The position numbers were made by a program, and so were the translations under genes. Shown here piece by piece: positions 1 through 64,000 of a stretch of DNA of 64,000 nucleotides. This DNA is from a virus: positions 21,828 to 85,827 of IMG/VR virus record IMGVR_UViG_3300027971_000039, one strand, 5' to 3'. Position 1 is the stretch's first letter, and the number at the start of each line of letters is the position of its first letter. The notes below the pieces were generated by a model. That model was not told where the DNA came from and did no database searches. It saw nothing but the letters and a program-made list of their open reading frames with translations.

Positions 1-174
1 GGATATTTATTAGATGAAGATGATTCATTTCTTTATCTTGGCGAAAATCCACTTGAAATAACACAAGCAATAGCTAAAAACAAAGTAGCAATGATTCAAG
101 TAGAAAGAAAAAAATCTAAATATGAAGAGATGTTAGAAGAAATGGGAGATGCTAATAAAAAGGATATTAATTAA
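1..174 (+). CDS. hypothetical protein, 5' truncated by window edge
   Basis: Open frame 1 (GYLLDEDDSFLYLG...KKDIN) ending at TAA 172-174, next ORF starts at 177. Confidence 0.7.
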   Translation, partial: GYLLDEDDSFLYLGENPLEITQAIAKNKVAMIQVERKKSKYEEMLEEMGDANKKDIN

Positions 175-176
175 TT

Positions 177-440
177 GTGACAGAAAAGTTAACACAATTA
201 TTAATAAAAGACTTTAATCCTAAATTTCTGGCTTATGATCTTTTTGAAAATAATATAAACATTGTAATTGCATCTGATTGTTTTATAAATCAAGCAATGG
301 TTGATAGAATAAGAAGTGTTTATGCTTGCGTAGAAAATAATTTACCAGAATTATTTGAAAAAAACAGCATTTTCGTACATGCTTTTACTGAAGACCAGTT
401 ACTTGATGTTTTAAAATCACAACTTGAAGAAGGTATATAA
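177..440 (+). CDS. hypothetical protein, possible divergent BolA-like fold
   Basis: IVIASDCF...VDRIRSVY...HAFTEDQ resembles BolA pattern IVSxxF...RHRxVY...TPEE; seen by eye only. Confidence 0.45.
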   Translation: MTEKLTQLLIKDFNPKFLAYDLFENNINIVIASDCFINQAMVDRIRSVYACVENNLPELFEKNSIFVHAFTEDQLLDVLKSQLEEGI

Positions 441-640
441 TGACCGAAGGCAGCGTTGTTATTATTGGTGGTAAATTTGATGAAAGAGTTAGAAAAAACG
501 ATGACTCTAATATAGTAGGAACAATTGTTAATAATGTTAAAGGTGAAGTTTGGGTTTTATTACCAGATGGAAATATTTGGGTAGGGAAAGAATATCTAGT
601 TTATCCAGTCGAAGAGGATGAACAATGCACGACAGACTAA
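440..640 (+). CDS. small hypothetical protein (beta-rich, possibly SH3/KOW-like)
   Basis: 66 aa ORF coupled to the upstream stop (TAATG). Confidence 0.6.
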   Translation: MTEGSVVIIGGKFDERVRKNDDSNIVGTIVNNVKGEVWVLLPDGNIWVGKEYLVYPVEEDEQCTTD

Positions 641-2775
641 TCTATGGTAAGAATGAAACACAAAGAATTGTTTCTATTGAAGCTATGGAAAGCGCAGCTG
701 CGCTGGAGATTTTTGTAGAAGATGAAAATAATAACGTTAGTTCTCATCTTGTTAGTAATCGGTATTGGATTCTTTCGAATAACAACGTTGATCAAAAATT
801 TGCACGATTAAACGGCAACCTTCATTACAAGTGGGGAAAACAATTCTCTACTCGTGAAGATTTCATTAGTTTTAAGAAACAACATCAAAAGTACGATTTG
901 TATTCTATTCATGACCAAAAGGAATCGGCTATGGTCAAGGATGGAATTACGTATTTCAAAGGCATGAAGCCACAAGATGTTTCAATTCTTTCATTTGACA
1001 TCGAAACCACTGGACTTAATGCACAAGCAAACGATGCAGCAGTTCTTCTTATTTCAAATACATTAAGGATCGGAAATAAAACACAAAGGAAATTGTTTGC
1101 TTACTCTGACTATAATAACGATCCTGTACAAATGGTGGAAGCGTGGTCGAAGTGGGTAAGAAGCGTAAATCCCTCGATTATCTGTGGTCATAATATTTAC
1201 TCATTCGACTTGAAGTATCTTTCAGAATACATGCAAGTAAATGGTAATAACTTATATCTTGGGCGCAATGATACCGCCATTCGATTTGAAACATATGAAT
1301 CAAAGTTTCGTGTAGATGGAACCCGAGATCTACACTACAACAAAGTTAAATGCTATGGGCGGGAACTTGTAGACACAATGTTCCTTGCCTACAAATATGA
1401 TATTGGTCGCAAGTACGAGAGCTATGGCCTAAAGAAGATCATTGCTCAAGAAAAGCTAGAAGCGGAAGACCGGGTATTTTATGATGCTTCACAGATCCGG
1501 TTTAAATACAAAGACCCCAAGGACTGGGAACTAATCAAACAATACTGTTTGCATGACGCAGATGATGCACTCAAACTGTTTGATCTTATGTCACCACCCT
1601 TTTTTTATATGACTCAATCTGTACCTAAAAGCTTTCAGTCTATGATTGAATCTGCTTCTGGTAGTCAGATTAATTCAGTCATGGTTCGCAGCTACTTACA
1701 AGAAAGACATAGCATTCCAAAGGCATCTGCTACCGTTGAGTACGAAGGTGCTATCAGCTTTGGAAATCCAGGCATCTATCGAAATGTATTTAAAGTTGAC
1801 GTTGCATCCCTATATCCATCAATCATGATCGAGTACAAAGTACATTCTCCTCAGAAAGATCCAAACAAGAACTTCTTGAATCTTGTACAGACGTTTACCG
1901 AACGACGACTTTATCATAAGAGCCTAGCTAAGACAGACAAGTATCACGATGATATGCAAGCTGCGTTCAAGATTTTCATTAACAGTTGCTATGGATTTCT
2001 AGGAAGCACCGGCCTTAATTTCAATATGCCAGATGGTGCAGCATTCATCACTAAAACAGGGCGAGACATTCTATCCAAGTCAATTCAATGGGCAAATACA
2101 AAAGACTTTAGAATTGTTAACGCAGACACTGATTCTATTTCATTTACAAGATCAGATGAGTCTGAATTTACAAACGATGACAGGGGTATGATCTTAAATG
2201 AAATCAACTCATTGTTCCCATCTACAATTCGATTTGAAGATGATGGTTTGTATAAATGTGTTATTGTATTTAAAGCAAAAAACTATGTCCTATATGACGG
2301 ACATAAAATTAAAACAAAAGGTTCTGCTATTAAAGCAACAACTAAAGAACCAGCTTTACGTGAGTTTATTAATACAATCATCAATAATATTATAGCTGGA
2401 CATACTGATTATAATTCTGTTTATAAAAAGTATGTTGTAGAAGCTTTCAATATTAAAGATATTAAGCGTTGGGTTTCCAGAAAAACTATTTCAGAGAAGA
2501 CTCTCAATCCACAAAGAACAAACGAGCAAAAGATATTCGATATTATCCAAGACTCAAACTTCTCCGAAGGAGATAGGATCTATTGCTTCTTCAGAGAAGA
2601 CGGTAGTTTAGCTCTTGTGGAAAACTTTGACGGTAACTATGATAAAGACAAGATGCTTGAAAAGCTTTACAAAACCTCAGAGATTTTTGATACAGTCCTT
2701 CCTGAAGGGATCTTCATCAATTATAAATTGAAGCGTAATAAAAAAGCTTTAGAGGAATTGGTGTCAAATGAATAG
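625..2775 (+). CDS. polB: family B DNA polymerase with 3'-5' exonuclease domain
   Basis: Exo motifs SFDIETTG, GHNIYSFDL, YCLHDA; polymerase motifs DVASLYPS, KIFINSCYG, NADTDS. Confidence 0.95.
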   Translation: MHDRLIYGKNETQRIVSIEAMESAAALEIFVEDENNNVSSHLVSNRYWILSNNNVDQKFARLNGNLHYKWGKQFSTREDFISFKKQHQKYDLYSIHDQKESAMVKDGITYFKGMKPQDVSILSFDIETTGLNAQANDAAVLLISNTLRIGNKTQRKLFAYSDYNNDPVQMVEAWSKWVRSVNPSIICGHNIYSFDLKYLSEYMQVNGNNLYLGRNDTAIRFETYESKFRVDGTRDLHYNKVKCYGRELVDTMFLAYKYDIGRKYESYGLKKIIAQEKLEAEDRVFYDASQIRFKYKDPKDWELIKQYCLHDADDALKLFDLMSPPFFYMTQSVPKSFQSMIESASGSQINSVMVRSYLQERHSIPKASATVEYEGAISFGNPGIYRNVFKVDVASLYPSIMIEYKVHSPQKDPNKNFLNLVQTFTERRLYHKSLAKTDKYHDDMQAAFKIFINSCYGFLGSTGLNFNMPDGAAFITKTGRDILSKSIQWANTKDFRIVNADTDSISFTRSDESEFTNDDRGMILNEINSLFPSTIRFEDDGLYKCVIVFKAKNYVLYDGHKIKTKGSAIKATTKEPALREFINTIINNIIAGHTDYNSVYKKYVVEAFNIKDIKRWVSRKTISEKTLNPQRTNEQKIFDIIQDSNFSEGDRIYCFFREDGSLALVENFDGNYDKDKMLEKLYKTSEIFDTVLPEGIFINYKLKRNKKALEELVSNE

Positions 2776-2938
2776 TTACTTAATTGCTGGGCTGCTTGTT
2801 TTATATGGCGTGGTTATTTGGGTCATTGCTTCCAGAAAGTATTATGGTTTAGGATATGACCATGCAATTGAAGATATTGAAAAAATATCTCTTGCATTAA
2901 AAAAAGAAATAGAAAAAAGACAAAAGAATGAAGAATAA
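2768..2938 (+). CDS. small membrane protein (56 aa, not in ORF track)
   Basis: MNSYLIAGLLVLYGVVIWVIASRKYY...; fills the gap between polB and the deaminase, overlapping both. Confidence 0.65.
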   Translation: MNSYLIAGLLVLYGVVIWVIASRKYYGLGYDHAIEDIEKISLALKKEIEKRQKNEE

Positions 2939-3284
2939 ATTTTTTCAACTTGCTCGTAATATCTCTAAACACTCAGATCATCCAGCACATCAACTCGGTG
3001 CCGTTATTGTTAGAGGTAATCGAATTATCTCTCTTGGTTTTAATAAAAATAAAACCCACACAAAATCTAATCATGCATGGAAAAGACTACACGCTGAAAT
3101 TTGTGCAATCATCAAAACTAAAGAAGATTTGACAGGTTGTACCATTTACGTTTATCGTGAAACTAAGCTTGGTAATCTAGGAATGGCTCGTCCATGCCCA
3201 ACATGTTTGGCAGCGATACAAGAAGTTGGAATTAAAAAAATTTGCTACTCAACCGAAAACGGCTACAAGCAAGAAATAATTTGA
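2928..3284 (+). CDS. zinc-dependent cytidine/dCMP deaminase family protein
   Basis: HAE...PCPTC catalytic motifs. Confidence 0.85.
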   Translation: MKNKFFQLARNISKHSDHPAHQLGAVIVRGNRIISLGFNKNKTHTKSNHAWKRLHAEICAIIKTKEDLTGCTIYVYRETKLGNLGMARPCPTCLAAIQEVGIKKICYSTENGYKQEII

Positions 3285-3293
3285 GGTAGTTAA

Positions 3294-4274
3294 ATGTCAC
3301 ATTTTATTATTAAAGAAAAAAGCAAGCTACAAGAAATGCAAGTTGGTACAAAGATTCCTGAATCTGATTTTAGTATCATGACCCCAGATGGAATATTTGT
3401 ACAACTTCAACACATTGAAGAAGATGAAGTCGATGCTCCATACGAAGTCAATCCTGGTATTTGGGTTATCCAAAAAGTGGCAACGGGATTAAAGTTGGTT
3501 AAAACTTCTTTCGTTAAAGACGAGATTCTTTCATCTTTCGTACATACACAATCAATTACCGATAAAATTGATTGCTTCTTTAAAAAGCTAGACGTGTACA
3601 AAAAGCATGGAATTGAAATTCCTAAACGGGGGCTGCTTCTTTATGGCCCCCCAGGTTCAGGTAAAACAACGGTCATCAATAAGGTAGCAGAGCAGTATGC
3701 CAGTGATGGTAAAACAGCAATCATCATTTGGCCCACAGATAAGTTTGAGGCATTCACCGTTAAAGACTTTATTAAAAGCTTTACATATGTAGGTGTTGAT
3801 AAAATTATTCTTGTTGTTGAAGACATCGGTGGTACTGAGATGGACCAGACTCGTATGCGCAGTGATTCTTCTTTACTCAGTCTTCTTGATAATCAAGAGA
3901 AGACATTTAAGATTCCAGTATTGATTCTAGCAACAACTAACTTCCCAGAAGTATTTCTAGGCAATCTTACAAATCGTCCACAACGGTTTGACGATAAGAT
4001 TGAAGTAGGTTTACCCCCAGCCGAGTCTCGCGCAGAGCTTCTAAAGTTCTTTTCTAAAGAAGATACTCCATCTGATGAGGCTCTTACCTTTATCAAAGGT
4101 AAAGCCTGTGCAGAATTCTCTCCAGCACATATCAAGGAATCGATCATTCGAGCTGCTATTTATGACAAACAATTAATTGATACTATCAAAGAAGTAGCAC
4201 AAGAGATTGAGAAATATAAGAAAGCATTCAGCAAACAAAAATCAGTTGGGATGGGGATGACTGACTATGACTAG
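3294..4274 (+). CDS. AAA+ ATPase (classic AAA clade)
   Basis: Walker A GLLLYGPPGSGKT, Walker B-like ILVVEDI, SRH-like ATTNFPE...NRPQRFD. Confidence 0.9.
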   Translation: MSHFIIKEKSKLQEMQVGTKIPESDFSIMTPDGIFVQLQHIEEDEVDAPYEVNPGIWVIQKVATGLKLVKTSFVKDEILSSFVHTQSITDKIDCFFKKLDVYKKHGIEIPKRGLLLYGPPGSGKTTVINKVAEQYASDGKTAIIIWPTDKFEAFTVKDFIKSFTYVGVDKIILVVEDIGGTEMDQTRMRSDSSLLSLLDNQEKTFKIPVLILATTNFPEVFLGNLTNRPQRFDDKIEVGLPPAESRAELLKFFSKEDTPSDEALTFIKGKACAEFSPAHIKESIIRAAIYDKQLIDTIKEVAQEIEKYKKAFSKQKSVGMGMTDYD

Positions 4275-4509
4275 ACCCATTAAATATAATAGATATTTAA
4301 ATAATATGTTCTCAATTAATTCCAATGAATATTTAACTGGAATGTTTCAAGAGAAAATAAATATACACAGCCACCTACTAGATTTATATGAAGATAAAAT
4401 TAATTCAATGTCATCTCGTAGACATGACCAAAAACTATTAAATGAATGTGTTACACCGGCATTTAGTAAATACAAATTGATTGACATTGATATGAGTGAT
4501 TATGATTAA
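4267..4509 (+). CDS. hypothetical protein, paralog of 4496-4720
   Basis: 80 aa; INSMSSRRHD motif shared with the next ORF. Confidence 0.6.
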   Translation: MTRPIKYNRYLNNMFSINSNEYLTGMFQEKINIHSHLLDLYEDKINSMSSRRHDQKLLNECVTPAFSKYKLIDIDMSDYD

Positions 4510-4720
4510 TTCAGAACCATTCAACAAATATATAAATAAAAGAGATGGAATTGATAAAGATTCTTATTTAGTATATCTTAAACAAGATAACATTGACTTG
4601 ATGAATCATTTTTTAAACAAGGAATCTGAATCAATAAATAGTTGGTCATCTAAAAAACACGATAAAGATTCTTGGGGTCAAGTAATGGCAGAGATTCGAG
4701 AAAGACATCACAGTGGATAA
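4496..4720 (+). CDS. hypothetical protein, paralog of 4267-4509
   Basis: 74 aa; INSWSSKKHD motif. Confidence 0.6.
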   Translation: MIMINSEPFNKYINKRDGIDKDSYLVYLKQDNIDLMNHFLNKESESINSWSSKKHDKDSWGQVMAEIRERHHSG

Positions 4721-5012
4721 TCTTGTTAATTTAGGTAAATTTAAAAAAGATAAAGAAAAAGTAAAAATTCTAGAAAAATCAGAAAAAATCATTGAAGAGA
4801 TGAAGATTATTCTGTATATAATGGAATTGGCAATAAATGGGTTGAGTCACTTTAATAAATACGTATTTGTTACAGAGTGTGTATCCGTTTTACAAAGTAA
4901 TAAAATTCTTCTTGAGATCCATCTTAATAAATATATAAAAGCTGTAGAAAAAATTAAAGAAGAACAAAAAAATGGTGAACTGGAAAAACCTAGTAAAGAA
5001 GATCCCAAATAA
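4713..5012 (+). CDS. hypothetical helical protein
   Basis: 99 aa ORF in tightly overlapping operon. Confidence 0.6.
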   Translation: MDNLVNLGKFKKDKEKVKILEKSEKIIEEMKIILYIMELAINGLSHFNKYVFVTECVSVLQSNKILLEIHLNKYIKAVEKIKEEQKNGELEKPSKEDPK

Positions 5013-5283
5013 AGTCCAACTTTCCAAACGAGGAGAGTATGAAATTGTTTGGGTTGACTCCTTTAAACAACACGACGTAGTGGGTGAGACTAGATTTGAT
5101 CGCAAGCAGATTGCTATAAAAGATAAACTGTCACCAAAGAACACAGTAATCACATACTTACACGAAGTTGCACATGGTCTTTCCGCAGAACATGACATGC
5201 AGCTTACTGAAAATCAAATTCTCGCATTAGAAAAGGGCTTGTACTATCTACTAAAAGATGGTAACTTGTTTAAGAAGGATTAA
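4972..5283 (+). CDS. small zincin-like metallopeptidase
   Basis: HExxH motif YLHEVAHG with downstream E. Confidence 0.7.
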   Translation: MVNWKNLVKKIPNKVQLSKRGEYEIVWVDSFKQHDVVGETRFDRKQIAIKDKLSPKNTVITYLHEVAHGLSAEHDMQLTENQILALEKGLYYLLKDGNLFKKD

Positions 5284-5285
5284 GC

Positions 5286-5945
5286 ATGAAAAAAATACTA
5301 ATTCTTGGTGATTCCCATCTTCCATATACTGACTTTGATGTTATCAAACAGGCATATGAATTTAATAAAAAATTTAAAGCAGATATTGTGGTTTCAACTG
5401 GTGACATGACTGACCAGAAATACTGGAGTCGGTTTCCAAAGTCACCAGAGGACGACGGTGGATTACTTGAATGGGAAAAAGTTTTAGATGGTGCAAAAAA
5501 GTTTGCTAAAATGTTTCCGAACATGATTATCCTTAATTCAAATCATGATCGTCGGTATGCAAAAAAAGCAGCAGAGAGCGGCATTCCTAAAATTATGATT
5601 CGAACCTTATCGGAACTTATTCCAAACAAAGGTTGGAAGTGGCACCTTGGTCCAGATCCGCTTGTTATTGACAACACAGCGTTTATGCACGGCGACGAAC
5701 TACAAGGCGGAGTTAAAGCTAAAGCCAATGTTCTTGGAATGAATGTTGTACAAGGGCATTCACACAAGGCAGAGCTTCACTATGTGAATACGTTTGGTAA
5801 GAGCCTATTTGCAATGGATGTTGGATGCACAGTAGACACCAAGAGCGCGGCATTTGATTACGCAGCAACATCGCTTACAAAAGTTTGGACAGGGTTTGGG
5901 TATATTGAAAACGGTGTTCCCCATTTAGTACCAAAGAAAAAATAA
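5286..5945 (+). CDS. calcineurin-like metallophosphoesterase
   Basis: GDSH, TGDMTD, SNHD, FMHG, GHSH motifs. Confidence 0.9.
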   Translation: MKKILILGDSHLPYTDFDVIKQAYEFNKKFKADIVVSTGDMTDQKYWSRFPKSPEDDGGLLEWEKVLDGAKKFAKMFPNMIILNSNHDRRYAKKAAESGIPKIMIRTLSELIPNKGWKWHLGPDPLVIDNTAFMHGDELQGGVKAKANVLGMNVVQGHSHKAELHYVNTFGKSLFAMDVGCTVDTKSAAFDYAATSLTKVWTGFGYIENGVPHLVPKKK

Positions 5946-5955
5946 GAGGTAATTT

Positions 5956-6186
5956 ATGAAAACAGCAAGCCAAGTAAAAGCAATTGCAGAAAGTTCAAAA
6001 GTACAACAAACTACCACCGAACTACAAAAAATACTAACATCAATAGAAAAGGCAGCAGAAGATGGTAATTTTAAAGTGGCATTTAAAGTTAGACACAATC
6101 CAACACAAACAATTGTGCAACAGCTAGAGCAACTTGGTTATACTGTCAGCGAAGAATCTGGATTAATTGTTGTTGATTGGTCATAA
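5956..6186 (+). CDS. hypothetical protein
   Basis: 76 aa ORF with GAGG RBS. Confidence 0.7.
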   Translation: MKTASQVKAIAESSKVQQTTTELQKILTSIEKAAEDGNFKVAFKVRHNPTQTIVQQLEQLGYTVSEESGLIVVDWS

Positions 6187-6192
6187 TTTTGT

Positions 6193-6268
6193 TGGGCAGT
6201 AGCTCAGTTGGTAGAGTGCGCCGCTGTTAACGGCGTGGTCGTAGGTTCGAACCCTACCTGCCCAGCCA
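6193..6268 (+). tRNA. trnN: tRNA-Asn (anticodon GTT) with encoded CCA
   Basis: Acceptor TGGGCAG/CTGCCCA, D arm AGCTCAGTTGGTAGAG, anticodon arm CGCCG-CTGTTAA-CGGCG, T arm GTAGG-TTCGAAC-CCTAC, ends GCCA; 76 nt. Confidence 0.95.
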
Positions 6269-6286
6269 TTATTTAAAAAATAAACT

Positions 6287-6559
6287 ATGAGTAATAATAA
6301 AAGTAAATTATTTAAAAATAATACTAACAAACTTAATAAACATCGAAACGAACTTGTGCCAAATTTTTGGATTGGCAGGAGAAGCGAATCGGTGTGCTCT
6401 ATAAAAAACGAATCAATTTACGAAAAAATCGAAACTACAGAAGACATGGACACCTACACTAAAAGTGATATTTATCGTAAAAAAGACGACATACACATAC
6501 TAGAGTTATTTAAAAGATGTAATATTTTAAATACTGTAAACCATTTAAAAATACGTTAA
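6287..6559 (+). CDS. hypothetical protein
   Basis: 90 aa ORF between tRNA and dUTPase. Confidence 0.5.
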   Translation: MSNNKSKLFKNNTNKLNKHRNELVPNFWIGRRSESVCSIKNESIYEKIETTEDMDTYTKSDIYRKKDDIHILELFKRCNILNTVNHLKIR

Positions 6560-6576
6560 TTAAAAGGAGAAACAAC

Positions 6577-7029
6577 ATGAAAACAATTCAAGTATTACTT
6601 CGTGATGAAAAGGCAATTGCACCAACCCGTAACAAAACAACAGATGCTGGATTAGACTTATATGCTATGGAAGATAAGTTTATTGAACTAGGGTCAACAG
6701 CTATTATTCGAACTGGTTTATCTGTAAACGTTCCAGAAGGAATGGTTGGTAAAATTGAAGATCGTAGTAGCCTTGCTGCCAAAGGATTACGAACGGGGGC
6801 TGGTGTAATTGACGCTGGTTATAATGGGGAGGTTGGTATTGTAATTCACAATCTAACATCAACATCAACAACCGATCCTGTTTTATTACGCAAAGGCTAT
6901 CAAATTCGTCGTGGAGATAAAATAGCACAACTCCTTACATATCAAATTGAAACACCCTCAGTTGAGGTTCTTAATAATCTTTGGGAATCTAAACGGGGCT
7001 CTGGTGGGTTTGGGAGTTCAGGCCGATGA
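6577..7029 (+). CDS. dut: trimeric dUTPase
   Basis: AGLDL, RSSLA, GVIDAGYNGE, KIAQL, RGSGGFGSSG motifs; AGGAG RBS. Confidence 0.95.
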   Translation: MKTIQVLLRDEKAIAPTRNKTTDAGLDLYAMEDKFIELGSTAIIRTGLSVNVPEGMVGKIEDRSSLAAKGLRTGAGVIDAGYNGEVGIVIHNLTSTSTTDPVLLRKGYQIRRGDKIAQLLTYQIETPSVEVLNNLWESKRGSGGFGSSGR

Positions 7030-7241
7030 TTACAAATGAGTTCTTTCAAGGATACCACCAAGCCCTTAATACGGTAGAAGAAAATGTCGAAGCACTTCTT
7101 AAACTCAGACAACAAGGCGATAACGACTTCTTCTATACTAGCGCACTCAAACAAGTTAAATCTCATATTGAGCAGGTGCGTAAATCTTATAAAGAACTAC
7201 AAAAGCAACTTTCAAATGAGCAAAAGAAAAAGCGAACTTGA
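7026..7241 (+). CDS. hypothetical protein
   Basis: 71 aa, overlaps the dut stop. Confidence 0.6.
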   Translation: MITNEFFQGYHQALNTVEENVEALLKLRQQGDNDFFYTSALKQVKSHIEQVRKSYKELQKQLSNEQKKKRT

Positions 7242-7509
7242 AGATAAAATAGAACAACTTGAATCTGAGTTAGAGGAATTAAAAACCACTAACAATGCAC
7301 TAAGACGCAGACTTAGGAAAATAGATAGTAAATTTAATGAAGATGATTATTTAGAAGATGATCAAATAGAAAAAAAATACGAAAGACTAAAACAATATGC
7401 CTGTCCTTATTGTAAAAAATTAACAATGGAGGAAGTTGAAATAGCCGGTCGTTTTTTTAAAAGGTGTGATAATTGTGGCAAAAGAACGAAAGCCGAAAAA
7501 ACACAATAA
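7216..7509 (+). CDS. coiled-coil plus zinc-ribbon protein
   Basis: Likely start MSKRKSE at 7216; CPYC...CDNC. Confidence 0.65.
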   Translation: MSKRKSELEDKIEQLESELEELKTTNNALRRRLRKIDSKFNEDDYLEDDQIEKKYERLKQYACPYCKKLTMEEVEIAGRFFKRCDNCGKRTKAEKTQ

Positions 7510-7843
7510 AAAAACATTTGTTACAGGCGCATTACGACGCGCTTCTCTCCGTTGGCCTCCTAGAAACATGGCTTTAAAAAAAGCCCGTGTTGATAGGGGG
7601 CTTTATCGTTGTTCAATGTGCGGAGAAAGCTTTAAACGTGATGACATTCATATTGACCACATTATGCCTATTGTTGATCCATCAAAAGGATTCATCGGAT
7701 GGGATGATTATATTGAAAAACTCTTTTGTCAAGAAGAAGAATTTCAAATCCTCTGTAAGTACGATCATGAAGTAAAAACATTAGTAGAAGATGAAATGAG
7801 AAAAGCATTAAAAGATGTTGACAAAGTAGACACATCTGAGTAA
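7466..7843 (+). CDS. HNH endonuclease
   Basis: CSMC...HIDHIMP...FQILCKYDH. Confidence 0.8.
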   Translation: MIIVAKERKPKKHNKKTFVTGALRRASLRWPPRNMALKKARVDRGLYRCSMCGESFKRDDIHIDHIMPIVDPSKGFIGWDDYIEKLFCQEEEFQILCKYDHEVKTLVEDEMRKALKDVDKVDTSE

Positions 7844-7853
7844 TAGTATATTT

Positions 7854-8099
7854 ATGAAGTTGAAACTTGCGTTTATTCAAGATCCGATAACTAAATTACC
7901 TTCTGTCTCACTGACAAATCTAGTAATCTCCGTTTTATTTCTTCTTGTTGCAGCTGGATTAGATTTGTCTGGTAAAGTAAAAGGAACTAGCATTGCTCTT
8001 GAGTATTTTGGTGTTTCTTCTGCTTTGTATTTTTCAAGGCGCATTAATGTAAATGGCCGTAGTTTCACGGCAGAAAGTGAAGATAAAGGTAATGATTAA
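7854..8099 (+). CDS. putative holin (two TM segments)
   Basis: 81 aa with two hydrophobic helices and a charged C-tail. Confidence 0.45.
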   Translation: MKLKLAFIQDPITKLPSVSLTNLVISVLFLLVAAGLDLSGKVKGTSIALEYFGVSSALYFSRRINVNGRSFTAESEDKGND

Positions 8100-8928
8100 A
8101 CGATTTTTAACAGCGGCTGTTGTTGGTATTGTTATTAGCTCAGTTGTTGGTGGTATGTTGGTCGTCAATAATTTAACAAAACTTATTAATAATACACCAG
8201 TTGCAACAAATACACAGGATTTGGATACTTCAATGTTACCAGATCCAGTGGAAATTAAAGAACCAGAACAACAATCGATTGAAACAAATGATTCTGGTAT
8301 TCCAACTTTAAATTTATCTAAAGGAAATTTTATAGTTCTCTACGGTCCTATTTATGAAAATGGAAACGAAGTAGCTGAAGCTATTAAGAAAGCAACATCT
8401 CGCCGTGGACCGCTTTCTGGAAATGATCCTTTATATCTTTTAATCGATAGCCCAGGGGGAAGCGTAATTACTGGTGGTGCTATTATTTCTGCAATGGAAG
8501 CATCACCCGTTCCTGTACACACGGTATGTTTACAATTGTGTGCTTCTATGGGCGCCATGATCCATCAATATGGTGTAAAACGTTATAGTGTAAATCGTAG
8601 TCTTCTAATGTTTCATGATGCGGCTGGTGGCTTTCAAGGTCCATTTCAACAAGTTATGTCTCGCATGAACACAATCAATCGTTTTGTTAATAAAATGTTT
8701 GCAAATGTTGCAAAACGCTCTGGACAGCCTTATAAAGATTTTATGCTTAAAATTGGTCCTGAGATTTGGGTTGATGGAGAAGATGCTGTTACTCAACATT
8801 ATAGCGATAGTCTTGTAAGCGTTGTATTTGAAAATAGTGACGCAGTAAATCCACCTTCTTTTGAGACTCTTCAGATGAAAGAAGAAATTAAAAAGAAGAT
8901 TCTTAGCGCAGAATACATCAAACAATAA
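8092..8928 (+). CDS. ClpP/S14-like serine protease with N-terminal membrane anchor
   Basis: LIDSPGGSV, CASMGA (catalytic Ser), LMFHDA (His); start MIKRFL... at 8092 with AAAGG RBS; hydrophobic N-terminal helix. Confidence 0.8.
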   Translation: MIKRFLTAAVVGIVISSVVGGMLVVNNLTKLINNTPVATNTQDLDTSMLPDPVEIKEPEQQSIETNDSGIPTLNLSKGNFIVLYGPIYENGNEVAEAIKKATSRRGPLSGNDPLYLLIDSPGGSVITGGAIISAMEASPVPVHTVCLQLCASMGAMIHQYGVKRYSVNRSLLMFHDAAGGFQGPFQQVMSRMNTINRFVNKMFANVAKRSGQPYKDFMLKIGPEIWVDGEDAVTQHYSDSLVSVVFENSDAVNPPSFETLQMKEEIKKKILSAEYIKQ

Positions 8929-8929
8929 T

Positions 8930-9178
8930 ATGGAATACATTGTCGGTCTGATTATAGGTTTAGTGGGTTGGTTGTTCTTTGAACGATCAAAGAGAAAATC
9001 TGCTGAAGGTGCTCTAGAAAACTTAGAGACACGAGAAGAAACCCTGAAACTAGATAAAGAAGCAACAAAGAATACAGGGCTACTTGAAGCGGAACAAGCA
9101 AAAAGAGAGGAGATTAAAAATGAACAAGATAAAAAATCTCTTAGTGACATTGCTCGTTTTCTCAATGACCGTAAGTAA
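8930..9178 (+). CDS. i-spanin-like protein (N-terminal TM plus coiled coil)
   Basis: MEYIVGLIIGLVGWLFF then a charged helix; overlaps the next gene. Confidence 0.45.
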   Translation: MEYIVGLIIGLVGWLFFERSKRKSAEGALENLETREETLKLDKEATKNTGLLEAEQAKREEIKNEQDKKSLSDIARFLNDRK

Positions 9179-9515
9179 CAGTGCGTTTGCCGACGACGCA
9201 CTTGTTTTAAACAAAGGACAATCTGCCCCATTTACCGGACTCCTCTTAACTGAGGATAAAGCAAATGAAGTTTATAATGATATTAAAAAGTATAAACTTC
9301 TAAATGAATCCTTAGAAAAAAGCGTAATTCTATACAAGCAAAACGAAGAACTTTACGATAAAAAAGTAAACATTCTTTTAGAACAAAATGATAAATTATC
9401 AGAGAACCTTCTACAAGCTAGAACAACAAGTAATTGGGAAAAGGTACTTTGGTTTGGACTAGGGTTTTTGTCTGTTGGACTAGGAATTTATGGTGTCAAA
9501 ACGATTACCAAATGA
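9120..9515 (+). CDS. exported coiled-coil protein with C-terminal TM (spanin-like partner)
   Basis: Signal peptide ...NSAFA|DD, coiled coil, C-terminal VLWFGLGFLSVGLGIYG; GGAG RBS. Confidence 0.5.
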   Translation: MNKIKNLLVTLLVFSMTVSNSAFADDALVLNKGQSAPFTGLLLTEDKANEVYNDIKKYKLLNESLEKSVILYKQNEELYDKKVNILLEQNDKLSENLLQARTTSNWEKVLWFGLGFLSVGLGIYGVKTITK

Positions 9516-10185
9516 ACAGTCCCTAGAAGATCTATTAAAAACGATAGAAGAATCCGAAGAAAAGAACATTGTCGGAGTTTCCGATGATGTTTTTTCTTTT
9601 ATTACGCACTTTAATATTTTACCCGGAGAAGAGTTAGTATTGAAGAGTGTGCTATATGATCTATATTGTAGCTGGTCCAAAACACCGATTAGTAAGTTTG
9701 CATTTGGTTCAAAGGTAGCAAAGTATTTTTTAAATCACCAAAAGGGACCAAGAAATTATCTTAAAATTAATTTAAATTCAATATCAATACAGAAAGAAAC
9801 CATTCTAAATTTAGAAAAAAACAAATTAAACAAAATAAAATATCCAACATGGCAAGCACATTATAATCAATTTTTAAATTTTTATAAGATTAAAAAAGGA
9901 AACTCTTGGGTACAAAGCTACGTGCTGATGCATTTTTATGACAAGTGGTGTTATAAAAATAAAAGAAGACGACTTTTATCTGAGGTAAGTTTTTTTAATT
10001 TTTGTAAATTGCACTTTGAATATAAACGCAATACGGAGAGTAGGATGATGTGGTTTAAAGTAAATAAAGAATTCATCGACGAATATCTTTCTCCACAAAA
10101 GCTTACGCATTTACAACAAGGAAGAGAAAGAACACATGGCAAAAAACAAAAGAGAAAAAACAAAATACCCAGCATTAAAACCTGA
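9490..10185 (+). CDS. protein with two D5-primase-C-terminal-like winged-helix repeats
   Basis: Twice LYxxYxxW...SxxxF pattern (VLYDLYCSWSK..ISKFAFG; LMHFYDKWCYK..LSEVSFF). Confidence 0.45.
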   Translation: MVSKRLPNEQSLEDLLKTIEESEEKNIVGVSDDVFSFITHFNILPGEELVLKSVLYDLYCSWSKTPISKFAFGSKVAKYFLNHQKGPRNYLKINLNSISIQKETILNLEKNKLNKIKYPTWQAHYNQFLNFYKIKKGNSWVQSYVLMHFYDKWCYKNKRRRLLSEVSFFNFCKLHFEYKRNTESRMMWFKVNKEFIDEYLSPQKLTHLQQGRERTHGKKQKRKNKIPSIKT

Positions 10186-10570
10186 ACTAAATTTAAAGTC
10201 AAGATATGAATTAATCGACTATGATTATATTGACAAATTAAAGGAAGAAGAAAAATCCTGGTTAAATAAGTTTACAGAAGAATACGTAAACGCCAGTTTA
10301 GATTCAAAGAATTTAAAAAATAATTTCCACAATACAGACCAATTAAAAAAAGATTGCTACAGAAGAAACAACGCCAGAAATAGAGACATTCTAACTCGGG
10401 CAAAAGCTTCTGGTAGTTATATTAGTACAGATGAATTGCTTTTAAATAAAAAATCAATTAAAATAAATACATCAGATACTTTACTCAATAAAACTAGTAA
10501 TAGCCCGGACAATCTCGAAGAAACCAGCAGCCGAACCGATGACAACAGAAATCAATCCGATGATTTTTAA
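10136..10570 (+). CDS. hypothetical protein
   Basis: 144 aa, last gene of the + strand block. Confidence 0.7.
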   Translation: MAKNKREKTKYPALKPELNLKSRYELIDYDYIDKLKEEEKSWLNKFTEEYVNASLDSKNLKNNFHNTDQLKKDCYRRNNARNRDILTRAKASGSYISTDELLLNKKSIKINTSDTLLNKTSNSPDNLEETSSRTDDNRNQSDDF

Positions 10571-10765
10571 AACACCATTAATTGCAATAACGTGTTGTTT
10601 TAGTGGTTCTATTTCTTGACGTAACATCGTTAAATTTTCTTCAGCAACTTCAGTACGCCGGATGTGTTCTTTAATGTTTTCTTCTTGTTTTGCTGAAGTA
10701 ACTTTAAGATCAGAAATGTCTTCACTAATCTTGTCTAAGACTTCATAGATTCTTTCGTTATTCAT
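10481..10765 (-). CDS. coiled coil plus C-terminal TM protein (XhlA/holin-like)
   Basis: 94 aa; heptads followed by a hydrophobic tail. Confidence 0.55.
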   Translation of the reverse strand: MNNERIYEVLDKISEDISDLKVTSAKQEENIKEHIRRTEVAEENLTMLRQEIEPLKQHVIAINGVLKIIGLISVVIGSAAGFFEIVRAITSFIE

Positions 10766-12620
10766 TTTCTTCTTCTCCTATACCAATCATAGATGGAATT
10801 GATTCTCTAAAATCGGGACGCTGCATTAGTGCAAAAAGTATGGCTTCTTTTTTAACATTATCACCTTTGGCTAAGGCATCTTTTAAAGACTTTCCATAAG
10901 AGCTATATCCAGTTCTACCAATTAAAGTATCTGCGATTTGATCTAATTTTTGTACGGGGAAGTCGTAAACACTTTTTCCAACTTGAATTGGCGCTTTAAT
11001 AATATTAGGTGTTCCTTTTGAAATAGATTCAAACGCATCTTTTGACATTTTTTTAGCTTGCCCAGCTAGATTGGCTCCAATAACGAGAGGTTTTCGTGCC
11101 CAAGATACTTTTAATTGGTTTAATCCTTCTTGTTCGGGCCTCCCCCCCAAAGCCGATCGAATCGTTGCACTTTGTAAGGAGGTTTGTTCAAATTCATTTT
11201 TTAATGAATCAATCATGTCTGCCGTATTCTTAAACCCAGATTGTCTGGCCAAGTCATCCAACTCAGCCCCATAACTACTATTTTTTAATTTATTTAAAAG
11301 TGGTATCATCCCACCTTCTTCAGAATACATGGCAGCTAAAGCATCTTTACTTTCTTTCCCAGGAAACTTTAATTTTTGAACAGTATCCTCAACTGCTGCC
11401 AATAGATTTTCTTTTGGTTTCGTAACATCAGACAACCAAGAATCTCTCAACTCAACCGGTGTTCCTTTTTTAATTAAACTTTCACTTGTTGCTTCCCTAA
11501 ATTTTGAAAAGTTTTTTAAATTGTCTTTATAACCCGGAACTGCTCTATCAATTGCCGCTTTAATTTCATTTTCTAATTCTCTATATTCTGGTCCCATTTG
11601 TTTAATTGTATTTCTTAATTCATGTGCTTCTAATGGATTTGTTTGACCAGAAGCCAATCTTTTTATATTAAACGCCAATTCAGGTTGTTTTTTTTCTATT
11701 TCAGAAGCCAACGCGTTAAATGGTTCTGATCGCAACATAGGAACTTTTACTTCATCAAATGAAGCTCGTTCTAATGGGTCTATGATTTTTTTGGCTGCTA
11801 AACGATCCATTGTTTTTAATTTTTTAGCTAATGTTGAAATATCCTTTTCTTCTTTTACTAAAACATTTCTAGATGATTGTTCTTGAAGAAACCCAAGCCC
11901 CTCTTTTCCCATTTTTGCAGATTCAAACATTTCTTGCATTAATGGGTATTTTAAAAGTTCTTCTTTTGATTTTTGAATTGCACCAGACGCTAATGGACCA
12001 GCAGCTCCAAGAACACCACCCAAAACACCACCAGTAACGGCACCAGATTTAACGTCTTCTAATAATTTTTGTTTTTCTTCCGCAGACGCCCCTATCAATC
12101 CACCTTCTGTACTACTTAAAGCACCAGTCACGCCCCCTTGAACGGCACCTGTTAGACCAGCAGCAAGAGCCCCTTTACCGGCAGCCTTTAATAACTCCTT
12201 ACCACCTAATTGAGCCGCTGCCCGCCCCCCAGACGCAGCTAATCCAGCACCACCTGTTGCGATTGCTGGGAGCAGAGAGCCACCGATTTCACCAACAAGA
12301 CTAGCGGTTGGACTGCGTTCTCTAGCTTCACTTTCCTTTTGTTCTTCAATTTCTAAATACTTTTTATAGAGAGTAGAAAAGTCATTTTTTTCATCAGAAA
12401 GTAAAGCTTTACCACCAGCGGTAAGTTCTTCTAATCCACCCATTGTAAGACCGGATAATACACCACGACCCAAATCAGAAGCAGTTTCACCGACTTCTTC
12501 TAAAGTTGACTTTGATTCTTCTGTTGGAATGGATTCCGTTAAGGGAACTCGTTCAAATCCTTCTGCTAATGGAACCCTTTCAAAACCCTCTGCTAACTGT
12601 GGCATAGTTTTCTTTTCCAT
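10758..12620 (-). CDS. putative internal virion/DNA ejection protein
   Basis: 620 aa, Gly/Ala-rich amphipathic segments, at end of tail operon as in podoviruses. Confidence 0.6.
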   Translation of the reverse strand: MEKKTMPQLAEGFERVPLAEGFERVPLTESIPTEESKSTLEEVGETASDLGRGVLSGLTMGGLEELTAGGKALLSDEKNDFSTLYKKYLEIEEQKESEARERSPTASLVGEIGGSLLPAIATGGAGLAASGGRAAAQLGGKELLKAAGKGALAAGLTGAVQGGVTGALSSTEGGLIGASAEEKQKLLEDVKSGAVTGGVLGGVLGAAGPLASGAIQKSKEELLKYPLMQEMFESAKMGKEGLGFLQEQSSRNVLVKEEKDISTLAKKLKTMDRLAAKKIIDPLERASFDEVKVPMLRSEPFNALASEIEKKQPELAFNIKRLASGQTNPLEAHELRNTIKQMGPEYRELENEIKAAIDRAVPGYKDNLKNFSKFREATSESLIKKGTPVELRDSWLSDVTKPKENLLAAVEDTVQKLKFPGKESKDALAAMYSEEGGMIPLLNKLKNSSYGAELDDLARQSGFKNTADMIDSLKNEFEQTSLQSATIRSALGGRPEQEGLNQLKVSWARKPLVIGANLAGQAKKMSKDAFESISKGTPNIIKAPIQVGKSVYDFPVQKLDQIADTLIGRTGYSSYGKSLKDALAKGDNVKKEAILFALMQRPDFRESIPSMIGIGEEENE

Positions 12621-14968
12621 TATCGTTTAACCCCAACAATTTCACTTGTTCTATTGCCATCAACAATTTCACTTGTGCCGTCTTCGTATATGAATTGTGT
12701 TTGATTTGTTTTTTTATTGTATCCACCATCAATGGCTTTTTTAATTTTTTGTTCTTCTTTTTCTGATTTTATTCCTAAAGATTCTTGTACTTCAGGTAAA
12801 ACTCTAGAGTCAAAAATTTCCTCTAAGGGCAACCCACGTCGGTTAAACTGTTTTGCTGCGGGACCAAGTAACCCGGTGTATTCTTTTTTTGCAACATTCT
12901 TAATTGTATTAACGGCATCAAGTAACTGTTTTCTTTGTTTTGGTTGTAATTTAGCTGTTCCACCCAAACGATCAACCTCGTTTTTTAAACGGTCTAAAAC
13001 ACCGACAGCGCTTTGAATTTCTTTTAATTCTGGTCCTCGAACAACAGATGAATCTCCTTGAAAAAGTTTAGCTGATTGTAATGTTCTGATAGTATCGCCA
13101 TACATTCCCGCTGATAAATTTTCAAAAGTATTACTAATTCTTTCTGCATTTTTATACATATCAAAGGCGTCTTTATATCCCTTCGTCATCACTTGATCTC
13201 TAGCAGCAATAATTGCCTTTTCTTGTTTTTCGCTATAACCCTTTTCTAATAACGCTGCTCTATCTAAAGCTCGTTGTCTAGCATTTTCTGCTCTAGCTTC
13301 TCTAGCTTCTCGTTGATTTAAAATATTGGTGAGTTGCGGAGCGTACTTCTCTAACGCCTCAGCTGTTGCAGCTTCAGGAACAGTAATACCTTGTTGTTTT
13401 AATAAATCACGCGCAAACTTAGACTCTTCGCTGGCTGGATCTCTGCGACGAGCAAGACGTTGCATTTCATCTTGTTTTGTCTTCATTGTATAAGCAGTGC
13501 CGACATCTTCTACAGGCTGCTCGGCTTGTTTAATTAACTTATCATAAAAATCAGTGCTAACTGGTTTTGTGACAACTCCACCCTTAACTGTTCCAGTTAA
13601 TCCAGTAGCAAATGTTTCAGCAGCCTTACCGATATTACCAAGTAATATACCCTTATCACGCGCTTCTTGAGCCATACGAAGCATTTCATTAAAGTCAATT
13701 TCTGCTTTTTGAGGCTTTGCTGATTCAGCTTTAATTGCTTCGTTTAATTTAGCTTCAGGGGATTCATCTTCTCCAACACCAGTTGAAATTGAACTTTTAG
13801 GCACAGGAGATGATTTTTGTTGTCCAACGGATTTAATTTCTGAAACAGATTTTTCTGTGTTGTTTGATGGTAAAAGAGGAGTTGGTCTTTCTGGTACAGC
13901 ATAATCAAATTGTTGTGGTTTTTTTGATGCTAATTGCACGTCGCTTCCAACACTCTCTTCAGCTAAACCTCTTTTTTGTAGGTTAGCTAAAATATTAGAA
14001 CGTTTTAATCTATCTAATTCAGCCTGTTCTTCTTCTTGAAAAACAGTTGCAGTTGGTCGTAATAATTCTAATGGGGCAGCAATACGGGGAGATACATTAC
14101 CTAACAATGTTTCAATGCCAGTTAAACCGCCTTCAACTAAATTACCTTTTGAAAAATCATAAGCTGAAGCGGCTGCCCCTAAAGCAGTTGCTCCTTTACC
14201 TAATGCGGGTAAAAATTTACTTAATTTAGAAAGTCTACTAGGTTCTGGCACAGAGTCTATAGTTCTGCCTGTAGTTTCTATAAAATCATCTATAACAGCA
14301 GGAACACCTCTTTTGATTGTAGCGGGTAAATTTTTAGGCGCATTTTGATCAGCAGCTTCCACTACTGTTTCTCCGGTTGCACCCATTTCAGACTGTGCTT
14401 GTTTTAATAAAGCATCAAATAATTTTTTTTCTCTGGGAGTTGCATAATTAGAAACAGTTGGTAATTCTTTAGGTGCTAATACATCGGCGGATAATTCAGC
14501 GGTTTTTCCAGGGACACTTTGACTTTTTACAATATTTTCTGCAATATTTTTAGGTAAGGCAGAGCCAGTTTCTTCAAATACCCTAGCAGATTCAGCTGCT
14601 GGTGAAATAGCACTTTCAAATAGTTTAGCAGATTCAGCTGCACTTTTTCCTAACCGAGATTGTTTTGCTATAATATCTTCAGCAATATTTTTTGGCAATT
14701 CAGAGCCAGCTTCTTCGAATACTTTAGCAGACGCTTCCGCTGGTGAAATAGAAGGTGCAGCTCTCATTGATTTCACACCTTTAGCAAGCTCTCCTAATGT
14801 ACCCAAAGACCGCCCAGCCGCTCTTTCACCACGCGAAACTAATTCAGAAGCAGCTTGTGCTTCACGTTGTGCTTCTAATACATCATCTACTGACGACATT
14901 TGTGGATCTTTGAAAGATTCAGCCCATTCTTTATATCGCTCTAATTCTTCGGGTGTAAAGTTTGCCAT
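12620..14968 (-). CDS. putative internal virion/DNA ejection protein
   Basis: 782 aa helical, internal repeats, gene order. Confidence 0.6.
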   Translation of the reverse strand: MANFTPEELERYKEWAESFKDPQMSSVDDVLEAQREAQAASELVSRGERAAGRSLGTLGELAKGVKSMRAAPSISPAEASAKVFEEAGSELPKNIAEDIIAKQSRLGKSAAESAKLFESAISPAAESARVFEETGSALPKNIAENIVKSQSVPGKTAELSADVLAPKELPTVSNYATPREKKLFDALLKQAQSEMGATGETVVEAADQNAPKNLPATIKRGVPAVIDDFIETTGRTIDSVPEPSRLSKLSKFLPALGKGATALGAAASAYDFSKGNLVEGGLTGIETLLGNVSPRIAAPLELLRPTATVFQEEEQAELDRLKRSNILANLQKRGLAEESVGSDVQLASKKPQQFDYAVPERPTPLLPSNNTEKSVSEIKSVGQQKSSPVPKSSISTGVGEDESPEAKLNEAIKAESAKPQKAEIDFNEMLRMAQEARDKGILLGNIGKAAETFATGLTGTVKGGVVTKPVSTDFYDKLIKQAEQPVEDVGTAYTMKTKQDEMQRLARRRDPASEESKFARDLLKQQGITVPEAATAEALEKYAPQLTNILNQREAREARAENARQRALDRAALLEKGYSEKQEKAIIAARDQVMTKGYKDAFDMYKNAERISNTFENLSAGMYGDTIRTLQSAKLFQGDSSVVRGPELKEIQSAVGVLDRLKNEVDRLGGTAKLQPKQRKQLLDAVNTIKNVAKKEYTGLLGPAAKQFNRRGLPLEEIFDSRVLPEVQESLGIKSEKEEQKIKKAIDGGYNKKTNQTQFIYEDGTSEIVDGNRTSEIVGVKR

Positions 14969-14974
14969 AAAAAA

Positions 14975-16126
14975 TTACCAGAATTTATACCAAGGTTTTG
15001 GAGCGCCGGGATAGCCATATTGTTCCATTGATGCCATTGCAGCTTTTTCTCTTTCAATATCATCCATTGGATTTTGTGCTGACTTAGACCAATCAACTCC
15101 ACCAGCAGCTCCAGCAGTACCACCACTCATTCCTGAAACACTAGGAACAGATGGTTTAAACGCAGCTTGACCAATAGCACCAGCAGCTTGTCCAACTGCA
15201 CTACCCATTTGTGCCCAACCTTGCTGTGTTTGTGCAGCTTGTTGTTGCGCTTGAGCAGCTTGTTGACCATATGTTCCAGCACGTAACTGAGCAAGACGAA
15301 CTTGATTATTATACATTTCTTGTTGTGCTTGACGTTGGCGCATCATTTCAGCATTTTGTTGTTGAATATTCATATTCATAATCTGTTGTTGTTGAGCAAG
15401 ATTATATTGTCTTGCTTCATTTTCTTGTGCAACACGGCGTTGTTCTTGCATCATGCGATTTTGAATATTAAAGCGTTGAAATTCATCTTCTGCACCAGCC
15501 CTAGTGCGCGAAATATCAAATTCTTGTCCACGAACTCTACCAGCTAATTCACCACCTTGCATCATTGCTTGTAACGCTCTTTGAGATGCAGAAGCGGATC
15601 CACGTTCAGCAGCAGCTTGTTGTTGTGCAGCAAGTTCATCAGCGGATTGTAATTGAGCAGCAATACCAGCACCTGAATCTAAGGCACCACGAGCACGAAG
15701 CCCAGCAATAATTTGTTGACGTTTAGCTTCGGCACTACGTTCAGCAGCAGCGCGTTCTTGAGATAATTGAGCACGTTCTTCTGCGGTAAAACCAGTACGG
15801 CCTCTTTGCTGAATACCAGCAAGGGCTTCCATTTGAGCCTTTTTAAAACGAGGGTCTTCTTGAATTTGCGCTACTTTTGAAACACCCTGATCCACAGCCC
15901 TTTCAATTTCAGGAGTTAATACACCAGCCGATTTAAATTCTCGTAAATAAATTTGTTTTGCAAGATCTGGCCCAGCGCCTAACTTTTCAATTTCAGCCAA
16001 AGCTTTTTGTTGCGCTCTAGCAGCAGCATCTCTATCACCAGCCGAGGCAATGTTACCAATTACTCCACCAAGGATACTAGCTCCACCTGAAATTAAACCT
16101 GCTGTAAGCAGTCCACCGAATGGCAT
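14975..16126 (-). CDS. putative ejection (pilot-like) protein
   Basis: Hydrophobic Gly-rich N-terminus, Gln/Ala-rich coiled coil. Confidence 0.65.
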   Translation of the reverse strand: MPFGGLLTAGLISGGASILGGVIGNIASAGDRDAAARAQQKALAEIEKLGAGPDLAKQIYLREFKSAGVLTPEIERAVDQGVSKVAQIQEDPRFKKAQMEALAGIQQRGRTGFTAEERAQLSQERAAAERSAEAKRQQIIAGLRARGALDSGAGIAAQLQSADELAAQQQAAAERGSASASQRALQAMMQGGELAGRVRGQEFDISRTRAGAEDEFQRFNIQNRMMQEQRRVAQENEARQYNLAQQQQIMNMNIQQQNAEMMRQRQAQQEMYNNQVRLAQLRAGTYGQQAAQAQQQAAQTQQGWAQMGSAVGQAAGAIGQAAFKPSVPSVSGMSGGTAGAAGGVDWSKSAQNPMDDIEREKAAMASMEQYGYPGAPKPWYKFW

Positions 16127-16127
16127 A

Positions 16128-16511
16128 TTATATAAACCTCGCTAAATGAAAATATTTTTCAGGGGTATTATTAAATCCCTGTTCTACAAACAAAGAACTT
16201 AAAGTTTCTCTTGGTGTTGAAGTCATGATTAATTCACCATCATTAGCCTTTACAACATCTTCTAATGATTTAATTAAAACAGTTAAAGCCTGTTTTTTTA
16301 ATTCTTTATCTACAACAGACGGATTACTAACAACACCTTCAATCCACCACATAGATGTATTATCTAGTTGATAAACAAATCCAGCGCAAACAGTATCAAC
16401 GATAATAGAATTACGTGGAATGTATGAAAATGGTGTGATTGGTAAATCCCAACCTTTATACCATTCTACTAGCATACCATAATTGTGTTCATTGACAAAT
16501 TCAATTTTCAT
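16128..16511 (-). CDS. GNAT acetyltransferase-like protein
   Basis: 127 aa, AGFVY...WIEGVVSNP...LFVEQGF; position typical of podovirus GNAT gene. Confidence 0.55.
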   Translation of the reverse strand: MKIEFVNEHNYGMLVEWYKGWDLPITPFSYIPRNSIIVDTVCAGFVYQLDNTSMWWIEGVVSNPSVVDKELKKQALTVLIKSLEDVVKANDGELIMTSTPRETLSSLFVEQGFNNTPEKYFHLARFI

Positions 16512-16512
16512 A

Positions 16513-18204
16513 TTAATCTGTTAATCGTAACCCTTTATAAAAGCTACTCATTGTATTTAATTGGTTTTTGATATCTGTTCCCCTAGCTTCATATTTGCCA
16601 ATTAATTCATTCATTACTTTAACTAAATTTTTTCTAGCCTGTGTTCGATCTTTTTCTGCTTTTAATGAATCTTGTTCGTTTTTACCAGCTACTTGTAATT
16701 GAACTAAAGCATCTTTAATGTCGTCGGCTATTTTACCACTAAAAATCTCACTCTTACCGGATTTAATATTTTTATAAAATTCGGCTGCCTTTTTTTCTAA
16801 TTCAACTTGATTTGATTTTAAGTTGTTTAATTCATCTTTGAATTTATATAATCCACCAGTCAGTGCTTTATTACCGGCCAATATTTCATTGTCTTTACCA
16901 CGAGTTTCAAGTAATTTGTTTTTTTGCTCACCATAGTCCATTTCACCTTTTTGTGACCCAACAAGAGATGCAATGTCTTCTTTTGAAACTAATCCAGCAT
17001 CCTTTGCTTTTTCTAATTCTTCTTCTTTAATTGGAGGAAGGCCAGTTAGTTTTCTTAGTGCATTTATTTTACTAAGATCTGTTTTCTTTGCATACCCTAA
17101 AGTAGCGGATTCATCTGCCCCTCTTGAAATGCCCTTTAGCTTAGACGAAATTCCAATTAATTTTTCTTGTTCTGGTGTTAAAGTTTCGCCTTTTCTTTTT
17201 TTAATATCCAACTCTTCAATTTTTTTATCTAAATCAGAGATATTTTGAATACCTTCAAACCCAGAAACATCTTGTAATCTTACTGCTCTTAGTTGATTAA
17301 CATCCGAAGGATCTAATCCTAGTTTTTTTAATTCAGATTTACTAACCGATCCAGTAAAAAATAAACCTTCTTTGAGTTTATCCAAAGCCGCTTTTTTAGA
17401 TTCAATTTGGGACTTTTGTTCTTCACTAAGTCCAGCCATGTATTTTTCTTGTTCGGCTTTAACGGCGGTTTCAGCTTGTGTTTTAGCAGCTTCAGTTTGA
17501 CCTTTAAGCAGCCCGGCTTGTTGAGCAGCAATCTCTTCGGCTGACATTGCTTTTTCAGCTAATCCAGTGGCAGCCTGTTGTGCTGAAGCTAATTCAGGAG
17601 ACATCTGTAATCCGGCCATTGCTTTAGCAAAGTCACCGGGGCGAACACCGCCCGGAGCAAAACCAGCATATTGTTGCGCTAATAGCTCAGGAGAGCCAGC
17701 TAATTGAGAAAGAGCTGCTATATTAGCAGTTCCTTGAAGCCCAGTAGGACCTTGGTATTGCATTTTTTGAAGCTTGTCGTATTCGCTTAGTTCAGCTTCA
17801 GATGCCTGACCAGATGTAATTTTACTTAATAAATCACTAATGCGTTCTTGAGCAGGAACGCCACCGGACGCTTTATTTAATTGCTCTTGAAATTGGGCTT
17901 GTTGTTGCTGAAGGGCAGCAGTTTTAGCTGCTACATCTGATTGCAATTTTTGCGCCAAAGCTTGTGAAAAACGAGGATCTGCCACTGCACCGGCTTGTTG
18001 TTGATATGTTACAGGAGCGGCTGGCTTCTTCTGTTGTTGTACTGGAGCCTGTTGAGGCTGCTGCATCGGAGGAAGTGAACTTTGAACCGCTTGTGATGGT
18101 TGAGCAGGTTGCTGCTGTCCCGGTTGTTGAACGGGCTGCTGTTGAGCGGGTTGTTGTTGCTTTTTCCTTGGATCATAAGGGTTTATAACAGGAGGCATGG
18201 GCAT
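16513..18204 (-). CDS. putative internal virion protein, Gln/Pro-rich N-terminus
   Basis: 563 aa helical; preceded by TAACAACT motif and AAGGTG RBS. Confidence 0.55.
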   Translation of the reverse strand: MPMPPVINPYDPRKKQQQPAQQQPVQQPGQQQPAQPSQAVQSSLPPMQQPQQAPVQQQKKPAAPVTYQQQAGAVADPRFSQALAQKLQSDVAAKTAALQQQQAQFQEQLNKASGGVPAQERISDLLSKITSGQASEAELSEYDKLQKMQYQGPTGLQGTANIAALSQLAGSPELLAQQYAGFAPGGVRPGDFAKAMAGLQMSPELASAQQAATGLAEKAMSAEEIAAQQAGLLKGQTEAAKTQAETAVKAEQEKYMAGLSEEQKSQIESKKAALDKLKEGLFFTGSVSKSELKKLGLDPSDVNQLRAVRLQDVSGFEGIQNISDLDKKIEELDIKKRKGETLTPEQEKLIGISSKLKGISRGADESATLGYAKKTDLSKINALRKLTGLPPIKEEELEKAKDAGLVSKEDIASLVGSQKGEMDYGEQKNKLLETRGKDNEILAGNKALTGGLYKFKDELNNLKSNQVELEKKAAEFYKNIKSGKSEIFSGKIADDIKDALVQLQVAGKNEQDSLKAEKDRTQARKNLVKVMNELIGKYEARGTDIKNQLNTMSSFYKGLRLTD

Positions 18205-18224
18205 AATTCACCTTATAATAGTTG

Positions 18225-18650
18225 TTAATTCTCGTCGCCATATATAACGACACGGATGTTGTAGGTTTGGCCTTCAGTTAGACCAGTAATGTGCTTTATT
18301 TTAACTAATCCGGGACTTAGTTGTTCCCATGAAACAGTCACACCACTGGATGGAAACGCTGTTGGAATTGATATATTATCCACTTTCCCAACAGTAATAA
18401 CGTTTATATTATTATTAAAAGTAACAGCTAATGTTAATGACGTAATAGGGACACCAGAAGCTGAAACCTGTACAGTAAAGTCTTTTATATTACAAAGAAT
18501 ATTATTACGAAGGGTAATTTTATTGTTTAAAGCATCATAAACGTTGTCAAACCCGTTGTTGATAGAAACAATAAGCTTTTCCACCAATTCGGAATACTGG
18601 GGCTTAAAGTCGTTTTTAAATAATCTTCGTAGGGTGGGTAATTTAGCCAT
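18225..18650 (-). CDS. virion structural protein (tail-associated)
   Basis: 141 aa, directly after nozzle gene. Confidence 0.55.
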   Translation of the reverse strand: MAKLPTLRRLFKNDFKPQYSELVEKLIVSINNGFDNVYDALNNKITLRNNILCNIKDFTVQVSASGVPITSLTLAVTFNNNINVITVGKVDNISIPTAFPSSGVTVSWEQLSPGLVKIKHITGLTEGQTYNIRVVIYGDEN

Positions 18651-21600
18651 TATCTATATGCCCTTGTACTGAATGTTTTACCAGTAAGGGTAATACCAAA
18701 TAATGCATATTGTTCCCTTGCTGTATTGTGAGTAAATTTGACATTTAAATAACGACATCTTTGACAATTAGCAGGAACAATTGTACGGAATGGAACAGAG
18801 TTAGATACTCCACCAAAGAAGTTTCCACCAAACTCGTCGTGCCCAAACAAACCAGATCCACTTCCAGTAAACTCAATATCAACGAATGCAGGTAGAAGAT
18901 CGGTTGAGAAACTGAGTTCAGCAGATGTAAATGCTTTACTTGCAAACATTGCTGTTGCTTCGCGAATTTGCTTGTATGATAGCGGATCACCGAATGTATT
19001 AGGAGCGTACACTACAGACGATGTAATTGCGTTATAGACGATAATAGGCCCTTGAACGAAATCAAGAGTCTTATTAAGTGTAACTTTTTTGAAAATATAA
19101 TCAACTGAAACAATTACAGCCTCTTGTAAAGCAGTTCCTTCAATTGGTAAATAGTTAGAGAATGCAATATTTGGATCTGAATTAAGCTTGTCGATGATTT
19201 TATTATAACAAGCAGCAATATCATCAAAGTCGTTATCTCTTGTAGACCAAGTTCCGCCTGTTGTAAAAGAAATCAATCCAATTGGAATACTGAATGTATT
19301 AGGATTAATTACAGTAACTTCATGGTTACCGTTAATGTCTGGATATGCAGTTGCTCCAACAATTGTAACAATCCGCCCTGAAATAAGTCCATGTGCAGCT
19401 GAAGTTATTTGTGTTGGTGAGGTCAATGTTGCAGATGTAACTGAGCCAGATTTTCCATCAATTGTAGAAAAAAAGTCACTAATAGATACACCAACATCGG
19501 CATCTAACTTATTAGCTAAAGCTACAATTTTGGTTCTAAGATTATCACCACCAACAGCTTTTAGTGTTGAATAATAATCAGTATCTGCAACACCAGGGTC
19601 TGCATCTAGTTTATTCAATAATGAATTAAATTGATAAACTGTTAATGTTTGAGTTTGAGTTAAAACATCACCGGCTTTTACGTTTGTGGTTGATGATAAT
19701 TTAATTACATCATTAAAATAGTTATTTACACCGATAGAGAAATCGTATTGTCTATCAGCATAATCTTCACGAGTAAATGATTTTCTTTCTTGCTCGATGA
19801 AAGATTCAGTTGGCAGTCCTAGATAAAGTCGGTCATCAACTGGATTTAAAACGCCACAGTTGTTTGTTTTTGTATATTTAGTCCAAGTTCCAGTTAATGA
19901 AGAATACCGGAAAGCTTGTGTAGCATATTGATCACTTGGTTTAGATACAGTCCAAACAAGATATGAATTATCTGACTCATATCCAATACCAAATGTTGCT
20001 GCTCTAAAATTAGGATAGTTTGCTGATTGTAAACGTAAAACTTCAGTGTCAATCGGACGTGATGCAATAGCTACACCAGATTCACTAGCAGTTGAAATAC
20101 CCTGAGTGGTCCAGCAGTACACTAAGTTTTGACTAACAGCAACAGAATCAGGCGCAGCTAAAATGCAGCTACTATCGAATAGAGCAACTGTAAATGGTTC
20201 TGTTTCAGCAGAAAGACGGTATAACCCATCTTCTTTAAATACGAAAAGAGAATCCCTTAGAGGGAAGATACGTAGAATTTCTTGTTCTTCTGATCCAATG
20301 TCAATAAAGTTACCAGTTACAACGTTGACTGGAACAGCTTCTGGTTGTTCAAATTTAGAATAATATACACGATTTTTTCTTGTGTAATTATCAGAGAACT
20401 CAGCTAATGTTGATTTAGTGTATGAGAAAGATGTACCAGCAACTGTAATTAGTGCTGTTGGAATTTTTAATTGAGTAGTAGATATATACTCAACAACATA
20501 AACACCATCAATATTTGGTGTAGAGTTACTATTAGAAATTACAATAGTGTCTCCGTTTAAGAATCCATGAGCAGCACCAAACGTTAAAAGAGTCATTCCA
20601 GACCCAGCGTCGGCAATAGCGCCACCGTTTGTTTTATTTGGTGAAATGTCTGGGCTAAAGGAAACACCGGTAGCTGCGTTGTTAGTGGTTAAATAGAATG
20701 GATTATCAACGAATACTGTACCTTCTAATAAAAATAGTCCGGGGTTTGTACCAGAGTAATATGCATAAGTGTCAAATCCAACCGATGGATTATCTACTTG
20801 ATCTGCTGTATTTCTGTTTAAAACACGAATAAAACTTAATGTTGCTTCTGCTGTTGCAACAGAAGGAAGGAGTAAATCATTGCTTGAAATAACAGCAGTT
20901 CTACCAGAAACACTTTCACCAACCCCAGCGGTTGTTACAGACGAACTAAAGCCAATTAATCCAGCACCAAAACTAATAGAACTAGCAGAGCCATCTACAA
21001 GGTAGTTTATTGTAACAATGTTTGTTCCAGTGTTATATGAACATGAGAAGTCATTAATTAAGGAATTAAGTGAATTAGCAATCTTTTGTCCAACATCATC
21101 TTGTATATTTGATGGAATATAAATTTTAATCAATTTTCTAGATCCAGAATCTGGTGCCAAATCTCCACCTAAATCAAACCAAACACGATATTTTGTTTGA
21201 TTACCCGCGCTGTTAATATCAAAATAATTTGTGGTTTGAACACCAACCCCAGGTGCCGTTAAAGGTGGGGTTGGTGGAACCGCGATTGTAACAACCCGTT
21301 TTACTCCACGAACAAATGAAATCTTACAGTTATTAAAAGATGTTCCATCTGAAATAATAACAGTTGGCGTGCGACTTGGAATAGCATCTAATTCATCTTT
21401 TAAACGCGCAACACCGAGTAATTCTAAATCACGTAATTGTTTTATTTTAGTGTTGGCGTAGAAAGTATATCCTTTAAATGTGTTAATGTCATACGCAAAT
21501 GGTGGGTAGTCATTCGGTTTAGCATCCTCACCACCGGATGTATTAACGTTTGTATAAAGGTTTTCTTTGTTTAAGAACGCAGAAGGAACGTTGTCATTGA

Positions 21601-23347
21601 TAGTTAATGTATTATCAGATGATTTCAATGCTGGATCATAATAATTCTGTAGTACAAGACGATAATCTACAGGCGGTAGTAAGTCTTCAAGAGGAGAAGA
21701 AAAGAAAGCATTAACTTGAGTGGTTTCAGTGCGGTAAAGTTTGTAATAATAACTTGAATCAATGTTGTGTGGAACAGTGAATTCTAAGTCAACAGATGCT
21801 TTTGTAGTTAAAGAAAAGCTAGAAAGACCAATTGATGTTGAATAAGCACTATTAATAACATTGGTTGATTCTGCTTTTAGTCTAGAAATAATAGCAGATA
21901 GATATGTTTGTTGAGCAAATAACTGAGCACCAGTGCCACGAACGTCAACAATTCCAGTGTCTTCTGCTGCAACAATTTCAACAGGTTCTGTAATAGAACG
22001 GTATTTATTGCTTTCAATTTTAGCAAGCCCTAAACTATCAACAGCAACACTCCAAATACCAGTAGTACCAGCAGCAGATACCGATCCCGATGCAACAGAA
22101 ACGGTAAATGTTGTAGGGGATTTAACTGTTGCTGTTAATGTTGTGTTTAAAGAAGGATATGCCGTGTTTTGTATAACTACTTTTTGTTGATCTGTTAAAC
22201 CATGTGCAACGGTTGTTGTTATTGTTACAACACCACTAACATCCGCAGTGTGAGAAGCAATTACGCCACTGATACCCAACGGATTTGAGATCGTATAGTC
22301 TCTTGCTGTAAAGGTTACAGAACCTGCTGTAACAGATGCAACTGTTTGATTACCATTAATATTTGTGATAGGTAAGTTATTAGATTTAAAATCAACCAAA
22401 TTAATTTTATCACCAACAGCAAAATAATCCGCCGGAACTACAAACGTAGATAAAAAATTAACTGTAATAATCCCGCTTGATGCTGTAACTGTGTTAATAT
22501 TTAATGGTTCATAGGCGGTAGCACCAGTTCCAGTGTCGTTAGCAAATAAAAGATCTTCGTCAATTTTTTTAGCCAACGCAATCATTTTTGATCTAAGATC
22601 AATTGCATTGGTTTCGTTTGTAACTTTTAAAGTGGAATAATAATCACCTGAATTAATTACACTGTTTGCACTAGAAAGATTATCTAATGTATTTAACAAA
22701 CGGTTAAAGTCCATTTGCAATAACATTTTAAGTGGGTTATATACAACAATTCGTTCAGACGGAGTTCCAAGAATTTCAACGTTGTTAGCGTCAATCTTAC
22801 CCCAAACAAGTTTGTAAGCAACTGTGCTGTTTTCTGTTAGAAAAGATTCTTGATCGCCGAATGTTGTATTTAAACGTGCCTGAAGATCTAACGCTTTAAT
22901 TCCACCTGCTGGAGTAATGTAACCAGATGCGCTTGTAAATTCAGAGGAACTAGCAGCTGAAATCTTTTTAATACCTTCATTTGTTGTAAAATAGAAGTTA
23001 CCGTTTTTAGCTTGACTATATTTAATTCTTAATCCGGCTTCAACTTCTGTGAAGGAGCCTGAGAATTCAGTGAATTTAGCTTCACCGCTGTTTAGCACTC
23101 CGTCTTGATACGCAATTTTATCACCATAATGACGTAAAATACGCTGACGATAAATAGCCAATTGTTTAGCTGTTTGTAATGAAGGGATCTCTTCACCAAA
23201 TAAAGCATATCCACGACGAGATTCAATAACATCATCACGACGAATAATGACGTTATTAGCCTCAACGAGAGAACCCGGAGGTAGTTCCAATGCATTAGGG
23301 GAGAAATTTAGACCAAGTGCCTTGAGGTTAACAGTTGAAGAAGCCAT
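18650..23347 (-). CDS. tail nozzle/stabilization protein with inserted beta domains
   Basis: 1565 aa; N-terminal EANNVII...IESRRGY, central NRVYYSK..QPEA...LFVFKEDGLYRL, C-terminal RYLNVKF; three AHG(L/F) modules. Confidence 0.7.
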   Translation of the reverse strand: MASSTVNLKALGLNFSPNALELPPGSLVEANNVIIRRDDVIESRRGYALFGEEIPSLQTAKQLAIYRQRILRHYGDKIAYQDGVLNSGEAKFTEFSGSFTEVEAGLRIKYSQAKNGNFYFTTNEGIKKISAASSSEFTSASGYITPAGGIKALDLQARLNTTFGDQESFLTENSTVAYKLVWGKIDANNVEILGTPSERIVVYNPLKMLLQMDFNRLLNTLDNLSSANSVINSGDYYSTLKVTNETNAIDLRSKMIALAKKIDEDLLFANDTGTGATAYEPLNINTVTASSGIITVNFLSTFVVPADYFAVGDKINLVDFKSNNLPITNINGNQTVASVTAGSVTFTARDYTISNPLGISGVIASHTADVSGVVTITTTVAHGLTDQQKVVIQNTAYPSLNTTLTATVKSPTTFTVSVASGSVSAAGTTGIWSVAVDSLGLAKIESNKYRSITEPVEIVAAEDTGIVDVRGTGAQLFAQQTYLSAIISRLKAESTNVINSAYSTSIGLSSFSLTTKASVDLEFTVPHNIDSSYYYKLYRTETTQVNAFFSSPLEDLLPPVDYRLVLQNYYDPALKSSDNTLTINDNVPSAFLNKENLYTNVNTSGGEDAKPNDYPPFAYDINTFKGYTFYANTKIKQLRDLELLGVARLKDELDAIPSRTPTVIISDGTSFNNCKISFVRGVKRVVTIAVPPTPPLTAPGVGVQTTNYFDINSAGNQTKYRVWFDLGGDLAPDSGSRKLIKIYIPSNIQDDVGQKIANSLNSLINDFSCSYNTGTNIVTINYLVDGSASSISFGAGLIGFSSSVTTAGVGESVSGRTAVISSNDLLLPSVATAEATLSFIRVLNRNTADQVDNPSVGFDTYAYYSGTNPGLFLLEGTVFVDNPFYLTTNNAATGVSFSPDISPNKTNGGAIADAGSGMTLLTFGAAHGFLNGDTIVISNSNSTPNIDGVYVVEYISTTQLKIPTALITVAGTSFSYTKSTLAEFSDNYTRKNRVYYSKFEQPEAVPVNVVTGNFIDIGSEEQEILRIFPLRDSLFVFKEDGLYRLSAETEPFTVALFDSSCILAAPDSVAVSQNLVYCWTTQGISTASESGVAIASRPIDTEVLRLQSANYPNFRAATFGIGYESDNSYLVWTVSKPSDQYATQAFRYSSLTGTWTKYTKTNNCGVLNPVDDRLYLGLPTESFIEQERKSFTREDYADRQYDFSIGVNNYFNDVIKLSSTTNVKAGDVLTQTQTLTVYQFNSLLNKLDADPGVADTDYYSTLKAVGGDNLRTKIVALANKLDADVGVSISDFFSTIDGKSGSVTSATLTSPTQITSAAHGLISGRIVTIVGATAYPDINGNHEVTVINPNTFSIPIGLISFTTGGTWSTRDNDFDDIAACYNKIIDKLNSDPNIAFSNYLPIEGTALQEAVIVSVDYIFKKVTLNKTLDFVQGPIIVYNAITSSVVYAPNTFGDPLSYKQIREATAMFASKAFTSAELSFSTDLLPAFVDIEFTGSGSGLFGHDEFGGNFFGGVSNSVPFRTIVPANCQRCRYLNVKFTHNTAREQYALFGITLTGKTFSTRAYR

Positions 23348-23361
23348 AGAACCTCATCGGG

Positions 23362-24663
23362 TTACATTCGTTTACGAGTTCCCATTTTACCATAACGAAG
23401 GAGTGAATGCCGAGCGGTAATTTTTTGTGGGCTTCCCTCGACGCGATCGTCCAGGATCGTTCCTTGTCTTGTCTCAATTTCTTGTAGTTTGGCGTTTGAA
23501 GCTTGTAAACCTTCAACATCACCAATAGCGGCTAGAATTCGAGCAGCTGTACGTTCTGCAAGTGTGTTATGGAGATCTGGTGGAATTTGAGGAATAATAC
23601 ATTCATTGGCAACACAGGCATAATCACCAATTTGAATATTGGCAATAGCTGGAGCGAAGTTATATCCATTTGAGTAGTAGGTATAAAGGTCTGTTTTTGT
23701 CACCTTGAAATAGTGAACATCTGTGGAACCTTCAACACGACTACCTACAGCCTGTACTGTAATATCATACGCATATGTGCGATGACCGGGCTTAGTTTGT
23801 AGGAAGTCGACCTGATCACCTACATTGAATAAACCTTCATATGTTGTATTAATTTTAAACCCAATCAAAGATTCGATTGAAAATGGATCAACAACAGTAG
23901 AAGGATCGGATGTAAAGGACGCGGTAATGTCCTTGTATGTAATTACAACAGTTGAACCGGATACAATCGCTGTTGTATTAGAGATAGAAGCAGCATTGAT
24001 TGCCGCTTGAAGGTTTGCAGCTGTTAGAGCCGCTGTCCCACCAATAGCAAAATCTACACCCGCTTCGAGAATGTAGATTGTTGGAGTGTTGCTTTGGTTG
24101 TTTAAGCTGATAACTAGCTTATCACCAGCAAGTGGATTTGATGCTAATGTAACATCTTGAGTAAATCCAGTGAAGAGGCGAGCCCTACTATCACGTACAA
24201 GCTGGTTTGGACGGAGGAAAATAAAGAAATTCAATTTTCCACTTGGATCGCCAACGACACTAGGAGTTAAAAGAATGTCATTGTTTTCCAAATAGAATTT
24301 ATGAATCGCTTGGTTGGCACCAATATTGCGTTGAAAAAATGCCTTATCGTCAGAAGAAATTCTGGTCATTTCAAAGTAATTACCAGAAGCATCTGACCAA
24401 AATAGATCGCGCAATTTCATTCCAATTGAACGATCTGGAATAGCATAACGGCTAATATTAGTGACAAGAGGCACCTGAACCCTGTACACAAAATATTCCT
24501 CGTGATATTGCATCACAGCAGGAACCTGACTAATAAACATTTCTTCGTTGGCAAATGCAAGAATATCATCTTCCGTAAAAGTATTTTGACTAATAGGAAA
24601 TAATATTTTACGCTTGACAGCTTCGATTAGTTTGTCTGATGTGTACCAAGGGGTAGTTGCCAT
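23362..24663 (-). CDS. head-tail adaptor (tail tubular protein A-like)
   Basis: 433 aa; LIEAVKRKI...DILAFANEE, IPQIPPDLHNTLA; upstream of nozzle. Confidence 0.6.
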   Translation of the reverse strand: MATTPWYTSDKLIEAVKRKILFPISQNTFTEDDILAFANEEMFISQVPAVMQYHEEYFVYRVQVPLVTNISRYAIPDRSIGMKLRDLFWSDASGNYFEMTRISSDDKAFFQRNIGANQAIHKFYLENNDILLTPSVVGDPSGKLNFFIFLRPNQLVRDSRARLFTGFTQDVTLASNPLAGDKLVISLNNQSNTPTIYILEAGVDFAIGGTAALTAANLQAAINAASISNTTAIVSGSTVVITYKDITASFTSDPSTVVDPFSIESLIGFKINTTYEGLFNVGDQVDFLQTKPGHRTYAYDITVQAVGSRVEGSTDVHYFKVTKTDLYTYYSNGYNFAPAIANIQIGDYACVANECIIPQIPPDLHNTLAERTAARILAAIGDVEGLQASNAKLQEIETRQGTILDDRVEGSPQKITARHSLLRYGKMGTRKRM

Positions 24664-25079
24664 TATGCCTCCTCAGATTCTTCTTCTTCATCTTCCTCTT
24701 CTGACTCACCTTTCATTGCTTTTAGTTTAGCTAGTTTTTCTTCAAGTTTTTTAATTTCAGACTCAACATCATCAGCAGCTTCAGCCATACCAGCTTCGCC
24801 GCTTTCTTCAGCTTCCATGTCTTCTAGTTGGCCTTCTTCTCCGTTTGGCATTTCACCAACGAGTTCTTTAGCCTTATCTAGACCTTTTTTAAGATCTTCT
24901 TTGCTTCCAGCCATGACGGATACTTTTTTAGCCATCATGTCTTTAAGACCAGAACCCATTTCAGACGACATATCGTCTTTCAATTCTTTAAGAACGCCCA
25001 TTTTGGCCTTTTGTTCAGCAGGACCAACTTTTCTAGCCTTCTTTTTTTCAAGCATTTTTAACATTTTTTCATGCATCAT
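24663..25079 (-). CDS. Lys/Met-rich then acidic hypothetical protein
   Basis: 138 aa ORF in operon. Confidence 0.7.
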   Translation of the reverse strand: MMHEKMLKMLEKKKARKVGPAEQKAKMGVLKELKDDMSSEMGSGLKDMMAKKVSVMAGSKEDLKKGLDKAKELVGEMPNGEEGQLEDMEAEESGEAGMAEAADDVESEIKKLEEKLAKLKAMKGESEEEDEEEESEEA

Positions 25080-25091
25080 AAATCACCAAAA

Positions 25092-25349
25092 TTAGCTAAA
25101 AGCTTTTCCACTTAAAGTAAAAGTACGTTGCAGTGAACCTGAACCACTGGTTGCAACAGCCGGAGCTGAATCACGGGTTGTTACACGTACAGCAGCATCA
25201 ACCAAACTACCCTGGCAAGAAGAAATGTAATTTGCAATTTTTGACATGGTTTCATCTGGGTTTACAACAGAAGGACTTAAACCAAGCTTATCATTAAGCG
25301 AGGCAATATCATCACTTTGTGCATCAATAACAATAACTAAATGTGCCAT
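25092..25349 (-). CDS. hypothetical virion protein
   Basis: 85 aa with GGAG RBS. Confidence 0.65.
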   Translation of the reverse strand: MAHLVIVIDAQSDDIASLNDKLGLSPSVVNPDETMSKIANYISSCQGSLVDAAVRVTTRDSAPAVATSGSGSLQRTFTLSGKAFS

Positions 25350-25352
25350 ATT

Positions 25353-25769
25353 TTAACTCCTAGATATTAATAATAAAATTATGGTGGCGAATTGTATTCC
25401 CGCGACCAGTATTGTCCATTTTGGAACAATCTTTTTAATAACTTGTACTTCCCGTATAACTTCAACTGGAACTTCAACAATCCGTTCAACTTGCACTTCT
25501 TTAATTATTTCTACGGGAACATTAATTCTTTTTTCAATCGTTTTAATAATTTCAATTGGCTTATCAACATAAACAATTTCTTTAATTTTTTTCTCAATGA
25601 TCTTTTCAACAGGAACTTCTATTCGTTTTTCAACAATACGCTCAACTGGAATTTCAACAATTCGTTCAACTTCTTTAATAACTTCAACTGGAACCTCGAT
25701 AATTGCCGGTCCAGAACTAAATTGTGTTGTTTGGGTGGGCTCTCCCCCACCTATTGTAATTTTTCCCAT
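25353..25769 (-). CDS. EVPVE-repeat protein with C-terminal TM
   Basis: Repeated (V/I)E(V/I)PVE(R/K/V)I units then WTILVAGIQFATIILLLI. Confidence 0.75.
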   Translation of the reverse strand: MGKITIGGGEPTQTTQFSSGPAIIEVPVEVIKEVERIVEIPVERIVEKRIEVPVEKIIEKKIKEIVYVDKPIEIIKTIEKRINVPVEIIKEVQVERIVEVPVEVIREVQVIKKIVPKWTILVAGIQFATIILLLISRS

Positions 25770-26260
25770 TATGATTTAAGTATAATAGTATATTGAACAT
25801 TTCCACCAGTTGGTGCTGAACTGCAAACAATTCTAAGTCTTTTTGAAATAAATTCTGTTACACTAGATGCATTAATACCAATTGAAGCTGGGGAAGAAAT
25901 TTCAGAACCTAAATTTGCCCAAACATCCCCAGTAACATCTGGGCTTCCTTGAACATAACACTTACCAGCAGCAGAAACGCCAACAAGTGCTTCTGTGTAT
26001 ACTTGAAATTTTGAATATTTATCCGCTCCAGGAATTGTTAATAAAACTGTACCGTTGGCTGTTGTTGGGGTGTGAGTGGGGGATAATGATGAATTGGAGA
26101 CAGCTGGATATGTAAGAACACTATCTCCATCTGTTGCATTAAGCTCAATAGCAAACTCAGTTGCAGATGCTATAATAACACGATTGGCTTCTTCAACCCC
26201 GTCGTAAGCACCAACAACACATTGACTAGCATCTAATTTTGTTTTATTTAAATTTGCCAT
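25769..26260 (-). CDS. virion protein with LDxxQ N-terminal motif and beta-rich C-domain
   Basis: Probable start MANLNKTKLDASQ at 26260. Confidence 0.6.
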   Translation of the reverse strand: MANLNKTKLDASQCVVGAYDGVEEANRVIIASATEFAIELNATDGDSVLTYPAVSNSSLSPTHTPTTANGTVLLTIPGADKYSKFQVYTEALVGVSAAGKCYVQGSPDVTGDVWANLGSEISSPASIGINASSVTEFISKRLRIVCSSAPTGGNVQYTIILKS

Positions 26261-26280
26261 AAATATACACAATATAGTTG

Positions 26281-29200
26281 TTAAACTGTGTTAGCTCTAA
26301 ATTTAATAGTGGCCCCAGAACCTGTGCTTGTTGATGTATATTGTATTTGCCCAGCTGAAGTTATACTAAAAACTACACCAGTATCATCGCCAATATAATC
26401 TTGGCTCATTTCCCAAGAAGCACCCTTTTGGATGCCTTTTAAAGTATATTCAGCGTAGGTTGAGCTACGTTCAACTGTTACAATAGCTTCAAATCCTCTT
26501 GTCACGGCATTTGCAAAAACAAAACTGGTTATATTAGCAGCAGATGACTGGTTATCAACTGCTGGGAAAGAAGTCTGATCAATATCACCGATAGATAGGT
26601 TTAATTGAATCCATTGAGATCCGTCATTACCAAAAAACTTATCTAAATCAGTATCATATATAACTAATCCAGAAAGATTTGTCAAAGCAATTCTTTGTGC
26701 AGTCGTCGCCAATCCAACACGAATTGATGTATTAGAACCAATTTCTATTGCAATTTCCGCATTAGATGTTGCTTTAGAAACTCCACCAATTTTTAATGAT
26801 TTACCTAGATAGTTTTCTGCTCCGGTATCTTCAATTGAAATACCCCAAGCATTTGTTGCATTAGAACTTAAAACGTTAGATCCACCATCTATTCTTAAAC
26901 CATAAAGATTTGTAATTGAAAGGCTTCCACCAAAATTAGCAACTAATCCTTTATAAAGATGTGCATCTGTAATTGTTCCACCTGCACTGGTAGAGTCAAT
27001 AGCCAACGCAGACAAATTCATCGAAACTTCTTCTACTAACGCCCCAGATGCAGCTGCTACTTGAGACACAAACCCTACAGAAACAGCACCTAAACCAACT
27101 GTTGTGTTTTTATTGTAGTCGTCGTTAAAGTTCATGAAACCGGCCATGTTATTTAATATAACATCGGTATTGGTAATCGCTGAACCTGCTTCCACTTCAA
27201 AAACCGGTCTAATAACGTTTCCTGAATCAACAAGACTTGGAATATTAGAAACTGTTGTAAATGATACGTTACTATTTAAAGTTCCACCATTAATATCAAG
27301 ACCAACTGGACGGTTTGTAATAGTGGCAGAACTTAAATCAACTTTTAAACCCGTGACATCTGTATATGTTCCAGTTGGAGCAAATGAAACACCCTCAATT
27401 GTTGTTGCATCACCAGAAGGAATTAGCTGCACGCTTCGGATAGTACCAGCATCACCCGTACCATCGTGTCTAAACGCAATAGCTTCTCCGGTGCAATCAG
27501 AAGATCCACTAGCCAAATAATGAGTTATATTAGTGCCAACTCCGGTATAGCTAGTTTGAGAATTATATGCATTAAAGTTAGTGGGAGCACTTGTCCCATA
27601 ACCATACACTTGAATTGGTGTATAATTATCAACTGGTTCATTTATTGGTGAGTTGACTTGAACAGCTGATAAATTAACTAAACCTATATTTGAGACAGAG
27701 GGACTTATTGATACAGAAATATATTCAGGAACACCAGCTGGAATTGTAAGAGAATTTTGTGCCCCAATTTGAAGAGAACCAACATCATCAAATGTATATC
27801 CTGGAACTTCGGTTAAAATACCAGTAGTTGAATCAAATCCAGCAAAATATGAAGCATTTCCAGTTACAGCCGCTTCTACTTGACCGACTGTAGCTGCGTC
27901 ATCAGCAGCAACACCATCTACAACGTTATTAATCTGATGAGTGCCCATGTTAAGAGCACCAGACATTGTACGTGTACCACTAGCTAATAAGTATTGAATG
28001 TGATCATCATTACCCAAACCACTTAATAGACTATGTGTTGTTGCTTCACCAGCAGGAGTATATAACTGAGTTCCACGGAAATCAACATAATCTCCACCAT
28101 TAACAGAACGAATCCTAGCTTGAGGATCATTTGTATATCCATCGGCTGTTTGAAATACAACAGTACCTAATGCAACAAATTCAGCAAACGGCAATCCTGA
28201 AAGACTAGTAATTTCGGTGGAAGCAGCGTTTCTTGCGTCTGTGACATTATTATATTGATTAATACCTTGAATACCAACTACAGGAGAATCCTTATCATTT
28301 GTGGCAAAAAAGTGAACTAGAACATAATCATTGTTTGTAACTTGTGTAAACTGCCAAGAACCACCTGTAAATTGATTGTAAGGTAGGCGTCCGTTTGCAC
28401 CTGTATAGCCAGCAGTTCCGCTGTAAATAACAGGGTACGCATCTGCTGGTTTTTTACGCCATAATTGTCCTTGGCGATATAAAACAGGAATTTGAGCTTG
28501 TGGTAAAATCTCAATTAATATATCTTCATCTCTAATTTTACCTTCATCTGCATCAAACTGTGCGTTTGCTGCAAGATTGCCAGTACCGTCAACGCTAAAG
28601 TTTTGTAATGCCAAACCACTTAAATATCTAGCACCAAAAACAGTATGAAGATAAGTGTGGGTAGCACCATCCATTGTAAGACCATGACGTTCTTCTGCAA
28701 AATAAGAACGGCTATTTGTATCGGTGTTCCAATAAACAATGGAAACTAGTGCATTGTTTTCAAATAATTCTGAACCTAATATTTGTGTAGAACTAAGTGT
28801 CCCAGAATCATTAAAATAAATATAATGATTACCAGCTAGATTAGGGATTTGGATACTTTGAGTTGTAGTTTTTGTAAACTTTGCACCCTTTACATAAAAG
28901 TCAAACGAAGCTCCAGTAGGAGCAATTGTAAAGGTTCTTGCTGGTGAGGTGTCGCTAAATGAAGTGACAGAATCATCTCGATTAGGAAATCCAGTAGGTT
29001 CTTTTGTAACTTGATTTTGAGAAACAAATCTATTAGCTAATTGATCTAATCCTTCAATAACATCGTCTGGTGCTGGTGCCCAGTCGGTAGGATTGGCTGG
29101 ATTATATTCAATTGTAACAGTTCCAACAATGTCTGTAGTTCCCGCTATCTGACCGATATTAACATCAGGCGAATCTAATGTTACAAAACTACCTTGTGCA

Positions 29201-30111
29201 GTTAAATCACCATCAATTATTACACTATCGTCAAATGTTTTATCACCAGCAAAATTTTGTGATGTAGTAGAAACTACACCAGGATTTGTACTATCAGCTG
29301 GCTCAAGATTTAAAACTTGACCAGATAGAGTTGCGCCATCGGCATTGGGAGAAGACCCAACAGCACTCAAAGTAACTGGATCATGAGAAGATTGATCAAT
29401 TGTAATACCAGCAGCACCAGCATCAATTGTAGCAACGCCAGCTTGATTAGGTGCTTTTAATTGCCAACTATTGCGATCTGGAGTAACCTTAACAAATCCA
29501 GCAATAGCTAAATTTTCTTCTATTTCAATTCCAGCATCAGAAGCAGAAGCAGCTGCTCCTCCATAATTTATAGTTATGTTTTTATCTGTTACGTAAAGAA
29601 TATCACTTTGAACTAAAACAGTCGCACCGGGGGCACCGATGTTAATATTATCAGCAGTCGCGCCGATTGTAAGGGTATTGGTGGAAGAATCAATTCCACC
29701 TTTAGCATCAATTGCCCCTTCTACAATAACGTCATCATTAAATGTTTTATCACCAGCAAAGGTTTGGGCTGAAGTGGATACAGCACCGGGATTAAGCGCA
29801 TTTGCTTCATTTAAATTAATTTCTGTTCTAGAAATGTTACCATCTACAACACTAGTTAAACTAAGACCTTCTGGGCTATCTCCACCAAATGCACCTATTT
29901 GAAATCCACTATCAACCCAAAGAGAAGCGTCATCGTACCAAACGTAAACTCTACTAGTGTCTAAAACAATACGAGCATCACCCGGAGCGTTTCCTACTAA
30001 TGGCAAGGACGCTTCATCGGCTACAGGAGATTTCCATTGAACAGCACCAGCAGGACCACCTCCGCCCGTTAAATCGAAGCCCCCAAAAATCAAAGGATTA
30101 AAGCGCATCAT
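26281..30111 (-). CDS. large tail fibre/spike protein
   Basis: 1276 aa Gly/Thr/Ser-rich; repeated NPGxVSTxxQxFAGDKTF; THSLLSGLGNDDHIQY fibre motif. Confidence 0.75.
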   Translation of the reverse strand: MMRFNPLIFGGFDLTGGGGPAGAVQWKSPVADEASLPLVGNAPGDARIVLDTSRVYVWYDDASLWVDSGFQIGAFGGDSPEGLSLTSVVDGNISRTEINLNEANALNPGAVSTSAQTFAGDKTFNDDVIVEGAIDAKGGIDSSTNTLTIGATADNINIGAPGATVLVQSDILYVTDKNITINYGGAAASASDAGIEIEENLAIAGFVKVTPDRNSWQLKAPNQAGVATIDAGAAGITIDQSSHDPVTLSAVGSSPNADGATLSGQVLNLEPADSTNPGVVSTTSQNFAGDKTFDDSVIIDGDLTAQGSFVTLDSPDVNIGQIAGTTDIVGTVTIEYNPANPTDWAPAPDDVIEGLDQLANRFVSQNQVTKEPTGFPNRDDSVTSFSDTSPARTFTIAPTGASFDFYVKGAKFTKTTTQSIQIPNLAGNHYIYFNDSGTLSSTQILGSELFENNALVSIVYWNTDTNSRSYFAEERHGLTMDGATHTYLHTVFGARYLSGLALQNFSVDGTGNLAANAQFDADEGKIRDEDILIEILPQAQIPVLYRQGQLWRKKPADAYPVIYSGTAGYTGANGRLPYNQFTGGSWQFTQVTNNDYVLVHFFATNDKDSPVVGIQGINQYNNVTDARNAASTEITSLSGLPFAEFVALGTVVFQTADGYTNDPQARIRSVNGGDYVDFRGTQLYTPAGEATTHSLLSGLGNDDHIQYLLASGTRTMSGALNMGTHQINNVVDGVAADDAATVGQVEAAVTGNASYFAGFDSTTGILTEVPGYTFDDVGSLQIGAQNSLTIPAGVPEYISVSISPSVSNIGLVNLSAVQVNSPINEPVDNYTPIQVYGYGTSAPTNFNAYNSQTSYTGVGTNITHYLASGSSDCTGEAIAFRHDGTGDAGTIRSVQLIPSGDATTIEGVSFAPTGTYTDVTGLKVDLSSATITNRPVGLDINGGTLNSNVSFTTVSNIPSLVDSGNVIRPVFEVEAGSAITNTDVILNNMAGFMNFNDDYNKNTTVGLGAVSVGFVSQVAAASGALVEEVSMNLSALAIDSTSAGGTITDAHLYKGLVANFGGSLSITNLYGLRIDGGSNVLSSNATNAWGISIEDTGAENYLGKSLKIGGVSKATSNAEIAIEIGSNTSIRVGLATTAQRIALTNLSGLVIYDTDLDKFFGNDGSQWIQLNLSIGDIDQTSFPAVDNQSSAANITSFVFANAVTRGFEAIVTVERSSTYAEYTLKGIQKGASWEMSQDYIGDDTGVVFSITSAGQIQYTSTSTGSGATIKFRANTV

Positions 30112-30851
30112 AAAAGTTCCTTCGGAATTTTATTATTTTTTTTAATATTATCAACTGCCCATAATGGTTGTAGGTTTGTATAGTGGCAGCATTCAAAGAA
30201 TTTTTCTTCTGATATTTTAATTGCAACGCTTAATGGAAATATATGGTCAATATGCCACTCACCATAGTTTTCCCAAGACATACCGGGGTAAAATTTATTT
30301 TCTATATGAGCTTTAAATGTTTTAAAATCACAGCCCAATTTTTTACTTTTAGATTTTAAATTATTTTTTCTAATCATATGTGCAACTCTAGTTCTTGCGT
30401 ATTTTATTGCTCTAGCACATGGATCTTCTTTTAATCTTTTTTTAATGTATTGTTTTTTCTTTTCTCTTCTTTTGATTAGTTTTTCTTCTGTGTCTCCGCC
30501 TTGCCAATTATTAGCCTGTTCTTTTGTTTTACCCAATTTAGCTAATCTCATTTTTTCTCTAACAACTGGATCTTTAGCTGGGTTTTCAAACATATTTCTA
30601 TATTTTAAGCAGTCGGATAATTTTCTTTTTTTAATCTTTTCTTTTTTTGGTCTAGGTGGTTTATTCTTTTCTGCACAAGATTGACAATTTCCACTATTAT
30701 TGTCTTTAATTATATTCCAAGCCTGAGCATAAGAAATTTCTCTTTTATTAGAACAAGTCAAACATGTCACAATAAAACGAGTTTTACGTTTATTAATAGT
30801 GGGGTCTATCGGAGTTACTATATCTTTGTATTTATCCCACAAATTAATCAC
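30108..30851 (-). CDS. free-standing HNH homing endonuclease
   Basis: MSWENYGEWHIDHIFPLS...HYTNLQPLWAVDN; N-terminal CxxC pairs; AT-rich relative to flanks. Confidence 0.8.
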   Translation of the reverse strand: MINLWDKYKDIVTPIDPTINKRKTRFIVTCLTCSNKREISYAQAWNIIKDNNSGNCQSCAEKNKPPRPKKEKIKKRKLSDCLKYRNMFENPAKDPVVREKMRLAKLGKTKEQANNWQGGDTEEKLIKRREKKKQYIKKRLKEDPCARAIKYARTRVAHMIRKNNLKSKSKKLGCDFKTFKAHIENKFYPGMSWENYGEWHIDHIFPLSVAIKISEEKFFECCHYTNLQPLWAVDNIKKNNKIPKELL

Positions 30852-30861
30852 AAATCACCTA

Positions 30862-31131
30862 TTAGGAAATACGTTCAGCAGAAATCATTTGTGCTCTAGT
30901 GCCGTCTGTATAAATAATTCTTAAAGAGTAAAGAGCAGTTCCACTTTCTGAAAAACTGTAGGTTTCTGTGTCGTTTGCAATAGTAGTTGTTGAAATAGCT
31001 AATTCAACTTTACGTCCAATTTTACCAGTCAAAAAACCATCAACACTAAGAGTTGCGTTAACATCGTTGTATGAACTCTGCATCGTTTGTTCATAATCAA
31101 GGTGGGATAATGGCTTTTGAGTAATGGACAT
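30862..31131 (-). CDS. small virion protein with LDxxQ N-terminal motif
   Basis: SHLDYEQTMQSSYND. Confidence 0.6.
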   Translation of the reverse strand: MSITQKPLSHLDYEQTMQSSYNDVNATLSVDGFLTGKIGRKVELAISTTTIANDTETYSFSESGTALYSLRIIYTDGTRAQMISAERIS

Positions 31132-31132
31132 A

Positions 31133-31297
31133 TTATTTACCTTTTTTCATTGTAGCTTTTGTCTTTGAGAACTTGCGAGATTTACCTGCTGAACTTAATG
31201 AAGCAGCAACCGCTTGCTTACGGGGATAACCAGCCTTGATCATTTCTCTAATATTCTCACTGATCGTTTCTTGGCTCTTTCCCTTTTTGAGCGGCAT
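31133..31297 (-). CDS. small basic protein (54 aa, not in ORF track)
   Basis: [54 protein letters not shown]; GAGG RBS; fills gap exactly. Confidence 0.8.
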
Positions 31298-31725
31298 TAT
31301 TTAATCCTCTGTTTGATGAGATATTGGCGAGCTTCAGAAACTGTTCCAATGTCGCTTAAAAGATTCTGACAACCAGAACTATAACCACCTTGCTTTACAA
31401 GCATATCCACCATAGAACAAAGTTCTTTTTCCTTACCAAGAAGGATAGTAAAGTATTCTTTGTTTTCCTTTACTTGTGAAGGCATTCCTTGCATGGAGGA
31501 CATAACCATTTGCATTACTTGGTTAATGTCGTATGATCCATAGAGAGATACATACTTCTCACCAGCACGGTCATATTCACCTTGTAAAGCTTCGTAGAAA
31601 TCACCAAGAGCATCGTGATCTTGAAAAAAGAGGGAACCTTTTACATTGTGGTGCATAGCTTGTGATATAATTTGCATCATTCGGAGTTGGGCAACAAGTT
31701 TAAGGAATAGCTCTTGTGGATTCAT
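31297..31725 (-). CDS. ferritin/Dps-like four-helix bundle protein
   Basis: [22 protein letters not shown]...DRAGE matches Dps HWNVxG...H...E...D..AE pattern. Confidence 0.75.
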
Positions 31726-31740
31726 ATTTTAATTTCTCCA

Positions 31741-33528
31741 TTAAGCGTTTATAAATGTTGTATATTGCCACGTGTTTGTTGAAGTATTGTGCGTATACAA
31801 TCTTCCTGCTGATATACCAATTTGACTTGCTGTTACATTACCTGTTGCACCTGTTAAAATACCATCATTTAAAAATGAATCTATTCTTAATATAGCGGGA
31901 ATATATAAACCAGAAATTCCAGCTGATTTAGCTCTTTTTTGTTGTCCTACTTCTGTTTGTAATACGTTTATTGAACAATTTCCATTAAAATAAATAGTGC
32001 CTAAAATGGGGTTTATATTTCCGGTTGCTGCGTTATATGTTGATAAGGCTCTTATACCACACCCCATACCAAAATATATAGCACTAGGACTACCTTTACT
32101 TACACCAGCAAGAGCGCCTCCACCCATTGCAATTATATTATTAATCAATGCATAACCTTTAAATACAATCGTCCCAGCATTTCCACCAGTAACACCAGCA
32201 AAACTAGATGGCGTACCATATGCTTGTATTTGTCCTATAACACAAGAACCACCTATATAAACAGGACCGCCCTTTCCTCCTTTTGCAACAGTTGCGTTAG
32301 CACTAGAAAGAACACTTCCGCCATATGTTTGAATAAGACCAAATACTTCATCAGAAGTACTAGAAGAAAGAGTACCCGCATAAAAATTACCATTGATAAA
32401 AACTTTCCCACCATCTCCAGGGGAAAGAGATGTAGTTCCATTTCCCCCTGTATTTACAAAATTGCAATGCCCCGATACACTGCCATAAATCATTATACTA
32501 CCAGCATTTCCACCATTAAAACTATTACCTGAAGCGTACACATATAAACTAGGATTGGGGCTAGTATCAGTAGTTATGTTACCACCAACAGTTAAATTAC
32601 CACCGTTAGCCTTACTTAAAGAAGAAGTTGTTGTGTCAGCACCCAAAGAAATAACATTACTATAAACATAATTGGTGGCATAAATAGAACCATTGACAAT
32701 TAAATTATTTCCAGCTTGTGTTGATCTTCCTCTAAATGTATAACTTTCAGAAAGAGTATAAGTAAGAGTAAAAGAATCACCTACAGCAAAAGGCGGGATT
32801 CCACTATCACCAACATAAATTTCATTTGAACCAACAATTTCGATATTATTAGAAAAAGATTGCCCCGATAGTGCGCCAGAAGTAAATGTAACCGTTAAAT
32901 AATAATTATAATAAGTTAAGTTGATATTTTTTAAAACATAGGGATCAAATACATTGCTAATAATTAACGTTAAATCTCCCATTGAAGGTGAGGGAAAAAT
33001 AGATCCCAAATTACTCGATCCAACACCAGCTGTACTGCTTCCAACTGTTGTTGTTGTTGTTCTAGATGTAGTATTAAGTTGTCCTAAATAATAATCACCA
33101 TCAATTGTTAAGGTTTGTTGTGTTGTTGTACTATAATCAAAACCATTAGAAACACGAACATCACCCCTAATTGTAACAGCTGGAGAACCAGAAGTAAAAA
33201 CATCACCCAAAACAGTAAAATCGCCATTAATAGTGACAGACGCACCACTAAGAGTACAATCACCTAAAACAAGAACAGAACCATTATATGTTCCTGTCAA
33301 AACAGCCCCTGCTGGAAGAACATTCGAATTCCCCCCAGTAAGCAAACTCCATTTTCCAGCAGCAAGATCAGTTGCAAATGATAAACTAGATGTATGAGCG
33401 ATTAAACACAAATACAACGCATTACTTTGAATCACTATTTGATTTAAAATATAAGATTGACCAGAGGCCCATATTGTTGCTAGTTCTTGACTAGAAGTAA
33501 AGTGTTGTAAGGTTCTATTAAATGCCAT
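31741..33528 (-). CDS. tail spike/fibre with N-terminal CBM5/12-like module and Gly-rich beta region
   Basis: WASGQSY...LYLCLIAHTS...GKW; repeated GGxGGxVxI. Confidence 0.65.
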   Translation of the reverse strand: MAFNRTLQHFTSSQELATIWASGQSYILNQIVIQSNALYLCLIAHTSSLSFATDLAAGKWSLLTGGNSNVLPAGAVLTGTYNGSVLVLGDCTLSGASVTINGDFTVLGDVFTSGSPAVTIRGDVRVSNGFDYSTTTQQTLTIDGDYYLGQLNTTSRTTTTTVGSSTAGVGSSNLGSIFPSPSMGDLTLIISNVFDPYVLKNINLTYYNYYLTVTFTSGALSGQSFSNNIEIVGSNEIYVGDSGIPPFAVGDSFTLTYTLSESYTFRGRSTQAGNNLIVNGSIYATNYVYSNVISLGADTTTSSLSKANGGNLTVGGNITTDTSPNPSLYVYASGNSFNGGNAGSIMIYGSVSGHCNFVNTGGNGTTSLSPGDGGKVFINGNFYAGTLSSSTSDEVFGLIQTYGGSVLSSANATVAKGGKGGPVYIGGSCVIGQIQAYGTPSSFAGVTGGNAGTIVFKGYALINNIIAMGGGALAGVSKGSPSAIYFGMGCGIRALSTYNAATGNINPILGTIYFNGNCSINVLQTEVGQQKRAKSAGISGLYIPAILRIDSFLNDGILTGATGNVTASQIGISAGRLYTHNTSTNTWQYTTFINA

Positions 33529-33922
33529 TTTCTTCTCCAGTTACAATCGGTTTAACCACCAAAGAATCTTCTTGTTGAATCGGTACTTCGGTTGGTGTTT
33601 CGTTAACAAGCTCGGGTTCTAATGCCACTTTTGGTTCAAACCAAGGAATATGTGGATTTTGCTGTGCCGTTGTTGGGACAACCCATCCATTTTCTTCGTC
33701 TGTAATTGTTTTTTTTGTGCTATCGTTTATTTTAGTTCCGTCAAAATTTAACCCTAAAAGTGCCCTAGATTCTTTTAATAAAAACACAACGCGCTCGTAA
33801 TTTTGTTCAGATACTTCACATTGTGTTGTTTCTTCGGCACGAACAGCGATACCAAGCGAATCACAAATATGGTTACCGTTAATATCTACTATGTATTCAT
33901 TTTTAAAAATTGTAATTTTCAT
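33518..33922 (-). CDS. hypothetical protein (possible fibre chaperone)
   Basis: 134 aa, directly after tail-collar gene. Confidence 0.55.
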   Translation of the reverse strand: MKITIFKNEYIVDINGNHICDSLGIAVRAEETTQCEVSEQNYERVVFLLKESRALLGLNFDGTKINDSTKKTITDEENGWVVPTTAQQNPHIPWFEPKVALEPELVNETPTEVPIQQEDSLVVKPIVTGEENGI

Positions 33923-33926
33923 AATA

Positions 33927-34640
33927 TTATACTTTAATTATGTAGTTAACATAAGCATTTTTAGGGCGGGTTTCATTTCCACCGTCAGATGGAACAACAG
34001 TTGCACTAGGTCCGCTTGTCCCAGGAGACTCAGAAACAACAACAGTTGCACTAGGTCCGCTTGTTCCTGGTGCTTCTGAACTAATGATAGTACCGGATGC
34101 GGCATTTACAGTTACTTGCGTATCGGCCTGATTTTGAGTAGTAGTTTGTACGCCGGTTCTAGATATCGTTCCAGATACAGCACCAGCAGCTTGTCTTATT
34201 GTATGATTGTGGTTACCACCACCATGGCTGTGCGCGTTTACTGTATGACTATGACTACCACCACCGTGGCTGTGTGCATTTACAGTGTGGCTGTGGCTAC
34301 CACCACCATGATTGTGAGAAGAAAAATTTTCACTTTGTATAGAACTGACACTATTCCCGGTATTTCCACCAGCATTCATTGCTGTTCTTGTTAATTTATC
34401 GGGGTCATTTGAAGAAACACCAGAAACACCACGTAAAAAAACACCCCTATAATCAGGGACATTAAAAGTCGTTGCATTGTCCCCATATCCACAAGAAACA
34501 CCTATAGCTAAAAATAATCTAGAATAAACCGATCTACTTACGGCAGACCCATTACAAATTAACCACCCATCGGGCGCAGTTGCCCCAGCATATGGTAAAA
34601 CTATTCCAGCTGGAAAAACATCATTTACTAAAAAACTCAT
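33927..34640 (-). CDS. tail collar domain fibre protein with His-x-His tip repeats
   Basis: PAGIVLPYAG..APDGWLICNG..VSRSVYSRLF..IG; FNVPDYRGVFLRG; ETRPKNAYVNYIIK. Confidence 0.9.
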   Translation of the reverse strand: MSFLVNDVFPAGIVLPYAGATAPDGWLICNGSAVSRSVYSRLFLAIGVSCGYGDNATTFNVPDYRGVFLRGVSGVSSNDPDKLTRTAMNAGGNTGNSVSSIQSENFSSHNHGGGSHSHTVNAHSHGGGSHSHTVNAHSHGGGNHNHTIRQAAGAVSGTISRTGVQTTTQNQADTQVTVNAASGTIISSEAPGTSGPSATVVVSESPGTSGPSATVVPSDGGNETRPKNAYVNYIIKV

Positions 34641-34649
34641 AATTCACCA

Positions 34650-36317
34650 TTAAATTAAATAAAAGTTAGTTCCATTACTAGTAATTGTTAATGAATCGTA
34701 TTGTGAAAAAATTACTCTAGAAGCAGATCCATCAATTGTACCACTTGGTGGGCTGATTGTAATAACACCAGCACCAGCATCAACTTTCTTGATATTAAAA
34801 ATTTTACCAGCTGTGGGGGCGGGGAGTGTTATAGTAATCCCACCAACACCACCTGTTGCTAGAACAATACTATTACCGTTTGTTAGAATTGTATTAGATG
34901 AGACAGAGGTTACATTGGCATAAACAAAAGCATCAACTTCTGATGTAATTTTTACAGCAGTTGATCCACCTGCGCCATTAATAACCATTCTGTCAGATGC
35001 ACAAGCGGTTCCAACAGGAACAACCCATTGCCCAGCATTACTAGGTGCTGTTTGTGTATAAGCGCCCGGAGTTAGAGCATCAACGAAAACAGATTGACCG
35101 ATGGTGAAACTTGCACCAGCAATTGTTATCTCTCCGCCAACCTGTACGCGGGAGGTATCAAGAGCTACACCAATAAAACCAATCTTATTATCATCACCAG
35201 CGTCAATTAATTGAGCGTTTCCTGAAGAATCTAGATAAACTGGTTTACCCGCTGCAACACCGGCCCCAGCACCAACAACGTTGATTGTAGAAGATCCGCT
35301 ACCAGAGCCGCCGACAACATACCATCTAGCGTCTGTAGAATTATAGATTAAGAAAAGAGATGCTCCGTTTTCTAGTGAAACAGCACCACCTGTTCCTGTA
35401 ACAACCCTATCAACAGCGGTTGCAGAACCAGATTGATTTTGAACTATTACATTAGCGCCCGTTAGATTAGAAAGAACAAGGTGCTGTCCATTTAATCCTG
35501 CTGCAATACCATTAATTGTTCCAGAACCACTATTTAAACGAGCAAAAGATTTTGTTGTAGTTATGGTAGAAGAAACACCAAGACTCTGCATTTCAGTACG
35601 AAGAAATCCCGAAGTAACAGCGTTTGCTACAGTACCAACGGTAGTAACACCCAAACTATCAATTGTAACTTCACCTGAAACAGTGGTTGCTGTGGGGATG
35701 CTAGATGCATTGCCTAATAGAATTTGTGCAGAGGAAAGAATGACATCAGTAAGAACACCAGACGCATTGTTAAGAACAACAGAATTAACAGTACCAGAAG
35801 CTAGTTTGCTTCGCGCAATGTTCGCTCCTACTTTAATATCACCATCTTCAATGTTTGAGAGAGTATTTAAATCAGCATCAATTGTTTTATTTGTAAGAAT
35901 CGCGTTGTGTGCTTCTGTTACAATAGACGAGGCAGTTAAACCATTGTGATAATTTAACACACCAGTCGACGGTCTTACAATAGTGTGAGTTCCAGTTCCC
36001 TGAGAAGATAAATTTTCAGCAGACCCACCCGATGATAATGATACTTGAAATGTATTTGCTGTTGCAGAAATTATGTAATAGTTAGTAGACGATACAAGCG
36101 GGGAAGGAAGAGTGCCTGAAGAAGAAAAATTAACAATATCATTATTACTAAAACCATGTGAATTTATTGTTATAAATTCTGTGGATATGTTTACAGCTGC
36201 TGGTGCAAATTGTCTTGATGTATAAGAAACATCAAGATCTCCTTTTTCGCTTGCAGTTGAAGCAGCTTTAGGTACGATCCTCAATCCTTCAATAAATTTA
36301 CGAAAATTTAATGCCAT
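34650..36317 (-). CDS. tail fibre/structural protein
   Basis: 555 aa Ser/Gly/Thr-rich; LTNKTIDAD fibre motif; C-terminal ITLPAP...IKKVD...IDG module. Confidence 0.7.
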   Translation of the reverse strand: MALNFRKFIEGLRIVPKAASTASEKGDLDVSYTSRQFAPAAVNISTEFITINSHGFSNNDIVNFSSSGTLPSPLVSSTNYYIISATANTFQVSLSSGGSAENLSSQGTGTHTIVRPSTGVLNYHNGLTASSIVTEAHNAILTNKTIDADLNTLSNIEDGDIKVGANIARSKLASGTVNSVVLNNASGVLTDVILSSAQILLGNASSIPTATTVSGEVTIDSLGVTTVGTVANAVTSGFLRTEMQSLGVSSTITTTKSFARLNSGSGTINGIAAGLNGQHLVLSNLTGANVIVQNQSGSATAVDRVVTGTGGAVSLENGASLFLIYNSTDARWYVVGGSGSGSSTINVVGAGAGVAAGKPVYLDSSGNAQLIDAGDDNKIGFIGVALDTSRVQVGGEITIAGASFTIGQSVFVDALTPGAYTQTAPSNAGQWVVPVGTACASDRMVINGAGGSTAVKITSEVDAFVYANVTSVSSNTILTNGNSIVLATGGVGGITITLPAPTAGKIFNIKKVDAGAGVITISPPSGTIDGSASRVIFSQYDSLTITSNGTNFYLI

Positions 36318-36326
36318 GTAAGCCTC

Positions 36327-36788
36327 TTAACTTTGCTGTAAGGTTTGAGCGGAGAAGCTAACCTTACCTGAACTATATCCCGCTAATGTTGGGGTTGTGA
36401 GTTGAACTTGACCAGCTGAAGTTATATTAAACGTACAATCAGCATCACCAACATAATCTCTTGTTAATGTCCAAGCTGAACCATCATAAACTACTGTAAT
36501 ATTACCAGCTTCACTAACAGTTGAACTTCCAATCCGGATTACGGCGTATTTAATATAACCAGCACGAACCGCAGAAGTTGGAAAGTTTAAATCTGTAATG
36601 TCTAAATTTGTGTTAACATCGCTAACTAAGTTAAATACTTGAGGTGCAATGTCGTATGGCCCAACAGCAGATAAGAGAGCCTGTTCTGTGGCTTGGGCAA
36701 ATTCAATAACTGCCGGAGCCCAATTAGGTGACTCTCCAGAGGAGGGAAATTCAATGGGCGTGCCCTGAATAGTAATTGTTACACTCAT
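36327..36788 (-). CDS. virion structural protein
   Basis: 153 aa; C-domain resembles C-terminus of the 1276 aa fibre. Confidence 0.65.
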   Translation of the reverse strand: MSVTITIQGTPIEFPSSGESPNWAPAVIEFAQATEQALLSAVGPYDIAPQVFNLVSDVNTNLDITDLNFPTSAVRAGYIKYAVIRIGSSTVSEAGNITVVYDGSAWTLTRDYVGDADCTFNITSAGQVQLTTPTLAGYSSGKVSFSAQTLQQS

Positions 36789-36820
36789 ACTTTTATAGTT
36801 GTTAAATACTCAAAATTATA

Positions 36821-38248
36821 TTATTTTTTATATACTAGGCGTAGTTTACCACAATCATATACTCGGTATAGACCATCTTTTAGAGAGTGTTCATGCTCAG
36901 TCATTCCAATTGGAGTATTCACCAACGCCTTTTGTCTAGATTGTTTGGATATAATGATCGCTTTCTTAGAGTCATAATAAAAATAATCTGGAGGTAGTAT
37001 CCCATCTAAAACCCAGCCATTTTTAATCCAAGAAGATCCATTGGACCACCTTAAATCAATCCATGTAATAAGTTCACTATATTTATTGCTTGCAAATTTA
37101 GTTAATTTAGTAATTCCACCAGCAACAGTATAGTTTTCCTTTACACAATACCTACTAATGACATATTCTTTGTTTTTTCTATGATGCTTTCCGATTGTAA
37201 TTACAGACAGTAATTCGTCGTTAAAGTATAAACCAATTGCTTCTATAAATGAACACGACCCTAAAATGTGATATTGATTTAAAAAATACTTAGCTTCTTT
37301 TTTAGGAACTTGTCTTATTTCACATTCCCTTCCGTATATTCTTATTTCATTTTTACCTAATTTAGATCGTAGAAAGGACTTTACTTGATTGCATTTATTC
37401 TTCCATTCAAAATCAAATATATGAATTAAATCCAACCCAGCTTCTTTTGCTATATTTGTTTTATCTAGGTGATATTTAGGATACATTTTTTTATTGTATT
37501 CTGAATGCCAAAAAGCACCGTTATATTCAATAGCTATATTATACTCTTTAATTTTTAAATCAATTTGTTTTGGGTTTTTTCCACCAATAAAAGAAGATTC
37601 TGCTGTAATACCAATAGATTCTAGCCATTTTTTTATTTGTAGTTCGCCTTCCGATACAAAGAAATTACCATTTTGTAATAGTGTATTTAGATATTTTTCT
37701 TTTGTTTCTGGTAAAGACGCTGGATTCTCTACTCCATATTTTTTTAAATTCGACTCTTTTAAGCCCAATTTAATTTTTTCAGAAAACATGGGATTAGATA
37801 CACCATGATTTGTAATGGTTGTTGAAATTTGTTTTTTTCTTAATTCTGGACTATGCATGGGGGATTCAACCCCATAATTAGACTTTAATGTGTTTTTTGA
37901 TTTGTTGAGAAACTCTTTATTTTGTAGTGCGTGTTCAACGCCATACTTTTCTTTCATTGTAGAGCGAGCTTTTTTACGCACTTCTACAGCGGCACCGGCA
38001 TTAGCAACTCCATATTTTGATAGGTTGGTGGATTCTCTGCGTTTTTTAACAGAGTTCGGATGCGTGCTTGCGTTTGCTTGTTGTAAAGCCTTAAAAGAAG
38101 ATACAAATTCACCGAATTCATCATCAATAAAGATCAATTTAGTATCTTTATTATATATATCTAATTGATTTAATTTGAGTTTAACTCCATCTGGAGTCCA
38201 ATATTTACTTTCATTTCTTTTTTGAATTACACCTTTGGGTCTTGCCAT
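36821..38248 (-). CDS. free-standing Hef-like homing endonuclease
   Basis: Five (K/N)(Y/H)GVx repeats, SEGE...IDLKI..YNIAIEYNGAFWH nuclease motif, LIHIFDFEW, C-terminal RVYDCG. Confidence 0.8.
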   Translation of the reverse strand: MARPKGVIQKRNESKYWTPDGVKLKLNQLDIYNKDTKLIFIDDEFGEFVSSFKALQQANASTHPNSVKKRRESTNLSKYGVANAGAAVEVRKKARSTMKEKYGVEHALQNKEFLNKSKNTLKSNYGVESPMHSPELRKKQISTTITNHGVSNPMFSEKIKLGLKESNLKKYGVENPASLPETKEKYLNTLLQNGNFFVSEGELQIKKWLESIGITAESSFIGGKNPKQIDLKIKEYNIAIEYNGAFWHSEYNKKMYPKYHLDKTNIAKEAGLDLIHIFDFEWKNKCNQVKSFLRSKLGKNEIRIYGRECEIRQVPKKEAKYFLNQYHILGSCSFIEAIGLYFNDELLSVITIGKHHRKNKEYVISRYCVKENYTVAGGITKLTKFASNKYSELITWIDLRWSNGSSWIKNGWVLDGILPPDYFYYDSKKAIIISKQSRQKALVNTPIGMTEHEHSLKDGLYRVYDCGKLRLVYKK

Positions 38249-38254
38249 AATTTT

Positions 38255-38283
38255 ATTGTATATTGGTTAAGCTGTGTTTTCAA
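38255..38283 (-). promoter_or_regulatory. sigma70-type promoter, leaderless start of Hef-like gene
   Basis: TTGAAA-17 nt-TACAAT-6 nt-ATG. Confidence 0.65.
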
Positions 38284-38299
38284 GATTGAGAAAGAAAAT

Positions 38300-38335
38300 A
38301 AAAAAGAAGGAGGATACAATTAAGTATCCCCCTTC
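38300..38335 (-). terminator. intrinsic terminator after major capsid gene
   Basis: GAAGGGGGATAC/GTATCCTCCTTC hairpin followed by TTTTTT. Confidence 0.85.
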
Positions 38336-38349
38336 CCCAATGTTACTGA

Positions 38350-40712
38350 TTAGCTATTAACAATGTCAGTAATAATGGTGTTACGACCGGGAGCCTGACA
38401 GAAGAGGGCCTGATCGGTGTAAAGGCGTAGCTCGTAAGCCGCGCTGTTCTCTAGGTCACGGAAGAACTCTTCACCTTGACCGGGACGCTTGAAGGTGATA
38501 TCGGTAGAACCGACGCGCATCCAGTCTTCAACGTTAAGAAGATAAGCATATCCTTGCTTAACATAAAGAGACGGCTCAATTTCAATCTCACCATTTTGTG
38601 AATGGAATTTGAGTGATTTTGATCCGTTTTCCATTTTAGCAGGACTGTAGCTCTGATCATACTTGCGTAGAGCAGCTTGGTCGGTGAGCATATTCTGCCA
38701 AGAACGGACGTTGACTAGAGCAAGAAGTGTACCTTCTTGACCTTTTTCAACGGCACGGGTTGCAGCCTGTCCGAGTTTGGTAAAGGATAGAGCAGCTGAA
38801 GCTGCGCTATAGGTGTTACCACGGAAGAGGTTGTAAGTTCCAACGTCGATGTTGAAGAGTGAACCTGAAGAAACGGTTAGAATCTTGTGGATTCCAGCGA
38901 ATTCGTTTCCGTAAGCCCCTTTGTGCCAAATAATATCACCAGAAGCGATGAGAGCAGCAACAGAAGAGTCACAGGTAACAGTCTGAGCAGACATGTCTAC
39001 TGAAAGAACCTTAACAGATGCTTTTAAGGCACCAGTTGAAGGATCGCGAATTTCAATAGGCATTCCTTCTGCCCCTGCCCAGATACCAGGTGCCCATTCA
39101 CCGGTTTCAATGGTGATAACTGCACCAAGTGCGGAGTCAACAACAGCATATCCAACCTGACCATAGAGCATTTCGATTTCGAGCTTCTTGGCCATAGAAC
39201 GGAGCATGTTTGCCACTAGGAATTTAGTAGCATCCATGAAAGCCTTCTGACCACCGAGAGCAGCACGAGAAGCAGCGACATAGCCAAGGAGTGAACGGAG
39301 AACGGCTGGAGAGCCTTTCACCTGAGCGTCTTTGACTTGTCCTGCGACTGGAGCTTGTAAGTTAACAAATTCAAATACTTAATGTATTTGTGTGGGGCTC
39401 TTTATCCCCACAGTCCCATATTTCTATGGGATTGGACTATCTTTTTTTCCAAAAACAGCTATAAAATAATTTACCATTGATTTATCTAAATTCATTAATT
39501 TAGCAATCTTATGTGGCGTATTATTATTGATATGTAAAGAAAGAATTTGTTCTTTCATTTCCATATACTTTTTTGGAAATCGAGGACTCGTGGAAGGATT
39601 ATTAACATTTTCAGTCTCACCTTCTAGTCTCTGCGCGTGTCCAGAGATTTCTTCTGAACTTCCGCTCTGATTGGCATGAGAAAGATATTCAAACTTAAAA
39701 TTTTTACGAATAACATTATATTTACAACTAGCTAAAATACTACTTCTAGAAATATTTAATTCTTTGCAAGCATTTTTAAAAGAACTAAAAACATATACTT
39801 CTGATGTAATTGTATTTATCGCTTTCACACCAACAATATGATTTGTCGATTCTTTGTTTAATTTTTTATTTCTCATTTTTTGTTTTGTTTCGTTGTCAAA
39901 AGTGTAATCATTACCACCAGTGGTTAAATTATAACCATTTGGGCGTAATGTATTATAAAATTCAATAAAATATTTTTCATAATAATTTAATGAATCTTTA
40001 TCAAAACAAGAAATAATTTCTTCAAATATAAAGTTATTAAGGCCGTATTTTTTAAAAGCCTTACCCAAAATACCAGATTTTGTCCACTTGTGTGCACCCC
40101 AACGTAAACGAACATTACGTTTGGTTTGACCAACGTATTGTTGTCCGTTAACTTTGTTAGTGATTAGGTAGATTAATCCGTATTTCATTTTATCTTTCTT
40201 TTAGCGTTCCAGGTTTTTTCCTCAATTTTCACTATACTGTTACCAGTATAGGGCCCTTAACTTAACAAGTCAAGGCGTCTTCGTCTGATCCGGCAAAAGT
40301 CACTCCGTGTTCTAACATACTGTTATCATTGAGTTTTTCTCAATAGGCTGGTCATTTCTGCCAACCTCTACCGTTTCATTTTGTTATTTCGGTAGTTCGG
40401 ACTATCGCATCAACTTTCGTTGCCAACTCGTTTAGTCTCTCACGGTGCTTTCGCTTCCGCCTTGTCACCCTCTACAGGGCTTCCAAGTCAATTAGAGTCG
40501 GTTTAGGCTCGGCTTAGAAGTTAACCGAGGATAATTGGCTGGTGATATAAATTCCCAGGTTGCTTATCCTTGCTCATGAACTTGATCTTATTTAGCAACT
40601 TAACCCCATCTGGGATTAACTCTGCAAGACGATCGGCATAAGTTTCTTTGAAAAATCCATTCAATGTTCCAACGGTATTATTTGGAGTACCGTAAGTATT
40701 TGCACTTGCCAT
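38350..40712 (-). CDS. major capsid protein, spliced: join(40712..40524, 40315..40273, 39365..38350), 415 aa
   Basis: Removing two group I introns gives an open frame ...HQPIILG-LEHGVTFAGSDEDA-FNLQAPVAGQVKDAQVKGSP...; follows scaffold and decoration genes; strong terminator after. Confidence 0.85.
39366..40272 (-). mobile_element. group I intron 2 (907 nt) carrying GIY-YIG endonuclease
   Basis: P1 GCCU|U pairs with AGGGC, U.G at the splice site; P10 UAAGUUAA/UUAACUUA; R GCAGAGACUA; S AAGAUAGUCC; P9 CCCAUA-GAAA-UAUGGG; terminal G. Confidence 0.9.
39424..40188 (-). CDS. intron-encoded GIY-YIG homing endonuclease
   Basis: LIYLITNKVNGQQYVGQT..RW..H, EKYFI...GYNL; NUMOD-like segments; C-terminal HTH-like segment. 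Confidence 0.9.
   Translation of the reverse strand: MKYGLIYLITNKVNGQQYVGQTKRNVRLRWGAHKWTKSGILGKAFKKYGLNNFIFEEIISCFDKDSLNYYEKYFIEFYNTLRPNGYNLTTGGNDYTFDNETKQKMRNKKLNKESTNHIVGVKAINTITSEVYVFSSFKNACKELNISRSSILASCKYNVIRKNFKFEYLSHANQSGSSEEISGHAQRLEGETENVNNPSTSPRFPKKYMEMKEQILSLHINNNTPHKIAKLMNLDKSMVNYFIAVFGKKDSPIP
40316..40523 (-). ncRNA. group I intron 1 (208 nt, ORF-less)
   Basis: P1 CUCGGU|...GCCGAG; P10 UUCUAA/UUAGAA; P3 CCGACUC/GAGUUGG; P7 GACUA/UAGUC; GAAA-capped P6 and P8; terminal G. Confidence 0.9.
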
Positions 40713-40735
40713 ATACTATATTTCCTTTCTATTAA

Positions 40736-41059
40736 TTATTCTTTTACAACGTATTTTAAAATAACACTGTCGGCAGCAACCATAGCTGCACTGAGTGTTA
40801 GAGTTACTTGTGAATCAGCAACGCCGCCAGAAGGAGTTCCAATTGCAATTCCAGCTTGAGCGATTAGATAAACACCAACGCTGTCGTCACAATGTAAAGC
40901 AGCCCGAACTTCAGCAACAGGCTCACCCACTTGAATTACAACATTGGTTCCTGCCCCAAGAGCAATAACACCAATGTCTGATAGTTTTAAACAAAGTTCC
41001 TGCACTTTTAGTGCAACCGAAAGAACTTTGTCGTCTTTTGATTGATAAGAAATTGACAT
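40736..41059 (-). CDS. putative head decoration/cement protein
   Basis: 107 aa beta-rich, between scaffold and capsid. Confidence 0.5.
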   Translation of the reverse strand: MSISYQSKDDKVLSVALKVQELCLKLSDIGVIALGAGTNVVIQVGEPVAEVRAALHCDDSVGVYLIAQAGIAIGTPSGGVADSQVTLTLSAAMVAADSVILKYVVKE

Positions 41060-41179
41060 ATTATTTCCTATATTTGGTTAAATGGTTAATAGTTAATTGC
41101 CTTGTAATCTTCTTAGATATTTCCACTCAGTATACCTGGTTATGGAAAGTCTTAGTTGACTACCCTATAAAACAAACGA

Positions 41180-42115
41180 TCAAACTCCGAAAAAGTCCTT
41201 ATAAGACATTTTCTTTTCAGGTTCTTTTACAGAAGTTTTACCGCCCGTATCTTTTACTGCTTTAGCCGAAGAAACAGCAACTGCTTCTTTAGCCTTAGCA
41301 AGATTCTTTTTACGAAAATTAGCTAAACGCTGCTTTCCTAAAAACTGTTCTAATGCCTCATCTGGCATAGCGTTGATGAGGGTTTGAATATCTTTTTCAA
41401 GTTCTTGTTTTACAAGAGGAATAACATCTTCAGCAGAAACATCATATCCTTCTTGCAAAGCTACAAGCATATAATCTGCAATCTTCTTAACCACATATGG
41501 TTCTTTAGGAAGATTAGAGCTTTCTAAAGCAGCGGTCATTTGCTGATCGTACTTCTCGTATGCTTGCTCTTGTAGTCGTTCAAATTCTTTTTGTTCGAAT
41601 TGTTGTTTTTCTTGTTCACGTTCTTGTTTAAGAGAACGAAGTTCTTCTTCGATTCGTTCTTTTTCAAGTTGTTCAGGTGATTTTTGGGAGTTTTCAATTT
41701 CTTGTTCAATAATTTGTCTTGCTAATTCACGTTCATCAATACTAAGTTCTTTAAGAAGCTTGCGAGGGTTTTTAGTGCCTTCGGTGATTAGCTGACGAAT
41801 TTCTTTTTCAAGCTGGGCATATTCTTGAGCGCGTTTTGTTCCCATGCGTGACATTTGAAGGTGGCGCTTCATGTATTCAATAGCTTCAGGATCATCTGGA
41901 ATTTCAAATGGAAGATCTTCATCAATCTCACGTCCATCTACTTTTAGACGGAGAGAACGAAGCCTAGCTGCTTCTTTAACGGCAGCTTTTGCTTCTTGAC
42001 TAGAGTTTTGGGTTGTTTCTGGGGCATCTGCAATTTCGGCAGAAGAAGATTCGAATACCTCGCTTGAGGTTTCGGGACTAGCTGATTGTACAGCTTGTGC
42101 TGATGAATTATCCAT
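41180..42115 (-). CDS. capsid scaffolding protein
   Basis: Acidic N-terminus, LKVDGREI motif, long coiled coil; upstream of capsid. Confidence 0.75.
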   Translation of the reverse strand: MDNSSAQAVQSASPETSSEVFESSSAEIADAPETTQNSSQEAKAAVKEAARLRSLRLKVDGREIDEDLPFEIPDDPEAIEYMKRHLQMSRMGTKRAQEYAQLEKEIRQLITEGTKNPRKLLKELSIDERELARQIIEQEIENSQKSPEQLEKERIEEELRSLKQEREQEKQQFEQKEFERLQEQAYEKYDQQMTAALESSNLPKEPYVVKKIADYMLVALQEGYDVSAEDVIPLVKQELEKDIQTLINAMPDEALEQFLGKQRLANFRKKNLAKAKEAVAVSSAKAVKDTGGKTSVKEPEKKMSYKDFFGV

Positions 42116-42198
42116 AATATGATACCTTTTTTACGCCCTTACGGGTAGTTTAAAGTGAACCGCTCGACATGAGTAGGTTTCTATTATAGTTGTTAATA

Positions 42199-42309
42199 TT
42201 ATTTACCTTTCTTAATATGCTTTTTAATTCTATTAAACCGTTTCTTATCAGAATACAATTCTTTATATAATGGCTTTGTTGATTCGTATGTGTTAGAAGA
42301 TGCTGACAT
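42199..42309 (-). CDS. small basic protein (36 aa, not in ORF track)
   Basis: MSASSNTYESTKPLYKELYSDKKRFNRIKKHIKKGK; GAGG RBS. Confidence 0.6.
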   Translation of the reverse strand: MSASSNTYESTKPLYKELYSDKKRFNRIKKHIKKGK

Positions 42310-42312
42310 ATA

Positions 42313-43305
42313 TTATTCCTCAGAAGCTGGCATCCTATTTTTCTTTTTTTGTTCAGTTAGCATATTATTTAAACGTCTGTATTTAGCTAATTCAGCTTCT
42401 TCTTGTTCTTGTGTTTGCGTTGAAGTTGGACGTAATAATTCAAGAAATGGAGCAGCTCTTCCTGCTAGTTTTCCAGCCATTCCTAATCCAGTTTCAGCAA
42501 TATCAAGACCTACTTCTGGAATGTTGCCCTCTTTCACATCCATAGCAGCACCAACAGCACCTAAACCTGTTGCAACTTTAGGCAAAGCCCCAAGAACTTT
42601 TTGTGTTCCACGTCCCATAGATGACTTTAAATTTGAAAATTGTTTTTCTCTAGCTATTTGATTTTTGATTTTACCAATATCAACATCCCTAGCGCCTTCG
42701 GGGTCTTTTATGACAGGAGTTGTATCCATAGGCATACCCTGCTCTAACCATTCACGCACTCTTTTAGTGGATCGGGATGCTTCACTCAATCTTTCCATTT
42801 CTTGGAGTGCTTCTGCTTTTGTTGCTTCGTCAATATTAATACCAGCTTCTTTAAATTTATTAGCAATTAGTTCACCAGAAACACCCGCTTGTTTTAATTC
42901 TTCTGCGAAACTTGGTGGTGGGGAATATTTTCCACCAATATAAGAAGCTTTACCTAGTCCCTCACTGGGATATTTTTTTTCAATTTCAAGTGCTTCCATT
43001 GCAATTGGGTCTTCATAAATATCTTTTGCTAGTGTCCTACCTCTAGATTTTATATCTTCCAATGTCTTTTGTTTTAAATCAGGTGGTAAATCTTCTAGAC
43101 TTTTCCCAAAATAAACAGTATCTTTTTGTTTAGCTAAATCTTCAAGATTTTTTGTTTGTTGTTGAGCAAATTCTTCAAATTGAAGTTCTTTACGGCGAGC
43201 ATTTTCAAGATCTCGAAGAAGTTTTTTTTCTTTTTGTTCTGAAGTCATATGAGTAATATCGGTTGCATCTGGGTCTGCTTCTAATATTTTTTTTGCCTTC
43301 GCCAT
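42313..43305 (-). CDS. putative internal virion protein
   Basis: 330 aa; shares a module with ejection protein 12620-14968. Confidence 0.6.
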   Translation of the reverse strand: MAKAKKILEADPDATDITHMTSEQKEKKLLRDLENARRKELQFEEFAQQQTKNLEDLAKQKDTVYFGKSLEDLPPDLKQKTLEDIKSRGRTLAKDIYEDPIAMEALEIEKKYPSEGLGKASYIGGKYSPPPSFAEELKQAGVSGELIANKFKEAGINIDEATKAEALQEMERLSEASRSTKRVREWLEQGMPMDTTPVIKDPEGARDVDIGKIKNQIAREKQFSNLKSSMGRGTQKVLGALPKVATGLGAVGAAMDVKEGNIPEVGLDIAETGLGMAGKLAGRAAPFLELLRPTSTQTQEQEEAELAKYRRLNNMLTEQKKKNRMPASEE

Positions 43306-43308
43306 ATA

Positions 43309-43551
43309 TTAATCCTTTAATCTTTTCTTTAATTTAGAGAATCGCACTTTGCTTGTTTTATGACCAACTTTTTGTTTATCAGCAATAGCTCTTTTTCTTT
43401 CAGAAGAAGATAGCTCTGACCACGTTTTGGGTGTGTCGGATGTAACTTTTTTAGATGGTCTGCATTTAGGAGTGCCTTTAGTGGTGCCTGATCCACATTC
43501 GTCACCCTTTTGGTTAGTCCATTTTTCAGCAAACCATCTTTTGAGGCTCAT
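43309..43551 (-). CDS. small basic phage protein
   Basis: LKRWFAEKW...CG...PKCRPSKKV...TPKT. Confidence 0.7.
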   Translation of the reverse strand: MSLKRWFAEKWTNQKGDECGSGTTKGTPKCRPSKKVTSDTPKTWSELSSSERKRAIADKQKVGHKTSKVRFSKLKKRLKD

Positions 43552-43733
43552 TTATAACCACCACCACGAGCCTTATATGTTTTAACAATCCAAGCAGATG
43601 CATATGCAGAAGGAAAACGATCAAATTTTTGTTTAGCTTCAGCTTTAACACGAGAATATAAAGCAGAATCTGTTGGCTTAGACCCATCAGAAGTTTTACC
43701 TAATGATTTTTTTAGGTTTTTAAATTTAGACAT
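43548..43733 (-). CDS. small basic phage protein
   Basis: KPTDSALYSRVKAEAK.KF..FPSAYASAWIVKTYKARGGGYK. Confidence 0.7.
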   Translation of the reverse strand: MSKFKNLKKSLGKTSDGSKPTDSALYSRVKAEAKQKFDRFPSAYASAWIVKTYKARGGGYK

Positions 43734-43738
43734 AAACA

Positions 43739-43846
43739 TTATTCTTCTGAAGCAGGTACTCTATTTTTCTTTTTTTGTTCTGGTGTTTCTTCTAAAATAC
43801 GAGTTGCGTTTGGGTCTTCATTTAATTTTCTTTTTAAGTTTGCCAT
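43739..43846 (-). CDS. 35 aa mini-protein (not in ORF track)
   Basis: MANLKRKLNEDPNATRILEETPEQKKKNRVPASEE; matches both ends of 42313-43305. Confidence 0.65.
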   Translation of the reverse strand: MANLKRKLNEDPNATRILEETPEQKKKNRVPASEE

Positions 43847-43849
43847 ACC

Positions 43850-44311
43850 TTACTTCTTACCAGCTATGTTTCTTTTTTTAATTGAATTTTTCAAACCACG
43901 AAACTTTTTAATATAATCAGAATCATCTAAATCATCTTCATCAATACTTGAAGCTAATTTATTATGCCCTTGATTCCACATATAGGCAGCTTTTTCTTCA
44001 TCATTTTTCGAACGTTTTAAAACGCGAGTTGCAATATCATCTGCTAAATTTTGTTCTATTCGATCTTGATTTGCTAAAAATTCTTTTAATTGCTCAGGAT
44101 TCATTTGTTGCATTAATGCTTCATCTGGACCGATTTGCCCCTTTAGCTCGCGTCTTTTAATAAATTCTTGAGCTGTTTTAGGCATGATTCCATATTCACC
44201 TATAGCAGCATCTCCTTCATGAATGCCAGATTTAATCGTTGTGTGATCTAAATCTTTTCCACCAGAAGATTCAATTTGTTTTATAATATTTAAAAAATGT
44301 TTTTTATCCAT
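43850..44311 (-). CDS. lytic transglycosylase (SLT/lysozyme-like) protein
   Basis: IKQIESSGG (catalytic Glu), AIGEYGIMPKTA, AAYMWNQG; probable start MDKKHF. Confidence 0.7.
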   Translation of the reverse strand: MDKKHFLNIIKQIESSGGKDLDHTTIKSGIHEGDAAIGEYGIMPKTAQEFIKRRELKGQIGPDEALMQQMNPEQLKEFLANQDRIEQNLADDIATRVLKRSKNDEEKAAYMWNQGHNKLASSIDEDDLDDSDYIKKFRGLKNSIKKRNIAGKK

Positions 44312-44315
44312 ACAA

Positions 44316-44453
44316 TTAAAACGCAATACCTTTTAATTTTTTAATGCTAGGTTCATGCATTTTTTTTAAAAATTCTTTAGGGTGTTCAGAAGCTTGTTTT
44401 TCAGCAGTAGCTTTCTTTTTAATAACTTTTTTAAGTCGCTTAAATTTAGACAT
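44316..44453 (-). CDS. small basic protein (45 aa, not in ORF track)
   Basis: MSKFKRLKKVIKKKATAEKQASEHPKEFLKKMHEPSIKKLKGIAF; fills gap. Confidence 0.6.
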   Translation of the reverse strand: MSKFKRLKKVIKKKATAEKQASEHPKEFLKKMHEPSIKKLKGIAF

Positions 44454-44454
44454 A

Positions 44455-44712
44455 TTAATCTCGCTTGGATTTGTTGCCAATACATTTCCATTTACGGCGG
44501 CTTAAATTGTTTGGGGAGTTGCTATCACTACGCCAATCGCCTTTGATTTTATTTGATCTAGCACAATATGCGTCCGCTTTAGACGTGGAGGGTCTTATGC
44601 GATCACCACCATCAGATGCTTTACCAGCTTGTCCATAAGACACCTTGCGTGTCCTACCACCAACGGTTTTAATAATCTTTGTAAATCGTTTACCCTTAGC
44701 TGGTTTTGCCAT
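44455..44712 (-). CDS. small basic phage protein
   Basis: KVSYGQ...AYCARS...SPNNLSRRKWKC. Confidence 0.7.
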   Translation of the reverse strand: MAKPAKGKRFTKIIKTVGGRTRKVSYGQAGKASDGGDRIRPSTSKADAYCARSNKIKGDWRSDSNSPNNLSRRKWKCIGNKSKRD

Positions 44713-44735
44713 AATTATTACCTAACGTATAGTTG

Positions 44736-44912
44736 TTATTTTATAAATAAAATGTATAAAAATAATATAATATTAAAAAATACTGAGGTAATAAAGGCTT
44801 TTTTATAAGAATTATGTAGTTTTTTATGTTGCCTATGGGCAACGCTTAAATCAATGAATTCTTTTTTTGGTTTGTGTTCTTTTGGATTTTTTTTAAATAT
44901 AACAACGGCCAT
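44736..44912 (-). CDS. small protein with C-terminal TM, probably leaderless
   Basis: Start MAVVIFKK at 44912, 6 nt after TAACAACT; upstream ATG 44960 lies inside a terminator. Confidence 0.55.
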   Translation of the reverse strand: MAVVIFKKNPKEHKPKKEFIDLSVAHRQHKKLHNSYKKAFITSVFFNIILFLYILFIK

Positions 44913-44930
44913 ATTATAAGTTGTTAAAAT

Positions 44931-44962
44931 AAAAAAAAGGATGGGGCATTTCTGCCCCATCC
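44931..44962 (-). terminator. intrinsic terminator
   Basis: GGATGGGGCA-GAAA-TGCCCCATCC then T8. Confidence 0.9.
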
Positions 44963-44986
44963 CCTATTATATTAATTTAGTATATA

Positions 44987-47044
44987 TTAAGCTAAAGTAA
45001 AATCAAAGGAAGAAACTCCTTCAATTTCTGATCGCTTAACAACAAGAAGACTTCGATCTGGTTTAGATATAATCACCTTGTGAAGTTCAAAAACATCACC
45101 AGTCATCATTCCAGAACGTAGTTTCATTGCTTTCTGTGATTCAAAATCACGGAAAGATGCCACTAAACGCTTTGAGCTGCCTTGTTTTTTATAAATAAAG
45201 GTAACAAGTTCCCAACTAGATTCACTTGAGAATTGAGCATCAGCTGCTACTTTTGGTAGTGCTTTTACCATATCCTTGGTCATTTCAACTAAAACGGATT
45301 GACCTGGAATTGGTTGAGTTGCAGAAACTAATGCTTTATCTACAGTGACGTTATTTTCTGAAGTTCCAAGTGGAACATAAAAACCAGTGTTTCCTCTTCC
45401 ACCACTAACTTTATTTACGTTATTACGAACAACAATTCCTTCTTGACGGCAACGTATTGCAAAGTTAGCAAAAACGGTATTCGGTTCCCCAGCACCAAAA
45501 ATACCATCAATTTCGTTATTTTCAACTAATCCACCAAAGGATTCAATTGTAACAGCAGAATTGAACATTGATTTGTTACCAGTAGCACTAATAACAGCAC
45601 CAGATTGACCTTTAATCAAATTGTTTTTAAAGGTGAGGTTTTTGAAGTTATTATTTTGTGGTGTAGTATTTGTTCCAATGTAAACAAAGTTTCTTGCAAC
45701 GTTTGGTACAGAATACGCAATATTAACTACAGTAAAACTAATTGTTTGCCCAACAGTTCCAGAAATAAGTTTATTAATTGTAACGTTATTTCCAGACACA
45801 GATTGAACCTGCCCCTGACTAGTCCAAGCAGATGAAGTCATTGAACCACCAACAACAATACCTCTTGTGCTTCCTACTTGTATAACAGATTGAGCACCAA
45901 TCGAAACAATGGTTGCGTTTGCTGTAAAAGTGCTGAATCCAGGCACATCTGCTGGTTCGCTACCAACGAATGTTTTTCCATCGAAAACGCAGTTTTGTAT
46001 TACTCCATTATCTGAAAGGGTTGTACCACCAGACATAACAGCAGAGTCACCATTCGCAGTGAATCTACAATTTTCAATTAAGAAATTAAGATATCCACTA
46101 CCACTAGAGTTACCAAAACCTAAAGCAGCACCTTCCTGCCCAACGCTTCCGTCAAATCCAATAGCGGTTAAATTACGAATAACCATTCCATTTGAATTTT
46201 GAGTAAAAGCAATGGTAGCGGGGACGCTGCTGGTATTTATCGTCTGTGTAATTGATACGTTTGTTCTTGCTGCTTTAAAGCTAAAAACAACTTTTGAACC
46301 AGTTGCACTGACAGGAGTTGATAGTGTAATGACCTTAGTAGTAGCATTAATAGCAGAAATAACCGATTCAACGCCACTCCCTACAATTTTTTGTCCAACA
46401 ACAATACCAGTAACACTTGGTAGTGTGATTGTTGTACTTCCTTGTGTTACGTTTGCAGCTAATTTAAAAGACAATACAACACCTGATCCACCAGCAGAAG
46501 TTGCTGCATCTAAAGTGATAACCCTAGTGGTTGCATTGATTGCTGTAATATAAGCATTAACACCAACACCTTCTACTTTCATTCCAACAACAAGACTTGT
46601 TGTGTTTGGTAATGTAATTGTTGTTACACCAGAAGCAACTGTTGTTGTTTTAGAAACAACAGTAGGATCTGCCGAAGCTACTGTGGGCAATGATACGCGG
46701 AATTGTGTTGCGCTAATAATTTGCGAAACCCGCGATCCAGATGTAATATTAGTTCCACTTACTGATTTACCACGAACTAAAGCGGCAGTTGATGAAACTG
46801 TTATAACATCTTCTCCTGAAAAGAAAGAAGAACCAGTAAGAACATCATTTGCTAGTTTGCCTTGAAGAACGGTAAGATCTTTTCCAGCACCTTGCATTGT
46901 TATGGTTTTACCCATAAAATCAATGTTTTCGTTCCAAGTACCTTCGCCGATATTAACAATATCACCAGTAACTGCATCGTAAATAGCAGACTGGATTTGT
47001 GTGTGGGTTCCAGACCCATCTTTTTTTACATAAAATGTAGACAT
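44987..47044 (-). CDS. right-handed beta-helix (pectin lyase-like) protein with inserted beta modules
   Basis: YVKKDGSGTHTQIQSAI..A..GDIVNIGEGTWNENI; repeated ITLP.TT.LVVG.K modules; NCRF/NCVF/NNLI ladders. Confidence 0.75.
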   Translation of the reverse strand: MSTFYVKKDGSGTHTQIQSAIYDAVTGDIVNIGEGTWNENIDFMGKTITMQGAGKDLTVLQGKLANDVLTGSSFFSGEDVITVSSTAALVRGKSVSGTNITSGSRVSQIISATQFRVSLPTVASADPTVVSKTTTVASGVTTITLPNTTSLVVGMKVEGVGVNAYITAINATTRVITLDAATSAGGSGVVLSFKLAANVTQGSTTITLPSVTGIVVGQKIVGSGVESVISAINATTKVITLSTPVSATGSKVVFSFKAARTNVSITQTINTSSVPATIAFTQNSNGMVIRNLTAIGFDGSVGQEGAALGFGNSSGSGYLNFLIENCRFTANGDSAVMSGGTTLSDNGVIQNCVFDGKTFVGSEPADVPGFSTFTANATIVSIGAQSVIQVGSTRGIVVGGSMTSSAWTSQGQVQSVSGNNVTINKLISGTVGQTISFTVVNIAYSVPNVARNFVYIGTNTTPQNNNFKNLTFKNNLIKGQSGAVISATGNKSMFNSAVTIESFGGLVENNEIDGIFGAGEPNTVFANFAIRCRQEGIVVRNNVNKVSGGRGNTGFYVPLGTSENNVTVDKALVSATQPIPGQSVLVEMTKDMVKALPKVAADAQFSSESSWELVTFIYKKQGSSKRLVASFRDFESQKAMKLRSGMMTGDVFELHKVIISKPDRSLLVVKRSEIEGVSSFDFTLA

Positions 47045-47091
47045 ATTTTTTTTCCTTTTTATTTAACCGATCTGGAATTAGATCGTTATAT

Positions 47092-47128
47092 AAGAAGCAA
47101 AGGGGCTAGTGATTTCTCACCAGCCCCT
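47092..47128 (-). terminator. probable intrinsic terminator
   Basis: AGGGGCTGGTGA-GAAA-TCACTAGCCCCT hairpin with interrupted T tail. Confidence 0.65.
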
Positions 47129-47152
47129 AAGCTAAACTAAACTGCTAAGTTA

Positions 47153-50140
47153 TTAGCTAACTTGGCAATCTTCGCTCTCAATTTCAACAGGGAGAGCTTG
47201 TCCTGAGTTCTTACCTTTAAGGTCAACGGCGCGAGCCTTTTTAACCGTAATTTCAGAAGTTTTTGCAGCAACGCGAAGACCAACGGCCTTTTCTTTGCCT
47301 TCAAGAGCTTCAGCACGAACGTTTTCAACTGATACGTCGGATGACTTACCGCGAATTTCAACGCCAGCAATCATGCTACCTGATTTACTGTCTGCAACAA
47401 GAACATCTTCAATAGATCCATCGGTACATCCGTTAATGGAAACACCGCGAATTTTATGAACACCTGATTCTGGTTCAGACTCTTCATTGACACCGAATGC
47501 AACTTGTTGTGCATCCGAGCCTAGAGACTTAATAGAATCTTTTGCATCAGCAGTCTGGTGATCTTTAATCACAACGCGCTCAACGCTGAATCCAGCGGCA
47601 CTGTCAATACGAACACCGAAAGAACCTTTATGAACGTGATGTTGTCCATCGAGGTTACGAACGAGTTTGTAGGTGACTGGACCACTTCCTGAACCGAATC
47701 CGAGTAGAGAAGCGCACTGTTCATAAGTAACAGGAGTTTCGCTGTCGGCAGTTACAAGAGCTAAAGTTTCAGAGTTAACAAGTTTTAGCTTGAAGAGACT
47801 GTCGCTTAGATCTGGCAATAGAGCTGCTGAGTAAGCAACGGTTTGACGACGATCAGTTCTAGCTGCTGCTTGTTCAAGAATTTTATCTTTGTCGATAGAC
47901 AAAGATCCATCTGCTTTTTCAAGCCAAGGATAAATTTCACCATAGCCATAATAAGTGCCGTCATCTTGGAAAATATCTCCCTGATAACCACCTTTTAGAC
48001 CAACGTGGTTAGCAGTAAGAGCACCAAGAGCACTCATCATTGATTTACGAAGTGCAAGAACACCGATATCAATGTTTGAATTATCAACGCCACCTAGCTG
48101 TGCTTGTGGAATCGCTCCGGTGAAGTACTTTTTAAGTAATTGCGCTGCTTCAACTGCGGCAAGACCAGCTTCAACAACATCGTTTCCTTTGTACAATCCG
48201 CTTGCTTTTTTAGCGGTCCATGCAGAAGAACCACCAGCTGCAACATAGTTAGCTACAGCTTTAGCTGCTGTATCAAATGAGTCTACTGGTTTTGCTTCGG
48301 CAGCATATGCTTTTGCAACAGATTCAATCGCTTCTTTTGAAAGAAGGAGTGTTGCTGGTGCCATAGAAGCTGCATCAGATTGAGCATTAGTGTATCCAAA
48401 TGGACGCAATCCGTTTCCATTAAAGGTTTTGTTAAATCCCTTTCCTGGGGCAGCAATTGCAATTGTTTCCATTGGAGCAAGATGCATTCCACTGAAAGTA
48501 CAATCAAGAATATAAATATCTTGAACAGTACCGCCGCGAGAAGACGCTAGAGGACCAACGCCTTCGGAACTAGACCCAACACGGAAACCATAAGAAACAG
48601 AGTCAGGATAACGGAATCCATCTGATGTTCTTGGGTTTTGTGCAATAAGGTTAGTAGAACGTGGAATCTGTGCAACACTTGTCATTTGCTGTAAACCGTT
48701 CATAGCAAGACCAGCGCGATTAGCTCCAGCAACGTTTAATGCATTGTGGCCAGTGTTAACTTGAATGTAAGTGTCATCGGCAGATTTCATTGATTTGCGA
48801 TGAGCAGCTTGCATTGCGAGAAGGGCTTTACGAACACCAGCTGCTTGAGCAGAAGGAACACCTGCTGTAACAAGTTCAGCTTCTGATTTAATTACAGGAT
48901 AACGTGTTGTTTTCCCGTTTCCGAAAGTATCGGTTGCACCGCTCGCGATTGAATCCCACTTCATCCAAGGACAAGCTAATGCCCCAGAGGTTGCCCAAGT
49001 TGAAGGACGTTCAAAATAACCAAGCATAATTTCTACGTTAGCTAACTGTGCATAGTGAGAAAGCGCCATAGAGCTGTTTGAAACTGCTTTATTGAGCATT
49101 TCTTGATGAACATCTTTAAAAACAATCTGTGAAGAATCGTTAAAAATTGCTGTTCCGAAATATGAACCTTGGTTAACAGTTGAAGCGTTTCCTGAAGAAA
49201 TACCTTCAACTAAGAGCCCTTTTACAAAATGGCCGCGAATAGCAAAGTGGTTGTTACGAGCGAGTCGTCCAACACCAGTTGAGCTATAGATGTGAGCATT
49301 TTGAGCACCTTTTGATGAAAGACCAGCAAAGTGACCATCTGATAAGTCAATGATTGAGCTAAAAGCGGCAACTCGATTTGGACGCTCGTGCGCACCAATA
49401 CTAAAACCAGCTAAATCAATAACTTGATCCTTACCCCACATACGAATCTCAGAGTTTACCCCAAGAAGCATGATTGGTTGTCTAGATGCATCGGTAGTAG
49501 ACCAAAGAGACACTGGATCTTTAAGATACTCAACATCACCGCGATAGTTAACGGGTTTTGCAAATCCACGGTGAGAAAGTGACTCTTGTTCAACTGTACC
49601 AGGGAGTGCGTGAACTAATCCTGTATTTTGAACGCCGTTTAAAGTGCTGTTTGCCGCTTGAAAGCCAGGGAAAATAGCGTTACGAATAGCGTTAACAATA
49701 TCGCCCATTAGTTTTAATTGACAAGGAACTTCACCAAGAATAACAGTTCCCCAACGAAGTGCAGCATCGTCAGCGAATAGTAGAACTGTTTTTCCAGAAG
49801 CACGCTTTTTAAGCGCATCCATCATTGTTCCAGAAGGAATTCCGTCTGCGATGTTGGCTGCTTTAATAGAAGCAAGGTCAAGAACAACGCGAGTACCAAT
49901 AACAGTACCATCTTCGCGATGATCGGGAACGCGAGTTTCGCGACGACCATTGTTAGCAACAAGTGCTCCACCAACAGCAGCTGGTGCTGTTGATGAACCT
50001 GGCGCTCCACCAACAGGAATCAACCCAATTGCTTCGTCGAAACGAATTGTGCCACCTGCTTCATATTTTTTTACAAGACGCTCGCGCTCTGCTTTTAGTT
50101 TTTGATAGAGTGCTTCGCCTTTTAATTTTGATTTACTCAT
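47153..50140 (-). CDS. large protein with discontinuous beta-helix, function unknown
   Basis: 995 aa; C-terminal IRGVSINGCTDGSIEDV/IAGVEIRGKSSDVSVENV rungs. Confidence 0.65.
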   Translation of the reverse strand: MSKSKLKGEALYQKLKAERERLVKKYEAGGTIRFDEAIGLIPVGGAPGSSTAPAAVGGALVANNGRRETRVPDHREDGTVIGTRVVLDLASIKAANIADGIPSGTMMDALKKRASGKTVLLFADDAALRWGTVILGEVPCQLKLMGDIVNAIRNAIFPGFQAANSTLNGVQNTGLVHALPGTVEQESLSHRGFAKPVNYRGDVEYLKDPVSLWSTTDASRQPIMLLGVNSEIRMWGKDQVIDLAGFSIGAHERPNRVAAFSSIIDLSDGHFAGLSSKGAQNAHIYSSTGVGRLARNNHFAIRGHFVKGLLVEGISSGNASTVNQGSYFGTAIFNDSSQIVFKDVHQEMLNKAVSNSSMALSHYAQLANVEIMLGYFERPSTWATSGALACPWMKWDSIASGATDTFGNGKTTRYPVIKSEAELVTAGVPSAQAAGVRKALLAMQAAHRKSMKSADDTYIQVNTGHNALNVAGANRAGLAMNGLQQMTSVAQIPRSTNLIAQNPRTSDGFRYPDSVSYGFRVGSSSEGVGPLASSRGGTVQDIYILDCTFSGMHLAPMETIAIAAPGKGFNKTFNGNGLRPFGYTNAQSDAASMAPATLLLSKEAIESVAKAYAAEAKPVDSFDTAAKAVANYVAAGGSSAWTAKKASGLYKGNDVVEAGLAAVEAAQLLKKYFTGAIPQAQLGGVDNSNIDIGVLALRKSMMSALGALTANHVGLKGGYQGDIFQDDGTYYGYGEIYPWLEKADGSLSIDKDKILEQAAARTDRRQTVAYSAALLPDLSDSLFKLKLVNSETLALVTADSETPVTYEQCASLLGFGSGSGPVTYKLVRNLDGQHHVHKGSFGVRIDSAAGFSVERVVIKDHQTADAKDSIKSLGSDAQQVAFGVNEESEPESGVHKIRGVSINGCTDGSIEDVLVADSKSGSMIAGVEIRGKSSDVSVENVRAEALEGKEKAVGLRVAAKTSEITVKKARAVDLKGKNSGQALPVEIESEDCQVS

Positions 50141-50173
50141 AGTATACCTTTCGATAGTTTATTTTATTATAAT

Positions 50174-50220
50174 AAAAAATGGAGATGTGTGGCTAATGTT
50201 ATTAAACACACACCCCCATT
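50174..50220 (-). terminator. long hairpin with T-tract
   Basis: AATGGGGGTGTGTG...CACACATCTCCATT then TTTT. Confidence 0.6.
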
Positions 50221-50236
50221 ACAAAGTTGTTAATTC

Positions 50237-52903
50237 TTACGAACGAACATCTTTTAAATACCTTACACGTAGTTTGTCACCAAGTGCAAGTGCTTCTGCT
50301 TCTCCTTGTAACATAGAGCCAGCAAAAGTTAATCTTGTTTTTCCGTTCATGACAGAAACTTCATAATCTTCACCTTCAAGCATCATTAAACGATCAATTG
50401 AGAAAACAATTGACATTGAGAATGCTTTATGGCTAAGTTCAATGTAGTTATTTGCAATAGTTTGTGAAGAAACCATGAAGGAATCAACAGCAAAACGACC
50501 ACCGAAATCATCAGCAAGACTTTCTGCGTATTGTTTTGCTTCCTGTTTAGCAGCAGCAATATAACCAGTGACAGAAGTAGCAAAATTTTCATCATTACCA
50601 AGAGCTTCTGCTAACTCACGAAGAGTATCGAGCATCTCTGGCGCAGAATCAATAACCGCTGCTACTTTTTGATTGGTGTATTCTTTAGATTCAAAAAGAA
50701 CGCGACTGTCTTCAGAAGCACGTAATGCTTCTTCTGCATCAATTTCATATTGAAGTTGAGCTTCACGAGCCATCGCACGAGTTTCTTCTGCAAGAACTTC
50801 AGCGTCGGTGTATACTTTAGATTCAGAAAGAACACGAATATCTTCGCTTGCACGAAGTAGTTCTTCAGCATCAATTTCAGATTGAAGTAAAGCTTCAACA
50901 CCCATTGCTCGTGTTTTTTCAGCATCGGTATAAGTTTTAGCTTCACCAAGAACACGAATATCTTCAGAAGCACGAAGTGTTGCTTCTGCTGAATCAGCGG
51001 CAATACGTGCAGCGGTTTCAGCAGCTTCAGCTGCCATTGCGCGAGTTTTTTCAGCATCAGTGTATGCTTTAGCTTCACCAAGAACTCTTACATCTTCGCT
51101 TGCACGAAGAGCCGCTTCAGCAGCTTCAGCTGCCATCGCACGAGTTTCTTCTGCGTTAACATCAGAAATACGATCTACAATTTCTTGATCTAAGTCAAAT
51201 CGTAATTCTTGTGCATAACCATCTAAATCGTCAAGATCTAGTCTGATTGCAGCATCAGCAGCAGCAAATTCAGAACGAATTGCAGCTTCTTGTGCCATTG
51301 CACGAGCTTTTTCGACATCAGTGTATGCTTTAGCTTCACCAAGAACTCTTACATCTTCAGAAGCACGGAGGAGTTCTTCGGCATCAATTTCAGATTGAAG
51401 CTGGGCTTCACGAGCCATTGCACGAACTTCTTCAGCATCAATTTCGGATTGAAGTTGAGCTTCACGAGCCATCGCACGTGATTCTTCAGCATCAATGTCT
51501 GACTGAAGTCCAGCTTCAGCTGCCATTGCACGAGCTTTTTCAGCGTCGGTGTATGCCATTGCATCAGATTCAGCTTTAGCAATTGACCCTTCACCAGTTC
51601 CTTCTATAACATCTAAACGAGTTTCATGATCGTATAGTTGTGATAAAATTTGTGAGGTTGCAGTTTGATCTGAAGCAATATACTCAGCAATTTCACGAAG
51701 AGTATTATACGCTTCGGGAGCGGCATCAATAACAGACGCAATGCTCATGTCTGTGTATGCTTTAGATTCACTTAATACACGGGCATCTTCAGATTCACGA
51801 GTTAAAGCTTCAGCAGCTTCAGCAGCCATTGCACGAACTTTTTCTTCGTCAGTATATGCTTTAGCTTCACCGAGAACCCGAATGTCTTCAGAAGCACGTA
51901 ATTCTTCTTCTGCATCAATTTCAGATTGAAGTGCTTCTTCTGCAAGCTGTGCTCGGGATTCCTCTGTCCAAATTTGTTCTTGAAGATATTGCTCGGCTGC
52001 CATTGCACGAACTTTTTCTTCGTCAGTATACAATTTAGCTTCACTTAATACACGAATATCTTCAGAAGCGCGAGTTGTAATTTCTTGCTCTATATCAAAA
52101 TGTAATTCGTCAAGACCTAGTCTGATTTCAGCATCAGCAGCTGCAAATTCAGAACGAATTGCCGCTTCTTGCACCATTGCACGATATTCTTCATTAAGAA
52201 CTATTTGATTGGTGTAAGTTTTAGATTCAGATAATACACGAACGTCTTCAGACGCACGAAGTTCTGCTTCAGCAGCTTCAGCTGCCATTGCGCGAGTTTT
52301 TTCTGCGTCAGTATATAATTTAGACTCAGAAAGAACGCGAGCATCTTCAGAAGTTCGAGTTGCAATTTCAGAATCTAGATCATCACGAAGCAATTGATCA
52401 GCAGCTTCTCTAGCTGTTTTTTCAACTAAATCAGCAGCAGCAAAGTCATAACGAATGTCGGCATCTTCCGCAGAACGGATTGCTGCTTCTTCTGAAACTT
52501 TTTCGTCTGTATAATCTTTAGATTCTAGTAAAACCAAAGCATCAGCAGCTGCAAATTCTCCACGAATTGCAGAGTCTGCATCTTCACGAGCAGCTTGTTC
52601 AGCGGCATCAGCGGCTGCACGAGCAAGAGCTTCTGCTGCATCAGCAGCTGCACGAGCAAGAGCTTCTGCTGCATCACCAGCATCAACATAAGATTTTCTT
52701 GCCAATTCATTTGCATGAGTTGGGTCATAAGAAACTCTTGGCATCTCTAGAAGTTGGAATTTATTATCAGAATCTAGTTTAAATAAAGCAGCTTCAGAAC
52801 CATCTACTTTAAGTGCTTTAAATGAATCTTCATTTAAAAATAAGACTTTAGAACCATCTACGCTCTGCGAACGTAAAAACTTCTTTTTGATTTGAATACT
52901 CAT
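50237..52903 (-). CDS. long coiled-coil repeat fibre protein
   Basis: Many RASEDxRVLxE(A/S)KxYTDxEKxRAMAxEA units; two IDxAPExxxTLRE(I/L)A fibre motifs; probable start MSIQIK with GGAG RBS. Confidence 0.75.
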   Translation of the reverse strand: MSIQIKKKFLRSQSVDGSKVLFLNEDSFKALKVDGSEAALFKLDSDNKFQLLEMPRVSYDPTHANELARKSYVDAGDAAEALARAAADAAEALARAAADAAEQAAREDADSAIRGEFAAADALVLLESKDYTDEKVSEEAAIRSAEDADIRYDFAAADLVEKTAREAADQLLRDDLDSEIATRTSEDARVLSESKLYTDAEKTRAMAAEAAEAELRASEDVRVLSESKTYTNQIVLNEEYRAMVQEAAIRSEFAAADAEIRLGLDELHFDIEQEITTRASEDIRVLSEAKLYTDEEKVRAMAAEQYLQEQIWTEESRAQLAEEALQSEIDAEEELRASEDIRVLGEAKAYTDEEKVRAMAAEAAEALTRESEDARVLSESKAYTDMSIASVIDAAPEAYNTLREIAEYIASDQTATSQILSQLYDHETRLDVIEGTGEGSIAKAESDAMAYTDAEKARAMAAEAGLQSDIDAEESRAMAREAQLQSEIDAEEVRAMAREAQLQSEIDAEELLRASEDVRVLGEAKAYTDVEKARAMAQEAAIRSEFAAADAAIRLDLDDLDGYAQELRFDLDQEIVDRISDVNAEETRAMAAEAAEAALRASEDVRVLGEAKAYTDAEKTRAMAAEAAETAARIAADSAEATLRASEDIRVLGEAKTYTDAEKTRAMGVEALLQSEIDAEELLRASEDIRVLSESKVYTDAEVLAEETRAMAREAQLQYEIDAEEALRASEDSRVLFESKEYTNQKVAAVIDSAPEMLDTLRELAEALGNDENFATSVTGYIAAAKQEAKQYAESLADDFGGRFAVDSFMVSSQTIANNYIELSHKAFSMSIVFSIDRLMMLEGEDYEVSVMNGKTRLTFAGSMLQGEAEALALGDKLRVRYLKDVRS

Positions 52904-52980
52904 ATTTTCTCCTTTTATGAGCTTTAAATACACCACTCCCTTGAATAGAAACATCCAAAGGAGAAATATATATTATTTGA

Positions 52981-53424
52981 TTAATTGTGGTCGTATATAA
53001 TGCGTATTTTATCGTCTATTCCAGCAACATAATCATAATCAAAGCCATCCCACTTTAATTCGTTGCCTTCTACAATAAAATCAACGCCAAAAAAAAGGGC
53101 ACCACCACCCTCTTTAATATCTACCTGCACAAATTGGGGGTTGATTGGGGTTTTGTCAAGAACTATTTTTTTAGCCATTAATTCCGCCGAAGTTACAATA
53201 ACATATTGAATTCTTCGAGCGTTATTTTTTAATAAATATTGTGGATGGGGGTTTGCTGTTGTCATGTGCTCTAGTAACACAACTTCACTATTTGAAAGGA
53301 GTGTTTCTAAACCAGCATCGTTTTTAGAATAAACAAGTCCATCTGCTTTTGCATAAATTGTAACTTTATTTGTAAGAGGTGTTTCTGGAACTGCTGTTGT
53401 TTTTTGTAAAATAATTTGGCTCAT
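52981..53424 (-). CDS. virion structural protein
   Basis: HMTTANPHPQY fibre motif; C-domain resembles that of the coiled-coil fibre. Confidence 0.6.
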   Translation of the reverse strand: MSQIILQKTTAVPETPLTNKVTIYAKADGLVYSKNDAGLETLLSNSEVVLLEHMTTANPHPQYLLKNNARRIQYVIVTSAELMAKKIVLDKTPINPQFVQVDIKEGGGALFFGVDFIVEGNELKWDGFDYDYVAGIDDKIRIIYDHN

Positions 53425-53630
53425 TATATAACCTCTACAATTCCATTAATGCCAACTTCAACATTACCCGTTTCATTCATGTCAATATAACCATTCACTG
53501 TAACGGTTCCAACATTTAATGTGATTTTAGTTGTTAAAATAAATTCATCAAAATTTGCAGTAACGGGTGGAAGCGGTTGTTCTCTAAATGTTAATTCTGT
53601 TGTTGCTGGGTCGTATTGTAATAATAACAT
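53424..53630 (-). CDS. small hypothetical protein
   Basis: 68 aa, coupled stop/start. Confidence 0.55.
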   Translation of the reverse strand: MLLLQYDPATTELTFREQPLPPVTANFDEFILTTKITLNVGTVTVNGYIDMNETGNVEVGINGIVEVI

Positions 53631-53631
53631 A

Positions 53632-54015
53632 TTAAGTAACCGTTAAACTGGCAATTTCTCTTTTTGTACCATCGACATATGTTACTGTAACAACTGCAAC
53701 AATTTCACCAGCCGACCCACCTCTTTTATATGTATATGTGGATGTAGTTGATGTGTGTATCCCATTAAAATAATCAAAGGATTCTTTAACTAAGCCATTG
53801 CTAACTTTTAAAGAATTATCAACTGCTACATCAGCAAAACGTGTACCATTTCCTATTTTAACAGAATCGGTTTGATGATCAACAGCAACTTCAACTGAAC
53901 CAACAACAACTGTTGCCTCTGTTGTGGTCCGCAAAGCTCCTGTTGTATCATCGAATGCATGTTGTAATACTTGAGCGGAGTCTAATCTAGAAGGAGATGG
54001 TTTGTTACTTGGCAT
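53632..54015 (-). CDS. virion protein with LDxxQ N-terminal motif
   Basis: SRLDSAQVLQHAFDD...TYTYKRGG. Confidence 0.6.
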   Translation of the reverse strand: MPSNKPSPSRLDSAQVLQHAFDDTTGALRTTTEATVVVGSVEVAVDHQTDSVKIGNGTRFADVAVDNSLKVSNGLVKESFDYFNGIHTSTTSTYTYKRGGSAGEIVAVVTVTYVDGTKREIASLTVT

Positions 54016-54032
54016 AATCTACCATTGAATTA

Positions 54033-56099
54033 TTATTGTAACATTTGGTCTGCTGTAACCGGCATATTCTCAAATGGAGGGGGCGGAGATGGCACACCTG
54101 GAACTTGTAATTGTTGGCCGGTTGCGGCTTGCACAGTTTCACCAGCTTGAACATTACCACCTTGTGTTTGCATCATTTGTTGCATTTGTGAATTTTGAAT
54201 TGATTGATTTGATGGCATTTCTTGTCCAGCTAATGGTCCTTGTTGCATACCAATAGGAGGAAGGGGTTGCTCTCCAACAAGTTGTAATAATGCTGGATCT
54301 GTTTCTCTTAATGAATTTAAATGTTTTTCAATGTGTTCTAAAACAAGACGAACAAGATCCGGGTCGCGGCGTAGATCTGGATCGGAAAGAACCGCTTTGT
54401 GTTCGTTAATATGAAGACGATGTTTGTCTAAAGGAGAAACCAAAACTTCTCTTCCTTCTAACATCTGCTCGTTTTCTGATTTAATTAAAAGCAATTCATT
54501 CATTTCACCTTCAAACATAGTTTCAATCTTACCTGTGTTAATTACTTGAAAATATTGTTCGGGTGATTTAATAAGATTCATTTGTAGCATTTGTTCAGCC
54601 ATTTGAACTCGACCGGCAGTTGTTCGAGAAAGAGGGTTACCAACATCAACAACAACGCGATTAATTGCGGAAATTTGTTCGCCTGTAAATTCTTTTAAAA
54701 GTGGGCGGTTGTTTTTACCAACCAAAGCAATAACTTTAGGAGTCGTTGCAAAGTCTTTTAAAATTTGAATGATTGCAGTTCCAACATCCTCAATAAGTTT
54801 TACATAACTTTGTTGAAGACCTGAAATATATTGCAATGACATTGATTGAACAAGTGCAAGTGCTGTACCCGATTTAAGAGAAGCTTCAGGATTTCCACGA
54901 GTTACACTATTAACACCCGAAATAGTTTCAGCTGACTGAATTAACATATTTAAAAAGTTAAATACTTCTGGTGGAGTTGATGTTAATTGAAGCGGTTCAG
55001 GACGAGCGTTACCTTCAATAATGTTCATCGCACCATCTAATGTATTAACTGCAATATCAGCACCGCGAGGAACGAATAAATTTTGAACACCAAAGGCGTT
55101 TTGGTTGGTCATAATTGTGCTGTAAAGCGAGTTAATACCTTCTTGAATAGGAAAGATATCAAACATCGGAGTATAACCGTATGGTGTGCCCATAATCTCA
55201 CGAGGAGTAATACGGAAAACAGGTAGAACACGGTACGGCATTTTTGTGTCTAATAAAACAATCTCCGAATCAACGAAAAGCATGTACCGACCGTCTGGCA
55301 TTGCTTCTGTTCGCTTATGATAAAATTCATATACCGGAATATCGTCGGTTTCATCGTTGCTAAATACAGCCAAACGATACACTGCGCTTTGGTTTTTAGG
55401 TTTTACACCAAGAAGTTTTTCTTTTAACTCGGGATATTTTGCGATTAAATTATAACGATTTTGAAATGAACGAGTTAAAATCCACTCGTTGTTCCAAGTC
55501 TCTTTTGTGCCGTCTACAACAACATCAAAAGGAGAAAGATTAGTGAATTCAAGCTCACCCTCATACACCATTTCACCAGTCTCAGGATCTGCGTCATATG
55601 CTTCGCCCGCAGTCGCGTTCCAATCTAGTTTAACATATCCAGAACCAAGAACAATTGCCATTTCGGTTGCTTTTTTAAGACAATCCTCAAGGTGTTTTTC
55701 ACGCATATAATAATCTAAAACACCATTAGCTACATAAGTTTGTGCTAATGACTTATAATCCGTGTTTACAGCTCTAGCTTCCATCATAGGACGGTTGGCT
55801 GTAATCATTGTAAAAATGTGTTGAGCGATGTTTGCAAAATGGTTAACCGGTAACATGGTAAGTTCACCCTGTTCACCAGAAAATTCAACTCTATGGCCAT
55901 ATCCAAGGTCATTAGAATAAGCCCCGTGGTAGGCCCGCCACATTCTAGACATTTTCTCCAAGTAAGCGTTGGCTCTTAGAAGGTTAAAAAAGCTATCACC
56001 TTTAGCTAAAAGGATTCCCGCGCAGTCCTCTGCTTTTTTTTGAGCAAAGTAAACTTCGTCTTGTTGTTTTTGATCCATTTTAGTAAAAGGAGTATCCAT
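54033..56099 (-). CDS. portal protein (P22-like)
   Basis: 688 aa after terminase; AIVLGSGYVKLDWN, ISGVNSVTRG...SGTAL, Gln/Pro-rich tail. Confidence 0.85.
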   Translation of the reverse strand: MDTPFTKMDQKQQDEVYFAQKKAEDCAGILLAKGDSFFNLLRANAYLEKMSRMWRAYHGAYSNDLGYGHRVEFSGEQGELTMLPVNHFANIAQHIFTMITANRPMMEARAVNTDYKSLAQTYVANGVLDYYMREKHLEDCLKKATEMAIVLGSGYVKLDWNATAGEAYDADPETGEMVYEGELEFTNLSPFDVVVDGTKETWNNEWILTRSFQNRYNLIAKYPELKEKLLGVKPKNQSAVYRLAVFSNDETDDIPVYEFYHKRTEAMPDGRYMLFVDSEIVLLDTKMPYRVLPVFRITPREIMGTPYGYTPMFDIFPIQEGINSLYSTIMTNQNAFGVQNLFVPRGADIAVNTLDGAMNIIEGNARPEPLQLTSTPPEVFNFLNMLIQSAETISGVNSVTRGNPEASLKSGTALALVQSMSLQYISGLQQSYVKLIEDVGTAIIQILKDFATTPKVIALVGKNNRPLLKEFTGEQISAINRVVVDVGNPLSRTTAGRVQMAEQMLQMNLIKSPEQYFQVINTGKIETMFEGEMNELLLIKSENEQMLEGREVLVSPLDKHRLHINEHKAVLSDPDLRRDPDLVRLVLEHIEKHLNSLRETDPALLQLVGEQPLPPIGMQQGPLAGQEMPSNQSIQNSQMQQMMQTQGGNVQAGETVQAATGQQLQVPGVPSPPPPFENMPVTADQMLQ

Positions 56100-56157
56100 T
56101 TATTCACCCACAAATAACCATAATTGCATTAGTTAAGTTTCTATACAAGTATAGTTG

Positions 56158-57618
56158 TTATTTTTTCTTTACGTTAAAAATAGCTCGATAAACATCGTTT
56201 GCTTGTTGGCCGTAAAAATTTTTAGGGTTATTAACATATAAATCTTTTAAATCATAATTATAATGAGCGGGATATGGATTTTTATTATAACTTACAGATC
56301 TTACAAGATATTTAGCGGCATCTACAGTATCATAATGACCATTATCAGGCGAACGAGCAAAAGTTGTTTTGGTTTCTACATTTTTCCATTTACAATTTCT
56401 TAGATGACGAATAAGGGTCTTACATTTTGGGTTTATTATAATTTTTTTAGTGGCAAGCATAACCCTAAGATTATTTAATGCAGATTCATTGTCATCTTTT
56501 TTAGCCGGAACAAACGTTAATTTATTATTAGATATACGAGTAATTTCTTGTGTAACAATATAATTAATGTCACTAACACGAGTGTGTGGAATTTTAATTT
56601 CATTACTTATAGGATTAGTCCAAAGTTCAATTTCTTTTTTAAGAATTTTTTCAGTTAAATCTGGTAGTTGTAATTCTTTTCCACTTAAAACTATTTCATC
56701 TTCAAAAATTATTTTATCTGCTTTAAAATCATAATAAGCGAATAAAACAGCAGTTAAGTCTTTGTACCCAAGATCCATTGCAACATATGTATCGTAAAAT
56801 GGTGGTTTGGGCCACTCTTTAATAATTTCTTTTTCTAACTCAACCGTGAATTCTGGGAATAAAACATTTTCTTCTTCTCGAATAACTTCACAAAGATATT
56901 CACGTCTAAACTGAGGAGAGTTTTCTCCACCCATTTCTTTAATTGCACGATCAATTTGTTCTTGAGCAAGCATTGGGTTATCAAAAATTGTTTTTTTAGT
57001 AAGAGTTGAGTTTAATTCAGCTTGTTCGATAAACTCATAAAAGTCATGATCTGAGTCTGTTGGGGGTGTGGAAGCTAGGATAATTTTACCACCAGTATGC
57101 ATTAGAGTTGGTAATAAAATAGATTTAACAATGTGTTTTAAATTATCACAGAAGCCAGCCTCATCTACAAGAACAAGATCAGACTTTTGACCCCGTAGGC
57201 GTTCGTAGTGTTTGTTATCACTACCGGCTAACTGAATAGAACTTCCATTAGAAAAATGGTATGTAAATTTACTTTCAATATATGTTGGCTTTAAATGCTC
57301 GGGACAGTCTTCTAAAAGCATTTTAAAAATAGGATCAAATATGTTTTTAGCGTGAAGCTTAGTGTCAGTTAGAAGCTTTACAATGGAGTTTGATTTACGA
57401 AGACATTGCTCTAAAGCGATAAGAGCAAGAGCCACAGATTTACCACTCTGACGAGCTAATAGCCATACAAGGGTAGCATTATCATCTGCGTCATTAAAGA
57501 TTTTACGCATGTCTTTTTGAACAGCGTGACATTTCCAAGACAGTTCGCCCCGAGCCCAAAGCTCAGCAACCGCATCTTTTTTGCTTATTTTATTTTTAAG
57601 AGAATGTTCCTTGCTCAT
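56158..57618 (-). CDS. terL: terminase large subunit
   Basis: Walker A ARQSGKS, LRG, Walker B LVDEAGF, ASTP, FRREYLCE, nuclease AMDLGYKD...DTVDA. Confidence 0.92.
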   Translation of the reverse strand: MSKEHSLKNKISKKDAVAELWARGELSWKCHAVQKDMRKIFNDADDNATLVWLLARQSGKSVALALIALEQCLRKSNSIVKLLTDTKLHAKNIFDPIFKMLLEDCPEHLKPTYIESKFTYHFSNGSSIQLAGSDNKHYERLRGQKSDLVLVDEAGFCDNLKHIVKSILLPTLMHTGGKIILASTPPTDSDHDFYEFIEQAELNSTLTKKTIFDNPMLAQEQIDRAIKEMGGENSPQFRREYLCEVIREEENVLFPEFTVELEKEIIKEWPKPPFYDTYVAMDLGYKDLTAVLFAYYDFKADKIIFEDEIVLSGKELQLPDLTEKILKKEIELWTNPISNEIKIPHTRVSDINYIVTQEITRISNNKLTFVPAKKDDNESALNNLRVMLATKKIIINPKCKTLIRHLRNCKWKNVETKTTFARSPDNGHYDTVDAAKYLVRSVSYNKNPYPAHYNYDLKDLYVNNPKNFYGQQANDVYRAIFNVKKK

Positions 57619-58024
57619 TATCTAACATTTTTAATAGATCGTCGTTATTCATTTTTTGTGTTTGAATTGATATAGACGAGCTAGAACCTTTTGATAAAAG
57701 TATTTTTGTAAATATTTCAACGCGCTTTGCTTCTTCAAGAGTAAGTTCTCTATCCATTGAAATTTCTTTCATTCGGGCCAATTGAACTTTAGCAATCATT
57801 TCTTCATCAGATGATGCTTCTACTTGATAGGCAATAAAATTTTGTTTTTCTTCTTGAAGAAGTGGAGTTGATTTTTCAAGAAGATCCTTTAATTCAACAT
57901 TTTCTTCTTCTAATACCTTGACTTTTCTAGATAATGATAGAATTGTTTTATATTGTGCTTCTGCGTATTTTTGCAAAGAAGCAGCATCTTTAAATTGTTC
58001 TAGCATTTTATCTATTGAGTCCAT
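57596..58024 (-). CDS. putative terminase small subunit
   Basis: 142 aa helical, overlaps terL start; position only. Confidence 0.4.
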   Translation of the reverse strand: MDSIDKMLEQFKDAASLQKYAEAQYKTILSLSRKVKVLEEENVELKDLLEKSTPLLQEEKQNFIAYQVEASSDEEMIAKVQLARMKEISMDRELTLEEAKRVEIFTKILLSKGSSSSISIQTQKMNNDDLLKMLDNEQGTFS

Positions 58025-58311
58025 TAGAATTTAACAGCGGATCTAATCTGCTGCCCTAGCTTCATAGTTGAAACATGAGAACGTAGTTCTTCGGCTTCTT
58101 TTTTAGATTCAATGGATTGTTCTTCTAGTGTCTTTAAACGACCTATCAAAGAATTAAGAATTTTATCTTCTTCTCGATTAATCATGTATCCAGCGAATCC
58201 AGTTAAAATAGCAAACACAGGGGCGTCTTGCAAAGAAGCACCTGACATTAACATTTTTACACTAAAAGCAACAAAAAGACCAAGAGGGATATACTTAATA
58301 TACTCTTTCAT
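58024..58311 (-). CDS. two-TM membrane protein with coiled-coil tail
   Basis: 95 aa; GAGG RBS. Confidence 0.6.
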   Translation of the reverse strand: MKEYIKYIPLGLFVAFSVKMLMSGASLQDAPVFAILTGFAGYMINREEDKILNSLIGRLKTLEEQSIESKKEAEELRSHVSTMKLGQQIRSAVKF

Positions 58312-58411
58312 AGTGTTTCCTCGATGAATTTAAAAAGTGATGGTTTCGTAAGCCACTGATTTTATTTGCCTTAATATGGCGGTTGGCATTGAAGAAATCA
58401 CTTCTTATAGT

Positions 58412-58433
58412 ATAGTTGTTAATTAACAACTTT
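58412..58433. promoter_or_regulatory. back-to-back pair of TAACAACT late-promoter motifs
   Basis: Palindrome AGTTGTTAATTAACAACT between divergent terminase operon and endolysin. Confidence 0.7.
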
Positions 58434-58437
58434 ATAT

Positions 58438-58872
58438 ATGAGTGATAAAATAAAAATTAAAGATGATTATTATATTTGGAACAAAGGCGACAATCTTTGG
58501 ATTAATAATTGGTTTAAAACCAAAGAATTTGAATGTAAATGTTCCAATAAAGAATGTGTAGAACAAAAAATTGCGGTTGAACTGGTTAATCGTTTAACTG
58601 AAATTAGAGACTATACAAAAAGCCCAATGAGGGTCACATCTGGGTATCGTTGTAGTAAACACCAAGAAGAAATTAGAAATAGTGGAACATCAACAGTTGT
58701 TGCTAAAAAAAGCACACACGAGCTGGGTAATGCTGCCGACATTTCTGTTTCTAGCTTAACAACATTAAATTTATTACCGATTGTAGAAAAAAAGTTTAAA
58801 TCAATCGGTATTGCGAACAATTTTTTACATGTTGATCTTAGGGACGATAAAGCTCGTCGCTGGAAATATTAA
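58438..58872 (+). CDS. peptidase M15-family endolysin
   Basis: EFECKC, VTSGYRC, STHELGNAADI, FLHVDLR. Confidence 0.85.
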   Translation: MSDKIKIKDDYYIWNKGDNLWINNWFKTKEFECKCSNKECVEQKIAVELVNRLTEIRDYTKSPMRVTSGYRCSKHQEEIRNSGTSTVVAKKSTHELGNAADISVSSLTTLNLLPIVEKKFKSIGIANNFLHVDLRDDKARRWKY

Positions 58873-59309
58873 GCATCATTACAAAATTGGGTCATATTTT
58901 CTTTAACCTGATCATATAAAACGTCTTCAGGTAATTGAATCAAATATGGGTTCATATAATTATCTTCTGTATCAACATGGTGTTTATCTAAAATACAATG
59001 GGTTAGTTCGTGGAACATCAATTGTTTTTTTGTTTCTAGATTAGAAATTGTCCAATAATTTTCATCAATCAATATCTCTTTGCGATGTAAATAAACGGTA
59101 CACAGTCCGATATTGTCATCTGTTAATTTACTAAATCGTATAGAAAATTGATTTGGTTTTTGTATTTTATTACATTGCTCTTTTCCAAGAGCCATAAATT
59201 CTGCATAATATACATTAAGATCTTTATCAATATTATTTAATGGTATAGTAAAAAACAATATAATAGCAGAAAACCAAGCAGCTAATAACCCCATTTTAGT
59301 TCGCCTCAT
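58869..59309 (-). CDS. membrane-anchored or exported metzincin-like metalloprotease
   Basis: HELTHCILDKHH plus Met-turn YMNP; hydrophobic N-terminus. Confidence 0.7.
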   Translation of the reverse strand: MRRTKMGLLAAWFSAIILFFTIPLNNIDKDLNVYYAEFMALGKEQCNKIQKPNQFSIRFSKLTDDNIGLCTVYLHRKEILIDENYWTISNLETKKQLMFHELTHCILDKHHVDTEDNYMNPYLIQLPEDVLYDQVKENMTQFCNDA

Positions 59310-59505
59310 TTGATTTTCTTCTTGCTCTTAATTTAATCATGTTTTCATGCGAACGCTTTACGTTACAAGAACCACATACTGAACCATTCCATAATTTTCC
59401 AGTTTCATCTACTGTTTTTTTATTTTTTCCGTCCGGGTATTTTCCCGTTTCTATTCTATCTTTTAAAACTTTACAAATCTTACATATTCTTTTATTGTTT
59501 TCCAT
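59296..59505 (-). CDS. small zinc-finger protein
   Basis: CKIC...CGSC. Confidence 0.6.
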   Translation of the reverse strand: MENNKRICKICKVLKDRIETGKYPDGKNKKTVDETGKLWNGSVCGSCNVKRSHENMIKLRARRKSNEAN

Positions 59506-59734
59506 ATTTATTTCTCAATTTTAAAGGCACACTCATTGTATTACACACATCCAGTTCATGTTGTTTTATTCCACCTAAAGTTAAAATAGACATTAATTCT
59601 AATATATTATTCTCATTAAGAACGTCAACAGTATCGGAATATTTCATTTCATTAAATGTGTTATTTATTTTAAAAATTTTTTTATACTTATTACCCATGT
59701 CTAGTTGTTTAATTTTTTTATTAAGTCTGTTCAT
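59492..59734 (-). CDS. hypothetical protein
   Basis: 80 aa in overlapping operon. Confidence 0.55.
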   Translation of the reverse strand: MNRLNKKIKQLDMGNKYKKIFKINNTFNEMKYSDTVDVLNENNILELMSILTLGGIKQHELDVCNTMSVPLKLRNKYGKQ

Positions 59735-59928
59735 TCTGATCCAGCCTCATAGTTGCATTTACAGCAGGTTAATTTATCAGTGACGGGGTGCCTTGACCAA
59801 TCGTGAATTTCGTCAATTTCATGACATTTTGGGATTGGTTTTGGTTTGTTTCTATTTTCAGCAACATTTACTGCATTAAAAAACATATAACCAAGTACCA
59901 TCATAAGCATAAAAATCAGCAATTCCAT
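59731..59928 (-). CDS. small membrane protein with Cys/His cluster
   Basis: N-terminal TM, C..HDW...CCKC; AGGAG RBS. Confidence 0.65.
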   Translation of the reverse strand: MELLIFMLMMVLGYMFFNAVNVAENRNKPKPIPKCHEIDEIHDWSRHPVTDKLTCCKCNYEAGSE

Positions 59929-60005
59929 AATAATCTCCTAGACTTACAAGAATTTAACAACTATAACTAAAGTTGCACGTATGTGAACCTAATAAACATT
60001 ACGTA

Positions 60006-60218
60006 TCAACTACGACGAGCTTCAAACAGCGAGTCGCCGACGTTACCAATTAACGTACCGACAACATCAGTTATTCGCCACGGATTAGTGTATTCACCAC
60101 TTCTATCCTTTAAAACCCAAACAAAACTACCTACCAAGCCAATAGAAAGACAAAAATCTTTTTTTGGCTTTCGTAAATTTCTTACTATATATCCATACAT
60201 AACACCATCCATACCCAT
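60006..60218 (-). CDS. hypothetical protein
   Basis: 70 aa with AAGGTG RBS; antisense ORF 59983-60249 is the alternative. Confidence 0.4.
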   Translation of the reverse strand: MGMDGVMYGYIVRNLRKPKKDFCLSIGLVGSFVWVLKDRSGEYTNPWRITDVVGTLIGNVGDSLFEARRS

Positions 60219-60262
60219 ACAACTACACCTTATGTCTTACATTAATTAATTCTTTTGTTACA

Positions 60263-60784
60263 TTATTTTATGTGTTTTGTATCTTTATAGAATAATGTGG
60301 TCAAAGAATTATCGGAATATATTATGTTGTTTACTTTATTGTTGGGATAGTTGGTTTGTATGAAAGACGATGCATCATCCATTTTATCGAATATACCAAC
60401 AATAATTTTATCGTTACGCTTATTAACCAGTAGAACGTGTATTTTATAATCTTTTGTAACGGCTATACGAACTTTATAGGACACAATTAATCTGTTAGTG
60501 TATGGAGTATACCCAGCGGATACAAACGCTTCTATAAGCTCTACAGCACGTATCTTACGCGTTTTTATATCACACCCCCCCGATACAAGTAAAACGAATT
60601 GAAGATTGGGTAAATCACGGATTAACTTACGGCAGGAGTGAGATTTATCCTGAATTTGTGATATGTTTCTAGATACAGCTGCTAGAATATTATTACTATG
60701 AGAGATAAAGAATCGTTTATCTTTTTCATTAATAAAACCCCATACTCCGGGTTTAGAATAATCTAGTAAATCTTTTATGTTCAT
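60263..60784 (-). CDS. degenerate GIY-YIG-like protein
   Basis: KPGVWGFINEKDKRFFISHSNNI has GIY-YIG spacing without the Tyr residues. Confidence 0.45.
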   Translation of the reverse strand: MNIKDLLDYSKPGVWGFINEKDKRFFISHSNNILAAVSRNISQIQDKSHSCRKLIRDLPNLQFVLLVSGGCDIKTRKIRAVELIEAFVSAGYTPYTNRLIVSYKVRIAVTKDYKIHVLLVNKRNDKIIVGIFDKMDDASSFIQTNYPNNKVNNIIYSDNSLTTLFYKDTKHIK

Positions 60785-60832
60785 AAATTAACATCATATA
60801 ATTGTGTCAATCAGTTTCATCCCATTTAATGA

Positions 60833-60845
60833 TATCAACGACTTA
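60833..60845 (+). promoter_or_regulatory. IHF binding site
   Basis: TATCAACGACTTA is an exact match to WATCAANNNNTTR. Confidence 0.55.
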
Positions 60846-61040
60846 CAGAGTGACAAATTACCTTTACACTAAGACAATATACAAAATAAACCCTATTTGT
60901 TGATATAACGCACATACAGGGTGTTTCTGTAATAGTTGTTAACTAATCTAATTGTGTTTCTAGAATATATATTAAAAATTCGCGGATGGGCTTGGCTAAC
61001 GCTATCGCACTCACAAAGTACCCTACCCCCCCCCTCCTCC

Positions 61041-61056
61041 TGGCATACTTCCTGCT
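61041..61056 (+). promoter_or_regulatory. sigma54-type -24/-12 motif
   Basis: TGGCATACTTCCTGCT (GG-N10-GC). Confidence 0.5.
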
Positions 61057-61108
61057 ACCTGCAATCCCCATACCTCAACTCAACCAGTTGAATAAACTGA
61101 ACTAGTTG

Positions 61109-61124
61109 TGGCATGCCGTATGCA
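61109..61124 (+). promoter_or_regulatory. sigma54-type -24/-12 motif
   Basis: TGGCATGCCGTATGCA (GG-N10-GC). Confidence 0.55.
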
Positions 61125-61282
61125 AGAAAGATTTTAGCACTAAATCGAATCGGTTGAATTTAGCCCTCTATTATATACAGGGTAGAACTAAACGGGAATG
61201 GTTTAGGTGGTGTCGAAGACCTTGACAGTGTCGATAAGTTCTACAGGGTGTTTGAATGGTGTGGCATGGGGAAGTCTAATGA

Positions 61283-61316
61283 TATCAGGTATTTAGACGT
61301 TGGCATGGCTGCTGCA
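61283..61316 (+). promoter_or_regulatory. IHF site plus sigma54-type -24/-12 motif
   Basis: TATCAGGTATTTA (61283-61295, WATCARNNNNTTR) then TGGCATGGCTGCTGCA (61301-61316). Confidence 0.6.
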
Positions 61317-61395
61317 GTGATCGGTAGCATGACGATGCAGTCATGGGATAGCACTAGATTCTCTCTCTCTCCTCTAGTGTTAACTCTCTCCTCTC

Positions 61396-61458
61396 TCCCG
61401 AAATACCCCACGGACGGGGTATCGTTGGCGGATGGTTCCCGCTAACCTGACGATGGGA
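61396..61458 (+). ncRNA. type II hammerhead ribozyme 1, predicted cleavage after C61423 (AUC)
   Basis: UCCC-GAAA-UACCCC/GGGGUA-UC-GUUGGCGG/CCGCUAAC-CUGACGA-U-GGGA; loop I GGUU can pair with AACC 61459-61462. Confidence 0.85.
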
Positions 61459-61659
61459 AACCCTTTGCATGAGTTGGTCTTCGTGCATCGTATAAGATAG
61501 ACAAGCGATCGCGTGGCACTATGCCTGACGATTGCGCCGATAGGGTACCATGCTACAGCCTTAACTGGCTATGCTTTAACGCCCTATTGCCCCCGATAAG
61601 ACGGTTACTGGTCCGGGGAATAGCCGATAATAAACGGTAGAAAGTCCGTTGCATCGGAG

Positions 61660-61724
61660 TAGGTTCGAAACAATTCCAGGAATGGAATTGTCGCAAGGAT
61701 TAACCTTGCCTGATGATGAACCTA
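61660..61724 (+). ncRNA. type II hammerhead ribozyme 2, predicted cleavage after C61692 (GUC)
   Basis: UAGGUUC-GAAA-CAAUUCCA/UGGAAUUG-UC-GCAAGG/CCUUGC-CUGAUGA-U-GAACCUA. Confidence 0.92.
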
Positions 61725-61741
61725 AACAAAGAGGATATATC

Positions 61742-61852
61742 ATGAAAAAACAAATTGACGCCATCGAATCCGAACTAAACTCTAATCTCTTTAATTTAAC
61801 TTTAATCGTCTGCGGTGTTTTAATTCTTTACTGCATTAAGTTTTACGCTTAA
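61742..61852 (+). CDS. small membrane protein (36 aa), first gene after the ribozymes
   Basis: AGAGGA RBS then MKKQIDAIESELNSNLFNLTLIVCGVLILYCIKFYA. Confidence 0.6.
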   Translation: MKKQIDAIESELNSNLFNLTLIVCGVLILYCIKFYA

Positions 61853-61871
61853 TAATATAACTAAGGAGTCA

Positions 61872-62237
61872 ATGTATATGTCACAAAATACCTTGAAAAT
61901 TAATGTTTCACCACCAATTGAAACAAAATGGGGATTTGATTTAACGTCAATCACTGCTGAAAATTGGGGGAGAGTCCTACAGGCAGTTGGTATAAATAAA
62001 AAACCAAAACATGAAGACGTTATGTGGATTTGGTCCGGGGACGGAATTAAAATTCACACTGGGAATGATCCAATTTCGGGTAAATATGCTCAAGGCCGTA
62101 GAGACGTAGAAAAGGATTATGCCAGCTATATTGGTTTATATGGGGAGAAGGCATTAGTTGAAAAGGCCGCTAAAATTATCCGCGACCTTGCCGACGATAT
62201 TAAGGAAGAAACACCAAACAATAGTGGATTTATATAA
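61872..62237 (+). CDS. hypothetical early protein
   Basis: 121 aa; TAAGGAG RBS. Confidence 0.75.
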   Translation: MYMSQNTLKINVSPPIETKWGFDLTSITAENWGRVLQAVGINKKPKHEDVMWIWSGDGIKIHTGNDPISGKYAQGRRDVEKDYASYIGLYGEKALVEKAAKIIRDLADDIKEETPNNSGFI

Positions 62238-62288
62238 ACCGAAATCCAATATTATAGTAATATAACCTTATATTAAGGAGTCGATGAT

Positions 62289-62924
62289 ATGTTAACCAAA
62301 AATGCTAAAATGAAACGCTCAGAGGGTTCGAGGTTTAAAAAAATATTCAATTGGACCATCCCCGCATTCATGACCAAGGACGGGTTTAAAACCTGCCCAA
62401 TGGCCGGAGTTTGTGCGTCCGGTTGCTATGCTCGGATGGGCGCTTATGTTTGGTCCAATGTTTACGGAAAGCACGAGGCAAACTTGAAGCTAACCCAAGC
62501 CCCTGAATTCGTTCAGGCTATGAGTCTTGAGGTTAAGCGAGTCAAGGCGGACCTAGTCCGTATCCATGACGCCGGTGACTTCTACTCTCTTGAGTATCTT
62601 TTGAAGTGGATTGACATTGCAAAACTCAATCCATCGGTGCAATTCTACGCATACACCAAAAGCGTAAGCATGGTCAAAAGTGTGACATTGCCTGATAACT
62701 TGACCATTATTTTCTCTCTAGGTGGGCGAGAAGATTACTTGATTGACACAAAAACCGATCGGCATAGCCGAGTTTTTTCCTCGATTGAACAATTGCAAGC
62801 TTCGGGATACGTCGATACTAGTCACGACGATACCCATGCAATCGGCGTCAATCATCGAATCGGGTTAGTATACCACGGCAATAAAAAATTCGATAACACG
62901 GCATGGGATCGGGTTAGCGCATAA
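62289..62924 (+). CDS. Gp88-like protein (radical-SAM-like Cys cluster)
   Basis: TCPMAGVCASGCYA, VRIHDAGDFYS, FYAYTK. Confidence 0.75.
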   Translation: MLTKNAKMKRSEGSRFKKIFNWTIPAFMTKDGFKTCPMAGVCASGCYARMGAYVWSNVYGKHEANLKLTQAPEFVQAMSLEVKRVKADLVRIHDAGDFYSLEYLLKWIDIAKLNPSVQFYAYTKSVSMVKSVTLPDNLTIIFSLGGREDYLIDTKTDRHSRVFSSIEQLQASGYVDTSHDDTHAIGVNHRIGLVYHGNKKFDNTAWDRVSA

Positions 62925-62943
62925 TAAAAGAAAGGGCCGCGAT

Positions 62944-63153
62944 ATGGTTAAGGAATTGCTAATAGATCATAATGGGCGGGAATTATACCTAGTCGGGAAA
63001 GTGTACTATGGGAATAGACTTGACCCTGAAGATAGGGGCGATATCACAGGGTTCAAAGTATTCGATGAACTAACAAGCGAGGATATCACTGAGGAACTTT
63101 CTTGGACTGAGCGCGACAAGCTGGAACAAATTCTTTTCGATCAAGGAAAATAA
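62944..63153 (+). CDS. hypothetical acidic protein
   Basis: 69 aa ORF. Confidence 0.6.
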   Translation: MVKELLIDHNGRELYLVGKVYYGNRLDPEDRGDITGFKVFDELTSEDITEELSWTERDKLEQILFDQGK

Positions 63154-63232
63154 TATAGCAATTTTTTGATGCGGCGTGAGCCGTGACATAGCCTAGGGAC
63201 GGGCCGATTTTTATAATAATTAAGGAGTCTTT

Positions 63233-63394
63233 GTGTGTGAAGTAAACTGTTTTTGTTTAGTGTGTGAATTAGAAAACGCCGATCGTCGCGGAATTATTAC
63301 CCTAGAGAATTCAGACCGTGATGAATTAACTAGAGAAGAGCTTAGGGATTTAGACTTATTCGATGAATTTGTGAAGGCTGGCTTGGGTAGTTAA
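63233..63394 (+). CDS. small Cys-containing acidic protein (53 aa, not in ORF track)
   Basis: TAAGGAG RBS, GTG start, MCEVNCFCLVCELENADRRG... Confidence 0.55.
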   Translation: MCEVNCFCLVCELENADRRGIITLENSDRDELTREELRDLDLFDEFVKAGLGS

Positions 63395-63397
63395 TAT

Positions 63398-63595
63398 ATG
63401 AAAAAATTAGTGGCAATCGTATCGGTGGTAACGGTAAATGGGGATATACTTTGGCATACCAGAAAGGGATTAAGTGACGATAAAACAAGGGCAACTATAT
63501 TCAAAACAGTCGAGCATGCTTTAAAATTATGCAGAAAAAAATATAGCCCAATACTAGGGATTGAATTAAAAAATTGGAAAGCGAGCGAATTATGA
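63398..63595 (+). CDS. hypothetical protein
   Basis: 65 aa ORF. Confidence 0.55.
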   Translation: MKKLVAIVSVVTVNGDILWHTRKGLSDDKTRATIFKTVEHALKLCRKKYSPILGIELKNWKASEL

Positions 63596-63679
63596 GCGTT
63601 GACATGATTTTTTTTCTTAATCTTTTCATGAGTTTAACGTCTATCGTTATATCAACTTATATTCTTTTGGGTAAATAAC

Positions 63680-63925
63680 ATGACAAAGGCAAATATGGTT
63701 TGGAGATTAATTCAGAAGTCTAAAGGAAAATTTTTCTCAATTACTTTCGAAAAGAAGGACGGGACACTCAGAAAAATGGTATGCCGCACCGGAGTAAAAA
63801 AACACTTGAAAGGTGGAACATTAAAACATAATCCAGCGGAATTCGGGCATGCTATCGTGTATGATGTTCAGAAGAAAGGATATAGAACGATCAACATGAA
63901 TACAGTAAAGGATATCAGTCTATGA
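63680..63925 (+). CDS. WYL_2/SH3-like beta-barrel protein
   Basis: FFSITFEKKDGTLRKM...VYDVQKKGYRTI. Confidence 0.7.
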   Translation: MTKANMVWRLIQKSKGKFFSITFEKKDGTLRKMVCRTGVKKHLKGGTLKHNPAEFGHAIVYDVQKKGYRTINMNTVKDISL

Positions 63926-64000
63926 ATAAGACACCTGAAAAAAACTTAGTCGATTCAATTATTAGATATGAAAATGGTGAATTGCAACAGGCCGAAATCA

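Follow-up and report, generated by a model that had tools for sequence, protein, structure and literature searches.

The major capsid protein (MCP) gene of an 85.8-kb freshwater phage lies in three pieces on the minus strand, split by two group I introns that stand only 43 nt apart. The arrangement was analysed within a 64,000-nt stretch of the phage genome, hereafter the window, and comprises the following exons and introns:

40712-40524, minus strand: MCP exon 1, 63 codons ending in ...ILG, placed from the ORF list and a junction search
40523-40316, minus strand: intron 1, an ORF-less group I intron of 208 nt, with an in-frame UAA at its start and terminal G40316
40315-40273, minus strand: MCP exon 2, 43 nt, comprising LEHGVTFAGSDEDA and the first base (T) of an F codon
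40272-39366, minus strand: intron 2, a group I intron of 907 nt with an endonuclease ORF, an in-frame UAA after three codons and terminal G39366
39365-38350, minus strand: MCP exon 3, the TT of the F codon, 337 codons and a stop

Exon junctions and identity of the capsid gene

Splice junctions were sought within 45 nt to each side (+/-45 nt) and were scored against P0003, an uninterrupted homolog of 415 aa. The search returned three and two equal-scoring junction pairs for the two introns, and among the tied pairs exactly one per intron has a U before the 5' splice site and a G as the last intron base. These unique pairs coincide with the junctions proposed in the first-pass annotation of the window, all of whose coordinates are correct (exon 1 end at T40524, G40316, 40315-40273, G39366 and T39365), as are the two ORF fragments on which it drew, of 63 aa (40521-40712, minus strand) and 323 aa (38350-39321, minus strand). 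Its further claim, of a single 415-aa frame running through 40524/40315 and 40273/39365, is confirmed by joining the exons by script, which gives 189+43+1016 = 1248 nt encoding 415 aa with one terminal stop. The joined product is identical to P0003 at 400 of 415 residues and at 95/95 across the first 95, both junctions included, and intron removal thus restores the capsid gene as it stands in intron-less alleles.

The individual exons tell the same story. Exon 1 is a 100% match to residues 1-63 of P0003, and exon 3 opens with T39365. Exon 2, which emerged as the third piece in a protein search of the phage's own genome, has its encoded segment at the equivalent place in P0003, P0004, P0006 and P0007. 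The objection that homologs might lack the LEHGVTF segment fails, because the uninterrupted 415-aa homologs carry it exactly between both predicted junctions. Because 43 is not a multiple of 3, skipping of exon 2 would shift the reading frame, as had been pointed out. Truncation by automated annotation, likewise anticipated, does occur: gene callers give the 63-aa and 323-aa fragments and the capsid protein is lost. The protein database holds many truncated capsid entries for this phage group, of 323, 336, 357, 361 and 363 aa.

The product matches phrog_14242, a major head protein family (1.5e-10). Confidence in the AlphaFold model of P0003 is low to medium (pLDDT 58.4, falling below 50 at residues 52-127, the region of the intron hotspot). 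The best Foldseek matches of the model are capsids (VP1 capsid, 1.8e-6; PhiTE; HK97 prohead), and it aligns with the MCP of Arthrobacter phage Jasmine at 3.1e-15 and a TM of 0.52. A profile search of solved structures (PDB) with the capsid protein returned chance matches only (E 0.65). The gene is present in a single copy, the record, of CheckV completeness 100%, containing no second capsid gene; it is the sole major capsid gene and is of HK97 type. Megablast of the region found no match among 50,697 phage records, and a tblastn search of phage records with exon 3 turned up a single distant relative, a Silvanigrella phage, at 29% identity.

Two ribozymes and the endonuclease of intron 2

All the elements that the first-pass annotation had named, P1 with a U.G pair, P10, P7 and a terminal G, are present in both introns, as are the P3/P7 pseudoknot, P8 and P9. 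The elements of intron 1 are:

40508..40519, minus strand: internal guide sequence of intron 1, UUCUAA (P10) followed directly by GCCGAG (P1)
40328..40501, minus strand: core of intron 1, with P3 (40501-40495/40429-40423), P7 (40437-40433/40404-40400), P4, P5, P6, P8, P9, P9.1 and P9.2

In P1, GCCGAG pairs with CUCGGU (40529-40524), the U.G pair at the splice site being formed with U40524, the last base of exon 1. In P10, UUCUAA pairs with UUAGAA, the first 6 nt of exon 2 (40315-40310), and the relative L015, with exon CUAGAA and guide UUCUAG, carries a compensatory P10 change with respect to the window. The MFE fold of the intron has z = -4.55; helices P3, P4, P5, P6, P8, P9 and P9.1 are recovered by both MFE and RNAalifold, and P9.2 by MFE. 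In a sequence-only MAFFT alignment (n=5), 99.6% of cells are paired versus 27-45% with slid partners, and two-sided changes occur in 15/47 pairs, a level attained by 0/500 shuffles. The 29 model hits (23 distinct rows), in an alignment fitted to the model, have 95.9% of cells paired and two-sided changes in 36 of 42 pairs. The model R1 scores 235 bits on intron 1 itself.

Intron 2 has a corresponding set of elements, its core being divided between the two ends of the intron:

40253..40263, minus strand: internal guide sequence of intron 2, AAGUUAA (P10) followed directly by GGGC (P1)
40191..40251, minus strand: 5' part, with the P2 hairpin (40251-40232) and the 5' strands of P3 (40225-40220), P4 (40211-40209) and P5 (40199-40191)
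39373..39687, minus strand: 3' core, with P5' (39687-39679), P4' (39674-39672), P6 (39665-39663/39637-39635) and P6a; P7 (39629-39625/39439-39435), P7.1 (39624-39620/39597-39593) and P3' (39585-39580); P8 (39579-39570/39455-39446), P9, P9.1 and P9.2

Here P1 is only 4 bp, GGGC pairing with GCCU (40276-40273) and including the U.G pair, and in P10 AAGUUAA pairs with UUAACUU (39365-39359). Introns of this type show compensatory changes in both helices, in P10 of L018 (exon UCAACUU, guide GAGUUGA) and in P1 of L035 (exon GCGU, guide GCGC). Covariation in the core was assessed in an alignment, built from sequence only, of 12 full-length family members. P3, P4, P6, P7, P7.1, P9 and P9.1 are each 100% paired (n=12), with two-sided changes in all except P4; in P7, for example, GACUA/UAGUC is replaced by GCAUA/UAUGC in 2 of the 12 members. 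Over the whole fold, 43/70 pairs have two-sided changes (0/500 shuffles as high). P4 and P6 are only 3 bp each as drawn. The P5 stem is of a length reached by 66/500 shuffles of the AU-rich window sequence, and in 9 of 11 members it is not separable from chance (14 to 395 of 500, against 0/500 in the other two); P5 of intron 2 is therefore placed from its position only. The ORF-less relative L010 has a plain P5 hairpin where the window has the endonuclease ORF. A distant search with the intron 2 core among phage records gave no match.

The coding elements of intron 2 are interleaved with these helices:

40188-39424, minus strand: GIY-YIG homing endonuclease ORF, 254 aa, PF01541
39456..39569, minus strand: L8 insert, ~114 nt, coding for the C-terminal HTH-like part of the endonuclease (alignment A4, columns 835-948)

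The ORF is missing from the first-pass annotation. PF01541 matches its residues 4-87 (E 5.6e-11, 43 bits against a cut-off of 22.6), and PHROG homing endonucleases match over most of its length (phrog_314, 9.6e-29, residues 1-232; phrog_7168, residues 3-240). The first ~500 nt of the ORF occupy loop L5, after which it runs through P5', P4', P6/P6a, P7, P7.1, P3', P8 and the L8 insert, to a stop in L9, so that it overlaps the ribozyme helices by ~150 nt (P5' to P8, then P8' to L9). The L8 insert is found in the window, L018 and L035 and is absent in the 9 other aligned family members; matches to C-terminal DNA-binding modules in the endonuclease are all sub-threshold (NUMOD1, E 0.014 and 16 bits against a cut-off of 22.8; HTH_SB, 0.18; MarR, 0.17). 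With this content intron 2 would be a mobile intron equipped with an I-TevI-like GIY-YIG endonuclease gene and presumably capable of homing. The 5' strand of P5 (40199-40191) covers the purine-rich stretch just upstream of the ATG of the ORF, and P5 may occlude the endonuclease ribosome-binding site.

Searches with Rfam gave little. At the gathering threshold the whole window yielded a tRNA only, and at E <= 10 on 2.5 kb there were chance matches only. RF00028 did not report intron 1 when 256 nt were searched at E <= 10, and on intron 2 it scored 22.3 bits (39414-39688, E 6.4e-5 per genome), 28 bits short of its gathering score of 50 bits, so both window introns lie below the threshold. The cut-off is passed by an ORF-less relative of intron 2 (L010:2674-2926, 50.3 bits) and by a capsid intron of L068 (81.2 bits). 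Phage T4 has three strong RF00028 matches, which we take to be its three introns, and two of them fall below the cut-off (40.3 and 35.7 bits), so under-calling of phage introns by RF00028 is known. In T4 nothing matched model R1, whose best score for the T4 and Twort introns, in Twort, was 11.5 bits; since the model misses these proven introns, the subclass of intron 1 is not tied by sequence to an experimentally spliced intron.

Probable splicing of the capsid transcript

It is very likely that the sole capsid gene is interrupted by two group I introns whose splicing yields the 415-aa protein, and both introns would be expected to self-splice in vivo and in vitro. The guide of each intron would pair with the end of the upstream exon (P1, with its U.G pair) and the start of the downstream exon (P10), and the core, P3-P9 with the P3/P7 pseudoknot, would catalyse both transesterifications to give the 1248-nt frame and thence the 415-aa capsid protein. 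The in-frame stop early in each intron, at once in intron 1 and after three codons in intron 2, would bar ribosomes from unspliced RNA.

Several parts of the window are without RNA contig cover. At the capsid gene, contigs from two metatranscriptome runs, belonging to two studies, connect 40524 with 39365 across ~44 and 58 intervening letters, and another RNA contig has exon 1 joined to exon 2 at 40524. In one contig 40267 is followed at once by the final 29 nt of intron 2 in reverse complement; this joining of the terminal G to base 6 of intron 2 looks like a truncated intron circle, in a single contig compared by eye. The RNA contigs are 88-99% like the window and none is identical to it, and 45 of 69 relatives have capsid genes that are uninterrupted in DNA; the joined contigs could therefore stem from intron-less relatives or from library DNA. 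They are thus supportive of splicing, not proof of it. A lack of spliced RNA was to count against the first-pass annotation; the contigs are joined at the exact predicted junctions, but they come from relatives 88-99% alike, and intron-less alleles exist.

It could be argued that the inserts are derived from group I introns and that one or both no longer self-splice, depending instead on a maturase of host or phage as protein cofactor, or on the neighbouring ribozyme, or splicing poorly and so limiting capsid yield. The short P1 (4 bp) and the P4 and P6 of 3 bp each, as drawn, in intron 2 would fit such decay, as would the additional constraint of endonuclease coding on its core and the low Rfam scores. 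However, apart from P4 of intron 2, compensatory changes preserve the core helices among relatives with 20-30% sequence divergence, an indication that the RNA fold is under selection, and there are RNA contigs with exact exon joints as well as the intron-circle-like joint. Loss of self-splicing is accordingly considered unlikely.

Considerably less probable still is a dead capsid gene, belonging either to a defective phage or to an assembly chimera, in which selfish insertions have accumulated. Although the gene is not translatable as it stands and the record is a metagenome assembly, no other capsid gene is present in the record, which is rated 100% complete, and the exons of this one retain an undamaged frame and 400/415 identity to an intact homolog. 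Furthermore, L012, L014 and L018 have the window's two introns at identical sites despite exons only 71-78% identical in DNA, and two further DNA runs contain 94% and 60% of the words of the stretch, the best holders being labelled 'freshwater'. Finally, some other mechanism, be it a group II intron, an intein, translational bypassing or a free-standing endonuclease gene dividing separately translated subunits, is barely credible, for even though the gene pieces are separated by a homing endonuclease gene, an arrangement known from some split phage genes, stops and shifts of frame rule out an intein, Rfam named no group II family, the 14-codon exon 2 lacks a start codon of its own for separate subunits, and both inserts have a full group I fold with guides matched to the exons.

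Capsid introns in other phages and in relatives

The reading of the locus as a capsid gene assembled by removal of two group I introns has partial precedents. Landthaler and Shub are said to have described, in 1999, three group I introns in one gene, orf142 of Staphylococcus phage Twort. RF00028 finds three adjacent matches in Twort (NC_007021.1, 16606-16892, 16973-17197 and 17248-17506), which resemble the window in the clustering of introns and the shortness of exons, with gaps of ~80 and 50 nt versus the 43-nt exon here. They differ in their RF00028 scores, 64-101 bits versus 0 and 22 in the window, and in having no R1 match.

Capsid-gene introns are already known in other phages, and the window is a further example. 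Mycobacteriophage LittleE has a probable group I intron in its major capsid subunit gene, with splicing established by RT-PCR and N-terminal protein sequencing (Pope et al. 2013, PMC3706429), and a capsid-gene intron in lactococcal phage Tuc2009 is cited in the same article. As in the window, exon 1 of the LittleE gene ends in U, the intron ends in G and contains a homing endonuclease ORF, and the insertion is near the 5' part of the capsid gene. In contrast to the window, LittleE has one intron rather than two, its ORF is LAGLIDADG-like and runs on the opposite strand whereas that of the window is a GIY-YIG ORF on the same strand, and its host is high in GC; a family-wide hotspot is not described in PMC3706429. 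In the Delta and Zeta groups of crAss-like phages, group I introns are typical in core genes including that for the MCP, one MCP being in five fragments (Yutin et al. 2021, PMC7886860). Those introns too come from metagenome assemblies, where they complicate annotation, but they were recognised via protein domains and belong to gut phages of Bacteroidota whose capsid gene is unrelated in sequence; ribozyme covariation and guide-sequence analysis, as applied to the window, do not figure in the available part of that article. Thus, the first-pass annotation is upheld as to two introns in the capsid gene and is toned down in that capsid-gene group I introns have already been published (PMC3706429, PMC7886860) and in that its two self-splicing events are taken here as predicted. 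The freshwater phage lineage would thereby be added to the few whose most highly expressed late gene relies on splicing by ribozymes.

The closest parallel to the organisation of intron 2 is the td intron of T4, in which the ORF for I-TevI occupies the P6 loop and shares 20 nt with the core, an arrangement termed 'core creep', and where a hairpin sequesters the ribosome-binding site (Edgell et al. 2011, PMC3073962). In both of these phage group I introns a GIY-YIG ORF housed in a peripheral loop extends into core helices. The window differs from td, with its ORF in the P6 loop, in that the ORF lies in L5, covers ~150 nt of helices and includes an extra coding insert in L8. The largest ORF/core overlap in the table of PMC3073962 is 81 nt, and the overlap in intron 2 would appear to exceed published ones, as judged against that table only.

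Among the 69 relatives, the remaining 24 have interrupted capsid genes, with one to three introns each at about eleven sites in the first 90 codons. Introns of the intron 1 type occupy codon sites ~24, 57, 59 and 63, and those of the intron 2 type sites ~67, 68, 77, 86 and 90, the positions for the multi-intron loci L032, L062 and L068 being approximate only; micro-exons between introns are as short as 18 nt. At site 57 the core is as in intron 1 and the guide has been retargeted, UACCAU pairing with GUGGUA and CAAC with GUUG, and at every other insertion site the guide sequence matches the local exon. In the window and the 24 relatives together, a unique U...G solution was obtained for 24/35 junction pairs; of the other 11, one is without a solution and 10 are without U...G, most of them spanning unresolved micro-exons. 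The relatives therefore form a compact natural data set on target-site change by group I introns and on the coexistence of an endonuclease ORF with a ribozyme core.

It is possible, and is proposed here tentatively, that two ribozyme lineages have repeatedly moved among closely spaced sites, only a few codons from one another, in the first ~90 codons by changing only their guides, leaving a natural record of ectopic transposition, and that intron 2 is the most extreme 'core creep' found, with its endonuclease in L5 and L8 joined via a core-coded linker of ~150 nt. If this is true, one stretch of RNA is under selection as ribozyme and protein at once. Intron 1 of the window and that of L018 share 92% identity, against 72-78% for the exons on either side; this excess of intron over exon similarity fits recent lateral spread, though intron 1 is without an ORF.

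Rfam's group I model overlooks the R1-type ribozyme subclass, which is found in split phage genes. An R1-type core lies exactly between the halves of a split ribonucleotide reductase gene in phage CRP-118 (84.5 bits) and of a split P22-type coat protein gene in phage ctn9Y15 (109 bits), and in phage cr50_1 it lies exactly between the dUTPase halves, beside an annotated intron HNH (54 bits).

The split capsid gene and its exon junctions

The window covers positions 21828-85827 of a virus record of 85,827 bp that CheckV scores complete; at the DNA level it is best represented in freshwater metagenomes. The ORF list contains the 63-aa and 323-aa capsid fragments described in the first-pass annotation, together with a 254-aa ORF. 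For the 323-aa piece, PHROG gives a match to family 14242 ('major head protein', 1.5e-10) that covers profile positions 166-388 of 396, which suggests that the piece represents the C-terminal three quarters of a capsid protein. A search with an in-frame extension of this piece returned 2209 relatives, the best of which are mostly 408-422 aa long and several exactly 415 aa. A structure model of the closest full-length relative, P0003, is of only moderate confidence (pLDDT 58.4); even so, phage capsid proteins rank first among its structural matches.

Pieces and inserts of the capsid gene
40712-40521, minus strand, 63-aa ORF
40188-39424, minus strand, 254-aa ORF
39321-38350, minus strand, 323-aa ORF
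40523-40316, minus strand, intron 1, 208 nt, in-frame UAA at start; unique U...G junctions 40524/40523 and 40316/40315
40272-39366, minus strand, intron 2, 907 nt; unique U...G junctions 40273/40272 and 39366/39365

All donor/acceptor combinations up to 45 nt from the ends of the tblastn segments were scored against P0003. Three pairs for the first insert and two for the second were equally good, and for each insert a single pair combines U ahead of the cut with a terminal intron G. The exons so joined (189 + 43 + 1016 nt) encode 415 aa with a single terminal stop, identical to P0003 at 400 of 415 positions and at 95 of 95 across the first 95 residues. Comparison with intron-less homologs, as had been proposed, places the exon 2 peptide LEHGVTFAGSDEDA exactly between both junctions in P0003, where it sits between ...PIILG and FNLQAPVAG with no gap on either side; the junction search, the joined frame and the P0003 identity bear out all junction and exon coordinates of the first-pass annotation. 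No second capsid gene was found in the record, a protein search returning these three pieces only.

In each of four metatranscriptome runs 8-10% of the words of the stretch are present, and the contigs of these runs were placed on the window at a likeness of at least 88%. One X17 contig connects 40524 with 39365 through about 44 letters, as against 43 for exon 2, and one X20 contig connects 40531 with 39357 through 58 letters (7+43+8); in a second X20 contig the match ends at 40524 and is followed by the reverse complement of the exon 2 start. The contigs derive from relatives 88-99% alike to the window, in two studies, and since 45 of 69 relatives are uninterrupted in DNA, phages without the introns could be the source of the joined contigs, as transcripts or as DNA. 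An X17 contig matching 40069-40267 continues for 29 further letters which, compared by eye, correspond in reverse complement to the 3'-terminal 29 bases of intron 2, except at four bases of the L9.2 loop. The terminal G of intron 2 is there joined to the sixth intron base, directly after U, and the joint looks like that of a truncated group I intron circle, in a single contig. Given the intron-less relatives and the one-contig circle joint, the RNA is supportive of capsid gene splicing, not decisive.

Two ribozyme folds

In intron 1 the guide UUCUAA-GCCGAG pairs with bases 1-6 of exon 2 as P10 and with the last six of exon 1 as P1, which has a U.G pair at the cut. In intron 2 the guide AAGUUAA-GGGC pairs with bases 1-7 of exon 3 as P10 and with the last four of exon 2 as P1, again with U.G. 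The P1 and P10 helices predicted earlier for both introns are located in these guides.

The minimum-energy fold of intron 1 has z = -4.55, with none of 200 shuffles equally stable. This fold and RNAalifold (five sequences) both recover P3, P4, P5, P6/P6a, P8, P9 and P9.1 in their drawn form, the former also P9.2; P7 (GACUA/UAGUC) forms a pseudoknot across P3. Aligned by sequence alone, five introns from four contigs plus the window have 99.6% of their cells paired, and sliding the 3' partners lowers this to 27-45%. Two-sided changes occur in 15 of 47 pairs, matched by 0/500 shuffles. The covariance model made from this alignment, R1, gives 29 matches across 73 relatives' loci and the window, one only in the window and in the entire record; in an alignment fitted to the model, 23 distinct rows are paired in 95.9% of cells, with two-sided changes in 36 of 42 pairs.

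The Rfam group I model, RF00028, reports nothing on intron 1, which by that test counts against group I membership. The same model gives three strong matches in phage T4, which we take to be its three introns, two of them (40 and 36 bits) below the 50-bit cut-off; R1 has no match on the T4 and Twort introns. Full-length R1 matches lie exactly between split-gene halves in three named phages.

R1 cores in split genes
OR420741.1, Roseobacter phage CRP-118 (locus L076), 2489-2691, ribonucleotide reductase
MW202674.1, spring-water podovirus ctn9Y15 (L078), 2491-2690, P22-type coat protein
MT774375.1, crAss-like phage cr50_1 (L077), 2353-2607, dUTPase

The cr50_1 core adjoins an annotated intron HNH endonuclease. 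None of the three records carries an intron annotation at the R1 core, and Rfam at E <= 0.01 is blank on all three. From these cores and the silence of Rfam, intron 1 is a member of a phage intron subclass missed by the public model.

Intron 2 scores 22.3 bits with RF00028 (39688-39414). In twelve full-length family members, aligned by sequence only, P3, P4, P6, P7, P7.1, P9 and P9.1 are paired in 100% of cells, all but P4 with two-sided changes (P7, GACUA/UAGUC, becomes GCAUA/UAUGC in two members), and such changes affect 43 of 70 pairs, matched by 0/500 shuffles. P1, P10, P2 and P8 are lower, 62-79% paired, because guides are unrelated between sites and unaligned by MAFFT. Compensatory changes are seen at relatives' loci L018 (exon UCAACUU, guide GAGUUGA) and L035 (exon GCGU, guide GCGC). 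That the capsid gene of the window holds two real group I introns is well supported.

The endonuclease ORF of intron 2

The 254-aa ORF contains a GIY-YIG catalytic domain above the Pfam cut-off; in PHROG it aligns with families of homing endonucleases, over residues 1-232 and 3-240. An ORF-less relative of 256 nt (L010:2706-2961), overlapped by an RF00028 match of 50.3 bits, slightly over the gathering score (L010:2674-2926), has a plain hairpin in place of the endonuclease gene of the other members, which puts the ORF in loop L5. The long-range P5 stem (AGAAAGAUA/UAUCUUUCU) is found where expected in all members, but its length does not exceed that from shuffles of this AU-rich sequence, and it is therefore treated as inferred.

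After L5 the ORF runs through P5', P4', P6/P6a and P7, and its stop lies in the P7.1/7.2 region in most family members; the ORFs of the window, L018 and L035 extend via P3', P8 and an L8 insert of ~114 nt to a stop in L9. The insert encodes a conserved peptide with weak, sub-threshold helix-turn-helix matches. The extension of endonuclease ORFs into core helices has been termed 'core creep'; the overlap here is about 150 nt, compared with 0-81 nt in the published table (PMC3073962). The nearly invariant ANQSGS...HAQR(L) of the intron endonucleases is the translation of the P4'-P6-P7 strands (39687-39570, minus strand; same columns of the family alignment A4), and its conservation probably reflects RNA rather than protein constraint.

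An insertion hotspot and its setting

Among 73 related loci, 24 are interrupted, 45 uninterrupted and 4 cut by contig ends. Insertions follow codons ~21, 24, 49-53, 57, 59, 63, 67, 68, 77, 86 and 90, with up to three introns per gene; L012, L014 and L018 have the window's two introns plus a third. Cores of the intron 1 type occupy codon sites ~24, 57, 59 and 63, and those of the intron 2 type ~67, 68, 77, 86 and 90, each with a guide that complements the exons at its site. Intron 1 of the window and that of L018 share 92% DNA identity, the exons 72-78%, which fits lateral spread or strong constraint. An intron at ~codon 50 in a 52%-identical relative (L068, 3632-3869; RF00028 81.2 bits) is a third ribozyme type in the hotspot.

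Micro-exons
L013, 18 nt, QPVILG
L002 and L010, 24 nt, IILGLEHG
43 nt

Within about 20 codons, L013 (2020-3969) and L002 (2020-3505) have three introns and L010 (1812-2961) two, with micro-exon sizes of 18, 24 and about 30 nt.

In Twort, three RF00028 matches are adjacent within a single region, spaced about 50-80 nt apart. Capsid-gene group I introns of phages are already published: that of mycobacteriophage LittleE, by RT-PCR and N-terminal sequencing, and one in Tuc2009 cited there (both PMC3706429). One major capsid protein in five fragments is described for the Delta and Zeta groups of crAss-like phages (PMC7886860); for Jug phages 2513 group I introns are described, and splicing was observed in metatranscriptomes (PMC12880540). 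Three features go somewhat further than these cases: retargeted sites packed densely into a short part of one gene, an ORF/core overlap in intron 2 that is very large, and an intron subclass invisible to Rfam's model.

A 475-aa free-standing homing endonuclease gene (36821-38248, minus strand; DUF7487 9.2e-33, phrog_3339 homing endonuclease 3e-93) starts ~100 nt past the capsid stop, so that the capsid gene is both flanked and invaded by selfish nucleases. Upstream lie a 107-aa protein without family match (40736-41059, minus strand) and a highly charged 311-aa protein (41180-42115, minus strand), possibly, as a guess from composition, a scaffold; neither has a PHROG match at E <= 0.001. The expectation that automated annotation would truncate this gene agrees with the many truncated or chimeric capsid-family database proteins (323-385 aa; P0002, P0005, P0009, P0022, P0040, P0099), which begin at intron-exon borders or read in from an intron; with so many entries broken, the introns of this family often spoil automatic annotation.

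What the first reader, a model, noticed from the sequence alone, without database searches (positions are those of the whole stretch)
61396..61724. Tandem type II hammerhead ribozymes heading the early operon
Seen: two complete hammerhead cores on the + strand, each in the order stem II-GAAA-stem III-UH-stem I-CUGANGA-stem II. Their stem sequences are unrelated but fully paired, and both carry the same extra U between A9 and G10.1. Known: this order defines type II hammerheads, a one-base insertion at that position is tolerated in natural hammerheads, and cleavage leaves 5'-OH and 2',3'-cyclic phosphate ends. Inference: conserved cores with different stems point to selection on both, so the first transcript of the + strand block is cut twice (after 61423 and 61692) before any protein gene.
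Basis: partly seen in the sequence, partly recalled or inferred. Interest (0 to 1): 0.9.

Follow-up and report, generated by a model that had tools for sequence, protein, structure and literature searches.

The report
Two hammerhead ribozymes bracketing a phage RNA
Two genuine-looking self-cutting RNA motifs (type II hammerhead ribozymes) sit 269 bases apart in the untranslated leader of a freshwater phage's replication-gene block and bracket a conserved folded non-coding RNA; this is a good new example, with some unusual details, of an arrangement known in phages since 2011.

Summary
Observation confirmed. Both motifs are complete type II hammerheads at the stated coordinates, with cuts predicted after C61423 and C61692. 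My descriptor finds only these two in the 85.8-kb genome. 200 dinucleotide shuffles gave a mean of 0.045 hits, and none at their stem lengths.

All 4 other contigs carrying the region keep both cores. The only core change is at the free position N7. Five base pairs show compensatory changes. Hammerhead 1 (HH1) has relatives in unrelated phage contigs; 2 of 3 also carry the extra U.

Evidence against: Rfam scores HH1 at 31.7 bits (threshold 37) and does not detect hammerhead 2 (HH2). Rfam also misses 5 of 6 other descriptor-positive phage type II hammerheads, and the sixth is below threshold. Cleavage is untested.

New here: the pair brackets a conserved five-hairpin non-coding RNA, not a gene. 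The 350-bp unit (61381-61730) keeps its edges while its flanks differ between relatives. A CU tract at its 5' edge is predicted to mask the downstream ribosome site; this is suggestive only.

Clustered hammerheads in phages have been known since Perreault 2011. This scan has reported tandem phage hammerheads on other DNA several times. Verdict: a new variant of a known kind, moderate interest.

The parts
60939..60966 (+). Sigma-70-like promoter candidate (TTAACT-16-TAGAAT) at the AT-rich start of the leader. The TAGAAT box is conserved in relatives.
   Evidence: 9 of 12 matches; consensus scan only; alignment of leaders. Tentative.
61041..61316 (+). Three sigma-54-like -24/-12 motifs (TGGCAY-N7-GCW) at 61041-61056, 61109-61124 and 61301-61316. 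These are candidate promoters upstream of the cassette.
   Evidence: they are the only 3 matches in 64 kb on both strands; 4 in L005, 4 in L006 and 5 in L072, all upstream of HH1. Function not tested. No activator gene (PF00158) in the phage.
61381..61399 (+). CU-rich tract at the 5' edge of the conserved cassette. Its last 4 bases are the stem II 5' strand of HH1. UCCUCU at 61389-61394 is predicted to pair with the Shine-Dalgarno AGAGGA at 61730-61735.
   Evidence: tract kept in all relatives, including L072 where the upstream sequence differs; pairing; control.
61396..61462 (+). Hammerhead 1, type II: stem II 61396-99/61455-58; GAAA 61400-03; stem III 61404-21; U61422; C61423 (cut after it); stem I 61424-46; CUGACGA 61447-53; extra U 61454. 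Candidate pseudoknot between loop I GGUU (61434-37) and tail AACC (61459-62).
   Evidence: (RF02276, 31.7 bits, E 1.3e-4 in 501 nt).
61424..61692 (+). Predicted 269-nt excised RNA with a 5'-OH and a 2',3'-cyclic phosphate. It starts with the HH1 stem I hairpin and ends with the HH2 stem III hairpin.
   Evidence: Follows from the two cut sites. Fold -96 kcal/mol, z -3.77, 0 of 200 shuffles as good.
61466..61657 (+). Conserved non-coding body with five predicted hairpins: a 61466-87, b 61505-35, c 61536-90, d 61591-618, e 61624-57. A CCGAUA(A/G) word recurs at the 5' side of hairpins c, d and e.
   Evidence: 52 pairs, 3 with compensatory changes, 2 broken cells. (a further G-C to A-U change at 61626/61655 in one X3 contig). 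(no Rfam family, no tRNA or tmRNA). The internal 39-aa ORF loses its ATG in L005 and L006.
61661..61723 (+). Hammerhead 2, type II: stem II 61661-66/61718-23; GAAA 61667-70; stem III 61671-90; U61691; C61692 (cut after it); stem I 61693-709; CUGAUGA 61710-16; extra U 61717.
   Evidence: (z -6.06). No Rfam hammerhead match.
61693..61852 (+). Predicted 5' end of the processed mRNA: 5'-OH G61693 in a 6-bp hairpin, a 49-nt leader, AGAGGA at 61730-35, ATG at 61742, and a 36-aa hydrophobic peptide gene (61742-61852).
   Evidence: no Pfam family for the peptide. The 5' end is inferred, not observed.

Best explanation
This is a 350-bp portable cassette (61381-61730) in the long GC-rich untranslated leader of the phage's + strand (replication/early) gene block. 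It consists of a CU tract, hammerhead 1, a conserved five-hairpin non-coding RNA of about 200 nt, and hammerhead 2. Both hammerheads are type II, and each has a bulged U between A9 and G10.1.

Once transcribed, each ribozyme folds into its three-way junction and cuts itself by internal transesterification, after C61423 and after C61692. That gives three pieces:
1. A leader fragment that ends in the HH1 stem III hairpin with a 2',3'-cyclic phosphate.
2. A 269-nt RNA with a hairpin at each end.
3. The mRNA, which starts with a 5'-OH inside a 6-bp hairpin, 49 nt before the first start codon.

Inferred consequences:
- The mRNA gets one defined 5' end, protected from 5'-end-dependent decay, whichever upstream promoter fired.
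- A stable structured RNA is released.
- Possibly, the downstream ribosome-binding site is freed from the CU tract that pairs with it in the uncut transcript.

Shown: the motifs, their conservation and covariation, and the fixed cassette edges. Inferred: cleavage in vivo and all downstream effects.
For: **Motifs beyond chance.** The real genome has 2 hits. Shuffles gave a mean of 0.045 relaxed hits and 0 strict hits in 200, and 0 in 3000 shuffles of the leader.

**Conservation.** All 4 other IMG/VR contigs that hold the region (L005, L006, L007, L072) keep both motifs. The block 61299-61730 is about 88-90% identical while 61036-61299 is not alignable.

**Covariation in 4 distinct sequences.**
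- 43 pairs, 97.1% of cells paired.
- 5 pairs have changes on both sides: 1 in HH1 stem I, 2 in HH2 stem II, 2 in HH2 stem III.
- Slid controls gave 0-1 such pairs and 27-54% of cells paired.
- The only core substitution is at N7. In one low-depth X5 contig, H17 changes from C to A, which is still an allowed H.

**HH1 lineage elsewhere.** A search with the stem III pattern found 5 new contigs. Three of them are full type II hammerheads with unrelated stems I and II, and 2 of those 3 carry the extra U. L091 also keeps the GGUU/AACC pseudoknot words. Counts: 23 pairs, 11 with changes on both sides, 0 of 500 shuffles as high.

**HH2 stem I elsewhere.** It recurs in 28 other contigs, of which 3 are type II hammerheads with different stems II and III.

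**HH1 pseudoknot layout.** It matches the type II design described in Perreault 2011, where loop I pairs with the tail right after stem II (passages).

**Fixed cassette edges, variable flanks.**
- An ORF lies upstream of HH1 in L072.
- A 180-nt insert lies after HH2 in L006 and L007.
- A 470-nt insert lies after HH2 in an X3 contig.

**Folding.** The full leader's minimum-energy and centroid structures contain both hammerheads and a helix between UCCUCU (61389-94) and the Shine-Dalgarno sequence. The ensemble probability of this masking is 0.85-1.0 in win, L005 and L006. In L072 the same helix is in the MFE, but its probability was not computed over the ribosome site.
Against: - No cleavage data exist.
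- Rfam: HH1 scores 31.7 bits, below the gathering score of 37. HH2 matches no hammerhead model even at E<=10 in an 86-nt search.
- The extra U sits beside the A9/G10.1 region of the core. Its effect in a type II context is untested.
- HH1 uses an AUC triplet before the cut. The abstract of PMC1636495 calls AUC essentially absent from the natural hammerheads then known, and poor at co-transcriptional cutting.
- HH1's isolated fold is only weakly better than shuffles (z -1.93). L005's HH1 minimum-energy fold lacks the 3-bp stem II.
- No clear tertiary contact was found for HH2.
- Covariation rests on only 4 closely related sequences. In one search, stem III was fixed by the search pattern, and the rows were kept because they passed my descriptor.
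- The ribosome-site masking is weakly specific. With random 41-mers of the genome in place of the tract, 11 of 59 still gave P>=0.5.
- The function of the 200-nt RNA is unknown.
Confidence: 0.75

Rival explanations
1. The payload is the point. The two ribozymes exist to release the 269-nt RNA, which a host RtcB-type ligase then joins into a circle. This would be a phage circular non-coding RNA.
For: - Hammerhead products have exactly the ends that RtcB joins (established biochemistry, recalled).
- The RNA is conserved, strongly folded (z -3.77) and has covarying hairpins.
- The cassette travels as a unit.
- Perreault 2011 raised spliced or circular products as a possibility, but detected neither (passage).
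Against: - No junction evidence exists.
- No helix brings the two ends together beyond a 3-bp closing stem.
- The phage encodes no RtcB.
- The two ribozymes differ, so this is not a rolling-circle unit.
- In the joined form, the chimeric hammerhead would have only about 3 weak stem II pairs (read from the sequence).
Confidence: 0.1
2. The motifs are inactive relics or purely structural three-way junctions of a regulatory leader. The extra U and the AUC triplet disable or greatly slow cutting.
For: - Sub-threshold or absent Rfam scores.
- An insertion in the core.
- AUC is unfavourable co-transcriptionally (abstract).
- This scan has met hammerhead-like junctions that were not ribozymes (item 6, unchecked note).
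Against: - Every one of the 13 consensus core positions is kept in both motifs in all copies. Variation is confined to N7, H17 (C to A) and paired stem positions.
- A U at the inserted position raised activity in a viroid hammerhead (passage).
- Independent phage hammerheads carry the same U.
- Rfam also fails on canonical-looking phage type II hammerheads.
Confidence: 0.1
3. Cleavage is mainly a switch. In the uncut transcript the CU tract (and the C-rich, G-poor leader, a possible Rho loading site) silences the first gene. Cutting disconnects them and turns expression on.
For: - A helix between the CU tract and the ribosome site appears in the minimum-energy and centroid folds.
- Its probability is 0.85-1.0 in win, L005 and L006 despite their different ribosome-site contexts. 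L072 shows the helix in its MFE only.
- The tract stays at the cassette edge even where the upstream sequence differs.
- GC skew is strongly negative at 60900-61200.
Against: - Any purine-rich ribosome site tends to pair with a CU-rich strand. 11 of 59 random replacements also masked it, and the site was paired with something 70% of the time in the controls.
- Hammerheads are usually fast and unregulated, so it is unclear what the switch would sense.
- The Rho idea has no direct evidence.
Confidence: 0.15
4. Chance resemblance: two hammerhead-like strings in a GC-rich leader.
For: No Rfam match at the gathering score.
Against: Shuffles, conservation and covariation.
Confidence: 0.01

Closest known systems
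Type II hammerhead ribozymes of bacteria and phages (Perreault et al. 2011, PMC3088659, passages read; Rfam RF02276)
   Same: - Same core, and the same circular permutation with stem II open.
- Short stem II.
- For HH1, a loop I to 3'-tail pseudoknot directly after stem II.
- Phage context.
   Different: - One extra U between A9 and G10.1 in both motifs.
- HH1 has AUC before the cut.
- HH2 has a 6-bp stem II and no evident pseudoknot.
- Both fall below Rfam's gathering score.
Clustered hammerheads flanking genes in prophages (Perreault 2011, passage; de la Pena 2017 review PMC6155905, passage)
   Same: Several different hammerheads lie close together on one phage transcript. They are thought to process long transcripts.
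   Different: The described pairs flank ORFs or short gene blocks. This pair flanks a conserved non-coding structured RNA, and the start codon of its only internal ORF is lost in relatives.
Plus-strand hammerhead of chrysanthemum chlorotic mottle viroid with an extra residue A10 (De la Pena & Flores 2001; seen only as a reference title and through a passage in PMC3705267)
   Same: An extra nucleotide between A9 and G10.1 that is tolerated. A U at that place was reported as faster in trans.
   Different: That is a type III viroid ribozyme with an A. Here there are two type II phage ribozymes with a U.
Synthetic ribozyme insulators (RiboJ) and ribozyme-guide-ribozyme cassettes
   Same: A self-cleaving ribozyme gives a promoter-independent mRNA 5' end that starts with a hairpin. 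Two ribozymes release an RNA with defined ends from a longer transcript.
   Different: Those are engineered, and they use type III hammerhead or HDV ribozymes that are removed from the product. Here, halves of the ribozymes stay on the products as terminal hairpins.
Viroid-like and retrozyme circular RNAs with hammerheads (PMC7761336 and PMC4918200; search listing and abstracts only)
   Same: A few-hundred-nt structured RNA bounded by hammerhead cut sites.
   Different: Those have identical ribozymes in repeats and replicate or retrotranspose. Here there are two unrelated ribozymes, one copy per genome, and no evidence of circles.

Membership tests
Hammerhead ribozyme | Conserved core: C3 U4 G5 A6 N7 G8 A9, G12 A13 A14, the A15.1-U16.1 pair, and H17 (not G) | tested here: met
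   Both motifs have every core residue, and all copies keep them. There is one departure: an extra U after A9 in both.
Hammerhead ribozyme | Three helices meeting at the core, with pairs directly next to it (10.1-11.1, 1.1-2.1, 15.1-16.1) | tested here: met
   - HH1: G61455-C61399, G61424-C61446, A61403-U61422.
- HH2: G61718-C61666, G61693-C61709, A61670-U61691.
- The minimum-energy folds give the junction.
- 97.1% of cells are paired across 4 sequences.
Hammerhead ribozyme | Helices supported by covariation | tested here: met
   - 5 of 43 pairs have compensatory changes; slid controls give 0-1.
- 11 of 23 pairs in the wider HH1 set. There, stem III was fixed by the search pattern and the rows were chosen with my descriptor.
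Hammerhead ribozyme, type II | Stems I and III closed by loops, stem II open | tested here: met
   Order: stem II strand, GAAA, stem III hairpin, UH, stem I hairpin, CUGANGA, stem II strand, in both motifs.
Hammerhead ribozyme, type II | Tertiary contact between stem I and stem II, commonly a pseudoknot of loop I with the tail after stem II (Perreault 2011) | tested here: inconclusive
   - HH1: GGUU 61434-37 pairs with AACC 61459-62 in 4 of 4 cassette sequences and in L091.
- L005 and L006 trade one stem II pair for a fifth pseudoknot pair. No true covariation is seen.
- HH2: no convincing partner found.
Rfam RF02276 (Hammerhead_II) | Covariance-model score at or above the gathering score of 37 bits | tested here: not met
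   - HH1 scores 31.7 bits.
- HH2 has no hit at E<=10.
- Of 6 other descriptor-positive phage type II hammerheads, 0 reach 37 bits and 1 scores 33.4.
Hammerhead ribozyme | Site-specific self-cleavage giving 5'-OH and 2',3'-cyclic phosphate ends | not testable with these tools
Viroid-like or retrozyme circular RNA | The same ribozyme repeated at both ends of the unit, and circular or multimeric forms | tested here: not met
   The two ribozymes have unrelated stems. There is one copy in the genome. Circular forms could not be looked for.

The most novel reading that the evidence does not exclude
The cassette is a natural, portable 'ribozyme-RNA-ribozyme' device with two proposed effects. Self-cleavage releases a stable 269-nt structured phage RNA with its own function, for example as a protein decoy built on its repeated CCGAUA hairpins, possibly after circularisation. 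It also unmasks the ribosome-binding site of whichever gene recombination has placed downstream, and gives that mRNA a protected 5' end.
Probability: 0.25. Interest if true: 0.65.

Novelty: new variant of a known kind. Interest (0 to 1): 0.42.

Why it matters
What clustered hammerheads do in phages has been open since they were found in 2011. This locus is a clean test case:
- Two different ribozymes with a shared unusual core insertion.
- A conserved non-coding RNA between them instead of a gene.
- Fixed cassette edges with swapped flanks.
- A testable prediction that cutting sets the mRNA 5' end and may free the ribosome site.

It also shows that Rfam's type II model at its gathering score misses this and several other phage hammerheads. 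Phage ribozyme counts based on that threshold are therefore underestimates.

Tried and rejected
- **RNA evidence.** The look-up of sequencing runs listed no RNA holder, so expression and cleavage ends could not be examined. The four runs laid were DNA contigs only.
- **More relatives.**
  - A 19-mer of the central RNA found only the 4 known IMG/VR contigs.
  - The same 19-mer gave 10 unrelated chance matches in JGI metagenomes.
  - A 24-mer found nothing in genome contigs, so there is no host clue.
  - The neighbouring 173-aa protein gave 2 new contigs (L083, L086). Both end before the cassette position.
- **The genome search with RF02276.** It found nothing in the own genome. In 50 related records it found one 21.7-bit site. 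It missed HH1 in G005-G007, so its first look is too coarse here. The other 17 loci were not searched this way.
- **A third hammerhead.** The word CCUGACGAU at 61524-61532 is one strand of hairpin b, and no conserved GAAA partners it. The GAAA at 61640 is lost in L006. Rejected.
- **tRNA, tmRNA or a known RNA family in the leader.** None found.
- **A small protein inside the excised RNA.** The 39-aa ORF's ATG is AAG in L005 and L006. Rejected.
- **Antisense target.** One 15-nt perfect complement lies in a + strand gene of the phage (E 0.027). It has no counterpart in G006, whose RNA differs at that place. Rejected as chance.
- **Joint model of HH1 and HH2.** MAFFT misaligned the two, so no covariance model was built.
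- **Literature.** Searches found no description of a type II hammerhead with a residue between A9 and G10.1, nor of a hammerhead pair bracketing a non-coding RNA in a phage. These were few, word-based searches. One search timed out. De la Pena & Flores 2001 is not held.

Full report
**Setting.** The window is the last 64 kb of an 85,827-bp IMG/VR virus record that CheckV rates as complete.
- Genes on the - strand from about 10.7 kb to 60.8 kb of the window include the large terminase, the portal and a tail fibre.
- The + strand block starts at 61742, runs off the record's end and resumes at its start. It includes a DNA polymerase. The genes just downstream include a GP88-family protein and a WYL_2 protein.
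- The two blocks diverge from a 956-bp gap with no plausible gene (60785-61741). From about 60970 this gap is 45-53% G+C, against about 30% around it.

**Observation.** Both hammerheads are present exactly as described. Part-by-part coordinates are in the parts list.
- HH1 spans 61396-61458 and is cut after C61423. HH2 spans 61661-61723 and is cut after C61692.
- In both, stems I and III are hairpins and stem II is open, which makes them type II.
- In both, stem II pairs properly only if one U after A9 is left out of the helix.
- A descriptor I wrote (core words, three helices, 0-1 inserted base) finds only these two sites in the genome on either strand.
- 200 dinucleotide-preserving shuffles gave a mean of 0.045 hits, and none with stems as long as the real ones. 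3000 shuffles of the GC-rich leader gave none.
- Each motif alone folds into the junction. HH2 does so convincingly (z -6.06). HH1 does so only marginally (z -1.93, with 9 of 200 shuffles as good).

**Rfam.**
- At gathering scores the window yields only a tRNA.
- With permissive settings, HH1 matches Hammerhead_II at 31.7 bits against a threshold of 37 (E 1.3e-4 in 501 nt). The alignment shows the bases after A9 as an insertion.
- HH2 matches no hammerhead model, even in an 86-nt search at E<=10.
- This counts against formal membership of RF02276. However, the model is narrow. Of 6 other phage type II hammerheads found by my descriptor, one scored 33.4 bits and five were not reported at E<=1. 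A gathering-score scan of 20 related loci found nothing, including the three type I candidates.

**Relatives.**
- The GP88 neighbour gave 63 loci and the 121-aa neighbour gave 4. Only the three close ones (L005, L006, L007) hold the cassette. A 19-mer search added L072.
- All four keep both ribozymes.
- The block 61299-61730 is 88-90% identical, while 61036-61299 does not align.
- In the 4 distinct sequences (L007 equals L006 here and was left out), 43 pairs are 97.1% paired.
- Five pairs changed on both sides: U-A to C-G in HH1 stem I, two in HH2 stem II, and two in HH2 stem III. Slid controls gave 0-1 such pairs.
- With four related sequences the shuffle control is weak, as the tool itself warns.
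- The only core substitution is N7 of HH1, which is the one unconstrained position. The extra U never varies.
- DNA contigs of other runs add three observations: the same stem I compensatory change; a G-C to A-U change in hairpin e; and, in one contig of depth 2.7, AUC changed to GUA at the HH1 cut site, which keeps H17 an allowed base.

**Wider lineages.**
- *HH1.* A pattern that fixed only GAAA, the HH1 stem III and UC found 5 new contigs. Three of them (L090, L091, L092) continue into a full type II hammerhead with entirely different stems I and II. L089 and L093 do not, and were dropped. L091 and L092 have the same extra U. L091 also has the GGUU loop and the AACC tail.
- Counting pairs on these three plus three cassette copies gave 11 of 23 pairs with changes on both sides and 0 of 500 shuffles as high. 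Stem III invariance there is by construction, and the rows were kept because they passed my descriptor.
- *HH2.* A pattern fixing HH2's stem I and the core found 28 new contigs. Three are type II hammerheads without the insertion. The other 25 look by eye like type III hammerheads, with a stem II hairpin and GAAA downstream. I did not score those 25.
- Both ribozymes therefore belong to widespread phage hammerhead lineages. The extra U recurs in the HH1 lineage.

**What lies between the ribozymes.**
- The 269-nt product folds well (-96 kcal/mol, z -3.77).
- The consensus structure has five hairpins and 52 pairs. Three pairs are compensatory and two cells are broken.
- It matches no Rfam family, tRNA or tmRNA.
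- Its only ORF loses its start codon in L005 and L006.
- A CCGAUA(A/G) word recurs at the 5' side of three hairpins (read).
- Its function is unknown. An antisense lead did not survive a check in G006.

**A module with fixed edges.**
- In L072, a 67-aa ORF with its own ribosome site lies between the last promoter-like motif and HH1. Similarity to the window starts at 61381, at the CU tract.
- Contigs of X3 and X6 have L072-like sequence before 61384.
- Downstream, similarity stops at 61730-61731. L006 and L007 have about 180 nt with a small ORF there. An X3 contig has 470 other letters there. L072 has a different peptide gene.

**Mechanism.**
- Because the ribozymes are type II, each cut leaves a hairpin at both new ends.
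- The mRNA would begin with a 5'-OH in the GCAAGG/CCUUGC hairpin, 49 nt before ATG 61742.
- That 5'-OH ends and 5' hairpins slow 5'-end-dependent decay is established knowledge that I recall. It was not tested here.
- Folding 61317-61760 puts both hammerheads in the minimum-energy and centroid structures. It also encloses the cassette in a helix between UCCUCU (61389-94) and the Shine-Dalgarno AGAGGA (61730-35).
- The ensemble probability of that masking is 0.85-1.0 in win, L005 and L006, although their ribosome-site contexts differ. For L072 the same helix appears in the MFE, but my script's range stopped short of its ribosome site.
- The control is sobering. With random 41-mers in place of the tract, 11 of 59 still masked the site at P>=0.5, with a mean of 0.22 against 0.95 for the real tract. 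I therefore treat unmasking by cleavage as a suggestion only.

**Literature.**
- Perreault 2011 (passages) describes type II hammerheads, the loop I to tail pseudoknot, and multiple hammerheads flanking genes in prophages. It looked for circular or spliced products and found none.
- The 2017 review (passage) says the same of neighbouring motifs flanking small ORFs.
- PMC8782182 (abstract and passages) showed three type II hammerheads active in Desulfovibrio vulgaris, near phage-like genes.
- PMC3705267 (passage) reports the extra A10 of the viroid hammerhead and the faster A10U variant.
- PMC1636495 (abstract) reports that AUC was essentially absent from the natural hammerheads then known.
- Earlier notes of this scan had flagged the same promoters, the 5'-end idea and the circle idea on this window, and several tandem phage hammerheads on other DNA. 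I treated these as leads only.

**Verdict.**
- The kind is known.
- The distinctive points are the shared extra U, the non-coding payload, the portable cassette and the possible ribosome-site masking.

Noticed in passing
window 61041-61056, 61109-61124, 61301-61316 (+); L005, L006, L072 upstream of HH1: TGGCAY-N7-GCW words with sigma-54 -24/-12 spacing occur only here in 64 kb (3 matches). They are more numerous and closer to the consensus (for example TGGCAC-N5-TTGCA) in relatives: 4, 4 and 5 copies. The phage has no PF00158 activator gene. I found this, before reading the scan's own note on it.
   Followed up: partly
window 60916, 61177, 61243 (+); L006, L072: The word ACAGGGT occurs 3 times, only in the leader (0 of 100 shuffles reach 3). 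The form TATATACAGGGT is kept in L006 and L072, and as TATATACAAGGT in L005. Meaning unknown.
   Followed up: no
window about 61000-61100: A C-rich, G-poor stretch includes a run of 9-10 C that is conserved in relatives. GC skew is about -0.29. It is a possible Rho loading site in a 770-nt untranslated leader.
   Followed up: no
L054:2924-2985, L055:2927-2988, L067:3896-3960: Type I hammerhead candidates with compensatory differences lie in short gaps between + strand ORFs, just before or one gene before distant GP88 homologues. None reaches Rfam's gathering score.
   Followed up: partly
L094-L121 (28 IMG/VR contigs): The HH2 stem I (GCAAGG/CCUUGC) next to CUGANGA recurs in many phage contigs. 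Mostly these look like type III hammerheads, and 3 are type II. One stem I lineage therefore seems to exist in two circular permutations.
   Followed up: partly
window 61730-61742; L006, L007; one X3 contig: The junction right after the cassette is an insertion hot spot. It holds about 180 nt with a small ORF in L006 and L007, 470 other letters in an X3 contig, and a different peptide gene in L072.
   Followed up: partly
L094:2555-2629 (-): A weak tmRNA/tRNA-like match (20 bits, E 4.7e-4, far below the gathering score) in an unrelated phage contig.
   Followed up: no
window 61536-61640: Three hairpins of the excised RNA start with a CCGAUA(A/G) word. Two of them share a layout: 5-bp stem, A-rich internal loop, second stem, 8-nt loop. 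This is a possible repeated protein-binding site.
   Followed up: no

Follow-up and report, generated by a model that had tools for sequence, protein, structure and literature searches.

A candidate ribozyme-delimited non-coding RNA gene in the leader of a freshwater phage early operon

Self-cleaving ribozymes of phages and bacteria are best known as presumed cutters of long messages, which they would divide into pieces the size of genes. Comparable arrangements have been engineered, such as RGR cassettes, in which a small RNA is freed with exact ends by flanking ribozymes (a hammerhead with an HDV ribozyme), and RiboJ, in which a satellite-RNA ribozyme sets the 5' end of a message. Retrozymes, viroid-like RNAs and Tornado also rely on a unit bounded by self-cleaving ribozymes, with ends that suit RtcB. 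A close natural precedent comes from Perreault et al. 2011 (PMC3088659), who describe hammerheads clustered around genes or short gene blocks in prophages. The locus reported here shares with these clusters the presence of at least two hammerheads on one strand of one phage transcription unit, a disposition suggesting the processing of a long transcript, but differs from them in its cargo. The excised pieces are genes in the clusters described there (PMC3088659), whereas a frameless, conserved folded RNA lies between the two cuts here. It differs from RGR and RiboJ in being natural and in using two type II hammerheads. Searches of an open-access library returned no paper on a phage non-coding RNA carried as cargo between hammerheads.

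The sequence studied comes from the freshwater phage record IMGVR_UViG_3300027971_000039, of which a stretch of 64,000 nt (record positions 21,828 to 85,827) was analyzed; this whole stretch is called the window, and positions are given in its numbering. The six sequencing runs listed as holding it (X1 to X6) are all DNA. The cassette was compared in five IMG/VR phage records, namely the window and L002, L003, L004 and L070. Its distinct relatives are L002, L003 and L070, and the covariation counts use four distinct sequences, 84–91% identical. We read the block 61396-61723 as a ribozyme-delimited non-coding RNA gene in the leader of the phage early operon, released as a linear molecule, a reading to which we give about an even chance of being right. 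Its features, and those of its flanks, are the following:

61301..61317, plus strand: TGGCAT-N5-(C/T)(T/A)GCA element, candidate promoter of the cassette, conserved in relatives
61360..61396, plus strand: pyrimidine (CU) tract directly 5' of HH1, in all five copies
61396..61465, plus strand: HH1, type II hammerhead, core CUGACGA (RF02276 and our own descriptor)
61397-61399 with 61455-61457, plus strand: HH1 stem II
61403-61422, plus strand: HH1 stem III; 61424-61446, HH1 stem I; predicted cut between 61423 and 61424
61434-61438 (loop I) with 61458-61462 (tail), plus strand: HH1 putative pseudoknot
61424..61692, plus strand: RNA of 269 nt expected to be excised, with predicted 5'-OH and 2',3'-cyclic phosphate ends
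61466..61487, plus strand: hairpin 1, 8 bp, loop UUGGUC (minimum-free-energy fold, RNAalifold)
61505..61535, plus strand: hairpin 2 (minimum-free-energy fold, RNAalifold)
61536..61590, plus strand: hairpin 3, long and interrupted, starting at CCGAUA
61591..61618, plus strand: hairpin 4, CCCCG/CGGGG, a 4-nt AUAA bulge, then GAC/GUC
61624..61657, plus strand: hairpin 5, outer stem CCGAU/AUCGG, inner stem AACGG/CCGUU
61661..61723, plus strand: HH2, type II hammerhead, core CUGAUGA (our own descriptor)
61661-61666 with 61718-61723, plus strand: HH2 stem II
61670-61691, plus strand: HH2 stem III; 61693-61709, HH2 stem I; predicted cut between 61692 and 61693
61693..61852, plus strand: predicted 3' cleavage product: hairpin GCAAGG/CCUUGC at its 5' end, ribosome-binding site AGAGGA and ORF of 36 aa (ATG 61742)

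Two type II hammerheads can be read on the plus strand from the sequence of their cores, HH1 as CCC-GAA-A[UACCCC..GGGGUA]U-C/G[stem I]CUGACGA-U-GGG and HH2 as GGUUC-GAA-A[CAAUUCC..GGAAUUG]U-C/G[stem I]CUGAUGA-U-GAACC, where the slash marks the cut. The predicted cuts fall after C61423 in HH1 and after C61692 in HH2, and the fragment to be excised is therefore 61424-61692, 269 nt long, exactly the one delimited in the initial annotation of this DNA. The catalytic core (C3 U4 G5 A6 N7 G8 A9, G12 A13 A14, A15.1-U16.1 and a non-G at 17) is complete in both motifs and invariant across the five homologues, except for N7, which is C or U. Both form a three-way junction in which loops close stems I and III while stem II stays open, an architecture supported by covariation. 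In HH1, the stem I pair 35-53 goes from U-A to C-G among relatives, and a contig of X4 carries changes on both sides of one stem I pair (61429 C>T with 61441 G>A); stems II and III show no variation among the copies. The putative HH1 pseudoknot, GGUU(N)/(N)AACC, consists of four invariant pairs and of pair 47-67, which is C.A in two of the sequences but A-U in the other two. Four compensatory pairs are observed in HH2, two in stem II (271-331 and 273-329) and two in stem III (283-296 and 284-295), and in the alignment its loop I and tail have 3-nt matches only, without covariation.

Both motifs look like the type II hammerhead (RF02276; Perreault et al. 2011, PMC3088659) in their CUGANGA and GAA segments, their A15.1-U16.1 pair and the cut after C17, and HH1 may in addition form the pseudoknot of loop I with the 3' tail that the paper gives as typical. 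They differ from it in several respects: both remain below the RF02276 gathering score, one additional U separates A9 from the first pair of stem II in each, and HH2 has a stem II of 5-6 bp and no convincing pseudoknot. HH1 (61396-61465) obtains 31.7 bits with RF02276 (E 3.2e-4), the gathering score being 37, and HH2 is not reported by this model even at E<=10. The scan at the Rfam gathering score also returned no hammerhead in 12 other loci, and the threshold appears strict for such hammerheads, since some of these loci hold complete ones according to our own descriptor. The latter gave 0 matches per shuffle across 20 genome shuffles. Two genome searches with RF02276 were set aside as insensitive: one failed to report HH1 of the window itself, and the other, with 50 of its 63 loci listed, the HH1 copies of close relatives. 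Two further type II hammerheads from phages, those of L080 and L081, also have the extra U after A9. An extra core nucleotide at this place has reportedly been described by De la Pena and Flores in 2001. The word CCUGACGAU, found in the 3' strand of hairpin 2, is the same as in the hammerhead cores. A third hammerhead at this CUGACGA was considered and rejected, since neither GAAA nor a stem III lies upstream and a G occupies the would-be cleavage position. Our descriptor finds no ribozyme on the minus strand of the locus.

The RNA between the cuts has a nearly constant length, the cut-to-cut distance being 269 nt in four of the five copies and 268 nt in the other. Stop codons interrupt all three plus-strand frames of the cassette in each of them, and the start codon of the single ATG-led ORF (61521..61640) is missing from L002, L003 and L004, in agreement with the earlier statement that no ORF led by a ribosome-binding site is present. 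This non-coding cargo is a real difference rather than an artefact of the search, because hammerhead pairs in other phages do flank a small gene, as in L088, where an ATG-led frame lies between hammerhead cuts at 176 and 546. Four hairpins (61466-61487, 61505-61535, 61536-61590 and 61591-61618) are present both in the minimum-free-energy fold and in the RNAalifold structure of five homologues; the fifth (61624-61657) is present in the former, and RNAalifold retains its inner stem only. The five consecutive stem-loops of the initial annotation are thus recovered with coordinates agreeing within 2 nt. The alternative CUAUU/AAUAG pairing that it had also put forward did not hold, only three of its five pairs surviving in L002, L003 and L070. 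The whole 269-nt RNA folds better than its shuffles (z = -3.77, with 0 of 200 folding as well), and the excess is modest for the 202-nt interior alone (z = -2.25, with 5 of 200 as good). The opposite strand folds no better than shuffles (z = -1.19). G.U pairs are held in several of the proposed stems, which, together with the better plus-strand fold, fits an RNA made from the plus strand.

The sequence CCGATA occurs at 61537, 61593 and 61624, always on the plus strand; over both strands of the whole window it has 27 matches, against 13.6 expected. Readings of the CCGAUAA hairpins as K-turn, CRISPR-repeat mimic or tetraloop-receptor were discarded for sequence mismatch, and no Rfam match of these kinds was obtained at E<=10. 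Two candidate antisense targets are attributed to chance, one being a perfect complement of 15 nt within the gene for ribonucleotide reductase (genome 9874-9888), the other a perfect complement of 14 nt at window positions 52710-52723, because the targets are not conserved at the DNA level and the RNA differs there in all relatives.

Over the four distinct sequences, the 94 proposed pairs are paired in 98.7% of cases, and eight are changed on both sides, a number reached in 0 of 500 shuffles; controls in which the partners were slid by 1-3 columns gave 0-1 double-sided pairs. Five of the eight belong to the hammerheads and three to the interior, in hairpins 3 and 4. In hairpin 3, the inner-stem pair 167-178 goes from G-C to A-U in L070, and the basal-stem pair A61540-U61587 is lost in relatives (A.G or A.A). 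Hairpin 4 has two compensatory pairs in L002 (203-224, C-G to G-C, and 210-221, A-U to G-C). Hairpin 5 shows one one-sided change in the alignment, and contigs of X3, X5 and X6 carry 61626 G>A with 61655 C>T, the two sides of an outer pair. No compensatory pair is seen in hairpin 1 (helix 5; five invariant pairs, two one-sided changes, one broken cell) or in hairpin 2 (helix 6; nine invariant pairs, two one-sided changes, one broken cell). Variable columns of the interior amount to 13 of 104 when paired (12.5%) and 30 of 93 when unpaired (32%; Fisher p = 0.001).

HH1, the RNA and HH2 travel as one block, 84–91% identical among distinct copies, in the five IMG/VR records, and the block is also present in contigs from four runs that belong to a single other study; the alignment of 336 columns contains a single 1-nt gap. 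Insertions and replacements of genes in the relatives sit just outside this block, none inside. In L070 an ORF separates the upstream element from HH1 and GP88 is missing, in L003 and L004 about 180 nt of additional sequence follows HH2, and contigs show insertions of 254 nt at 61342/61391 and of 470 nt at 61731/61742. The family is narrow, being made up of these five records and the contigs of the four runs. Interior patterns, exact or gapped, occur besides the window's record only in the four other IMG/VR records; four extra matches proved unrelated. A covariance model of the interior retrieved the window itself only among 100 sources (797 kb), its four other matches having E values of 1.7-2.9. 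One metagenome scan with an 18-mer gave two matches and one GTDB scan gave one, with similarity over 21-24 nt only, and these are taken as chance; the 18-mer would miss such relatives as the one in X4, because the X4 contig differs inside it (61548 C>A). Comparison of the region with INPHARED phages by blastn returned no match.

DNA similarity to L002, L003 and L004 starts at about 61299. The TGGCAT-N5-(C/T)(T/A)GCA element also precedes the cassette in L070 and occurs in loose ends of X3 contigs. We take this element to resemble a sigma-54 -24/-12 site. A sigma-70 scan of the plus strand from 60967 to 61826 found nothing. The CU tract persists in copies whose more distant upstream sequence has been exchanged, and many short contigs of X3-X6 pile up there. 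Downstream, the 36-aa ORF is followed by early genes, including those for a 121-aa protein without family match, GP88 (PF17338) and WYL_2 (PF10902); in the four loci holding relatives of the 121-aa protein, coding sequence and no cassette lies upstream. The cassette heads a long plus-strand block of small early-type genes, and both hammerheads are on that strand, in line with the earlier suggestion of an RNA that may be made early in infection.

In the proposed mechanism, transcription from the conserved upstream element would read through HH1, the folded RNA and HH2, and each type II hammerhead would cut itself. Every product would begin or end with a hairpin, because stems I and III of this type are closed by loops. 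The 269-nt RNA would start with the HH1 stem I hairpin (5'-OH, predicted 8 bp) and finish with the HH2 stem III hairpin (2',3'-cyclic phosphate, predicted 7-8 bp). Neither RNases that depend on a 5' end nor 3' exonucleases should attack such hairpin ends well, so that a linear RNA released by self-cleavage in vivo could persist without ligation, as a stable molecule that may act in trans. HH2 would likewise provide the early mRNA with a fixed, hairpin-capped 5' end, 49 nt before the first start codon.

This picture has to be weighed against others that start from the same motifs. An RtcB-type ligase of the host, or reversal of the hammerhead reaction, might join the 5'-OH and cyclic-phosphate ends and so close a circle of 269 nt, which a defective chimeric hammerhead could not re-open. 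This end chemistry suits RtcB, and the terminal hairpins, which correspond to stems I and III at a hammerhead junction, could lie side by side. The chimeric stem II also looks poor by sequence, as had been remarked before: by eye, GGUUC facing UGGGAAACC has no register with a core-adjacent pair. If such a circle exists, it would be the first natural one known to us in a DNA phage, within a limited search of the literature. We consider it improbable. No end-joining helix is conserved, a pairing of 4-5 bp with a probability of 0.2-0.5 being predicted in three of the four homologues and a different one in the fourth, and when computed as circles all four fold 2.8-5.3 kcal/mol less stably than as linear molecules. 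Unlike the units of retrozymes and viroid-like RNAs, the cassette has no repeats of a same ribozyme (HH1 and HH2 are not mutual repeats, and direct repeats in 61250-61800 reach 16 nt at most, at 81% identity), and its joined ends would not rebuild a working ribozyme. It differs from them also in having no terminal stem or rod and no ribozyme of opposite polarity, and in being encoded by a dsDNA phage. The phage record has no family match to RtcB (PF01139) or to Rnl2-type ligases (PF09414); a search for Rnl1 (PF09511) matched none of the control genomes and carries no weight here. Perreault et al. 2011, where they raise circular or spliced products of clustered phage hammerheads, mention that none was detected, with data not shown (PMC3088659).

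A more serious competitor, rather unlikely in our view, is that the hammerheads only trim the early transcript, leaving a stable 3' end upstream and a stable 5' end for the early mRNA. The interior would then be a cis-acting spacer or leader, which might aid independent folding of the ribozymes or act on the transcribing polymerase, and which would be degraded after release with no role in trans. Phage hammerheads 30-50 nt upstream of gene starts are indeed common, and in 24 other viral contigs a hammerhead with the same stem I word as HH2 lies shortly before a ribosome-binding site; clustered hammerheads flanking genes were described in 2011 (PMC3088659). Moreover, HH1 follows an ORF in L070 and an insert of similar length (254 nt) in an X6 contig, and would therefore also end that message. 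A single ribozyme would nevertheless suffice to set the end of an mRNA, and a mere spacer should not keep its length as this block does, with its one 1-nt gap in 336 columns. Neither the compensatory pairs of hairpins 3, 4 and 5 nor the reduced variability of paired columns would be expected of a spacer. Still less probable, and the least so of the explanations considered, is that no discrete RNA is made, the motifs being inactive relics or the hairpins acting as DNA, for example as origin, packaging site or recombination linker. The scores of HH1 and HH2 below the Rfam cut-off are compatible with relics, but compensatory changes preserve the hammerhead stems and 11 core positions are fixed. 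The clustering of gene insertions and replacements at both borders of the block is what a recombination linker would give; against a role at the DNA level, many of the proposed G.U pairs become A.C mismatches on the other strand, where the fold does not exceed that of shuffles.

As to function, the decoy, anti-defence or antitermination roles suggested in the initial annotation are guesses, and our own weak guess, under the reading as a released linear RNA gene, is that the product might be a protein-binding RNA, sponge or decoy, built on the three conserved hairpins headed by CCGAUA. The analysis gave no pointer to a partner protein or target. More broadly, it is possible, though doubtful enough to be put forward only tentatively, that freshwater phages have a class of ribozyme-delimited RNA genes, whose products would be conserved folded RNAs of about 270-290 nt, cut from the early transcript by a pair of self-cleaving ribozymes, here hammerheads, and resistant to nucleases (as linear capped molecules or as RtcB-made circles). 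Their repeated hairpins, in this case the three headed by CCGAUA, would act in trans on a protein of the host or of the phage.

Since the excised piece is a conserved folded non-coding RNA, the two ribozymes would act as processing signals of an RNA gene. If such a class of RNA genes exists, the tandem ribozymes of phages, puzzling since 2011, would gain a concrete job, which is the release of trans-acting RNAs. The cassette is small (about 330 nt), self-contained and directly testable, which makes it a convenient starting point for studying what tandem phage ribozymes do, and also for studying what would be a new phage RNA.

The 85.8 kb source record, complete by CheckV, contributes its bases 21828–85827 to the window, and its genes are laid out in two divergent arms. 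On the − strand, the terminase, portal and other structural genes extend up to 60784. On the + strand, a long series of mostly small genes, including a ribonucleotide reductase, starts at 61742 and runs across the record end to about window position 10570; from this layout, it is probably the early gene block. The 957-nt divergent gap between these arms harbors, on the + strand and immediately before the first + strand gene, a cassette composed of two hammerheads (HH1 and HH2) enclosing a folded RNA. Its main features are as follows.

61299–61345, + strand: conserved upstream element TGGCATGG-N-(T/A)GCA, where DNA similarity to the relatives begins
61360–61396, directly 5′ of HH1: pyrimidine-only CU tract, present in 5/5 copies of the cassette
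C17 at 61423, + strand: HH1, with stem II CCC/GGG, GAA, stem III AUACCCC/GGGGUAU, stem I GUUGGCGG/CCGCUAAC and core CUGACGA
C17 at 61692, + strand: HH2, with stem II GGUUC/GAACC, GAA, stem III ACAAUUCC/GGAAUUGU, stem I GCAAGG/CCUUGC and core CUGAUGA

The upstream element is also found ahead of the cassette in the related locus L070 and in loose ends of X3, one of four DNA sequencing runs (X3–X6) from another study. Its GG-N10-GC spacing is presumably sigma-54-like, and a sigma-70 scan gave no + strand site from this element to the cassette. Words similar to the element occur at 61041, 61109 and 61261. The CU tract, to which many short high-depth contigs of the four runs map, has complementarity to words of Shine-Dalgarno type (for example AGAGGA at 61729) and is kept in L070 although an ORF replaces the sequence upstream of it. 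The only above-threshold Rfam match in the window is a tRNA gene (6193–6265; RF00005, 68.5 bits).

Both hammerheads are legible in the sequence, in line with the two cut sites that the initial annotation had placed around a 269-nt fragment. They are assigned as type II hammerheads, additions to an already known class, with predicted self-cleavage. HH1 scores below threshold in Rfam (31.7 bits for a cut-off of 37, E 3.2e-4) and HH2 gives no Rfam match at all. A custom hammerhead descriptor recovers both of them with 0 matches in 20 genome shuffles, and a wider version gives 53 real matches versus 1 in shuffles over 777 kb of loci. The compensatory changes observed in the relatives are stronger evidence for ribozymes than these matches. 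In the alignment of five cassette copies (four distinct sequences), changes on both sides that preserve pairing affect one pair in stem I of HH1 and two pairs each in stems II and III of HH2. The pseudoknot between loop I and the tail of HH1 gains a fifth pair in two sequences (C.A to A-U), and in an X4 contig one more pair of HH1 stem I is altered at both positions (61429 C>T and 61441 G>A). In HH1 and HH2 alike, an additional U separates A9 from stem II, a U that is also present in two unrelated phage type II hammerheads (L080 and L081); a viroid hammerhead is reported to tolerate an extra nucleotide at this place. No convincing tertiary contact was found for HH2. There are four instances of the word (C)CUGAYGAU: one in each hammerhead core (61444–61454 and 61707–61717), one inside hairpin 2 (61522–61532) and a degenerate one further upstream (61326–61336); the stretch 61322–61337 is moreover 81% similar to HH1 61440–61455. 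These likenesses could be remnants of former hammerhead halves.

The excised RNA (61424–61692) is 269 nt long, and 268 or 269 nt in the four other copies. Its 5′ end consists of the 3′ two-thirds of HH1 and its 3′ end of the 5′ half of HH2, leaving an interior of about 200 nt. Stops interrupt every + frame in all copies, in line with the initial remark that the fragment has no RBS-led ORF; the sole ATG-led ORF of the cassette lacks its ATG in three relatives (L002, L003 and L004). The five stem-loops originally listed are all recovered in the minimum-free-energy fold, and RNAalifold gives four of them fully, together with the inner stem of hairpin 5. Over the full proposed structure, 98.7% of cells hold standard pairs and eight pairs are changed on both sides, a number reached in 0/500 shuffles, slid partners giving 0–1. 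Of these eight pairs, three belong to the interior: hairpin 4 has two of them and the inner stem of hairpin 3 has one. In contigs of X3, X5 and X6, hairpin 5 also shows a paired change, located in its outer stem (61626 G>A and 61655 C>T). Hairpins 1 and 2 display one-sided changes only, with one broken cell each. With only four distinct sequences of 84–91% identity, covariation is suggestive for hairpins 3–5 and silent for hairpins 1–2. Interior columns vary less often when paired (13/104) than when unpaired (30/93; Fisher p = 0.001), and across its 336 columns the cassette alignment is interrupted by just one gap, of 1 nt. The thermodynamic signal of the interior by itself is modest (z-score −2.25 on the + strand, −1.19 on the − strand).

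The three CCGATA words noticed earlier are indeed found at 61537, 61593 and 61624, a local cluster compared with 27 matches when both strands of the whole 64-kb window are counted. They are invariant among the relatives apart from one C-to-G change in L002, which is matched by a compensating change in its pairing partner. This cargo RNA is outside all families catalogued in Rfam. Perfect complements to it were noted at genome 9874–9888, in the ribonucleotide reductase gene (15 nt, RNA positions 202–216), and at window 52710–52723 (14 nt, RNA positions 41–54), with estimated chance expectations of about 0.04 and 0.17, respectively; as antisense targets they are unconserved in relatives and therefore probably due to chance.

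The cassette is present in five IMG/VR records, those of the window, L002, L003, L004 and L070. It also turns up, at 90–95% or <90% identity, in contigs from four DNA runs that belong to a single other study. The cargo RNA is so far limited to one small phage clade. Its surroundings are mosaic. In L070, which is without GP88, an ORF of about 63 codons separates the upstream element from HH1, and a different small ORF lies 3′ of HH2. About 180 additional bases follow HH2 in L003 and L004, an X6 contig has a 254-nt insert between 61342 and 61391, and an X3 contig has one of 470 nt between 61731 and 61742. The gene of a 121-aa protein (61872–62237) matches L070 and L002 through its first 13–14 residues alone, the rest being replaced, and the protein has no match in L003, which points to gene swapping inside the early operon with the RNA cassette staying. 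All these insertions and replacements lie just outside the ribozymes, with none inside the block. Such a pattern fits selection on the entire HH1-RNA-HH2 block; block edges acting as recombination joints would also fit.

Most simply, the ribozyme pair would provide the signals for processing an RNA gene whose cargo is conserved, folded and non-coding. After hammerhead cleavage, the upstream product would end in the stem III hairpin and the downstream one would open with that of stem I. At its 5′ end, the released RNA would therefore carry an 8-bp hairpin bearing a 5′-OH, and at its 3′ end a 7–8-bp hairpin plus a single C bearing a 2′,3′-cyclic phosphate. Hairpin ends of this kind should slow decay by RNase E, RNase J and 3′ exonucleases, so that a linear RNA could be stable without ligation. 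A released, functional, linear non-coding RNA is a reading to which we would give an even chance; its repeated CCGAUA-headed hairpins could be, as a guess, repeated protein-binding sites. The HH2 cut would also set an mRNA 5′ end 49 nt ahead of the first ATG, and transcript punctuation, with the RNA as a cis-acting or inert spacer, is a less probable alternative, to which the double-sided changes of the interior hairpins run counter. Inactive motifs or a DNA-level element, in view of the compensatory changes of both ribozymes, look most improbable.

The initial annotation went further and proposed a stable, possibly circular RNA. The end chemistry suits RtcB, and the hammerhead formed at a ligation junction would, as it had argued, be defective, which would preserve a circle. 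Against this, the folds of the RNA and its homologues have no conserved terminal helix, HH1 and HH2 are not mutual repeats, no opposite-polarity ribozyme was found, and the RtcB and Rnl2 families were not found in the phage record, although a host ligase could still close the molecule. Perreault et al. report that neither circular nor spliced products of clustered phage hammerheads could be detected (PMC3088659). A circle is unlikely, with nothing testable in its favor beyond the end chemistry and the defective junction; the observed ribozyme-bounded, folded, non-coding RNA stands, and the initial interpretation is partly supported.

Type II hammerheads, their pseudoknot and prophage hammerhead clusters around genes were described in 2011 (PMC3088659). 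A study on Desulfovibrio vulgaris reports three type II hammerheads shown to cleave, with bacteriophage-origin genes near one of these loci in a figure legend (PMC8782182). The arrangement of clustered hammerheads is known; what differs is the cargo, genes in the clustered phage hammerheads and a conserved folded RNA here. No description of such a cargo between phage hammerheads was found in the main texts of the open-access literature searched. The other viral loci follow the usual pattern. Among them, 24 contigs (L082–L105) carry hammerheads that share the stem I word GCAAGG/CCUUGC with HH2 and, judged by eye, are mostly of type III; they lie 30–50 nt ahead of a ribosome-binding site with its start codon. 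None of those submitted to Rfam reached the gathering score. Two of these contigs (L088 171–3861 and L099 4248–7938) have four same-strand type III hammerheads at spacings of 370, 1133 and 2137 nt. A single small gene sits between the first two, an arrangement that corresponds to the classical “punctuated operon”. At L087 505–574 (−), a pistol ribozyme (RF02679, 67.3 bits) follows about 400 nt downstream of a same-strand hammerhead. Type I hammerheads at L051 2924–2981, L052 2927–2983 and L064 3896–3953 separate small genes and lie 5′ of distant homologues of GP88; ribozymes thus recur near the GP88 family in unrelated forms. An unrelated viral contig (L071 2514–2600, −) has three spaced ACCCGATAAGGT-like words in a gene-free stretch, which may be operator repeats and are unrelated to the cassette. 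With its conserved folded cargo, the cassette offers a clean, testable case for the question of what purpose tandem phage ribozymes serve.
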